Below, in pieces: positions 1-64,000 of a DNA stretch of 64,000 bases. Both the position numbers and the translations under genes were made by a program. Location: contig OZ059899.1 of the NCBI GenBank assembly GCA_964057225.1, positions 13,454,001-13,518,000 on the forward strand. The letters are read 5' to 3'. Every line of letters begins with the position of its first letter. The first letter of the stretch is position 1. This stretch comes from Auanema rhodensis (taxonomy: Eukaryota; Animalia; Nematoda). The notes under the pieces were generated by a model. That model made no database searches. It saw only the letters and a list, made by a program, of their open reading frames with translations, and was not told where the DNA came from.

Positions 1-1560
1 ATTTTCATGTCTCATCATGGCGGTGGTGCCGGTAATAACTGGGCCAGTGGATATATCCAGGGAAAGTTGGTTTTGTATGAAAGTTCTTAATATTTTGCAA
101 ACTTTGAAGTGAAGTTAATGAAAAAATCATGGACATAATTGAACGAGAAGTTGAAAACAGTGATAGGATGGATGGATTCTTGTTTACTCACTCTGTTTCT
201 GGAGGAACAGGATCAGGTTTAGGCTCACATGTACTCGAAGATGTCCGTGATAGGTAAATATATTTTGTATATTTAATTTCTTGATGTAACGACATTGTAG
301 GTTCCCCAAAAAAGTTATCCAGACGTACTCCGTTTTTGCTAGTCAACAGCAAGATGAATCATCTGGAGATGTTGTTGTAGCACCTTATAACTGTGTATTA
401 TCAATGGAAAGGTTAATCGAACATGCTGGCAAGTTTTTCTTCACCTCAACTTTATAACTATCATCAGTTCAGACGAAGTCATTGTTTTGGATAATGCTGC
501 TTTGAACAGATTAGCTGCTGGAAAATTCCAAACGCAAAAACCTACTTTTGATCACATCAATTCACTTGTAAGTTAGCGCTTTACCTATTTAAATATTTGG
601 CTTTTTAGGTAACAAGAATCATGTCCACTTCTACTGCTCCCTTCAGATTCCAATCTCCTATCTTGTCTGATATACACTCCCTTCATATCAATCCTTTCCC
701 ACCTCTCAAATTCATTCAAGCAGGTCACATTTTTTAAACATTTAATAATAACTTTATAAATATAATCAATTCTTGTAAACAATGATTACATAGAATTCTT
801 ATTCACATACTTATATAGGCTTCTCACCTGTTGTTGATCCTGATCAAAAATTCACAAGAAAGACTTCTGTGAATGATATTATTAGATATTTGTTGAAGCC
901 AACTTCTATGATGGTAACTAATTAAGGCAAAGTTTGTTCTTCATCACAGATTCTTTTCAGGTTTCTACTGCACATCATTCCAAATCTTCGCATTGTATGC
1001 TGGCAGGTTTGATGTTGTTGCAAGGAAATATTGAAGGAGAAGCTCTTCACTCGACCTTTTATACCGAAAGGGTTTGGATCTTCGTATTACTTTCATATCG
1101 TATATCCTATTATTTCAGTCAGTTGTACATAATATTAATCGCGCTCCTTGGGATGACATGAATCCTCTGAAAATCATGTACTCACCTTCCTCTCCTTATG
1201 TAAAATCTCAATTTAAAGTAAGTCAATACTCTGATTTCCTGTTTGCCATATTATTTTCGAACAAAAATTGTAATTGAAGCCTCGTTTCATCTTTTAGGTC
1301 TCTGGATTACTCCTTAACAATAGTACTAGTATTGCACCAATGTTTAGCAAAATCTTAGCTCAATTCAAGAAATTGAGAAGTAAGAATGCTTTCATCGATA
1401 GATTCACCAGAGAAGTATGAAGAATATTAATAGTCTAAATGAACATTTAATCTGTTTGCAGGAAGGTTTTACTGCTGATATGATGGACCATTCAGCTGAA
1501 CAAGTATCTGAGCTTATCGAAATGTACCATGACATTGAACAAGAAAATTTCTTCTCTTAA
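1..1560 (+). CDS. tbg-1: Gamma-tubulin, 5'-truncated by the window edge, multi-exon
   Basis: Spliced translation gives [18 protein letters not shown]...[15 protein letters not shown]...DVVVAPYN...VLDNAALNR...[22 protein letters not shown] is gamma-tubulin specific. Stop TAA at 1558-1560. Confidence 0.93.
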
Positions 1561-2062
1561 CTTTATGAACGCATCAATAACTAATATTAGTATGCATATT
1601 ATTTGAAGTAGCTCACGGTTTTATGGTGTCTTAAAACGAGTTTCACTTGTCAGATCTCTGATGTTTTAAAAAATAAACATATCAATTTGATATTTGTAAA
1701 GAAACCATATTTTTTATTTTTTTTTTATATTGTTCTTATCTTGCTTCTCATTTTGTTATTGCCATTCAGACTAGCATTCAAACTATCAATACTTTCAACA
1801 TTCTGAAGATATTTAATTTTCGTTAGTCATTACACCAACTCTCTTTGTCTTATCACACTATTATGCTTATTGGGAAAAATTGAACATATTCAACGGCAAC
1901 TTAATATGGCGCATGTGAGCGGAGGTTGGATGGAAAGAAAGAGATAGTGTGACATGTGATTAATTCTTATGTTTCAACCATCCAACACTTCTCCTAGCAC
2001 TATTAAACGAAAGTTTTCGTTCGTACAGCCATACAGCCGTAACAATAATCATAGCAAAAGCT

Positions 2063-2076
2063 GTTTCCCTAGAAAC
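2063..2076. promoter_or_regulatory. X-box-like (RFX/DAF-19) palindrome upstream of the NIPA gene
   Basis: GTTTCC-CT-AGAAAC fits RTHNYY-WT-RRNRAC with one spacer mismatch, in the intergenic region 5' of NIPA. Confidence 0.3.
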
Positions 2077-2763
2077 GCCCTCCGACTAATGCCGTAACAA
2101 GCAGTCATGCTAATCGATATAACATATAGTTTTTCGCTCCACGTACACAGTTTTCAGAGTTATCGCAATAAAATATGTGATAGTTTTACCTTTTCTCGTG
2201 ATGCAAAATATACTAAATGTAACTTGAGACAAAGTTTTCATATTTCGTCCGTAAATATACGTCTCTCAGGTTTTGCAGAAATTGTCCTCATATGTAATGT
2301 AAACGTTTATTGGGCTGTCCACGTTTTCTTTCTTTTTTTAAAAGTATTATAAACATGAAATACTTATTTTTATCTGTATTAACTTTTTTTTCCTTAGTTA
2401 ATTTATTATTTTTAACATTTTTTTTTCGTCCTAAGTATCATTTTGGTTTCTTCAAAAGTTGAGTGTATCATTTATTATTTTAATACATTTTTCATTTACT
2501 GATCCCTTATAATGTTTTTCTGTTTTTCTCTCCTTTTCTTGTTTCAAAAATCGTTTTCCTGTGTTCATTTTTTGGTTTCTTTGTATAATTCCAACCTATT
2601 CAGAATGAGCAAGTGATCTTTAGTTGATTGAAGTTTGGCTGATATCACGACAATATTTCATACAGGTAAGCTTACTATTGTTGTCAGCTTATTCACATGT
2701 TTGTGTTGAGAAAATTTTTTCTTTTTTGATGTTTGGAGCTAATTTATAAATTTACAGATCAAA

Positions 2764-5696
2764 ATGACTAACAACGGTAATGTGATTTCTGTATCATTTC
2801 GGTAAGTACAGCATGTGATTTTTTTTGAGTTTATTTATTTTTTGTACTACATATTCTTTCGTTTTCCTAATTGTTGGTGGGCTGTAGTGTTGGTGTGAAC
2901 TCTTTGATATAAAACCATCGAGTACTTTCTCCTATGAATCATCATTGCAAACTCATGTTTATCAAGTTTACCCTCCTTATGGTCCGCCCTCATACATCCC
3001 ATTATTATTGATTTCTCACTGTTTAACTAGCTCAGCTCTTTTGCCATTTTTTTTTACTAAATAGGTCTTGTTTTTTATGAATTTTTCCCATTATGGCTTA
3101 ACCTTTTCACCATACCGTATATGAATTGTATGAACTATATCCTTCATCTATTACGTCGTTTTGGTTATCGTCGTTTGAAGCAGTAATTCCTATTCTTTCA
3201 TTTGCTTTCACGCTTTTTTTTTTTTAATTTTTCTATTTTCTATTATTTGCTATTTTTAAGTTAATTATGATTTTTCACGTGTTTGTGAGCTGATTTTCAA
3301 TGATTGAAGTGATCGTGTATACATGTCACCACGGTAACGTTGTTTTGCAAAATTGTATGCTTTTACTTTTGTTGCTTTCTTTTTGAAGATCGTTTGTGTT
3401 TTTCTACGTAAACTGTTACAAATATGTGTGAAAGCTGTGCTCTGGCAGGAAGCAAACAGTTTGCTCTTATTGATGTTCACAGCGTTATCAATTTGTAAAT
3501 CGATTCCTAATTAAATTAGTTTTTAATTATTGAAGCACGAAGTTTATGAAGCAGTTTATCGCATCCTTTTCATGATCATCTTTCAATTTCTGAAGCTGGC
3601 ACCTCTCATCTAATCAATCACATGATACTCATGTTTTCTGTTCCTGTAAGGAAAATTATTTCTTGATTATCGCGTATCTTATCGAGTCATTTAAGCTTTT
3701 GACTAGTTATTGCTCCGAGTGGCAATTGTCTATATTGAATATGTCTATTTACCTACTATACTTCTCTAAAAAAGAAATTAATGATTCTTTATTTGCTATG
3801 AGTATTACGGCAGCCCAGTACTATTTATCTATGAATCACTGTGAAATCTTGGAATTGTAACCTGAATTCTTGTATTTTTTTTCTATCTTTACTCTGTGTT
3901 ACATCAACATTATCAAATGATGTTAAAATCTTTTTGAAACTCTTGAACCTTAATGCTTCTCTGTTGCATCCAGAATCCACTCCGAATTTTGAATTCTTTG
4001 CCATTCATGAAGTTTTCAAAATGTATTAAATCGACGATCGGCTTATCGCCCGTCGTCCCTTGACTTGTTGCCTATATTGTTATCTAGAGACCTCTGATTG
4101 CCAGTATCGATTGCTAGTTTACCTTCATGCATATGATAGAAGATTTCCTTTACTAATACAATATGTTAAACTAATTCTTATTCGTCTTCATTTTAGGATG
4201 AATGGAAACAATAGTGTGCCAGTAGAAGTGGATTCCTTGAACCAGGATGATCAGAGCAATTTCACAGATTTCTATATTGGGCTTATACTCGCTGTATCAT
4301 CCTCTATCTTTATTGGCAGTTCGTTCATCATTAAGAAAAAAGCCTTGCTCAAAGTAAGTTCCTGCTGATTGCTATAGAACTTTTGATGCTTAATCTTTTC
4401 TTGATAACGTAATTAATCTATTTATTTCAGTTAGCAAATGGTGATATTTCTCAAAGAGCTAGTGAAGGAGGTTTCGGGTATTTGAAGGAATGGATGTGGT
4501 GGATGGGTGTGATAACAAGTAAGCCGGTTATTTTCTTTAGTATAATTACAAACAATTTGTTTAGTGGGAGTTGGAGAACTTTGCAATTTTGCTGCCTACG
4601 GCTTTGCTCCTGCTAGTTTAGTAACTCCTCTTGGAGCTCTATCTGTTATTGTAACGTAAGATTGTTGTATCTTTTCTCAAAACCATAAATCGTTTGTGTT
4701 CAGGGCTGTGTTATCTTCGCGAATGCTCAAAGAACGTTTGAATTTACTGGGGAAAATAGGTTGTGCTGTATGTTTACTGGGATCTACAGTTATCGTTATT
4801 CATTCCCCAAAAGAAGAAGAAGTAGCGTCGATGAAAGATTTAGCAGATAAAATGAAGGATGCAAGTAAGTAAAACAATAATATTTCAAATATTTATACTC
4901 TTGTTTAAGTGTTTATATTATATGTAATCATGGTCATATTTGTAACTCTTGTTCTCGTAATATACGTTGCTCCCCGATACGGACATTCAAATATAGTTAT
5001 TTATATAACTGTATGTTCCTTGATTGGATCCTTATCTATTCTTTCTGTAAAGGTAGGATATCAGAATTTTATTCATCTGAGAATCATACAATTTGCAGGG
5101 TTTAACGTTAGCTATAAAAGAAACTTTCTCTGGAAATCAACAATTTACGAATGTCTTAACGTATTTTTGGATAGCTAGTGTGGCAATATGCGTCTCAGTG
5201 CAATTGGTTCGTCTATTCATTATTAATTTTAAATATTTTTATTTTTCAGATTTATTTGAATAAGGCTCTGGATATTTTCAATACTTCTATGGTTACTCCA
5301 ATTTATTATGTGTTTTTCACTACTTTCGTCATCTTGGCTTCTTCTATTTTATACAAAGTATACTTTTTCTTTTTCGGATATATAGTTAAATATTCATATT
5401 CAGGAATGGTCCTGTCTTGGTGCTTCTGATATCTTGGGAAATGTTGTAGGATTTTTAACTACTATTATCGGAATTTTCCAGGTACCTACATTTAAGAGAA
5501 AAACATTGTAAACTTGTTTAACTTGCAGATGCAGCTCTTTAGAGATGTCAATATCACTTGGCGTCAGATTAGAATGCTTCTTAATAGGCCGTCTTCTTCT
5601 GTTCTTTCCTTAGACCTTACAAATTCTGCGACGAATCTCGTTGATGATTTTTGCATTCAAGAGTCACAACACAGTAGGCGTAACATCTACACTTAA
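2764..5696 (+). CDS. nipa-1: NIPA-family magnesium transporter (NIPA2-like), multi-exon
   Basis: [94 protein letters not shown]. First coding exon 2764-2801 ([12 protein letters not shown]) splices in frame to 4197; an alternative start is ATG 4198. Stop TAA at 5694-5696. Confidence 0.92.
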
Positions 5697-7234
5697 ATAT
5701 GGTAACCGATTGTGATCTTTTTTCCACTTTCAAGACTTCAAATACGTTGCTTGCTCACTAGATTGCCATTATCTCTTTGTTTTCCTTTCGTTTTCTAACG
5801 GTATTAATCGTTAGAATATTTTTTCTATTATTAAGTTTGAATCATTTGAGATCAAATTGCATTTATATCATACACGGATAGTAGGAACATTTTTCTGATG
5901 TTTCTATTGACTCGTTTCATCCAGGATTTCCCGATAGAGGTGCCTATATAGATGTATATGCTTTCATGTCAATTGAGTGACTAACTGTCCATTATTATTT
6001 TCTTGTATTTATGTCGTAGCTTTATGCTTTGTATTCTTGCCTAGCGATTTCTTCACAGCCCTCTCCTACTGTTTCAAATTTTTAAAATAGTTTTCACTGT
6101 AGTCTAATATTTAAATTAGTATTTTTATATTGAGATTTGATTTTCTATTATCGCTGGCCTAAACGCTTTGTTCTCTAAACCAACCTGGGAAGTATGACAG
6201 TTTTGGGAAATTGTGAATCATATGGGCCAACCGGTGTCCGCTTTATCTTATTTTTCTGCTCTTTTGTTCATAACTTCACTAACACTGGTGGTGTTAAATT
6301 TTATTGGGTATATTTGAAATTTAATGAGTTTAAGATGTCATTCATCCTTTTTTATCCAAATATATGACCACGTATCGGCCCATTTCATGACAAATAATAA
6401 GCATAGTTTACTTTTTTCAATATTGAAGTGTTGTTAGTTTTTTTTTTCGAAGAGTTTAAGAACATTTATTCCTTATTTTGTGAGTTGTTCGTGGAGTTAT
6501 ATGTCTGATTATTCACCTAATTGTTTTTTTAATTACCATTTCAACGTGTTGTACATATCAGAGTACACAGATAAACATATTGTTTCTTGTTTTCTCTTTA
6601 TTAGAATATTCTTCTATTTTTACGTAAATCTTATTATCATACCATTTTCAGTTCTCAACAGAATTAGGTTAAGTTCATAAGGATTGAATAGCGAGTTCAC
6701 ACTGTATTTACGTACAGGAAGAACTCGTGTGGTGATTTGCGGAGATTTCAGGATAATTGGGTGTTGTTGATCGCAAATCATCATGATTTGTCTGTTGCAT
6801 GAATTATCACAAACTATATATACTTTTTCTAGATATTAAGTTTTTTATATTTTTTTGTAATAATAATTCATGCATTTCCGATGAGGTATAACGACAATAG
6901 CGGAATTTCATTTGAAATTTAAAAAAAATGAAGTTCGGTCGTACAGAATATCATTGTGCATTGAAACAATAGTATACAACTAATAAATGAGTGGAAGGCG
7001 TTTCATTTCTTCAAACATTATAAGCTTGACAATGGATGCGCGCCAATTCATATTTGTTCAATATACAAAAGCTTACATGTAGTTATATCAGAGAAACCGG
7101 ATAAATTAAAAGGTGATAACAAAAAGCATTTAGGTACATCAGATTAAGCTTCGTTGATATCAAGCAGTATTGTTACTATTACCGGTTCAGAGAAATTTGA
7201 GTACAGAACCAGACACCCAGAAACAGACTTGTCA

Positions 7235-7285
7235 GAGACGGAGAGACTAGTCGCATGAGGGCTCTACTCCAGCCCCTCCCCGCCC
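7235..7285. promoter_or_regulatory. GC-rich promoter-like island with GC-box (CCCCGCCC) and GAGACG motif
   Basis: GAGACGGAGAGAC and CCCCTCCCCGCCC in otherwise very AT-rich DNA, about 340 nt upstream of the candidate gene at 7629. Confidence 0.35.
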
Positions 7286-7628
7286 TTGTGTTTAACGTTC
7301 CAAAATTTATTTTTTTCTTATTCATTTCACACACTTAAAATAAAATTCATTTTAAGAATTATTTAATATTTTATCACCTATTCTTTGTTCTAATGTAGAA
7401 TATTCATACTATCTTATCAGTTTTTATTTTTAAAGTAGCCATAATTTTTGTGAGAAAATCCAATACAATCACAATAAAATCTGAGTTATCTTTTCTTCAT
7501 TCATGTTAATTATTATTATCTTTTTAATATATAACTAAAATCTTTTTGGGAAGAAAAAAACTTTTTCTGATTTTGTTTTTTCGGATATATTTTAATGTCA
7601 CTTGTTAACCTTAGCATGGCAGAGTATT

Positions 7629-8073
7629 ATGAATCTTACTTCAAAATCTCAACTCATGAACAACAGGCGTTTAAAGCGGTTTTTCCTGTCTGTTATCATG
7701 TGAAAAACTTCAATGGAAATCAAATTTTTGTCTTAAAGCCTTTTTTGGACGAGCTTATTCAACTTACTGATGCCGTCTGTCGTATTGATCACCCTAAACA
7801 TGTCGATGACTACGCCAGATGCTATTGACAATAGATCAAGTCGAATTAGGCATCAGATGTGAATAATTATGTTTTCCAGGTTATGGAAAAGGGTCATCAA
7901 ATAGGAATAGGCTGAACTGGCTACCAGAAACAGATATTTGGATACCTGTAAAAAATAACACTAAATTTAAATCAGAAGGCAAAAACTGTACGAATTTCAA
8001 GATGAAATTTTTCCTAGTAGTCTGTTTTCTTTGTATCTGCTTGGTATTTTATGTTCTAGGCGCATTAAGATGA
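7629..8073 (+). CDS. Candidate orphan 114-aa membrane microprotein (3 exons: 7629-7678, 7739-7839, 7880-8073)
   Basis: Two GT-AG introns of 60 and 40 nt join three open segments in phase. The product has N- and C-terminal hydrophobic stretches. Donors are weak and no family was recognised. Confidence 0.35.
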
Positions 8074-10174
8074 ATAGTAAAAATATACACTCCATCTGCT
8101 CCAAGTTGAACGAAAACTACATATCTCTCTCGTTCAAGGGGGTGGAGGAGAAAGATCTGCCTTAACCAAGCAGACGGCAGATACGACAAAGCGCTGTAAT
8201 AATAGCAACAAAGCATTGCCGTCCAGGTTTTTAGCACTTCTATGCCTTGTCATTTTACACGTTTGAATGATCTCCTTTTTTGGCATTTCTATTAGATGAG
8301 AGATAGTTGCAGGCATCAATGTCATCGTTCTGTAACCCAACGGTGCATTGAGGCAGTTGTCTATGTTTCGTTTTTCCACCTGTTGTATCGAATTTATCAA
8401 TTATCATCACCAACCACTGTATATACAAAGTGTTCGTCACTGCGGTCCTAGCCTCATCGTTATTTTTTCTTTCAACGACATTAAAACACTGTTTTTTGAT
8501 TCTTAATTGATGTTAAATCCTACGATGTTTGTTTTCTATGAAAACTTTTATGAAGATTAAGTGCGATTTTATATTTTTGTTTTGTTCTCCTTCCTCAAAC
8601 ATAGACCAAGAGACGCTGAAACTTTTTTTATACAGTCCCACCGTTTTGTTGTCACTACTAACAGTCAGATTCCTTCTCTTATTTCTCATATTATCCATTT
8701 TCTTATCGTCATCCTCGAAATTTCGCCCGAGGCACTCGTTCGGACGACACTGCAAGTCCTCCGGTATTCGGATTGTTTATTCAACTCTTCTTGTCTTTTC
8801 CTGTCTTTCACTTGCTTTGTGTCTGCGTAATGTTCCAGCGGCAAATATATTTGTCGTCGTAGTAACTCATTTGCCAATAGTTGACACAGTTTCTGGAAAA
8901 GTTTTTCAACTAAATCATGGCTATTTCCCGCGTTTATTATACGTTTGTCAATGCACTGTCTAGTTTGCTGAGAAGATTTGATAAGATCTGGTAAACTACG
9001 TTGTCCTTTGGGAAATACTGAGTGATTTATAATTTCTAGATTTCAAATAATATCGTGCTACACTGCTAAGATTCTATTACGGTCGTTCCCGTCCTTAATT
9101 ACAAATGATTCTCTTCAATGTTGCTTTCGTAGTTTAGTAACGAAACATTTTCCTGAATCACTTATCTCCTAATTCTATTTAAATGCCTTTATTATTGATC
9201 TAATTGAGGGTGTACTGTTCATCCTCGACGTCTCACAGCCGCCCACTTCAGGTTCTAGCAGGTCCCTCTCTCTGAAAAAAAATCCGTAATTTGTTTACAA
9301 AAGCTATATTGGTTGCTTTTTCCTCTTTTTGAACGTTTTTGACATCATAACTTTATTATTTCTATCACTAGCAAACAGTAGTAAATTGATTTCACTTATT
9401 GACTAACCTTTGTTGCATTCCAGTCTTCTTCATAAGGCAATATTATTGTCTGAAAATCTTCTCTTTAAATGTTTTTTTTGCTGTTTCGGGCAAAGTATTG
9501 CACTTTCGCTTGACAATTTTTTCTGAAGAAATATTATTGTTGAGTAATACTTTTTCTTTCTCTTCCCCTTTTTATCAATTGGATTGAAATGAAAAGGCAG
9601 TATTCTATATTTGATAAAAATATTAGTTTCTTCTATAAGAACGAACCATTTCTTTGAGGCCACTGAATTTGTTACTTACAGTTTTTTTTTTCAAAGAATA
9701 AATAAGGAAATGTTCTTTCACATCTTTTTTATTTGTTTTATTTGTCTACTTTTTTTTAAAATAAATTCGATTTGTTATCATGTTTATAATAATTGTTTTC
9801 AACTTTTCTTATCACTTGACCATTCTTCCTTTTGAGCATCGCGAGCTGATGAATCACGTGTGTCTTGAAAAAAGTTCGAGATAGTCTATTCCAATTTTTG
9901 GTAAGGTTCCTTAAACCTCATGACAAAATTTTGTCTTGTCAATACTAACTATTGTAATAACTTTTCGTCGTTAGCTCCTATAACGTTCTTCAATTTAATC
10001 GTTATTATTAGATGTTTCATACATATACATATTAGTTGTGTGATTTTCAGCCTTTTCTTCCTTATTGTTTCCGAGGGCCTAAGATCAATATATACTGCTA
10101 GCTGTAGTAGGTGAGATTAAGTTTTTTTCTCTTATTATTAATACTAATATAGGTCTCTATAAACATCACGAAAC

Positions 10175-11330
10175 ATGTCGGAAACATTATCACGGTTAAT
10201 ATCATTAACGGCCGGTACCTTATACCCAGCTTATAAAAGTTATAAGGCAAGTGACATCAATTTGTCTACTTATTAGTTTTATTTTTCAGGCTGTGAGGAC
10301 TAAAGATGTTCGAGAATATGTTAAATGGATGATGTACTGGATTGTATTCGCAGTTTATTGTTTTGTTGAAAACATTGCTGATGTTTTAGTTGCATTTTGG
10401 TATGTCATAAACTGTCCACAACTCGATATTTTTTCTTTTTTTTTTCAGGTTTCCTTTTTATTTCCAATTGAAAATATTGTTTATGTTTTGGTTGCTCAGC
10501 CCGTGGACTAAGGGTGCATCAATTCTCTATAGAAAGGTTTTTTTTCATAATGCTTCATAATTTTTTTTTCCCGTTTTCAGTGGATTCATCCAAATTTAAT
10601 GTACTATGAAAAGGATATCGATGCCTTCCTAGAACAGGCAAAGTCAGAAAGTTATAACCAGGTAAGGAAATTAATTTCGATTGTCCTATTAATCAATACG
10701 TACATAAAAATTTTTTCTCTAATTCAAAGATGATATTTTATGACCAGTTGAGTCATTGTTATTATTTTGGTTTCATATAATTATCAATCTTTTATTACTT
10801 ACATTATAAAGTAAAAACAGAAAACTTTCTATTGAATGTTCGCAAAATGAATACTTTATCCGATATTCTTTCTTTCCTTTTTTTCTAATTTTAAACGTTT
10901 TAGATTGTACGAATCGGTAGCAGAACACTTTTGTGTGCCAAAGATATAGTCACAGAAGCCGCAGTTCGCGGCCAACAACAACTAGTCAATCAACTGCAGA
11001 GGTAGCTTTTTGCTTTTATTTCTTTACAGTTAAAGTTGCATGATTTAAGATCGCAAAGCATGAATGATGTTAATATTAAAAAATCTAGCGGAACCTTAAT
11101 CGAAGAGATACATGAAGAAGATGAGCGAACCGTGGATCAGGACTACGACCCAGATCAAGATCTATCTAGTAGTGAAGATGTAAAGTTAATATGTTGTATG
11201 ATAATTTTAACGAATATTCTTATAGAGCTCCAAAAGACGTCGTCGATCTAGATCCCGATCTCGCACATTGGAAGGATCAGAAAATCCCTATGCTACTATG
11301 CCTAGAAGAAATCCAACGCGCCGTCACTAA
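10175..11330 (+). CDS. Receptor expression-enhancing protein (REEP1-4 subfamily, TB2/DP1 domain)
   Basis: [24 protein letters not shown]|[21 protein letters not shown]...[29 protein letters not shown]|WIHP...RSQSMND, then a basic C-terminus. First intron is GC-AG. Stop TAA at 11328-11330. Confidence 0.92.
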
Positions 11331-11485
11331 ACACTATTACCATATTGATATAGACCTTAGCAGAAACATGGCCTTTAGCTTTTTTAATTTATTTTTAGCA
11401 TTCTCGCATCATCTTTGATTCATATTGAGGGTATATTCCTATAAAAGTGCCGAGTTTTTTTTCTAACCATTTTTAACGTCTATTA

Positions 11486-11870
11486 TTAGGTGTGCGCAAA
11501 AGTTTCTGGCCACCCACATTTAAATTCGAATAAATATTTTGAATTTGAAAATTAGCATAAACCAAATTCAAAATTATATTTAAAAATATTAAAAATTATA
11601 TTTTTGCTAGTTTAATCACTGGCAATGAAAAATGGAGCTTTTTTGAGAATCCAGACCCAAAAAAATTTTGTGTATCTCCAGGTGAAGCACTACCTCCAAC
11701 ACCTGAAACCAACAAACTGACCCCTAAAAAGGTGATGTTATGTGAAAACCCAAAAAAATTCATCTCCTTCATGACAATCCACGGCCACATGTGGCTGAAG
11801 ACGTTTGTCGAGTTGTGGAGGAAAATGGATGGGAGCTCCTGAAGCCTTTGAAACTTTTGCGCACACCTAA
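11486..11870 (+). mobile_element. Internally deleted (non-autonomous) mariner transposon
   Basis: Perfect 21-bp TIRs TTAGGTGTGCGCAAAAGTTTC / GAAACTTTTGCGCACACCTAA flanked by TA on both sides. Internal transposase remnants ITGNEKW (cf. TGDEKW), KKVMLC and LLHDNPRPHVA...GWELL (cf. HDNARPH). Confidence 0.93.
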
Positions 11871-12676
11871 TATTTTCTCATATAATGTATACCTTGAGTT
11901 CCTATTTCAGCATAATGGTTTAGTTATATATCATAGACAGCTCGCCATAGCTTGATTCTTCCCCGTTGATTCGTATTTCTACACTATTTTGTTAATCCTT
12001 GGACCTCGTCACCTTGGAAAAAATTGTAGTTCTACAGGTTTCCCTTTTAAATCTACCTAACATTTGGAAATTGATTTTCTGAAATCAAACATTTGTTAGG
12101 TTGTGAATGCCCAGGGAATTTTTTTTTCTTATTCACGCTACTGATTGTGTGCTCATTGTAAATATCAACCGTTCTCTGCAATATTTTCAAGAAAATGAAT
12201 TTTTCAAAGTAATAGTTTTAAATTAATAACAGTCTATCATAGATTTTGTATGAATATAATTCGAATCTAAAAATATAAATTCGGTAACGGCATTGAAAAC
12301 TATTTTAGTATTAGTTAGTAGCAGTTTTTTTCACGATAAAACATGATTATGATGGACAGAACAGACATAGGCAATTCACAGTAACTACAAAACCTAATAA
12401 TATAAAACTTTTTCTATAACAAGCGTTGTAGAGGAATTAAAGAAATCTTTTCATAGAAATCATTAAGTTATAGAAAATAATAACATATATACATATATAA
12501 TATTATATAATTGTTATTATAATCTCATGATAGGGAATAAGTGAATAGCACGTCCCGAAACACTACGAACAGTCGTTTCATCGAAAATGTGATTTCGTTA
12601 TACTTTATTTGAACATATGCTTTAATTTGAATTCATGAATTTTTGTATTTGCTTTTTCTAAATTTTTCACTCATAG

Positions 12677-17454
<4,778 letters not shown>

Positions 17455-17846
17455 ATTGTCTAGATACTCATACTTTTGATCATACGTGAATTTGTACAAA
17501 GCCTTTTTGTCATTTACATATCGATTATTAAGATCACTAACGCACATGCGGTTTTTATTTTTTAATACTATTATTACTATTATTATTGTTGTTGAGCTAT
17601 TTATTTTTGGTTGTTATTATGATGTTTCGTCCATTGAAGCCATACTTATCGTTTTCTCTTTTTATTTGTTTACTAAATGGTATTATATCCATTAATATTT
17701 AATATACAATCGTTATAAAATACCCATAGATCAAGCATAGTAATCATGAAAATAGCTTACTCTTTAATTCTTTAGAGAAAAAGCATTTAATCCCACGTAT
17801 TCTAACGTAAAACTTTCACATTCATTATTTTTTTACAGAGCTTCAA

Positions 17847-19006
17847 ATGATTTATACGTTGCCAATAGAATTATTAAGTATAATTTTTAAACAGCTTCCG
17901 TCTGGAACGGATAGACTTAACTTCGCTTTAGTTTGTAAGAAGTTTTTAGCTGCAACGATAAGTTTGTTACTTGATTTGGTTTTTTTTGTCATGCTTGTAC
18001 TCAGAATCATCTTTACCATCTCCTCGTGTTTTACGCATTCTAGTTGGTGATTGTCCATGTCTGGCTTCAGTATCCAATGCTGAGACATGCTTATCTGTTT
18101 GCCAATGTCCTATCCATGGAACAACAGATATTCTTCAATATATTCTACCAATCTTCAGTAATGGTAAGTATTTAATTGGATCTTATTTAACTTTAACCTA
18201 CTTTGAAGTTTTGGAAACGTTGGAGTTGGAAGATGAGCTAACGGGAAGTGGTATATCCGACGATCATATGGCTCTCCTTTTGGCCTGTTGCTCTAGAGCT
18301 CCTCTGAGAAGGTATTTTATTTTAGAAATATAAAATAACCTTATATTGGTTTTAGACTAATTTTATCTCGATGTGATTTGAGAAATGTTCGGCCATGGAC
18401 TTTATCCATGCTCGCTCATTACAGTAACCTACAAGAAGTACCTAAACTTTCTTGGCCTTGTATTAAATAATTTGTGAATTCAGATTTCTTTTGATGGATG
18501 CACAATTCCCATTTCGGAAACTTTATTTATAAGAAGCATTGCCAGTTCATTCAACACTTTAACTTTCTTTGAAATCACTGATAATAGAATGGTTTGCTTC
18601 GAATTCATTTTATTTTTGTATTAATTGACTTCTCCAGGTAACTGATAAGTTATCACGAGCTGTTGCACGTAACTGTCCTCAGCTTGAAAAGTTCTCAGTA
18701 TCTGGCTGTCCTGCTGTATCTACTTTTACAGCATTAGCTCTCATAGAAACTGCTCTTAACCGACGAAATGCCATGTTGACTCTACACCTTCAAAACACGC
18801 AATTTGATCCATCATTGGTCTTTTCTTTTGCCTATTTCAATTTTGATTTTTAAATATTGTTTCAGCTTGAGCGTTACATGCGCAGTCCTTTGTTTGCTGC
18901 GGGTGAAAAGTGGAGGCTTCGCCCAACATCAATAGATATGGGATTTGAAAAACTTGCTGTACTTGCTGAGCATGAGGATGCTCGATGTGTTTTGATCTAT
19001 GTTTAA
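17847..19006 (+). CDS. F-box / leucine-rich-repeat protein
   Basis: N-terminal F-box LPIELLSIIFKQLP..DRLNFALVCKKF, then LRR-like segments (LETLEL, LRRLILSRC, LQEISFDGC, NCPQLEKFSVSGCPAVS) joined by short in-frame GT-AG introns. Stop TAA at 19004-19006. Confidence 0.82.
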
Positions 19007-19521
19007 AAGAAACGCAAATTATGCAGTCCATTTGAGCATTTATTTGAAACTTGACGCGCTACTCTCTACATTTCTCTCTTTCTCTTCGGAAATTTTTATA
19101 ATTAACCTAGAATTTAGTAAAGCACAGAAAACTGCTTAGAAATTTATATGAATTGCTGCTTCTATTCTTTATATCGGAGAATATTTGATAGAAGTGCTGG
19201 TCACTAAGCTTCTTATAGAAAAATAAGAATTCAATTCTAGAAACTGATTAGATGTAAATAATGTGTACATAATATTATTCCAAAATAACTTTGGAATGTG
19301 GGTTAGATTGAAAATTTGGTTGTAAGACAACAATTGTATTGTATAGAAAATGTATTTAGTTCGTATATTGTATAAAATATAATTAAACTATGTTCTTATT
19401 CGTATTCTATCAATAAATCAATTGATATTAGTTTTAAGTTGATTGATATATTGTAGTAATTATCTTATCCTACTAGTAGTGTTCCCACGTCTTGTCTATA
19501 ATTTCGTAACTATGATTATAG

Positions 19522-21293
19522 ATGTGGGACATACTGATCTTGACTGCTGGTTCAAAAAAACAAAAGGATGATTTTGAAATCATTTTAGAAAATTTAAATT
19601 TAACTAAATATACTAATATAGTTCGTGTTTATGCTGATGATCCACCTGGTGTACGGATAGGTTGTTATAAGCTGGATCAGGTGTATTTCATGTTAATTCT
19701 AGGATCGGGGGGCTGTATGTTTTATATTACCAAATCTTTAGCAGATGAGTTTGGAGAAGGACTCGAAAGAAAAAAAGTAACCAAGTGTGCTAACTGATGT
19801 TATATAAAATGGTTTTCTAGATACTGCTCATTCATTCTGGTGGTTGGTCTCAACGCATGCCCCATCTTTCTTGTTTCGGAAAAATCTTTGCTCATTTACC
19901 AGGAGGTAAAACAGTATTAGAACTAAAGCTTGAAACATATAAGTAATAATATTTTGATCACATTCGTTAATACGAAAGGAATTCAGACGTTTTCCGAAAA
20001 TCCTTCGCCCTGGCATAATGGTCGCCGCATCTGACGTCATCGAAGATACATCAAATTTTATTGGAGAAGATAAAAAAGCCGATATGTTATTATTCGCTAA
20101 TCATTCTCATATAGATGTAATTCATTCTTTTATCTTTACGTTTTATCTCATATTCAAAGGATTATAGACAGCTACCCAGCATGGCGTGTTCATCCTTGAT
20201 CACTATGGCAAATTACAAACAGTTCTACAAAAACCAAGTAAGGCTGAAATAATAGAAAAGAAGGCTTTGCAACCTGATGGATTGGTGTTAACAGACTGGT
20301 TAAAATTCAAATTTAGCTTTTTTAAATTATTATTATTTATTAGTTTTTATTGGATATCTTGGAATATTAGTACTAAATTATCTGAACTGTATAGTGAGAA
20401 TTTGAAGGATGAGATTTGTTGCTATGGAGATTTCATGCGACCATTAGGCCAAACTCCTGACCTTCGATATTTAGAAGAAGGTTCGAGAATAACAGACTAT
20501 TAAATCGATTGAATAAAACAAAAGCTTCAGGACAAGATACTTTAAGATATTGGCGTAAGAAATTAGCGAATGTGTTCTCCGCTACTACGGTTGAAGTAAC
20601 TTTCACCAGATGAACATATATTAATAATTGGAAATATATTTAGATAATCGACTTGGGTTCTGAAAGCTTTTTTCATTTAGGTACAGTTAGTGAATTCCTG
20701 GAGCATATACATGAAAAATCTGTATTTGCAAAGAAATTTAACATAAAACACGGAACTGTTTATAGTAACATCGAAAATTGCACGGTTAGTTAGTTATCAA
20801 TTCAAAAAATGAAAAATTGTTAAGATTCGAAAAAATAGCTACATTGAATACTGTAACATTACTAGCATACAAGTAAGCTCGAACTGCATACTGAGTGGAC
20901 TTCAAGCAGGAGATGGAATGCATATTCCGGAAAATTCAATAATATTTACAATTTGCACAAATAGTGGATATGTTACATTCTTCTTCCACACACATGATGA
21001 TATTAAGAAAAAACAAGAAAAACTCTTGTGGATGAAAAAAGATACTGGTTTAAGAAATTGCTCCCTTTGGGATGCAGCTATATTTCCCATCCAAGACAGC
21101 AGGCAATTATCGTTAAATGCTACACTTAGTATGTTGTCATTAGAAAGAGTAGAGGTAACAGAAAAATTATAAGTAACGATTAATAACCATATCATTTCAG
21201 GGGACTGGCGGAATTTCAGTTGCGCAGGCTATAGAAAATAAAAATCTATCAGAAATGGAACGATACCGGCATCAATTAAGACTCCTGCGTTGA
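19522..21293 (+). CDS. Fucose-1-phosphate guanylyltransferase (FPGT, L-fucokinase-family domain)
   Basis: WDILILTA, DPPGVRIGSGG, ILLIHSGGWSQRMPHLSCFGKIF, PGIMVAASD, HGVFILD, LQKPS, EICCYGDFMRPLG, FFHLGTVSEFL, SLWDAAIFP. Stop TGA at 21291-21293. Confidence 0.88.
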
Positions 21294-21652
21294 AAGTTTC
21301 TTCACCATCAGCCTCTGATGGAGTGATCTTGAACGATATCCCACTTTTGATGAAACTGGAGAATTCTCTTCGTTCTCAAGATTAGGATTCGATCCATTTC
21401 CATCACTGTAAAATGTTTTATAAAAATGTATATGCCTGAGAGAACTTACTTGTCAATTCTTATCGGAGTTCTATCGTAATCAAATGTTGGAGAACGGGGA
21501 TCACTTTCAAGAAACTTTAAAACAATTGTAAAATATAATTTCATGATATCAATTCTTACCACATCAGAAGGTGTTTTAGGAATATCTTCATCTGATAAAA
21601 TTGAACATTGTGTATTATTGAAATTATTGGTGGCAGAGAAGACTTGTCCCAT
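21276..21652 (-). CDS. 95-aa CDCA3/Tome-1-like microprotein (exons 21652-21560, 21514-21450, 21405-21276)
   Basis: MGQVFSATNNFNNTQCSILSDEDIPKTPSDV|FLESDPRSPTFDYDRTPIRID|NDGNGSNPNLENEENSPVSSKVGYRSRSLHQRLMVKKLSTQES*. Strong GTAAG donors, 45 and 44 nt introns, TTTTAG acceptor 6 nt before the ATG. Confidence 0.7.
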
Positions 21653-21976
21653 AATACACTAAAATAATAGAACTTACATAATCAAATTCAGCAAGCATAA
21701 AAAAGACAAAAGCAATGTTTACAATACAGGACAAACAGGGTCAGAAAACCGCAACCCGAAAGCATGACCCTGCCAAAAGCAAAGCGGTATCGAATTTAAA
21801 TCTAGCGCGCGTCGTACTAGCGTCATTTGGAGTATCGTTGGAAAAAAATGATGCTGTCTCCTCTAAAGTTTGTTTATATTGGCTTTAATGATATATTTCA
21901 TTAGCATAATATTAATATTTCTTATTTTTAATTTTTGATTCATATTCGTTTTTTAATTTTTTGTAATTTTATGTAG

Positions 21977-23452
21977 ATGTCAAAAAGAGCCGTATCTTTC
22001 GCGGAGAGTATTGAAACTCGCACATTTGAAAAGCCTTTAGAACCTCTAGAGGAGTTTGATCTTCCTGAAACTGAACGTAAAGAAGAATCTGATACTGAGG
22101 TTCTTGTTCAAAATTGCCTCCGGTTTATAGAACTTTTATTAGTTTGATGAAGATGGCATCCCTATTAAAAAAGCTAAAAAGCACACACTTGATAGTGATG
22201 AAGAAGAGGAAGAGGATCACAAACGACTTGACATGAAAAAAGTAGAGAATTTAAATTTTGCATATATATTTTTTTAATAATTTAGGTTGAAGGTCAGGAA
22301 GATGGTGCTATGGACTTTGATGGTAATACGAAGATCACTGCTTTCAATATGAAAGAGGAAGAAGAGGAAGGTCATTTTGATGCTGATGGTAATTTTATAT
22401 TTGATAAAAAGGGGAAGGTATTTCATATTCTTTCATTCAATTGTTAATTTTTTTTTATTAGGATATCAAGGATGAATGGCTTGATAACATTGATTGGGCC
22501 GCCATAAAAAAGAAGGCAGGAGAGCATTGGCAAGTTGAGAATGAGGTTTGTATTTTAAGTGGTATTATAAATCTCATTTTCTAACAATGTGAGTCAGCTT
22601 TTTCACTATGTTTGCATTGTAAGGTGTATATTTTGTGTTCTATAGTCCCTATCTTTATTTTAATTTTATTTGTTTTCTGACTGACTTGACTTTAGGATGC
22701 TGAAGTTAGCTTACCTGCTTTGAATGATAGCAGAAGAAAGGAAATTTATGCGAAACTGATCGAAATCTTGAAACCTGGTCAGACTGTCGCTCAAGCTCTT
22801 GTAGCTATTAAAAAGAAAAAAGGTTTTTTTTATTTTTATATATATTTAAATAATTATTTATGTCCAAATAGGCTTATCGGCAGCCGAAGAAAGAAAGTTG
22901 CGCTGGGCAGCCAAAAAGGCAGGAAAAGCTGTTGAAGATTCCAGTGATCAAAAGGAAGCTAAAGACTTAAGTGCTTTAGCGGATGAACTTCTTTCCGCTG
23001 GACAGGTTTGCGTGTTATATCTGTACAAAGTTTAGAATCAGTTCTTAGATGGAAGCGTACGAGTGGCCTCGTGAACGCATACAGACCATGCTTCAAAAGC
23101 TTGATAATAACGCTGTTGATTCTTTGGATATGTTTTCAGATGCTCCAGGTTCGTATATGTTGGTGTATCGTATATTATTTGAATTTTTAGCCAGTACATC
23201 TGCTAATGCTAATGATGATAAAGAAGAAGATGATGAAGTCAAATGGGAGTATAAAGAAGATAATGACGCTGAGATACAGGTTCGTTCAACATTCTTTTTT
23301 TTTATTTATCTTATTCTTAGGGACCTTTCACATCAGCTGAAATGCTGGAAAAGCAAGAAAAAGGTGATCTTGGCGGAAATGGAGTTGCTAGACGAGTTGG
23401 CAGTGGCGACTTCAACCCAGTTCGCCGTATCGACTTTGATCTTTACGTTTAA
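21977..23452 (+). CDS. teg-1: CD2BP2 / U5-52K / Lin1 homolog with C-terminal GYF-type domain
   Basis: KHTLDSDEE, ITAFNMKEEEEEGHFDADGNFIF, DEWLDNIDW, LKPGQTVAQAL, LDMFSD, VKWEYK...GPFTS...RRIDFDLYV*. Confidence 0.92.
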
Positions 23453-23653
23453 AGTTGTATTTCAAATTTTCATTCCTGTTTTCATGATGTACGCTTTTCC
23501 GGTTAATTAACAATATTCTTAAATTTTTATTAGTTTTGTATATGGTAGAACGGGGTATGAAGTCCCTATAATTACATTACCATATATGTTATATTATCCT
23601 TCAAAGTTTTCCCAACTTTGACAACTTTTAATCTGATCTTTCAATACTTTTAG

Positions 23654-24507
<854 letters not shown>

Positions 24508-25381
24508 AATTTGTGATATGTCCATACTATGTAAAGTTTTTAACTAAGTTTCATTCCTTTTTTTTTCGTGTGGCTGGAGCCTTGACAACTGGATAGTTTT
24601 CTTTCAACCCGATTTATAACAATTTTTGCTTAAAATCTTTTTTTTTCTAAGAAAAATTGCGAGTATATGTTTTTTTTGAGCATATTATAACTTTTTATTT
24701 TGGTTCCCAATCGTGCAATCTTAATATTAATTATGTTTTTTTTATCCATAGCAGGTTTACTAAATTAATTTAATGTAACATTCGATTATAATATTGATGT
24801 TCCATGCTTTAGATTTTTAGGTTGAATAAACTGTACAATAAGACAAATATTTATTAATTTAAAACTTAATTTGTCAAAGTTTACATGCCAAAAACATTGG
24901 TTCAAATAATGAAGATTTACGATGATCTGGCAGGCTTTGGCTTCCTATATAAACTTATTCATTAAAGAGAAAAGAATACACTATCAACCCATAATTCATA
25001 ATAATAGTTAATAAAAATGAAGAAATATATAGAATTGAATAAATTGAAGATAATGATAACACACGGGAATTGACATAAACATCATGGAAAGATAAAAAGG
25101 CTTTCGTGCAATTATTCTGATTAAAAAAATTATAAAACAGAAAAATAAAATTAAAGATATGAGAATGATGTTTGAAGTAATAAGTAGCAGTTTGAGAAAT
25201 TTAGGAAAAGCAAGTCTAATGTGAGTGTATTATTCTGTCTAATCTGTGTTTTCATAAATATTGGTAATGAGAAGGCGAAAAAATGTTAAAAGGAAAGCCT
25301 CAAATTGGAAAAATATAACAGAAATGGTGCTGACATTATCGTCAGACATAAAGCAAAACAGTTTTTGCTAGTAGATGAAGC

Positions 25382-27796
25382 CTACAACAAAGAATAATAG
25401 ACAAGGCCGAGTACACTTGTGACGACAGCTAAAGAAATTGTCAAGCCCTCTTGGGAACTTCGTTGAGCTTCAGCGCCTGAAAAATGAAAAAAAAAATAAT
25501 CTTGACCCAATGGAAAAGAAAAAAAAACGTTTGAAAAGAGTTGAGAGATTGAACATTTTTTTACAACAACAAATGATTTCAGTGTGACAATTTCAAAGTG
25601 AATAAAAAGACTTACGATTCACGTGCACAATCTGGCTAGCACGCTGATCGCGATTTTGACAAGCGTAGTCGCCGTCGTCGTCCATCGTAGCAGCTCGAAT
25701 TCGGACGGTATGCACAACAACACCAGTAGCTCTCTTGACTTTCCATACATATTCTGAAATGATTCAAGTTAGTTTTTGATATTTGAAAAAAATTAGAATT
25801 TTGTGAGATGCAACCGATTTCTGTGCGTCCGAATATAGAAATGAATTTCAAAAGTAATAAACGAAATTAGCATAATGATAAATGATCCGAATTTAAATTC
25901 TTAAACTTACTTGTAGTATCATTCAAGTTGATAGATTTACCGTCACGAGTCCAAACAACATCTTCTTCTGATGAATCTCCGAGAGCAACAGTGCAGTTCA
26001 GTAGGACTTCATTGCCAGCCATATTAGCAACAAGCTTAGTACTTTTTTCTGCAAAAAATAGAAAAATGAAAAATGAAAAATTTATAAACATCTGTGTAGA
26101 AATGTTTTCTATTAGATTTCTCAGTATGTTACCTAATTCTTTAAAGGTTTTTAAAAGGAAACGTTCACAATACTAACTATATTTGTTGTAAAATTTATAT
26201 ATTAATTGTGACAAGAACGTATTTTGAGATGATATATTGAGGTTTGAGCAATATCAACTTACTATGACATCGTTCCCATGGTGGATAACGGGCAAATGCC
26301 AAATACATAAAGCAGTTGAACAATAGAAATATGTTAAATAACATTTGTTACGAGAGGAAACATAGAAATAATGTAGTTTCTGAATATGATAAGGGTTAAA
26401 GCTTGAAGCTATTTTGAATAATACGAACAGCTTCTTGTACGAATGATTATATTCAAAACACCAGATGAGATGCCAAAATCTCTAGTTGAAATAGAGAATG
26501 ATGGAAGAGAAGCAGGCTGTGTCTGATGGGTGTTACTAACAGCACTGGACGGAATGGCTGAGTTAAAGCCGATGAAAACCTTCTGATAAGAAGTTGAACA
26601 CGAATACTCTAGAGTATGCTTCTTTTTTTTGGAATTACAAGGCTGAAGGATATGTGTTAAACCACCTTGTGGGTTAGAGATGGCAATGTGATGCGGGGGG
26701 GGGGGAGCGAATTGAACAAGGAACTGCCTCCACAATGTGGAAAAATGGAGGAGAAAAGAGGAGGGCGAAAGAAGATGAAGCAGCAGAGGAAAGAAAGTTG
26801 TTGGTTTGGAAGATCTGCTTCGTTCATCTGTTAGAGCAGCTCCATCTTGTTGAAGTTGCCGAATGAAGAAATGCTTCGAAAGATGAGAAGAACAATAGGA
26901 AATAAAAGAAATAAGTTCAAATTTTAAAAGTAGAAAAAAGAAAAAGAAGAAGCAGACTAGGTAAAAATGACCCAGAAGTCGTAATAAGTATGCTCATGAA
27001 ATAATAATTCGGAAATACTTCAGAATGAATTCTAAGTACAAATGAGAGAAGAATAGAGAGAGGTGCACAACTTCAACATCGGGAATGCTTCATGATCTTA
27101 ACATTCGATATAGCTACTCTAAATTTGAATGCCAATAGTTTTTTTTTGTTTATTGCTTTATTGACATTTTAATCTCAATAATGAATTGGCTACTCAAATA
27201 GTGACGTGCCTGAGGCAAAGGATGTTGCCATAGCTTGAAGCAGGCAGGGGAATGAAGCATTATATGTCATTCAAACTGAAGACGGAACTGCTGACTAGTT
27301 ATACGGCGATTTTAATCGAATTTAGTGTTATTTTCACATTTTGTGATGTTTTCCCTATTCAAACTATTTGTTATTTGTTCTCCCTTGTTGCTGTTCAATT
27401 GCTACTCCATGTTTGGCGGTTTGATGGCATCTCATATCTGTGGATTGAGACCTCACAAGAATGCTGCTACATTGCTGTGCGAATTCATATCAACGTTGGA
27501 AAATTGAGCTTATTTCAAAACGATGTTAAAATAATTTTTGGAGCTGATGTGGAAATCAAACAAGGGCAGCATGTCGCCTAACAGGTTCGGTCATTTCTAC
27601 ATTTCTAGTTAAATACAACTCTTTGAAGCAGATAATTCAGTTTTTATACGGCAAATTGAAGGAAACAATGTTAGCGACTGAGCTCCAGATAACGCCCTTG
27701 GTTTCCTCTTGGGCTTTTATTGTCACAATGAAAGGTACAGAAAGCGGTTCTGTCCCTGCAATAGATTGGAAGAGAGTGAGAGAGAGGGGGGGAGAG

Positions 27797-27879
<83 letters not shown>

Positions 27880-28485
27880 AAGAGAGAGAGAGAGAAGAAG
27901 AGAGAAATCTTCTTCGTTTGAGGTTGAAATTGATAAAATGATTTTGCTTTAAGTTTTTATGCTTAACATCATTTGTCATTCAGAAGAAAAGTTATGGAAA
28001 AAAAGAAACATCCTAATCTCTCTGGGGAGATTTGAATGTGAAAATATGAAATCTATATAGCCGATCGTAAGTAGTGAATAGTAAAAATAGAGAATTAAAA
28101 GAAAAAAAAAGAAAAAAAGAAAGCTGAACAACAAAACAAAGTACGTCTTGTCACATTTTCTTTTCTATTATGATATACAAATTGAAATAATTACAGATAT
28201 TTTAATAAATATTACTGTAACTTACTTGAGTTCACAGTGGCCATAGTAGGTGGCTCTGAAATGAAATCAACAATTAATTTTCAAATAGTAAGTTGAATGA
28301 GAAGGTTTTAAATATTTGAAAATGGAAAAAAATATATTGGCATCTAAGCTCGAAGAATTTGGCATCACAAGACACGGCTGAACGGATGCTTTGCTATACT
28401 CTTGAATGTATGAAAGGTATTTTGGAATTGATAGAAAGGACATCACTTCAGACGTGAATGCATACAGTGATAGAGGGAAAGAGAA

Positions 28486-28518
<33 letters not shown>

Positions 28519-31500
28519 AGGAGAGAGAGAGAGAGAAAGAGAGAGAGAGAAAGAGAGAGACAGAGAAAGAGAGAGAGAGAAGGAGAAAGTTAACGAGAGA
28601 AAGAAGGAAAAGAAAGAAAAGAGAGAAAACTAAGGAATAACAAATGTTTTTTTTCTTTTATCGTTGGGATGGAAGTAGTGTAGTAATAGCTGTAGTAGAT
28701 AGGATAGCATTACAACCAGAAGATGGCAGCTTATCATACCGTATACTACCGTGTCTTGTGTGGAAGAATCATTTAGAAGAGAAGTACCAGCAGGCCAACC
28801 TTTGACATCCAAATAAACTGAATAGATTGTGCTGACAGGTTCCGTGTTAACTTCACATAGATAGCATCCAGTGTCTGAGGTGTCGGCACGTCTAAAACAC
28901 AGAAATAATTGAAAATAAGCCATTTGATTATACGATTTATGAGGTATTTGCTGTATATTTTGCTTATTAAATTATTTGTCTCTTATTTTCCTCATACAAA
29001 TAGTTGAATTGATCCCTCAAGCACGACATCATTCCTCTCTTCCGTTCTTGAATTTTTCGAATTCGTTGATATAATGCCCATTCAATTGAATGGAAATGTT
29101 CAATGTTGATACGACTCACTTACCAATCCCTAGGTAGTCAGGATAGTGTCTCGTTTTGATTTAAACTGAATAAGATGCAGATGGAGGAAGAGCATAACAC
29201 AACTCATTCAAGTAATTTCAAGTAAAAAGGCCAGTTAGTGGATAACGAGAACATCATCCGATAAAGCTATTCATTCAGAGGATTAGAGATATAAGTAGAG
29301 CTACCCAAGTGGGTAAAACGAGACGATGTACATTCGTAATCTTATTAGGATATGGAAGAAGGAATTCAAGATTGCTTCTCTACCACAGCGGGAGGTTTCC
29401 ATGTCACATCCATGATCTTTTCCATTCAATTTCAATCATTTTTATTCTTCTCTACAGTAAATGTGAACACCTGCTCTTGCAATACTAAGAAATACTAAGA
29501 AGCTCATGATTTGCAAGATGAACTCAATGGTACTCAAGAGAGAAAATAAAAAAAAAGAAAGAAATCTCAATTGAACTTGATGCAAAATGCTTACAGTACT
29601 TGCAGAAAATGCCGTAAATAGGTTTTGAAATAAAGCAATTCAATTCGAATCTGTTTTGTTCTTCAGCAGAATTCAGTCAAATGTCAGTTTGATTTGTCAA
29701 AAAAACATTCAAATTCTGCAAAAGAGGAAAAGCGCAAAATTTGGATGTTACATATGGCAAAACACACGGCATATTAAGTTTTTGAGAAAATAATGGTTAA
29801 ATCCCTTAACTACATGAGGAGATGTTCAGGTAAAGGTTACTTTGTTCCAACATTTTCAATATATAAATTCGTTTCAAGCAATTATAATAAATAATTAATT
29901 CCTCTTTCTCTCTTAGTTTCTCTATCTGGTACTTCCTCGCTCTCTCTCTTTAATTCTCTGTTCCTCTTACTAGCTCTCTTTCTCGTTCTCTCACATATAT
30001 TTAGTTATCAATCGTTTTCTATTTTATTAATGTATCTTAGGACTTCTCATGAGCTGAATATTAAGCTTTCCTAAGAGTTCATACTAAAGAACTATTATTG
30101 AATAAGTAATAATAGACCATATGTGCCTTCAGAATTCTTAATGAACACGTCAATTTTTCGAAAACTCTCTTCATTTACATCTACTGCCTCCCCCCTCTAC
30201 TTCTTCATCCCAATCTTTATGGTCATGAATACAATATGAAAATGAAAATCCAAATAAAATACCTCAAAATCAACATCCAATCTTCGTCAGTTTTACGGGA
30301 AACTTGGAATCGGGGATCTGATGTGAAGGATTGATGACCAGCAGTTAGAAGAGCTTGATCTGATGCACGAGTCCAGGCAACCTGAAATCAAAAAATAATA
30401 ATAAGATAATGTGTTTCTTAGGATGAACTTTAAAACTGAATGTCTACGAACTAATAAACATCCCTTCATCATCTCCCCTTTTCAAAGAATATTTGATTTT
30501 CAAGAAGAAAAATCAAAATATTTGATTATATATACACAATGTACGTAAAGCATTTGTTTCTTACAACTCGTTTTCATTGAATTTTCATGTCAAACATTTG
30601 GACCATACTTATCCCTTCTTTCGGTAGAAATGAAATGTATTTCTTCGCTTTAAAATTTGCTATTGTATAGCTTTCAATATGTATTTGATCGCAATAGTAC
30701 CTATAGAAGCAGTAATATAAGCGAACGCTACTGATGATGGACGGATGGACAGGCGGATTACGTCGTCGGCGACATAGCGCACGTTGAATCAACGACACCA
30801 TCTTCTGCATCATTTCCGTCTTTGTGTTGTTACATTTCTTGCGAATCTCGACACTAAGACGACAATAATTGCTCGCAGCTATCTGTCCCTCATCAACCAT
30901 AATACAAGAATATGGCTTTGTTGACTCACTATTTATGAACAAAAGGAGGTTTTGTCAATACAGTAGGATATTAAGAGAAACGGTTTAGATTTCATGTACG
31001 ATTTATCTCTCTCTCTCTCTCTCTTATTTTTCAAAAATTCACACATTACGAACTTTGTAACAATATTAGTTGACGTATAAGGAATACTTAAAGTTTTTTT
31101 TGTCCAAAAATCTGATTGCACGAACACGCTGACGATCGGAAAACATCGAAAGCTATTTCACTATTGATAGTACGTATATACTTTCGGAGCGCAAAATTTC
31201 GTACATGTGGTGAATACATTTCAGATAAACTCCCTTGTAACTATCAAAATATTCTGTAAATACGAGGTCTACCTAGAGAATAACACAATATGGAAACGTT
31301 CATGAACCTGTCAATTAATTCTAATTACATAATGTATTCATTGTAAATGAACACATAGGATATCTCTCTCTTTCTCTCTCTCTCTCCCTCTTTTTCTCTC
31401 CTTATGGAAGAATTGGAATATGGTATTTGGGCGATTGTAATGTGTTCAACATGTGAAAATACGAAGTGAAAAGATTTAGAGGCATTATAATACCATATCT

Positions 31501-34500
31501 AGTTAATTATAAAGAGGACGGTAGGATTTATTGAATATTATATGTCTATATGTCGTTAAATAGATGCCGACGATTCATTCAATTCAACTCTTTTTATGTG
31601 TTCATTTAACGAGAAAAATCTGATTGAATTGGAAAAACAATAAACAATATGCCTCCTCTTCATCTCAATATCATAACTTCTATATGTATCAATCTATTCT
31701 CTTCATATATTCTCATTAAAACATCAAAACAACAACCATCGTGGGCTTGATTATCAATCCATTTATGGATGACTGAAACATCAAAGCAACAGCAATAACA
31801 CTGTGAAGAATCATCTTAACAATCACTGTATAATGCGTGAATACTAAATATACTTTAGATAGATACTATATATAGTATAACTAACTATAATGATTGTTAT
31901 TCAACTTCTTTCTGTTTTTCTCTCTCCCCTCTCTCAATCTTCACAATCCCTAGATCACCTCATTTGACAGATTGCAGTGTCATAGTTCGTTAGAATGTTT
32001 TTTCCAGCTGATGGACATCCGACTTCCTTCTTCACTCTTTCATTTCTCCCTTTGCTCAGGGTCATCATCATAATCAGTCTCAGTCAGCTTGTCGAGGGCA
32101 GTTAGCTCGTCAGAATACAATAGATGATTTCATATCTGACCTTTATGCCCCCATGCAGTCTATTAGCTACAGAGATCCGGTTGACATTCTTTATGTCTCT
32201 CTTTCTCTCTCTATACTATATCATATAACTTATTTAACCATATATAGTGATATAGTGAGCAGATGAATGAATATTACTGTAAACAATACACAAGTTGTAG
32301 CCATATAGAGCGCTGAATCATAGCATACCGATCCACTAGCCTTTGGCCTTCTTTCACATAAATTTTGATTTCCGTCTGGCGTCTATACTTGGATTATAGC
32401 TTAATGATGATTAGCTAAATTAATAGAGCCAGGTGTTTCAGACGGATGAATTGAGAAAATATATAAAGAGGCTACATGAGAAAGAATTAGAAATATAATT
32501 CGAAAGTAAGAGAATAAGACAATAAGAGATAGAGAGAAAACTGTGAAAGAGGTCCGCTTATGTAATTCTTCATGACCGCTATTAGCCTATGTAACGTCGG
32601 TTACCTTATAAGGTTAAACAAAGGATTAAAAGGTCAAGATACAATCAAATGACGTAATATATATAGGCTTAGCTAATTTAAAAAAAAATTAAATTCTCAC
32701 TACATTTTACCATTTGAATTATAATTTCTAGTTAAAAGCAACCGTTATCTATTAGATGAAATTTAAAATGAAATTACATATAATCAACGTGTACGTGAAA
32801 ATTATATGCTAATGAGCTATGCGTGAAAAGTGAAATATGTACGTGAAGTACATTTGAAAGATTTGAATATTTTTTTATAAAAATACGTAAATAAATAATA
32901 ATTAAACTAACCATATGAGTTGTTCCAGTGGGAATTCGACAATGAAGATATGCTGGTTGTTGAGCTGTTACTGTTACAATACGAGATAAAGGATTTTCTA
33001 CAGATGACCGTTCCTGACGTAAACATGCCAGAATATCCTCAGAAATAGCTTGAACTGAAATAAGATGTATAGATATACATATAGAATATATCATAAATCC
33101 GTTCAATATTGTTTAAAATGTTTGTTTTCAATGTATTTTCTTGGTTATTCCCACCCTCCTTGGTTGCCCCCTTCTCTCTCCTCCTTATATATTCGTTGTA
33201 TATGTTTTTTTCAAGAAAAATTTCTTAATATAAGGGGGCTTGCTCTTTCAGATTTCTCTTAGAGTTTTCCGATGATATTAGCTTTCTTCCAAATATGAAA
33301 TTAAATAATGATGAATAAGCTTTGCGAAATTTGATTAGAAATTCCTGAGCATTTCGGCGGGCAGCACTTCAACAGCCTCACACGACTTTTTCGTGAAACA
33401 AAAATTTCAGGAAATAAAGAAAAAGCTTATGAATATCAAGGAAATACTTAAAAGATGGAGTCGATTTTTCATTAAAATGAATGACAGACAACCTTCTTGA
33501 TTGAAAGAAAAAAAGTAATTTGGTTGATTGAATACGTTTGTTGTGTTAAGATTATATTAGAACTTGTATGTCCCTCTTTCACCCCCTCTTCTTTTTTTAA
33601 AGAAAAAAATGAATATAAGAAGGATATAGTTATAATAGTTAATTGATATCATCCTTCTTCAATAGAATATGTGATAAAAGTGTCATTTATGACAATCTGT
33701 CAATCATATTATCACTTTAACTATTACTTTTATCATTTTTTACCATCTAGATATCCATAATCCTAGTATAGATGTTACAAATTCTTCATAGACAATACGA
33801 TTATATCAGGATTCAATAGATAAGTATGTAGATCAGTAGTAGTTATGATGGTATCTGATGTAGTTTAAGTTTCAAACGAAGCTTATTCAAAGTTGTTGAT
33901 GATGATTCATTTATTTGCCACATTGTTCTCAGAAAAATATCTCATCTATCCCTTGATATTTTCAAATGAATGAAGCTTCAGTTGCATTGTTTAGATCCCC
34001 TTCAATCTTCTTGAATTTTAAAATATTTAATTTCAAAATCAACGTCAACGCTTCATCACAATATCTCATATTCAGGATGCGTTATGAACGATGTCGGCAA
34101 TGCTGTTCTTGAACAAAGGAACCCTGAGCCCGGTTCTTCTTTCAAGTCCATCAGGACAAATTTGCATTTTGATTGGCCAGTAAGACTACTCAACTTCCTT
34201 AACTGATTGTCGTGTCGTGTGGACTAGAAGAAAGCTGCAGAGAGTTCAGAGAGATAGAGATACGAAGGGTATGAAGAGAACGCTGCGAAAACTGAGATAT
34301 CGAGGGAGTATGAGATGGAACGAAGGAAATAACTTGACAGCTCTGGCGACAGATTGGATTCGAAGTATTATCGTCAAAAGTGTAAAACCAAATATAGTTT
34401 TGTATCTATACTAAAGCTCGATCAAGTGCTTTTTCACCGAACGTCTTTACCATCTCGAATCTCTTTGAATCATAAAGCAATTGTTCTTGGTCCATGTTTG

Positions 34501-35549
34501 ACTTATGTTTCTGCAGCCGTTATTGTCATGAACGAACAACTAGACAGCTAGCTATTCAAAGTGACTGAAGGAAACATCTAAATACAGTGGCCCTAATTGG
34601 ATTGATGCGACCTGATGAGCCAGATGTTCTCATGTATCTGTCATCGGCTTAGTTATGGTCTTCATAGCTAGGCCAGACTTAGCATTTTCAGTTCCCTTCA
34701 CTGCCACTTCTAACCAACCGACTCTTGACAACCATTAAGCTGTTGATTGAATAACACAAAAAGTAAAAGAGAAAGAGAAGATGAGTCTCAAGAAAGATTT
34801 TCGAAGCGAATATTCTAAAATTGCCTTTTTCCTCTTACTTCCCATTGCCTTCATCGTTGGCTGAATTGCGGTTTCCGTGTCAGATTTGTCGCATCTCCTA
34901 GCTGTTGTCATCTTCTTTAGGAAATTCTTCATCTTTTGTATTTCAGATTCCGAGTTAGTATAGAGTGTTTGAGATATTTTTATAATATGAACAGTCCTCT
35001 TCTAATGATGAAGATAAAGATGTTTCAAGTTTCAAGCTGGATGTCCTTAGATGTTTCGATGATAAGAAGGTTGCCAACTTGACTCATAAGCCATTCGCAT
35101 CATAGAAGATGGCTAAATAGCAGAGAAAGACACAGATAGAGAGAAGCCTACGTCTTCAGCCATTTTGGCTACTCAGATTTGTATGTCTAGCCCCAGGGAT
35201 TGCTGTCCAGCTATGGCTAACATCTGAGGTCCATCACATTTCAGCCGAAACGAAACATACTTTAACCGGCCTAAGTTCATCTTATCCGGAAGCTCATCTA
35301 TCAAAACGATGGCCCAATAGCTTCAGAGTGAAATGAGCACAAACGTTGCTCAGTTATGCTTCTACAAGCTTCGAATAAGTAGAAAAGATACATAGAAGTT
35401 GAATATGAAATTCGTTTGAACAAAAATTTCAATCAACCAGGCTGTAGGTGAATAGATGCTTATATGAGGCTCATATGTCATCAGAATGAACTACATCAGT
35501 ACATCTTTGATTGATGAAGAAGGTTAGAAAAGAGGATACTTCCACAGAG

Positions 35550-35594
<45 letters not shown>

Positions 35595-38294
35595 AAACAA
35601 AATAACAAATAACTAGTTTTGTTGGTAAAATGATGGCAAGCTCTCTCTTTTTGAATAAATAGACAAACGAAAAGATGAGAAACTGAAGCATTTTGTGTGT
35701 TCTTGTGTGCCAACCAATGTTCGTTTCCAAGTCATAACACAGGAATAGATGAAGCCATGTTTGTCACCAGAGACTACTTTCAGCCTTTAACTTAACTTAG
35801 TCTCATCGAACTCTTCAGATCGTTTACTATCCAACAACTTGCTAACTACATAAATTCTGGATGATAGATGTAATCGACCTCTCTCTATCTCTGACTTATC
35901 ATAATTTGAAAGATCATACACTAAAGATATACAATGCTGTTTCGACCTCATCTATTGTGAATAAAGTTTGAACTTGATCAAATAACATGGTGGAATGTTT
36001 GAACTGATGTAAACAACGAAAAAAAAATTCAAAGAAGGTCGATATTCAAGAAGATAACAAGCTAAAGAAAGGAAGTTTGCTGAATCGTTTTCTTCTTAAT
36101 TCAGCCGATTTTCTTCGAACGATCACCTTTCTTCACTTTCTTTTCAAGTAATTTGAGGAGACTGACACACTTGATTATCAGGTCAACACAGCAGCCTTAT
36201 AAAGCTTCAATAAGCTTAAACTAATAGAAAAGATTCTGATTTCCTAAAGCTTTTTTTCACTTTTTGAAATTCAAAACCATTTCTGTATTTCGAACTTTTT
36301 TTCGCGCAAATTTCTTTGCAAAAACATTCGACATGGTTAAGAATACTATAAACTATACAACTCATTAAGTATTGGGAAATGAAAGATTATTAGGAAAAAA
36401 GTGAAGAAAATAGAAAATCAGTGAATATGGATGTTCTCTCCCCCCCCCCTTCCCTGTTCTCCCATCTCTTCCATTTTTTTCTTCACATGCTCTTTCCTGC
36501 TTATTCCATTTTCTTCTTTTTTTTCTGTTTTTTCCTTGGAAACTGCTGTCAGCACTTGGATCTGCATCTGTTTAGATGTGATTTCCAAGTATTTTCTTTC
36601 GTTTTTTGACTTTCAACATGCGATGTCCTTAAGTTGCCATTTTGATATCTGGTCTTCTCGAACTACGAAGTAAATGAAACTCAAATACAACTGTTTGCAA
36701 ACATTTTAGTGCATAGCATCTATTCTAACTTTACACAGATGTTGTTGTTGTTTATTCAATTCAAACTGATTCAAATACCTATTCATAGAGTGCTGAGCTC
36801 TATATAAAGCTTTCAATGCTCCAGCAGACTAAAATACGACAAGTAGCTAAAGATGTGAGCATTTGACACAGAAAGAGAGCGTCATCTTTTTCCAAAATTT
36901 ATGTGCTTGCTGTTCGAACGTTACTTGTTATTCAAACTAGTCCTGCAACATCAACAACATATGCTTCTGTTTCATCTGACGACGTTTGACCCAGCTATTT
37001 AGAAACGAATTGAACTACAGGAAATTATGCAAATTACGAAAACGACTTCAGCTTTAGCTTGATCATCTTCAATTTCGTGTTACTTCAAATTTTCTTTTCT
37101 ATACTATACTATATCGGATTCAAAAAATATTCTTTTAAAAACCATTTTAAATCAATTTGATGCAGATGTTCAAGTTCAGGGCATCATCAGATGCTTCGCT
37201 ATCTTCGGCACCAATTCCCTACCCACCACGTCATCAAAGACCTTAAGTGACATCATTGAGAAGCATCAAGAGGCACTTAAGCATTTTTGAATCTTATTAT
37301 AATTAAAATAGAAAAAATTTGTATAATTATCCTTCGTATGTTTTAGGATTTTCCAAATCTAAACAAGAAACAGTTGTCTGGCAACAATGAACGAAGCAAT
37401 GTTTAGATATACAAGATGCGCATTAATCTGGCGCATTATGCAGATGAATCAACTTGTATGAGAGGATCAGTAATTCAACCAGAAAGTAAAGTATACTACA
37501 ATTAGCATTACAGCATAAGCTATAACAATATGCTATATCAACTTAATAAGTTGTTATAGTTAGAGGGAGAAAGAGGTTAATTCCTTTTATAATAAACTGA
37601 TGTGACGAAGAAAATGTATAAGAAGAGAATACGTATAGATAGTTAAGTCTTATGTCTTTTATTTGCTTTTACACCAAATTATAGCTGTACGCAAGTAGAA
37701 GATAAAGGTTAAATATGCTACTTTCTCTCTAATAAACTATTATATAAAACCTTAAACATATAGTTAAACATCTTCTTTTCGATACAAGACGTTTTATGTT
37801 TAAGTTGGTTGCCAAGATGAGCATGATCTATGTAGCTAAGGTTGGGATACTTGCCCTATACCTTAGACATGCTATTGCTGAATCAAATAGTCAGATTCAG
37901 CTTTCATATGTTTGTAGAGATGTCCAAAAAGCCAAAAAAACACTTAAAATCAATAATGATATGAAAGAAATGAAACTGTGACGACCAACAGATAGAAAGG
38001 GGTTTTCCATATTCCGTCATTTCTGTCGTCGGTCAGTTAGTTCATCATCACCACATGTGACTGTGTTTCTTTATAAAATTACGGTAACCGGATAGGAGGA
38101 TTAGTGATGATAGAAGCCGAAATAGCTAGAGAACGTAAAGTGTTTACTCTAGTTCTTCCTGCTATCAGCAAGGAGGGTAATGTCTTCTTTCTAGAGCCAA
38201 GAGGGAGAGAGAATCCCCATATACATATGAGCGAGAGCAGGCGAAAGAGAGAGAGAGACATAAAGAGCATAACGTAGAGGTTAAAAGCGGACAT
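25382..38294 (-). CDS. zig-8: Two-Ig-domain GPI-anchored protein ZIG-8 (Dpr ortholog), long introns
   Basis: Exons 33054-32912 (ISEDILACLRQERSSVENP...PAYLHC), 30381-30263 (VAWTRASDQALLTAG...DPRFQV), 28891-28800 (DTGCYLCEVN), 28255-28226 (EPP linker), KKSTKLVANMAGNEVLLNCTV, DDGDYAC, and a hydrophobic GPI-signal tail ending at 25382. The signal-peptide exon 38294-38225 (MSAFNLYVMLFMSLSLFRLLSLI) is phase-compatible but less certain. Confidence 0.9.
27773..27905 (+). repeat. (GA)n-rich microsatellite
   Basis: Long interrupted GA dinucleotide run in a zig-8 intron; source of spurious ER/SL ORFs. Confidence 0.95.
28470..28627 (+). repeat. (GA)n-rich polypurine tract
   Basis: Interrupted GA repeat. 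Confidence 0.9.
30732..30895 (+). ncRNA. Candidate structured RNA, antisense within a zig-8 intron
   Basis: GC-rich island whose ends pair over four helices using G-U pairs on the plus strand; no family recognised. Confidence 0.35.
35552..35591 (+). repeat. (TC)n microsatellite
   Basis: About 20 perfect TC units. Confidence 0.95.
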
Positions 38295-39626
38295 CGAACA
38301 TTGTGACCACCACCACGACCAGCAGTAGCAGCCGCAGAACCTTAGTGCTTCTTCATCTACAATCACCAGAAGCCTTGTGCCCTTTCTTGTCGGTTTTTTT
38401 GAGGGCGCCGAAAAAGCGCTGTCGCGACAAACCGAAAAGCTCGTTCGCACCATAAATGAGCAAATAAGGGTCAACTAAGGTTAAGAATACGCTAATTGGT
38501 GGTTAACAGAGAGGAAAGGTGTGTGAAATTACGACAACAAAAAGCTCAGTAAAGTTAAGCTTTTACGAAGTCTATTGAACAAATACGAAGAAAAATACGT
38601 TTAGTTTCCTTAAACATAACGAATTTATAAAGAGAGGTGAAGTATGGGAATTAAGAAGTTTAAAAAGAAAAAAAAAAGAAGAAAAATCTAAAACATACCA
38701 GATGAGGTATAGCAGAAGAAGCTTAGAGATAGAAGTAATAAGTGAAGCATCATTGGTCGGATAGAGTTGACAGCAGAATGATAATGGTGATAAGGTTGAA
38801 GTTGTTCGTGATGCTGTAAGCAGTAGTAGTAGTAGCAGCTATAGTTGCTATTGAAAGACAATGAAGTATCTAGAAATAAAGAGTTATGATAACTGGATAA
38901 GAAAACAATATTTGTTTGAGAAAATTCATGGAAAAAACATAACATAACATGAAAATGAATTGAGAGAAGAATGAAGAGGAAAGGTAAATATAAGAAATAT
39001 ATACAAGTTATTCAAATAATTATTATAAGTAATTGCTAATATACTATAGATTTTATATAATTAATCAAAATCTTTTTGGAATCCAAGTAAATATACAGAA
39101 ATACCATTAAAAGGACCGGACAAACTGTATGAGGGAGTATCAGATCATCCTTTGAAGACTTCAGCTCTCTCATATCCCAAATATATGATGAAATCTGGAG
39201 AGTGAAGCCAGTTGCCTACAGGGCATTACGAGAGTCAAGTGAGGTTGTTTCTCTCCTGCTCATTGTCTAAACCGTCTGATTCGACCAGGGTAAGAGAAGA
39301 AAGAAGAAGGGGGAGGAGCACGCAGGCTGGCTGGCCTGGCTGGCTGGTTAGTTCGGAGAACAGCAGCAAGCCACGCCTACTGAGCTGCGTTGTGAAGTAA
39401 ATGGAGAATCAGCACGACTGAAATGAGTGAGTGACGGCTACTTCGAGTTCATAATAGCGACGAGAAGGTTTTAAGCTTTAAAAGAAGAGGTCACTTCGTT
39501 AAAGGAGATAATCACATGTTATGAGAAATGAAGCAACCAATTGATTTTGGTTGGAAGAGATACTCGAGACCCAAGCATGTAAATGAAGGATAAGATATAT
39601 GTGAATAGTAATAGAACAAGGTAGGA

Positions 39627-39630
<4 letters not shown>

Positions 39631-39684
<54 letters not shown>
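39631..39684 (+). repeat. (AG)n microsatellite
   Basis: About 27 perfect AG units. Confidence 0.95.
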
Positions 39685-39689
<5 letters not shown>

Positions 39690-40888
39690 TAGAGATTTAC
39701 TTCCGTTACTACCTAAAAGAATCAAATAACTAAGTATTTCGTGAATAATAATAAAGATTATCTTATATGAGAAAGCTATTCAGATGAGACTGAGGAATAA
39801 TGCTCAAGCAATTAGCTGCTCATTCCAGCAGTGCGCAACTTACATCAACCTGAGGATTAAGAGCTCAATAGGGGTTAATACACGTACGTACACATCATCA
39901 TCATCATCATCATCAGATATGTTGTATTCATATCAAACTAAGAATATCTAGTTATAGTCTTGACTATAGACAGAAACAAGGGAGAGAATGAAGAAGAAGA
40001 AGGGTAACAGGGAGAAAGGATTAAGTCTAATTACTATTACCAACTTGAGAACAATAGAATAAGCAGTATGTTTTAAGAGCAAAATAGAAGAAACTTTATT
40101 TGTTTTTCAACCTTAATTCAACTAAAAAAAAATTTTTTTATCCTAAGGAAATTTTTCTAGGAGAATAGGAGATAAGATTCATTTATTCTTTATAATTGCT
40201 ATAGTTCTTTCTTTGTTTTTATATCTTTTCAAGAATTGAATGAGAAAGTCATGTCAACATCAATATAAGAAAGAAAGGTTCATATTGGTTCATCTAACAT
40301 CTGCTTCATCTCTTGTGCATCATGACATGCAGCATATAAGGTGTACTATAGTACATACATATACATGGATATTAGCCATTTTTTTTAAAAATCTTTATAA
40401 TTCTTATAGAAAATAGTTAATTATAACATATAAATTAACGTTTATATAGTTGTTTAGATGAAATTAGTTTCCAAGTTCTATATGCTGATTTTAGAAATTT
40501 ATGCTTGAACACACATCTTTTATTCGACCTTCATCTCTTATATACAGCTTACTACAGCTTTTTCTTCACTTTACTCAAGTTTTATCCTATTTTCAACCTC
40601 ATCCTATTCTCATTTGATTTGTTGAACGGAGATAGAATGAACAAAGGAGCTGAGAAGATACAAAGAGTTCTCTTTTCAAAAGTAAATTACTAATCGTTTC
40701 GTCTCATCAATTTAGTAAAATTTACAAAGAATAATTTAGATAACAAGTACTATTATAATAAAAATTTAAATATGTAAATATATACTATTAAATAGAAAAA
40801 AAAGTTGGATTTAAGGTGGAAACAGTGGCCATTAGCAACCAAGCTCTCTCCTTCCTCTATTTCTTCTCAGTAAAGAGAGAGGGAGGGT

Positions 40889-40970
40889 GAAAGTAATAGA
40901 GAGAGAGAGAATGGAAAGTAATAGAGAGAGAGAGGGGAAAGTAATAGAGAGAGAGACAGAGAGAGAGAGA
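40889..40970 (+). repeat. Minisatellite, 3 copies of GAAAGTAATA(GA)5-6
   Basis: GAAAGTAATAGAGAGAGAGA occurs three times in tandem. Confidence 0.85.
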
Positions 40971-41282
40971 CATTTTTACTTTTTATTCTACAAAGTATGT
41001 GAGTCGGTCGCATTCCATATTATATAAGTCATTTCTAATGATTTTCAATGTTTTTTTTTCATAAAATTAAAGAATAAACTGTTTTGTAAATATAAAAGTT
41101 TTGAGGTATTGTTTAAACCTATAGGTATAGTTAGTTGATGTGAATAGATTCTTAGTATACTATCCAATTTCAGGTCATTGTTGTGTGAAGGGCAATAACC
41201 ATTGAGTATAAGAAGCATGTGTTATGGCATATCTTCAATAGTATTTATAGAGAAAAGTGTGCCACCTTTAGGATATTACTGA

Positions 41283-41313
<31 letters not shown>

Positions 41314-42183
41314 CCTCTCTCTCTCTTCTTGTTGCAAAGTAAATAAGAAAGTTGTCTTGTAGTAGTTGAATGAAACATCTATCGGATATCATAGGTTAGA
41401 TGTATATGAAACTCATTAAACATCCATTTTTTTGTCATTTTTTGTCATATAAATTAGCTTAACTATATGTTTTGATACATATGTATATATATATTTAATA
41501 TTTCATTAACTATTTCAATTCTTCTATACTTCATTTTGACTTGTTTTCATCTCTTTTTAGGAATTTTTCCTTTCTTCTTGTTGAAGCTTTAGTTTACTCA
41601 ACATCAAATTCAAGAATTTCTATAAAATATTCTTTTATCTAAAGTTACTTCTGAATGGCAACCACGTGTGACAGATACGTGCCATAGTTTACGGATGAGA
41701 TGAGTTACATAATGAAGAAACATTAAGGTTAAGAACGATGACAACATACATTATTATATAAATTTATGAATAAATTGTCTTTAACTATTCAAGAATTATG
41801 ACTAAGAATTTATAAAATTAACTGTTTTTTTTTGTTTTTCTTTGGTTTATATTTTTTAAATTTTGAGATTGAGAATATTCAAGAAGACGTTGAAGCAGAA
41901 GGAACATGAGAATAATCACGTAAGAGAAATGGAGCAAGAGCATAAGAAAGAGCAGGAGCATCATAAGTAGCACGTGAAAGAGCGGAAACATCAGAAGGAC
42001 CAGGAGCAGGAATAGCAGCAACAGCAGAAGCGAGTAAAAGAACAGGATCATGAGAAGGAACATCAGAAGTAACTAGATCACAACAAATAAAACTTTGTTG
42101 ATAGAAAATTAGTATAAAGCTGAAGTTTAGAGAAATAAGTTGCAAATCATCTAAGTATAAAAGTATTTTTTTTTCATAAATCA

Positions 42184-43483
42184 TCACATGTATATTTGAT
42201 ATTCATTTTCATCATCTGAATCCATTAATTCTGCTTGTACGACGAATGGTTGCTGTGGTATTCCTTCTAAAGATGGAATTTCCTTCATCATTTCACTTAT
42301 TGTCTTCTTTACTATGATAACACGATCACGATAAATCTGTAAAGCAGCATGTATTCCACGTTTTACACACAACAGACTGCCATAATACATTGGAAATTCC
42401 TGAAACATCATGATATATATTGAAATGAGAAGTAAGAAAGATCTTACTCTATCCAGAAGATAATATTGTCCAGATGATTCAGCATCCCATAATTCCGTTA
42501 AAGTACTAATATCTTTGATTAAAACATCAAGCTCATCACATCCAGATACTTGTTCAGCTAAGAATTCATCACATTCTAATCTACCATCTACCCAACTCTT
42601 AAGAAAATTAAAGTTTTTTGTATAATTATTATATATAATATTACCTTTATTAGATGATTTATACCTTTTGATGAAATATTTTCATGATGGACTATAGCTA
42701 TCGACTTTCTTGGACCCTAAAGCATAAGAGAATATAGTTAAGAATAGAATTGAAATACTATATGTACACGATATATAGATATAACTTACTATATGATATG
42801 GTAAATCTTCCATAAAATCATAACTTCTTGATGAATCATGTCGAAAGTATACACTCTGAGCTTGAATCATCTGAAGAGCTCTAGCAACAAAGCTATCGGA
42901 AACATTGCCAAATGACACATAACGGAACTTCAGATCGACAACTTGTAACAGCATTTGTAGAACTTTCTTCTCATCTTCAGATTTAACATAATCCTAAAAT
43001 TAATTTTAATTTATTAATTTTTATACAATTTGTAATTACTAATTTGAGATCTAATGTTGAACGATGAAAGTAATCTTTCATTATAAACGATGAAACATTT
43101 TCATTTCTTTGATTTCCAACTAGAAAATTCTAAATCAAATAGATATTATATGAAAATAGTAGATATGATCTGTATAACTAACCTCAGAATATGTTCTTGA
43201 ATCATATCGGATGACTGCTTTTGGAAAATCAATTCGTAACTTTCGGGCATTTCGAGTAATTCGTGATCTCATATTCTTGCATGATGATTCAAGATTTATA
43301 ATACACGTATAATCAAGCTTAATTCAAAAGATTTTTCTTTTTTTTTCCATAAAAACATCTTACATGATCAAATATTTCGAATAAACATTGTATTGGTAGA
43401 TCTAATATAGAAGTAGTTGTAGGAGTAGTAGGAGGAGGAGGATGACGAGAGATACTAGTAGATGCTTGTTCCTTCTTCATCAT
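42184..43483 (-). CDS. Nematode-type F-box protein (F-box plus FBA-like region)
   Basis: SILDLPIQCLFEIFDH|LDYTCIINLESSCKNMR (F-box), then in-frame short introns and ISSKGINHLIKSWVDG (resembles the FBA_2 lN.flk.W..G motif). The 3' end is uncertain; an extra exon near 41879-42090 is possible. Confidence 0.7.
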
Positions 43484-43668
43484 CTCATAATTTAATTTTG
43501 AATTTGTTATATCATGATTCTATAATTATTTTTTTATAAAAAATTAAAATTCTTCTATAATGTGAATATGAAAAATAATTTATTTTACCATTTTGTATAC
43601 TGTAGAATTTTTATAATCTTCATATTCATATTCCATATCTATAAAGATTTGAATATAAAATACAAATA

Positions 43669-43705
43669 CAGAGAGAGAGAGAGAGGTAAAGATAGAGATA
43701 GAGAT

Positions 43706-43739
<34 letters not shown>

Positions 43740-43780
43740 GGAGAGAGAAAGAGAGAGGTAAAGATAGAGAGAGAGAGAGA
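43669..43780 (+). repeat. (GA)n-rich compound repeat
   Basis: GA runs with a duplicated GAGAGAGGTAAAGATAGAGA unit. Confidence 0.9.
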
Positions 43781-45008
43781 AGGATGAATGAAGATTGTTA
43801 GTTCGAAGAAGACAATGATTCGATATGCTTAATGAATATGACTATATATAGACCTGAAATAGAAGAGTTCATGAAAATCAATGTGATTATCTCATGCCAA
43901 TAGGAAGAACATGATGTTAGGCTTCATCATAACTTCCCAACTCTTCAAACATATTCTTTATAGATTACCGATATTGAATAATGAACTATTGAATAATCAA
44001 TCATATCTCTTAAAAGGTCATAGAAATATGAACTTTTGATGTTCATGCTCAGTTTATGAAAACTTTTAACTTTATTTTATTTTTTTCAAGAAATTCATAT
44101 AATTTCTACCCGCATCTTTCCAAAATTCTGATTAAACTGAGTTTCATCTTCAAGATTACTACCATCACCTCAAAGCATAAGCTTAAAAGTATGTAGAAGA
44201 AAGAAGAAACAGCTGATATTTTTGTGGTTTTTAATTCAAAATCTTTAATTTTACATCAAATCTTATGTAATTTTTCATAATTTTGAAAACAAAATGAAGC
44301 TGTTGTAAACAGACTTTCGATTCAAATCTTCTAATTTGAAATTAGTTTGAAAAGAGAGAAGAGTTTGTATTTTCTATCTTCAGTCACAAGTAAGACATCA
44401 TTTAGTATTGTAATTTTTACAAATAAAAATGTTATTTAATTGAAAAATAATTCAAATTTTCAATATTTTAGGAAGAAAAAATAGCTTATTGGTGTTTGTT
44501 CGTGTTGTATTATGTATTTTATGAGATGTTTATGTTGTTGTTGTTGTTGTTTATTTTGTTGTTGTTTATGTTGTTGTTGTTTATGAGAATATATATATGT
44601 ACATATGTAATCAATATTTTATATGAATAAACTATACAAATTAGAAAAAAGGAATGTTATATTGAAATGAGATAATCACCTCCGCTAACTGCTGAAAGGA
44701 CATAATCGGAAGACTCGTATTGAAAGAAAAGCAGTTAGAAGCATATTATCACTCTGTGAGTTTTCAGAGGCGGAAGAAGACGACGACGAAGAGGACGACG
44801 ACGACGACGACGACGACAAAACAGAATACATAAATTTAAGAATGAAGAGAATTGAGTGCATGACGACAGATCTGTGTGTTGTATAGTCCCTGGTCATGTT
44901 GTATTGAAATCAAATGTATGATAATCATCATATTAAGTAATTTTAGATTCCTATAATAAGTTTTTAAAGCAATTAATAAACATGAAATGAGAATGAAATG
45001 AATAATAT

Positions 45009-46883
45009 TCAAGGCAAATAAAGCTTTTTCTCTTGTCGAACTCGTGTAATGAGTAATGTGGCTGAGACGGAAACAGAGATGATCGTCACAACTATCAGAG
45101 GCAACAGTGGAGCAATCTGAATGACATGAATCATAGGAAAGATCTTGAAAAAGCTATTAACCATCTTAGGTATACAGAACGATCCACCATTAAGCTGTTT
45201 ACGTTCTTCAGTATCTAAGACAAGCAGTTCACGTGTTGCAACATCAATCTCAACATCAGAATGATTGTCGATCGAACGTCGAGTACGATTTCCTTCCGAA
45301 ATGATAAGATCTCGATCAGCACCACATTTTGGAGGCTGAAATGCTTTTAGTTAGTTCATATTCCCGAAAAAATAAAAGTTTTACCGTTACATCCTGACAC
45401 ATTCCCATCTGTTTTTGGCATAAACGTATTTGGCAAGTAAAATAAAGTTGATTAGAATCAGCATATTTGAACACCTGGAAGATTAAAAGATTGAAAATGA
45501 AAAACTTTATAAAGCATTAGTAAAACTTGAAGTGAAATATTACCTGACTTGTAGCATGAGCTCTCATAAGACTTTGATCATATTGTAGTTCACTTAGTAA
45601 AAATGGATCAGTAGAACATCTATAAACAAATAAATAATATATTTTTATTTATATTATCACTGTATATAGCCTATTAAGAAAAATATTTAGAAAACTATTC
45701 TCAATTGGTTTGAACTTCAACTATCTTTAACCTCAAAACACAGTTTAGTATGGCTTATTATCCAGTATATTTAACCTAATAAGATTTCGGAATTGAATGA
45801 GAATCCTAATATAGAATTCATATGAAAGATGCCTTCAAAAAGAATGAAGGGCAATGAATTGGCTAATAATAGCTCCGATAGCTTTCTAATTATTTCATCT
45901 ATTCTCTATACTATGTCGTCCGCGGAAAGTCATCAAGTTGAACTCTTGCCCGAGAATTGCCCTCATTTCATTTTCTTTAAAAAATTTAATTTGTATTGTT
46001 ATTATTATTTGATATTATAAATAATAATAAGAGAGAGAGAGAGAAAGAGAGAGAGGGGGGAGGGAGAGCAAGGTTGTTCAATATGTGTTGCGGTGCTTCT
46101 TTACAAGGTCATGGATAGATCATTTTCGCGCAAAGTTGGTCAAGCTATTGTTCGTCTTCAATGCTTAATTACAGTATTAAATTCCCTATAAGACTATCTT
46201 AATCTCACTAAACAGAGCAAAAATCATACATATAGTTAACAGATAGAGAAAACGAACGGACCTTGACAACTTTAAAAAGAAGAAGGAATCATCATTAATT
46301 TTGTTTCAAAAAGAGCAATTGTTCTCACTGTCCTCTCAAACAGGCAGATTAAAGGGAAAGAGAGAAAGATCTATTACAGTTTTGTTGTTGTGGAACAATC
46401 CCTCTAACTCTACTCATAGACAGAGGGAGATCGAGAGAGAGAGAGAGAGAGAGAGGGCCCTCTTCTTCTCTGTCAGAGTTTACCTCAGTTAATCTATTCG
46501 AGCTGACAAATCAATCAAGATTGAGAATTATTCGAATAATAACCTTGTGTTATTGAAAAATCTCTAAAATTCCTCTTGTAAAACCTACTTTTGCGGTCAT
46601 TTTTTAAAAAGTTTATAAACTTTGATCAATGAAGACACCCTTAAGTGACCAAAGGCACTCATCAACAACGTCTTATTCATACCTCTCGAGATTTTCAAAA
46701 AAAACTTTTTTTCAACCAACCCGTCTGGCAGTCTTTTCTTGAAAAATATTAAAAACCAATGGTAATTATCTATTTTTACACAAAAGATCGAAGTACTGAC
46801 TAGGTAAAGGTCAAATGAGCATTCTCTGAAATTTGCCTTTACCTCTTCACCTATTGACCGATTATACCGCCGTCTCCACCCTA

Positions 46884-46951
<68 letters not shown>

Positions 46952-48759
46952 CTTGACTTATTCAACGTCTTCCGGGCAATTTACCTAACAAATTCTTGGT
47001 GAAAACTGTCTAATCAACCGAGAAAAAGAGGTATTCTTCAGAAAGAATGTTTGTAAAACTAACCCATCCAAGTCAACTACAGCATGATCTTCGCCATCTC
47101 CATCAGTTACAAAACATTTCTTAACAAGCATGCCCATATCAGCCGGACTACATTCCCACACATGGAAAACCTGAAAAGAGAGAAAGAAATATCAGATATT
47201 CTCCAGTAATCTAAGATATTACCGTTTCTCCAACATTGGCAAAGGTGAGTGTTGGTCCATTAGGAGAGTCACGTCGAACAGAATATTCGCATTTGGGCAT
47301 AGACATGGAATCCGACAATTCAGTAGTGGGAATATTGCTGTAGAAGTATGATTTACACATCAGAAGCTCATGATTCATCTTTCATACCTAACTTCAATAC
47401 CCTGAGTTACAATCTCATCAGGCTCCATGTAAAAGCATTTGACATGAAAGGCACGATCATTCTTTGTGATGAAGCCAGCTGGATGAAATGAGACGATGAC
47501 GGTAACCATGAAGTTAATTCCTCTAGGATTTGCCTAAAACCATCGCATATTACCATTGAAGGGAATCAGAAGTCAATATTGATTGAATTTCGATTAAAAC
47601 GACGTACAGATCGAAGACGTTGCATTCCACATTTGCCAAGTGGAAGTGAATATGAGTTTGTTCCATTGTTGGCATATGATTGACGACAAGATTTGTCTTT
47701 CGCACGACCCTATAAAATAAATTTTTTAAATTCAGAAAACCTAGATGAAAGACAATGAGAACGACGACAAAAAAGAAGAAAAAAAATGAAAATGTTGAAA
47801 TACAATTCAACGAAACACTTACTTTAACGAAAATATTTCCTTGAAACGGTTTAGCAGTTACAATATCCAAAGCTAAGTCATTTTCTTCGCAAATTACTTT
47901 AGGAGTACCTGAAATAACATTGAAAATATATTCTGATATTGAAGATATAAGAATAATTCTTGTTATCTATATAACAAATATTTTCTAACAAAATTGTAAA
48001 TTGAAGGATTGGCGTCAACAACAGCAAGGTCAGCCAATTCACAACAAAAAAAAAGTTACTGATTGGTTTTTTAGAAACATTAGAACAAATAAAAAAAATG
48101 AAAGAAAGTTTTGAAGATATCCGATGTCTGGGAAATCAAACACCTTCTGTTAACCTCGTCATCTTCTTGCTCTTGCCATCTCTTCACCCCCCTCTGTGAG
48201 ATGTGGAAGTTCGAAGTAATGGCAATTCAATTGAAACCGTTATCTTGAATGAAGATTCTTGATGATGAATGAATAGAATTGTAAAAAAAATTCTTAAATG
48301 AGATGATTTCCATGAAAATAGTTTCTTTTTCTTTGAAATAACCTCGCTATTCAAAATAAATTTGATGAGCTAAGCATTATGAGTATGCGAATTTTGCTTT
48401 TGATCGGAAAGAAGAAAGACATTGACATTGAACTGTCACAAAACTTTCAGAAAATGAGAATCCAAAAATGAAAATCACTAGAATATGACAATTTCGTGGT
48501 TGATCTTCACATTTATGTCTATAATCGGTATTAAGATTGAGGAAAATGAATCAAGTATTTCCTGAGAAATCATTGGCACATGAAGTTAGTTGCTTCATTA
48601 AGCCAAGGGATTATTCTATTGATTTTCATACTTAAATATAATATTATATGATATAGTTAACTTACCAACAATACTATTTTCCAAATAGTTTCCGGTTGTT
48701 GCTGATATATAGCTGGCAATGATTAGCAGCTGAGTCAGAAGCATGAGTTGATTAAGCAT
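45009..48759 (-). CDS. Cuticlin (ZP-domain) protein, cut/cutl family
   Basis: Signal peptide, ENSIVG|TPKVICEE, PFQGNIFVKG, CGMQRLRSANPRG, SFHPAGFITKNDRAFHVKCFY, MPKCEYSVR, VFHVWEC, DGCSTD, VFKYADSNQLYFTCQIRLC, furin site RTRR, C-terminal TM. Stop at 45009-45011. Confidence 0.93.
46889..46946 (+). repeat. (TC)n microsatellite in a cuticlin intron
   Basis: About 29 perfect TC units. Confidence 0.95.
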
Positions 48760-51524
48760 CTTGCTAAGCAATGCAAGACGTACGCTGCTAACGACAAGTT
48801 ATGGATGAAGGAAGAGCACTAGAAAACTAGGAGATGAGACCGATGGCCACCGAAGTGATGCTTCAATGAAGGTGACGATACGAGGATCAGGTCACCGAGA
48901 GTTCAGCAAACCTCTAAAAGAGGCGTGGTTTCATACAAGAACGGAGGCGGAGCATTTGGCGTACCGTCCTCCGCCATGAACAGAAAACTTTAATTGGCGA
49001 GAGAGGAAATTGAAGAATCTATATGTATATATGAAGTAAGATTGACCTTTAGCTAAAGAAGAAATTGCATCATCAAGAAAGTAATGGTCACTATGAGAAT
49101 ATCTCTTTGAATACCATTTGTCCTTAGAACATCAAACTGCTGAACTGGCGAGGAAAAGCAAAAATGCATCTAACCAGCATTAACGAGCATTAAGTTAGAA
49201 CTTTAGTTAGAAGCTATTTAGATTTCAAGCAACTGAACTGTATAAACATACCAATCATTTTAATAAAAATCAGCTAATAAATAGATTTATAATAATATTT
49301 CATATAGTTTATTATTTTGTTTTTATAAGAAAAGCTTTCAATTATTTGAATAAATGACGTCATCATCATATCCATCTATGTATGTATATATGATCAATGT
49401 ATATATCTAGATAAGAGATATTTGTTCATTTTTCATTATAATTTTAATATTTTGTCTATGTATTCAACCTCAATTTACCGACATGTTGTCCTCATTTAGG
49501 GAAAAACAAACATAATTTCTTTCTGAACTTCAATCGTTTGTTTATTCATTTTCCTGTTTCGTTACGTGATACGTTCCATCTTTTCATTGCTGCCGAGTGA
49601 GGTAACTAGGACTTCGATATACAACAGTCTCCGGATATAAGTCTTCTTCTTCTTCTTCTTCTTCTTCTCCGTATTCTATTGCTTTGTTGTATTGTATATA
49701 TTCTAATTCAATTTCATTCCAGATATTTGAAATCAAAATAAAGAAGATGAATGTGGTCATGTTCTGACGTAACATACAGAGATTTTCAAAAAAAAATAAT
49801 TTTTGAGAATCAAATAGAATATTAAACTGAAATGTTCAATAAGATCATACATCTTTTCTTCATAAAATAGTAAAAACTTGTCTCACTTTTTGATTTTTCA
49901 TCCGAACAAAAGCATCGATGGCAGATACAGGTGTATGTGTGTGTGTGCTTTCTTAATCTTAATGTTCCTTCTGAAGATTGTCTGTGGCTGCCATTATAAG
50001 ATCAACTGTCCTTAGAATCCAAGGACGAACATGCATTTGTCCCAATTTTAGTTCAGCTTGACCTCTGTCTCTTAAAAAGAAGAATACAGCATTTTTTTCT
50101 TTTAAAAAAATAAATAATCTGTCTGGCACAGGTACGCAGGACTGACTGGCAGATTAGGGCTGCATCGGTCGCAGACCTGGTTCCGAACTCACGAAAACTT
50201 AATTATATTCTAGGTCTTATTGTTAAAAATGAGGATTAATGCTATTATCGTGCTGTTTTGAGAAGAAAAAAATGATGCAAATACGATGTTTTAGGCGAAA
50301 AATTAATGTTCAACAACGCTGTTAGAAAATGCAGCCTTTTTTTAGCAACAATTAAATATGAATCAACGTTTTCATCTGTTCTTTTTCTTCTTTTTTTTTG
50401 ATTTTAAGAATAATACTCCGACCTCGCTTATCTTATAAATTATATAATAAAATAAATTTAAATATACATATACATGTGTGTATGTGTCTTATATTCAGAA
50501 GGTCATATACACATTATTCTGCTTCTTCATTTCAATATTATTAATATTATAATCTGCCATTGTATTCTGTTTCAGAACAGTTTTCTTGAAAATAATTAGA
50601 ATTTACATTGCTTCATGTATTGATACAACACAACCGCTCTTCTGCTCTTCAGGATTTAAAATGAAATTGTGATAGCTGTATGATGTACTATGCATGATAG
50701 AGTAACTTTGGATTAAGTTAAATAAACTTGATCGTGTTTTAGCAATTTATTGTCTAATTCCAAAATATATTTTAAATAATAAAAATATTTATTAAAATTT
50801 CATAAGTACGTTCGACAATAAACTGTTTTAAGAACTTTTTTTTCAAATAATATGAGCCTGCTTGAGCGGAAATTAAAGTAATGGCAAAACGGGCAATAAC
50901 ACTTGGAAGTCAGCCAGAAGCCGTTGGTCATACAAGATAAAATTGAAAAATAATTGAAAAAATGAGATTTTCTCAAGGATACACTGATGATATCAAATGA
51001 TAGGTGAAGAAAGGGATGGGGGGGGAGGTTATGAAATGTCATTTACATCGCAAGAGGAAGATGTTTTGAAAAAAAAAAAGAAAAATAAAATAATTGAGAA
51101 GACAAATGTAAAAACATTTTTAAGGAGCATCAAGATGAGTTTTTGAATGGAATTATTTGTTTGGAATATATTATCTAAAACTACAGAAAAAAGCTCAAAA
51201 AGAAGGAAAAATAATACAAATTTGGAAGAACATGATGATAATGATGATGACAACATTGATTGTTTCTAAAAGAAACATTATTCGTAAATATCTTCTTTAC
51301 ATGAAAAGAATCTGTGGCACACAGAGTAAACCGAATATTTTCTTGAAGAATTCAAAATATATTTGTTTTTTTAATTTAAAAAAAAAATTTCAAAAATGAC
51401 ATAGAAAAGTCCAGTTTTAGATGTCAATATTTCAATATCTATATAATTTTCGTATGGACATTAATAACAAAACGATGAGGTAACAAAGAAAAATTAATTG
51501 AAATAATTAAGGAAGAATGATGAA

Positions 51525-54500
51525 TTAATAGATTTCTCGCTCATCACCGGTAATCGTTAGCGTTGTCATCTGAAAATAATATAAATTGTTATTTTATTGT
51601 TGTTTTTTAATAAATTTAAAACTTTTTTTTTTTTAAATTATTTGAGCAAAAATAAAGCGAATGTGCACACCACGTTTTTAGAAAAGCTTTTAGAAAATAT
51701 TAAATTATATTTTATATTTAAAATATAAAATATGATATATCAAGGCTACTCTCTTGGGGCTTGGATCGCTTGGTATCGGAATATTTGAGATTTGTGGACC
51801 ATTTTCGATAAAATTGTTTGACTCACACTGATTAAAATTAATAAATTTTCAGGTATTTTCCAAAAAAATTGATAATCGATCCAAGATCCCAAGAGAAATC
51901 ATGATATATATCATATAAATTAGTATAATTAGTGTCATAGTTGCTCGTAAAGATAGAGAAAGAAAATCAAAAAGCCTTGGTTCTTTTCCTATAAATCTGA
52001 ATATTTCATAGCTATAAGTTAGAAAATCTAAAATTGAAAAAAACTGAAATAAACATATGAAAAGGCAAAAATAAAAATATAAAATAAGCTTATAGCTATT
52101 GCTATATTCAGTTAAACATAGAAGAAGCGAAAATGAAACAAAACTAAGGCATGATGGTTAGATGTTCTTTCCTATACCTTTCGGCTACAATTCAAAAATG
52201 AATTGGAACTGTATGATCAGAAGAATCAGATACCATGGATGGTGAGGTTGAAATGTGATCAGGATTGTTATATGATTTTCTGTAATAAAATAATGAAATG
52301 AGACATGATATGCAGATGTTTCAACTACAAATTGACAGCAGATGGATTATCGTAAGCTGTGTTTGATCCCTTTTCTGTGCGAGATAATTCATCCTCCTTC
52401 AACTTCATTCCACCGTTGGATCGACGATTATATAACTGAAACAAGATAGTCGTAGTATGTAGTGTTGTTGAGATTGTATGAATGAGAAAAGAATGTCAAA
52501 TCTTTGATAATTTTGAAGAAAAAGTTGGAAAAACGTACATAGATGACAAGAATACCAACAACAAGCACAACGATGACAGCAATTGTGATAACGGATCCAA
52601 TGAGGAAAACTGATGGTGAAGCAGTATCATAAGATGATTGGATTTGTTCAATGAAGTTACGAGAAGCAACACCTAGAAAATCAAAAATAGATGAACATTC
52701 TGATATTTCGATGACAAACCATTAACAGTAATGCTTTTAGGATCAACAGTATGCTGACCAAGTTGTTGTCCAGCATTAGAAATTTTACTTTCAATCCTAA
52801 ACGATAATTATGCTAACTATTCATATTGTTTCTGGAAATTCATACTTTGATGCTAATTCTTCAACATTAGCAATATCGGTGCGAGTCACAATGTCTCCAT
52901 GAATTACGACAGAGCCCTGACTGAAGGATTTCAAATCAAAGGAAACGAAGTCATGTCCAATGATTTCGCGCAAGATCTTTGTTAGCTGAAAAAGGAATTG
53001 TTTCGATATTCAAACGGTTTTTGGAAGAAAATTTACTTCAGGTTCTACTTGATCCTTCAGTTTATGGTATTTTCCGCTCTTGCTATCAGCAAATTCAAGG
53101 ACGTAGTCTATGTCTGTAAGGCGGACGACTAAGTCAGCTTTGTGAGAAGAAGCTGGACGATTGGCAGCCTTCATGGTTGATGACATCATCGATGATTCAG
53201 TGGTCATCTCTTCTGTTGGTGTAGCCGATTCGGTTTGCATTGATGATGAAGTTTCCATTGGAACTGATGATTCAGAAGATGATTCAGTGACTTCGACAGT
53301 TTCAGTTGGCATAGCGGTTTCCATGACAGGTTCCGAAGTCTCTACTGATTCGGTTGATGAGGTTAATGGTTGTTCGGTAGCAATTTCCGTGGTGGTGGAT
53401 ACTTCAACTTCAGCTGCCTCAGAAGTTTCTGTTGGTGTGTCAACGTGTTCAATCATAGCGGGGCTAGAAGAACCAGATTGCATGTCATCTGAAGTAGTTG
53501 CTTCCTCATTGTCGATGGTTTCGGTACTTGATGGTTCAACTGTTTCAGTAGAAGCAGGAGTTGGAGATAAGGCAATTGGACTCTAAACGAATGAGAATAT
53601 CAGTTTGAAACAATTTGTTCTCTCTTGTAACATACATTTTCAAGAATTTTGTCATTTTCTTCTGGAAGTTGAACGATTGGGAAGGCTGGAGTTTCTTCCT
53701 TAGGCTGTTGAGAAGGAGAACCATCTGGCTCAAACAGGCCACTAAGTCCATGTGAATCAAAAGGCTCAGCTGAAAAATGAAGAAAATGTGATGAAAAGGA
53801 CAAGAACTTTGATGAACGTATAATCAGATCAAAGAGATTAGGTACCTTCAGAATCAGTTATTTCTCCTTCTTCGCCTTCTTCTCCTTCTTCTCCTTCTTC
53901 CTCTTCCACAGCGATGGTAGTTGGTGCAGATGTTGTAACAGGTTCTTCAGCTAAATAGAAATAATGTATGGCTTCCCATTTAAACAAATTTTTAATTTTA
54001 TAAGAAAACTGAATAAAAGAAATTTTGAAATTCATATGAACATACGGATAACGGCTGCTTCAGTGGTAGTTGGTACTTCAACAGTTGTAGTCTCTTCAAT
54101 GACAGGAATTGGCTGCTCTTCGACTTGGATAGCATGAGTAGTAGTTTCAACTGAGATTGGAGCTTCAGGCATAGAAGTAGCTACTGAGCTAGGCTCAGAA
54201 TCAGAGAAGGCTACAGATGGCACGAACGATCTTGTAACAGCTTCCTCCTTCTCCTTAAGGACACGAGTCTCTAATACTTGATCAGTAACAGAGATAATGG
54301 ATTCTTCAGTCACTGCATCATCGTCAGCGAATGATGGAGTTGTAATAGTTATCTGTAATTATTGATTTCATACCTTCGCAAGGAATTTTTAGAAAAACTC
54401 ACGTCTTCTGGTGTCGTTTGAGTAACTCCTGTTGTAGTTTCAACTACTTCCACAGTTGTTGGTGTAGTTTCAGATGTGGATGGAGCAGCTTCTTGAGTCG

Positions 54501-55281
54501 CTGGATGAGTAGAAGCAGGTGTAGAAGATTTGCCTTCTTCTTCACCATCATAGTTTCCGAAAGGATCGGCAATGTTCTGATGAAAATCGAATGAAATCCA
54601 AAGTTTGACATGAAACTTACTTCTTCATTCTCTCCATCATTTTCAGAAATAGCTGGAACTTCTGTAGACTTGCCTTCATTTGCAGCTGAAAGAACAAAGA
54701 ATCAAAAGAATCAGAAGTATTCATATGTAGTGAGTGTGTAGGAAGACAGACCGCTCAACTCATTGTTAAATCAAAAAATAAAAGTTACTGTTCCACGTGT
54801 ATAACTTGAATTGCACGTGAAAATGGCTTGGCAATTAGCGTAAAAGGATTGCCATTATGCTTCATCTTTCAATTATTTTTGTTTGTTTGTATATGTTTTG
54901 AAGAGAAATATGAAAAAAATTACCAGCAGCAGCAGCAGCTAATGCTTTTGATGGACTATCTATTTCCATTGGCTCAGAAAAGGCCTCGACTACAGCAGTA
55001 CTAACTTCAAAGACATCCGAACTGAAACGATCACAATGACAATACAAATCTTGCATTGATGTATTAACCCTTCATTAATTTCCGAATCATCGAAAGAAAA
55101 ATCAGGTTTCTGGTCATCCGTTCTTACGGCTGGACTGAAGGCAAAGATATCTGGATCTGTTTCACTTTGAGCCAAAATAACTAAATATATTGAATGAAAT
55201 ATTGTAACTAATTAGATGAGAAATCATCATACCAGGGTTTAATGATAATAGAATAAGACTGACAGCCGATATCAAACGCAT
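51525..55281 (-). CDS. Mucin-like type I membrane protein with SEA domain
   Basis: Signal peptide MRLISAVSLILLSLNP, long T/E/S/P-rich exons, SEA-like region (LVVRLTDIDYVLEFADSKSGKYHKLKDQVE...FSQGSVVI), TM FLIGSVITIAVIVVLVVGILVIYLY, then tail NRRSNGGMKLKED. The final exon is ambiguous (candidate stops at 52192, 52158, 51544 or 51525). Confidence 0.8.
51730..51916. mobile_element. MITE-like foldback element with degenerate ~38-bp inverted repeats
   Basis: Left ATATGATATATCAAGGCTACTCTCTTGGGGCTTGGATCG versus reverse complement of right ATATGATATATATCATGATTTCTCTTGGGATCTTGGATCG; TA-rich termini. Confidence 0.5.
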
Positions 55282-56529
55282 GGCTACTCTGAAGATAATG
55301 GATAAAGATTGAAAAGAAATGAAAGAAACACATAGAAAATGAAAGAAAATATCATAAACAAACTAAAATGAGGAAAAAATAATGATGCTGATTACGTGTA
55401 AAGGAGAAAAACAGACAAATTTCAAGTTATTAGATTAACTATGTGTAAAGAGAGTTAGATATATTACTATATATAATAGTAATAAGAAATATTATAGCTA
55501 TCGTTCGTGTTATATAATACTATATGTATAGTAAAAGAAAATTATACAAGCAAAATACAAGAATAAACTTTGATCACTTGATGAGATTAGGGAATGATAG
55601 AGTGGTAAAGATGAATATAAGAAACAACAATAGTAGTAGTACTAGATGTAGCAATAGTAGCAAGTAGACGAAGTTAAATGAAGATTTTCGCAATATGTAA
55701 CAGACAAAGTAGGAAATGAAACAGTATCTCTCTCTCTCTATCACTCTCTATCTCTTGCAATCTCTTCTGGCAGTGTGGTCATGCTACTGATGGACGTCAA
55801 CACATCATCAACATGATGTCAATGATGTTCAGAAGAATACGAAAAGCTAGTATAGTGTGACTAATTCTGATTAAACATTCAATCATCTACATATCAGCAA
55901 AATCAATCGTTTTTCCAAAAAAAAAAATCATTTTCTCAATAAATGTTTAAAGAAATTTCCATAGTAATAGCATATTGACTATGGAATGAAGTAGGATTTT
56001 CTATCTTTTTTTTCTTTTTTTGCACATCATTTCCATTAATTCTTTAGAAATTCCGAAATACGATTAATAGGCGTTAGCTATATGTATAGAACAAATTAAA
56101 TTTAAAATAATCAAAGTACTTTTGTTCTTAAAATTCTTGGAATGATAAGAGAAGGAAAGTTCAAATCTTTCAAAAATTCTGTAACGATGGCGAGACACAT
56201 GACAACAAATGAAATTTTTGTCCATATATATGTGAATGTATATGAAGTTTATTCTTAATTATATATTATTATTACCTCTAAAGTAAGAGAAAATGGTTGA
56301 AAAAGGAAGAGAGATACGAAGAGAGAAGGGCAAAGAGAGAGATTCAGAGAGAGGAAGAAGGAAAGAGAATAACAGAAGGAGGTGCAGGATGTGATTGGGC
56401 TGGTAGCAAAGAGTGGAACGGTAAAGATGACATCGAAGAAGGAATGACCGAATAAGGAAGGTGTTTCTCTTTTTCTTTTTCCTTAACCTCTCAATTCCAT
56501 TCATATTCTCTCTATGCTTCTACCTCTCC

Positions 56530-56530
<1 letters not shown>

Positions 56531-56577
<47 letters not shown>
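56531..56577 (+). repeat. (TC)n microsatellite
   Basis: Interrupted TC run. Confidence 0.9.
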
Positions 56578-59500
56578 AACTACCCTGTTCCTTAATCTCG
56601 TCTTCGTATTCTTAAATGTAAGCTAGACTCAACAGTAAACACTCGGAAACATGATGAAGAGAATAAAATTGGTAAATCAGACAATATGTTTGTTGTTTTT
56701 ACAAGGATACATGATGAGACCATATAGTATTATTGGATTATACCTCAAAGTATACATATAGTATACGATGTTATACAGGAAATGTTGAATGAAAAGCCAT
56801 GCCATTCTTCCGCTTTTTTCCATGTAAACTAATTGGCTATTATTCAACTTCACTTAACTTTGTGAAGAAGGTTCAGTTAGAAAGTTAGCATATAACATGT
56901 ACAAGAGAAAGAGAGGGAATGAAGAGGGCGCTATTGGTGTAAAGAGATAACGTCAAAACTATTGAAGTAAAATAAAAAAAAATTTAGAAAGAAATATTCT
57001 TTTAATTATATGATAAAATTAAATATTTAAGTACAAAAATGATGAAATTTCTTGTAAATAAACGAATAAAAGAAAGAAGATATGAAAGAAATAACATGAG
57101 AAATGAAAGAACATGTCTTGTAAAAACATATAAAGACAAGCATTTTATGATCATCATAACAACAACATATAGATGTTACTTGTGAAGGTACAAAGAACTT
57201 TATAAGACTTGTCTATACTGTATAAGATGAAGGATAGGAGGGTGAGTAGATGTATTGTTCAGAGAATAGCCGTGAACAAGCTCGGTTATGAGTAGTGCAA
57301 ACATACAGATGGTCTAATCCGTTGATGTTCGACGTCGTGGGACTATGTTCAGACGAACTAAATCAGATTTTCAGGTGAGAAGAACTCTTTCGCTTTGTCC
57401 ATCTTCCCTTTAAGTTCTTCACATACCTATACTATTGGAAAGAGTGTATAGTACAGAGAGAGAGAGAGAGGGAAACAGAGAAAGAGAGAATATACTAATA
57501 GACTTAGTATACAATCTTAGTATACATGCATACTATTTGTTTTCTTTAAAATAATATGAACATATAGTTAGTTATATTATTAACTATATATCCTATAGAG
57601 TAATAATCTCTTCAACTTCCTCTTCATCAACTTAATCAAAGCATATCAAATCTTATACAAAAGCATCCAATGTATGTATATCATGCTAAAAGTCAAAAAC
57701 ACTTCATATAGGATTAAGTAAGTAAGTAATATAGCTTTGTATGAACATCAGATCAAGAACTACTTGAAAAGCTTATTAGAACCTTAATCATATGCCTCTT
57801 AATGCTTAGCTGCTATGCACATTCACACATAAGCTATACGTACATTGATATATATATAATACAATTTGAATTAATTTTACAAATTTGATTGAAGAACAGA
57901 AACAACAAAGTAATTTTTTCATTTTTTTCTATTTTTCAAATAAAATATTTTATTATTATTTATTATTAAATAAAACAAATTATATTAGTTTAAAAATATC
58001 TTTCAATTCAAACCGATTCTCATTAATGCATCAAGTTACAACATAATCAGATGATAAGAATTGTTTTGAATGAAGTTGCAAAAATTATTTTTCCAATATA
58101 AAATATTTTATAATATTACTAATCATATGATATGATGATTTTCATCTTGTTAGTATACATATAGTATATATTATATTAAATAACTTTATACTATATATAT
58201 ATAAGAAAACGAAGAAGAAGAAGAAGAAGAAAAAGGAAAAGAACAACCGTTTAACGTTGCTGATAGAATGAAAATGAACGACCGGTTGATGTTAGTTCAT
58301 TGGAATAAATGGCAAGTGTTCACGTAATTCACGTGAACATTTTCAAAAAAAAATCAAAAAGAAGAAATGATATCATGTATATATGCATGTGTGTATGTAA
58401 CTATTGTTAGAAAGAGATAGAAGTTTCTACAGATGCAGAAAGAAAAAAAGAAAATTTTCAATTTGTATGATCAAAAGTCAAAACAGTTGATTGAAATGAA
58501 CTTGTCAAATGAATCATATTGTAATATCATATATCTATCTATATATATATAAGATAAGAAAAAGATGATACATGTTAGAGAAATGTGATCATTGTTCTAT
58601 TAAATAATCAAAAAATAATATATTTTAACTATATGTATAGCTAAATGATTGAATGTATTTGGATAGCTATGAGATATATTTATATAAATCATATATAATA
58701 TTATAATTATATAGGAATAGATTGCATCAATTATCTATTGTATGTTAACCAATTAACCTTGGTTGCTAAGAAAATTAAGCTGATTCGATTTTGCAACTTA
58801 AAGTCATTAAAATTGGAAGAAATATGTGATATTTTCTTTTTTTTTTCTTTTAAAAAAAATTTGGAATCGAAATGTCTTTTAGATTTACTTTAACAGGTTC
58901 AAAACTTTAGTTTTCTGCAGCATTTTCACTATCGTTTTCAGCAAAAAAAAAGAAGACGATTATATGCGGTTATATGATATATGGCAGAAGTATGAAAAGT
59001 GAATGAAAGATAGATAAAAAGCAGTTCAAAGAAATTACATGAAACATACAAAAATGAAAGTAAAGTGGAATTCACTATTATAGAGGGAAGGTCAAAGAGA
59101 GAGAGAGAGAGAAAAAACGAATTGAAAGGATAACTACTTCCTTATACTGTTTCTGCCTATCTGTGCGAGATAGATGATGGACACACTTCCAAATGCCATT
59201 TACACTATTCATTTGACGGTTAGGAGACAACTGGCTGAATATGGAACAATGAAGCCTTTTCGAATGAATGTTTGTGGTCAACATGGTCATGCTTAAGCTG
59301 CCATACCTCTCTCTCAGATAGTCTCTCTCTTGATTGCGTTTCTCGTCGTTCTTCTCTCTCACTACATCTCTCGTGTTCATTAGGTCATTCAAAATGAATG
59401 GAAAGAGCTTCATGTATTCGATAATTCTTTTTATAAATTATCTTTAAGATGGACGAATAATAAATAAATATATATAGAGATACATAAATATATAATTAAT

Positions 59501-59782
59501 CTAATTCTTAGAATTTGTTGACAATCTTTTTGCTTTGATCGACCAACAAAACTTTTTAAGTTCGTTCAAGTTCATTAAGTATGAAAGAAAGTTCATAAAC
59601 TTGTCTGTTTACACGAAAAACACTTGAAAATATGATTTTATGAACGGTTTATCTGTCTTTAAATACTTCTAAATGACTATTTTCCATATTCTATATGCAT
59701 ATAGTTTATTTAAAATTCAATTCTCATGTAATTTCCATAGAAAAATAGTTAGTCTACATTCATTCTCCATCCATCCCTCCTT

Positions 59783-59820
<38 letters not shown>

Positions 59821-62010
59821 ATTTCTTCAACCTGGTCTTGTCGCATGTGATCTTCTCTTTAAAAGACAACAGAAGGAAAATCCTCAATAAATTGGAAGCA
59901 AATACCAACTATAAGCTTAAGTATAGGCATAGTTTATGTTTTTTCATGCAAAAAAAAATATCTTTTTATGAGGAAACAAGATATGAAACGGCATATAACA
60001 TATAGGGCTTGTAAGCTTGAACAAGCTTGGAAACTTGTTCCTCTAATAGCTTTAAATGATTTTTTTCGTCTCAGAACATTACATTGAATTAATCAAATAA
60101 GAACTAACAAAAAACTATTTTTGAATAATATCCAGGGAGAATACAAGGTGAATTTCATTTCAAATTCAGAAAAAAAGACAAAAAAGGCGACAGAAGATTG
60201 ACGTTGGCTTTGATTCACGACCTAATAGAAGTAAAGTCTGATCATCTTAAGATAGTGTTCGATGATTGTAATGGTTATTCACTCCCTTTACTTAATATAT
60301 GAAATAGTATGTATAGATAAGAGAATTAAAGAATTACAGAGAAAGTAGATGAACACCAATAGAGTAAACCAAACGAAGAGAAAAAGAGATGAAAAGATAG
60401 AGAGAGGAAGTGAGACATATACGTCAAAAGAGGCAAAGAAGAAGAGTGAGAGAGAGAAAGAGAGGAAATCTTCGATCTAAAACTACATGAACCTATCCAA
60501 CTCTTCATCGTGACTGTCAAAGGCCATCTAAGGCCAAGTGACCATCGTCTCCTTCACCTTCCTACCTCTTCCTCTTTCTCTCGTCTCATTCCTTGTTCCA
60601 CTCTTGTAACTCTTTCTGTCCCAGAGGCGGTAAACTCTTGTCTACAACAATCTGGAGATACTATCTACCTTTCACCAATTTTTCCGCACTTTTTGTTAAT
60701 CTTTCCGAATATTTTCATTCGAACGACATCAATACATTTATCACGTTAATCTTTTTATGTTACAGAAACATCTATCACTAACTTTCAAATGTTTTTTGAA
60801 TAGAAAAACGACAGAAACATTCGATTAGATGATGAACAGCTAGGAAATGAGGTTGACGAGATAGATGAATTACATTTGCTTGGCATCTTGCCTACTAACT
60901 GTAAGGAACTAATTGGGATTCCTTAAGAAATTTGTCAGTTAATGGGCAAAAACTTGAAAAAACTACATTGCAATGAAATTTTGTTTGTTCGAAAAATTAA
61001 AAAAGTTCAAGAAAAGTTCGACTTTGAAAGGTATAGATTTCATTTTGATTATCAGATAAGAAAATTGAAATAAATATATACTAAGAGTACGAATATATGA
61101 TGTTAGAGGGAAATAGGTCTCAAATAGAAAATATGCCTAATAAGCTGAAAAAATAGCTTCGGGCTGACAAGAATGACAAGCCGGTTTGTTGAATAAAATG
61201 GGCGGCCGACGAGGAGGAATGACCAGCAGCACCATCATCAGGCATGATAAGAAATGACGACTAGACCGGGCATTGTCTCCAGATGACATGAGGAGGAAAC
61301 GAAGAAAGAAAGAGAGAGAGAGAGAGAGGGAGAGAGAGAGAGAGAGAGAGAGAGGTGGGAGTAAGGGAGAGAAAGGTGGGATTGTATCTACTAAGACCTC
61401 TCGGATATGAAAAAAGGTAATGAAAAGCCGTCAGATGAAGCGAAATAAATAGAAAATTGAAAATACCGGGGGGGAGATAAGGATCAAAAAAATGCAAAAA
61501 AAACGATGAAACGGATAGACTACAAATCATGAGATCACAAAATTTCAATAAATAACTGAAGAACAAATAGAAAAAATAAAAAAAGAATCGTTTGCTATTA
61601 CTGAAAAGGAAAGAAAACTAATCTCAAATATTTGTAAATTCAATAGAGTGAATGGTGAAGAAGCATAAGGCTGGTGCTGTTAGCAGAGGTCACAACTAAG
61701 AGGTTCGCACTTCTTCGAGAGCTTTCATAGATGTTTGTCATCACATCATCATCATCTAAACATGATGTAACACAAATATTCAGAAAATTTAATTTGAAAA
61801 AGGAAGAGTGAGAGTTCCTACGGCTAAGAAATAAATGAGATAAATGTTGACGATAAAACTGTGAAGTTGAATCATATTTGAGGAAAAGTTTTTGGAATTC
61901 AAATTAAAAGATTAGATGAATACGTCAGAAAACACAGTTTGCATCGGTATAAGCTATGCAATGTGTGGGATTGTGTTGTCCTCGAATCTACAGCATGTAG
62001 GTAGTGTCTA

Positions 62011-62013
<3 letters not shown>

Positions 62014-62064
<51 letters not shown>
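62014..62064 (+). repeat. (TC)n microsatellite
   Basis: About 25 perfect TC units. Confidence 0.95.
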
Positions 62065-62067
<3 letters not shown>

Positions 62068-62586
62068 GAAATTGACGACGTCGAACATTAACTATAGGAT
62101 ATAATAATATAAAAATTAGAATAATCGTAAACGTAGTTAAGAAGTCGTTGTACTCAATACATTTTATGATAAAAAAAAAGTTTTAAAGAACTGTAAAGGA
62201 GATAATTTGTTTTTTTTTGTCAAACTCAATGAAAGTAAAGATTTCAGAGAGTCAAAGTAATGAGACAGACCAAGAGAAAATATAAGAAGAAAGGTTCGAA
62301 AAAATATTGAAAAGACATGGAAAGAACGATTATAGTATGTTCAGTCAAGCGATATCTATGCAAGTTGTAACAGGTAGTTTGAAGCCTAATTGAAGAACAG
62401 AGGGGGAACAAGCTAAAATGGAATCATCTCGGTAATTTCTATCCAATGTTTGTCTAGTTTTTCCTTTTTTGTCACTTTTTTTCCTTTTTAAATCCATAAG
62501 ACATTGATATCGGCTAATGACAAAAAAAAACAAATCAGGCTGTTACTTTCGATAAAGAGATATGGAAAAAGAGAGAGAGAGAGAGG

Positions 62587-62618
<32 letters not shown>

Positions 62619-63767
62619 GCGCGAACAAGAAAAGAGGAAAGAAAGAACCGGGAAAAGATGAAGTACAAAGACCACACTGAAGCTCGATGAAAAAAATTTT
62701 TTATTAGGCATACTGTGTGGAAAAAGAACATTTTCTACGATGCCTAAGCTGGTAGGTCGTGCAAATCTATCACGTAGAACGAGATGCTTGTCTTTCCTTA
62801 CTACATGTACACACACCGATACTCCTGGTACAATATCGTTTTTCTTCATCTTCACTGTTTTTCCTATCATTTCTATCGGATCTTTCTCCTCTTTTTTTCT
62901 CAAATGTCGAGGATAGTAGAAGCATCAGAAATCGTTTTATTGGCGATTTTCACCGAAAATTAGTCCTGACAGGTGATGGTCATTCGGCGCACTTTGTTTA
63001 GTTTAGACAAGCAGAGGACAACATGACACTTTGTCATTTTTTTTTTGAGTTGAGAACTCTGACTTGGATAGAAAAATTATGGAAAATGGCTGTTTATGAA
63101 AAGTTTTTTTGAAGAAAATCTAGATTTTTTAATATAAAGAAAAGTTTTAATGACTATATACTATATGTATATACTAACTATGCTTTTATGCTATAATGCC
63201 AAAATTCATTGTGATCGCTGTCGTCGTCGGCAAAATAATTGAAACTGTCAATGTCAGACAGATGGACAATATAAATGATGATGATGATGATGATGATGAT
63301 GGTAAGGGTGGTGAGGGAAAAGGAAATTGTTAGCTGGAGGAATGTGAGGAGGATCAGAGAAACAAGTCGAAACACACCACCGACTATAAGGAAGCCAGAA
63401 ACAATAATTTCCCTTTTTCAACTATTTTACTATTGCCTTTCTCAACATAAACGAATGTGAATATCCAATAACTACTGCGAATTTTGAAATGTTAACTGAC
63501 GAAATGATTGAGACCTCCATACAATGTAGAAAAGCCGAACTTGTCATTCTTTACGGTCTTTCTCCGTCTTTCTCTCTTTCTCTTTCTCTCTCTATATTCC
63601 CCTATCTATCATCATGTCTCTCTCTTTATATCCTATATACCCGTGTCTTCTCTTTCTAAGCCATGTCAACCTTCACCTTTCAACAAACTCAGACAAAACA
63701 AACTGGATATATCGTCTGGCCTCATTGCAATTTACCTCCATGTCTCCATCCTCATTCTTCCCCCTCA

Positions 63768-63808
<41 letters not shown>

Positions 63809-64000
63809 GCAATCTATATTTTAATTTCTTCATCTACAACTCTCTATATATCTTTTTCACTTTCTCTATCTATCTCTTTCATTACCTCATTCCAATATCG
63901 TAAGGAAAACCGTAACGGAGAACTTCCTGAGATTTACATATCTCTATCTAAATAATGTCAACCGTCAATAAGAACGAAACAAACTGTTCCAAAATCTTCG

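What the first reader, a model, noticed from the sequence alone, without database searches (positions are those of the whole stretch)
21276..21652. Hidden antisense microprotein with a CDCA3/Tome-1 signature and N-myristoylation motif
Seen: a clean 3-exon minus-strand gene (95 aa) between FPGT and teg-1, starting MGQVFS (MGxxxS myristoylation consensus), containing SDPRSPTFDYDRTPIR and four S/T-P CDK-type sites. Known: vertebrate CDCA3/Tome-1, a mitotic-entry regulator linked to Wee1 degradation, begins MGSAKS and carries DPRSPxxxxxRTP repeats (SDPRSPTLGIARTPMK, from recall). Inference: a minimal, single-repeat nematode CDCA3-like cell-cycle protein that annotation could easily miss. I do not know of a characterised nematode member. 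No canonical KEN box is present (ENEEN only).
Basis: partly seen in the sequence, partly recalled or inferred. Interest (0 to 1): 0.75.

Follow-up and report, generated by a model that had tools for sequence, protein, structure and literature searches.

The report
Minimal nematode CDCA3-like myristoylated microprotein gene
A real, conserved three-exon gene for a 95-residue disordered protein that keeps only the N-terminal core (lipid-anchor signal plus one DPRSP…RTP motif) of the animal cell-cycle protein CDCA3/Tome-1, and whose promoter carries a cell-cycle (CDE/CHR-like) element.

Summary
Three minus-strand exons (21652-21560, 21514-21450, 21405-21276), joined by GT..AG introns of 45 and 44 nt, encode 95 aa. 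The protein starts MGQVFS, contains SDPRSPTFDYDRTPIR and has four S/T-P sites.

The gene is real. A 99-aa orthologue in Auanema sp. JU1783 has the same intron positions and the same neighbours (GYF/teg-1-like, fucose pyrophosphorylase). dN/dS is 0.16. About 15 other nematodes carry orthologues, all named "hypothetical".

The CDCA3 link is supported.
- Profile searches hit MG-starting proteins with 2-6 DPRSP..RTP repeats, some named CDCA3 by NCBI or UniRef (Lingula, scorpion, springtail, a fish).
- Profile-profile comparison gives 98.6% probability (E 1.3e-15) from the MG start through the first motif.
- All the characterised CDCA3 parts (KEN box, D-box, ABBA-like and F-box-like regions) are absent, so the Wee1/SCF function cannot be transferred.
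- Nematodes instead have a conserved C-terminal helix, RxRSLHQRLMxKK.

A CDE/CHR-like element (CGCGC-N4-TTYRAA) lies 145-300 nt upstream of the start codon in four species. This suggests DREAM-type cell-cycle transcription, as reported for mouse Cdca3.

The gene is not antisense to anything. It is a new minimal variant of a known family, of moderate interest.

The parts
21560..21652 (-). Exon 1 (31 codons): start codon, MGQVFSA N-myristoylation consensus (21632-21652), conserved PKTP site
   Evidence: aligned to Auanema P0001 residues 1-31; intron at the same position in Auanema
21515..21559 (-). Intron 1, 45 nt, GT..AG, phase 0. It is in frame and stop-free, so a 68-aa ORF reads through it.
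   Evidence: the BLASTP gap against P0001 falls exactly here
21450..21514 (-). Exon 2 (21 codons + 2 nt) carrying the DPRSPTFDYDRTPI motif (21461-21502)
   Evidence: matches the fish CDCA3 and Lingula CDCA3 motifs
21406..21449 (-). Intron 2, 44 nt, GTAAGT..ACAG, phase 2. Position and phase are conserved in Auanema and C. angaria.
21276..21405 (-). Exon 3: ENEENSP (KEN-like relic column), conserved RSRSLHQRLMVKK helix motif (21297-21335), stop at 21276-21278
   Evidence: (73% identity to P0001); AlphaFold helix at residues 85-98 of P0001
21795..21809 (-). CDE/CHR-like tandem promoter element CGCGC-TAGA-TTTAAA, about 145 nt upstream of the ATG
   Evidence: the aligned Auanema site is CGCGG-CAGG-TTCGAA; similar sites upstream of the C. 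angaria and Pristionchus orthologues
21700..21850 (-). Conserved non-coding promoter/5' block, >80% identical to Auanema while synonymous sites differ at 64%
   Evidence: single copy in the genome; no Rfam match
21659..21665 (-). TTTTAG acceptor-like site 6 nt before the ATG (possible SL trans-splice site; inference only)
   Evidence: TTTTCAG at the same place in Auanema; TTGCAG in Pristionchus
21216..21275 (-). Conserved first 60-75 nt of the 3' UTR
   Evidence: about 85% identity to Auanema, then the identity decays

Best explanation
This is a genuine single-copy protein-coding gene. It is the nematode orthologue group of the N-terminal module of CDCA3/Tome-1. The 95-aa product is almost wholly disordered. 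Three features are shown or predicted by the sequence data. (1) A Met-Gly start fits the N-myristoyltransferase consensus (G2, S6), and the Gly is nearly invariant across the family. (2) There is one copy of the pan-metazoan DPRSPTxx-hydrophobic-xRTP-hydrophobic motif, 25-45 residues from the N-terminus, as in CDCA3-like proteins. (3) A nematode-specific C-terminal motif, RxR[ST]LHQ[RK]-hydrophobic..KK, is predicted to be a helix. The following is inferred. The protein is a lipid-anchored, phospho-regulated adaptor made in dividing cells. A CDE/CHR-like element in its promoter would give DREAM/MuvB-type late cell-cycle transcription. Proline-directed kinases (CDK/MAPK class) would phosphorylate the conserved SP/TP sites. 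The DPRSP..RTP motif would dock a conserved partner that is still unidentified. A CTD-small-phosphatase-type enzyme is one candidate, because the PxSP core resembles the substrate of CTDSP1 and CDCA3 has been reported as a CTDSP1 substrate. The C-terminal basic helix would provide a second contact, either to the membrane or to a partner. Because KEN, D-box, ABBA-like and F-box-like regions are absent, degradation by APC/C-Cdh1 and SCF-mediated Wee1 turnover are not inferred.
For: Gene reality: exon translations and GT-AG introns. Collinear 99-aa Auanema orthologue with the same synteny and intron positions. dN/dS 0.16, with codon-position differences 20/15/47. Orthologues in about 15 nematodes. 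Intron 2 position and phase are shared with C. angaria. Intronless transcript-like contigs of a strongylid orthologue occur in five sequencing runs. The gene is single copy in its own genome. Homology to CDCA3; hhalign 98.6%, E 1.3e-15 over 51 columns from MG through the first motif; Atlas rank 3 is a chordate CDCA3 cluster; direct motif matches to fish and Lingula CDCA3; nearly all family members start MG, with the first motif at residues 20-60. Disorder plus a C-terminal helix. Promoter: a CGCG-N5-6-TTYRAA site is the only match in 20 kb of the Auanema locus and in 14 kb of the Pristionchus locus, and one of two in the 64-kb window. Each lies upstream of the orthologue's ATG, as does one of four matches in the C. 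angaria locus. There the upstream neighbour ends 211 nt before the ATG on the same strand, so the promoter serves this gene alone. TTTGAA, TTTAAA and TTCGAA are the three commonest CHRs, a CDE lies 4 nt upstream of a CHR, and mouse Cdca3/Tome1 is CHR-regulated (PMC4176359). C. elegans LIN-54 targets carry a related hybrid E2F/LIN-54 motif (PMC3093354). CDCA3 has been reported as a CTDSP1 substrate (PMC7281111).
Against: There are no expression, splicing, translation or lipidation data for this species. Similarity to CDCA3 is confined to about 55 residues dominated by one short linear motif. No Pfam or PDB family covers it. The KEN box is absent. The motif's binding partner is unknown, and the phosphatase idea rests only on a review statement and a resemblance I recall. 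I wrote the promoter pattern after seeing the sequences, so its statistics are optimistic. In this window the promoter is shared with teg-1. No C. elegans orthologue turned up. Spirurid orthologues have Q/E/G rather than S at position 6, which weakens the myristoylation consensus there.
Confidence: 0.8

Rival explanations
1. The gene is real, but the resemblance to CDCA3 is convergent. A short proline-directed phospho-motif next to a myristoylated N-terminus would have arisen independently in nematodes, so the protein is not a CDCA3 relative.
For: The shared region is short and disordered and is dominated by a 14-residue motif. hhalign aligned only 51 columns. The C-terminal halves share nothing alignable, and nematodes have their own RxRSLHQ helix.
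Against: Eight fixed residues in a fixed 5-residue spacing, together with an MG start, a preceding TP and the same distance from the N-terminus, recur across nematodes, arthropods, brachiopods, annelids and fish. A 194-aa tick protein bridges the two forms: MGQFVS start, two motifs, SLQKKVAKKR, C-terminal KEN. One nematode-type sequence (P0041) has KEN at the column where the window has EEN. The promoter logic is shared with mouse Cdca3 (PMC4176359).
Confidence: 0.08
2. It is a full functional equivalent of Tome-1: an SCF-associated trigger of mitotic entry that promotes Wee1 degradation and is itself destroyed by APC/C-Cdh1 in G1.
For: Family membership of the N-terminal module. A cell-cycle-type promoter element. 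The published role of vertebrate CDCA3 (PMC8163776 introduction).
Against: The degrons mapped in human CDCA3 (D-box at R198, ABBA-like at 220-231, KEN at K258; PMC8163776) lie in the C-terminal part that nematodes lack. The window protein has no KEN and no RxxL. Nothing resembling an F-box was detected.
Confidence: 0.1
3. It is a chance ORF or non-coding transcript, and the conservation reflects overlapping regulatory DNA of teg-1 or FPGT.
For: The flanking non-coding DNA is itself strongly conserved. The gene is tiny and lies in a 750-nt spacer.
Against: Substitutions are concentrated at third codon positions and dN/dS is 0.16. The reading frame, intron phases and protein motifs are kept in distant nematodes with different neighbours.
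Confidence: 0.01

Closest known systems
Vertebrate CDCA3 / Tome-1 (trigger of mitotic entry 1)
   Same: MG start with an NMT-type consensus. DPRSPxxxxxRTP motif with the first copy about 30 residues from the N-terminus. Intrinsic disorder. A CHR-type cell-cycle promoter element, reported for mouse Cdca3 (PMC4176359) and found here as a CDE/CHR-like site.
   Different: 95 aa instead of about 190-270. One motif instead of two. No KEN box, D-box, ABBA-like motif or F-box-like region. A nematode-specific C-terminal RxRSLHQRLMxKK helix. No evidence of a link to Wee1, Skp1 or Cdh1.
Invertebrate CDCA3-like proteins (Lingula XP_013390490, Centruroides, Orchesella; tick 194-aa proteins; insect 400-540-aa 'hypothetical' proteins)
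   Same: Same N-terminal module. The tick proteins also start MGQ[FY][VL]S and carry a basic SLQKK stretch resembling the nematode C-terminal motif.
   Different: They have 2-6 motif copies and usually a C-terminal KEN (or, in insects, QCENTPP...WDxDxTLxI). The nematode proteins are truncated to a single motif.
Nematode orthologue group (Auanema sp. JU1783 unnamed 99 aa; Pristionchus GMT21233.1; Haemonchus, Necator, Nippostrongylus, Heterorhabditis, Litomosoides, C. angaria, C. bovis and others)
   Same: Same architecture and length. For Auanema, the same introns and neighbours. All are unnamed ('hypothetical' or 'uncharacterized').
   Different: The window and Auanema proteins lack the STPK that follows the motif in most other nematodes. 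Several database models have wrong N-termini (H. polygyrus, Cooperia, P. pacificus, C. bovis).

Membership tests
CDCA3/Tome-1 family | N-terminal Met-Gly fitting the N-myristoylation consensus | tested here: met
   MGQVFSA. G2 is nearly invariant in 16 aligned rows (15 nematode-type proteins), and most of the 180 collected relatives start MG. The modification itself was not tested.
CDCA3/Tome-1 family | DPRSP-x5-RTP motif, first copy near the N-terminus | tested here: met
   One copy at residues 36-48. It matches both fish CDCA3 copies and three Lingula copies. Vertebrates have two copies.
CDCA3/Tome-1 family | Statistically significant sequence/profile similarity to proteins named CDCA3 | tested here: met
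   E 5.6e-6 to Lingula CDCA3 among 1.84 billion proteins. Scorpion 5.9e-8, springtail 2.4e-5, fish 0.011. hhalign 98.6%, E 1.3e-15. Human CDCA3 was deliberately not handled.
CDCA3/Tome-1 family | C-terminal KEN box (APC/C-Cdh1 degron) | tested here: not met
   No KEN in the 95 aa. ENEEN/DEN occupies a column where one nematode-type sequence (P0041) has KEN.
CDCA3/Tome-1 family | D-box (RxxL) and ABBA-like motif in the C-terminal half | tested here: not met
   No RxxL in the exon translations. The region homologous to human residues 193-267 (PMC8163776) is absent.
CDCA3/Tome-1 family | F-box-like region binding Skp1, and promotion of Wee1 degradation | not testable with these tools
   No Pfam F-box hit. 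Binding and function need experiments.
CDCA3/Tome-1 family | CHR-dependent late cell-cycle promoter | tested here: inconclusive
   The sequence element is present and positionally conserved in four species. Its function is untested, and I defined the pattern after inspecting the sequences.

The most novel reading that the evidence does not exclude
The DPRSPTxx-hydrophobic-xRTP-hydrophobic motif is an ancient metazoan docking/phospho-switch motif for one conserved, still unidentified partner. That module, and not the KEN/F-box part, is the ancestral core function of CDCA3. The nematode 95-aa protein would be its minimal natural carrier: a myristoyl-anchored, DREAM-regulated microprotein that sequesters or inhibits that partner (for example an SCP/CTDSP-type phosphatase) at membranes in dividing cells.
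Probability: 0.25. Interest if true: 0.7.

Novelty: new variant of a known kind. Interest (0 to 1): 0.5.

Why it matters
CDCA3/Tome-1 is widely used as a proliferation and cancer marker, but its biochemistry is poorly understood. Published work concentrates on the C-terminal degrons and a disputed SCF role, and the N-terminal half is treated as featureless disorder. Nematodes have kept only that N-terminal module under purifying selection, apparently with a cell-cycle promoter. This points to the myristoyl anchor plus the DPRSP..RTP motif as the conserved functional core. It also gives a 95-residue natural minimal version for finding the motif's partner. Finally, it names an orthologue group that is 'hypothetical' in every nematode genome seen here, including parasites and the genetic models Pristionchus and Auanema.

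Tried and rejected
- **Family and structure libraries.** Pfam on each exon and on the Auanema orthologue gave nothing. PDB sequences gave nothing.
- **Rfam on 21100-22100.** Only chance-level hits, and none on the conserved upstream block.
- **Word search with the Auanema protein alone.** It found only itself. Relatives appeared only with profiles.
- **First alignment with separate exon rows (A1).** It misplaced the end of exon 1 on the motif and was discarded. A2 used the in-frame 68-aa ORF instead.
- **Conserved upstream block as an upstream-ORF peptide.** Rejected: indels shift the frame between the two species, so the same bases are read in different frames.
- **Conserved upstream block as a structured RNA.** Weak: consensus fold -10.4 kcal/mol and one covarying pair.
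- **Conserved upstream block as a repeat.** Rejected: it is single copy in the genome.
- **Paralogues or a longer multi-repeat CDCA3 gene in the same genome.** None at E <= 10.
- **Literature.** No paper on the DPRSP motif, on nematode or Drosophila CDCA3 orthologues, or on CDCA3 N-myristoylation.
- **Earlier scan notes near this place.** None.
- **C. elegans orthologue.** None seen among the hits. Only C. bovis and C. angaria represent the genus. No nematode genome collection was available to check the syntenic locus.
- The joined-model search was omitted, and the full-length Auanema protein served as proxy.

Full report
**1. The observation**

Translating each exon by reference gives three pieces:
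- MGQVFSATNNFNNTQCSILSDEDIPKTPSDV (21652-21560)
- FLESDPRSPTFDYDRTPIRID (21514-21452, plus AA at 21451-21450)
- DGNGSNPNLENEENSPVSSKVGYRSRSLHQRLMVKKLSTQES and stop (21404-21276), after T at 21405 completes an AAT codon

Both introns are GT..AG: 21559-21515 (45 nt) and 21449-21406 (44 nt). These are typical nematode lengths. The product is 95 aa with four S/T-P sites (T27, S39, T47, S68) and no KEN.

Intron 1 is in frame and stop-free, so the ORF list shows a 68-aa ORF at 21446-21652. I used this ORF as a by-reference query. That step was left out.

The gene is not antisense to anything. The fucose pyrophosphorylase gene on the + strand ends at 21172 (PF07959 hits on its exons). The + strand gene starting MSKRAVS begins at 21977.

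**2. Is it a gene?**

The 68-aa ORF found one protein among 5.8 billion, a 99-aa 'unnamed protein product' of Auanema sp. JU1783 (P0001).
- It is collinear with all three exons, and the alignment gap falls exactly on intron 1. Exon 3 is 73% identical.
- Its locus (L001) has the same layout: GYF-domain gene head-to-head, fucose pyrophosphorylase tail-to-tail, then a DEAH helicase.
- Its two introns are at the same codons and in the same phases.

An exon-by-exon comparison gives pN 0.195 and pS 0.636, so dN/dS is about 0.16. There are 20, 15 and 47 differences at codon positions 1, 2 and 3. This is clear purifying selection on this frame.

The window's own genome (181 Mb, 112 contigs) has only this one copy. 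No protein from the window's own genome appeared in the collection. Either the assembly is unannotated there or the gene was missed.

**3. The nematode family**

A profile of the short relatives (A4) retrieved 128 proteins. They include orthologues of 79-142 aa from Pristionchus, Haemonchus, Trichostrongylus, Nippostrongylus, Cooperia, Necator, Heterorhabditis, Cylicocyclus, Ostertagia, Ancylostoma, Heligmosomoides, Gnathostoma, Gongylonema, Litomosoides, Acrobeloides, Caenorhabditis bovis and C. angaria. Every one is 'hypothetical', 'unnamed' or 'uncharacterized'.

The alignment (A5) gives the consensus MGQ[WFY][LF]S ... TP ... [I]DPRSPTxxIxRTPIEVxSTPK ... [DE]NSP ... RxR[ST]LHQ[RK][IL]..[KR].

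Further points on orthology and expression:
- In C. angaria the gene has the same phase-2 intron eight codons after RTP. It lies next to the same fucose pyrophosphorylase and DEAH helicase block.
- In Pristionchus fissidentatus the neighbours differ.
- Five Logan run assemblies carry an uninterrupted coding sequence for a strongylid orthologue (P0010). In two of them it sits beside an uninterrupted GYF gene. In intron-rich strongylids this most likely means spliced mRNA, so the gene is expressed in a relative. I could not verify the library type.
- No C. elegans protein appeared.

**4. The CDCA3 question**

Pfam and PDB sequence searches were blank.

HMMER with a profile of P0001 plus the window pieces (A2), run against 1.84 billion representatives, gave 46 hits at E <= 1e-3.
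- Apart from three short nematode-type proteins, these are proteins of 84-538 aa. Nearly all start MG and carry 2-6 copies of DPRSP[ST]xx[IF]xRTP[IL].
[quoted passage not shown] It ends in DKEN.

The second profile search also hit three more named proteins:
[quoted passage not shown] - 'Cell division cycle associated 3' of the fish Acanthochromis (0.011)

The fish protein begins MGSSESK and has two motifs. Exon 2 of the window matches both of them directly.

hhalign of the nematode alignment against a CDCA3-like alignment gives 98.6% probability and E 1.3e-15. It covers 51 columns, from the MG start through the preceding TP to the end of the first motif. Independently, the ESM Atlas placed a chordate 'Cell division cycle associated 3' cluster third of 7.7 million (score 0.87, which is a lead only). 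A nematode cluster ranked first.

A 194-aa tick protein looks like an intermediate form. It has an MGQFVS start, two motifs, SLQKKVAKKR and a C-terminal GKEN.

I conclude that the N-terminal module is homologous to that of CDCA3. I did not handle the human sequence.

**5. What is not shared**

The parts of human CDCA3 with assigned functions all lie in the C-terminal third: a D-box at R198, an ABBA-like stretch at 220-231 and KEN at K258. The N-terminal part is described only as disordered (PMC8163776).

The nematode proteins lack all of these. The window has ENEEN, and most nematodes have DEN or xEN, at a column where one nematode-type sequence (P0041) has KEN. This may be a relic of the KEN box.

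Nematodes instead have an invariant RxR[ST]LHQ motif. AlphaFold on A5 gives pTM 0.20 and disorder throughout, except for a confident helix at residues 85-98 of P0001, LHQRLMVKK.... The Atlas model is also disordered. The invariant S/T with R at -3 is a basophilic-kinase-type site (inference).

**6. Promoter**

Synonymous sites between the window and Auanema are near saturation. Even so, about 150 nt of the spacer (21700-21850) is more than 80% identical. The first roughly 75 nt of the 3' UTR is about 85% identical.

Inside the upstream block, the two species have CGCGC-TAGA-TTTAAA (21809-21795) and CGCGG-CAGG-TTCGAA, aligned with each other. Each lies about 145 nt before the ATG. This is the arrangement of a CDE/CHR tandem element.
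- PMC4176359 states that a G/C-rich CDE lies four nucleotides upstream of the CHR.
- It states that TTTGAA, TTTAAA and TTCGAA are the three commonest functional CHRs.
- It states that Cdca3 (Tome1) is a CHR-controlled gene.
- PMC3093354 reports a related hybrid E2F/LIN-54 motif at C. elegans DRM targets.

The pattern CGCG-N5-6-TTYRAA gave these counts:

| Source | Matches | Expected by chance |
|---|---|---|
| 64-kb window | 2 | 0.57 |
| Auanema locus, 20 kb | 1 | 0.19 |
| Pristionchus locus, 14 kb | 1 | 0.32 |
| C. angaria locus, 12 kb | 4 | 0.53 |

In each source, one match lies upstream of this gene's start codon. The sites are at -145 nt in the window and in Auanema, -143 nt in C. angaria (with the canonical TTTGAA) and about -300 nt in Pristionchus. 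In C. angaria the upstream neighbour is a same-strand gene that ends 211 nt before the ATG. The element there can hardly belong to teg-1.

I wrote the pattern after seeing the sites, so the statistics are optimistic. Function is untested.

**7. Mechanism**

*Shown:* a conserved, selected, single-copy gene; homology of the N-terminal module to CDCA3; predicted disorder plus a C-terminal helix; and a conserved CDE/CHR-like site.

*Inferred:* N-myristoylation; proline-directed phosphorylation of the four conserved S/T-P sites; docking of a conserved partner on the DPRSP..RTP motif; and late cell-cycle transcription through DREAM/MuvB. One candidate partner class is the CTD small phosphatases. CDCA3 is listed as a CTDSP1 substrate (PMC7281111), and the P-x-S-P core resembles the Pol II CTD site as I recall it. 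This is speculative.

A role in Wee1 degradation is not supported.

**8. Verdict**

The gene is a minimal nematode variant of the CDCA3 family. It is unnamed in all databases seen, though orthologues are annotated in many species. Its value is that it isolates the conserved core of a poorly understood cell-cycle protein.

Noticed in passing
window 21700-21850 (and L001 9800-9950): Beyond the CDE/CHR-like site, the whole ~150-nt spacer block is >80% identical between the window and Auanema, although synonymous sites differ at 64%. It includes the exact runs ACGATACTCCAAATGACG and GCTTTGCTTTTGGCA. There is no Rfam hit, no conserved upstream ORF and only a weak fold. The block is single copy. What else it encodes is unexplained.
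   Followed up: partly
window 21216-21275 (L001 10388-10450): The first 60-75 nt after the stop codon are about 85% identical to Auanema (for example GTTCCATTTCT and GCCTGCGCAACTGA). This suggests a conserved 3' UTR regulatory element. In the window this stretch may also overlap the FPGT 3' UTR on the other strand.
   Followed up: no
window 19043-19058 (-): This is the only other CGCG-N5-6-TTYRAA match in the 64-kb window (CGCGTCAAGTTTCAAA). It lies in the spacer upstream of the fucose pyrophosphorylase gene.
   Followed up: no
L010 8194-8208, 9622-9636, 9866-9880 (C. angaria): Three further CDE/CHR-like matches lie around the fucose pyrophosphorylase gene (4 in 12 kb against 0.53 expected). 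Two of them are the identical CGCGGAATTTTCAAA on opposite strands.
   Followed up: no
P0079, P0069, P0070, P0106 (database proteins): Several annotated nematode orthologues have wrong N-termini. Heligmosomoides polygyrus P0079 shares only the C-terminal half with the transcript-derived P0010. The P. pacificus and Cooperia models start upstream of the MG. C. bovis starts MNQ.
   Followed up: partly
L004 and L005 (Logan contigs, SRR15275151 / SRR15275137): Single ~1.8-kb contigs carry uninterrupted GYF-gene and small-gene coding sequences head to head, with start codons about 130 nt apart. This suggests overlapping divergent transcripts from a shared promoter in a strongylid.
   Followed up: no
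P0003-P0008, P0011, P0013, P0019, P0023-P0028, P0044-P0046 (insect proteins): Insects have a 300-540-aa unnamed family. It has an MG start, 2-4 DPRSP..RTP motifs, a KLHNKNLDN stretch and a conserved C-terminus KLKVSDKPRK...QCENTPP...WDxDxTLxI. It appears to be the insect form of CDCA3, with CEN in place of KEN.
   Followed up: no
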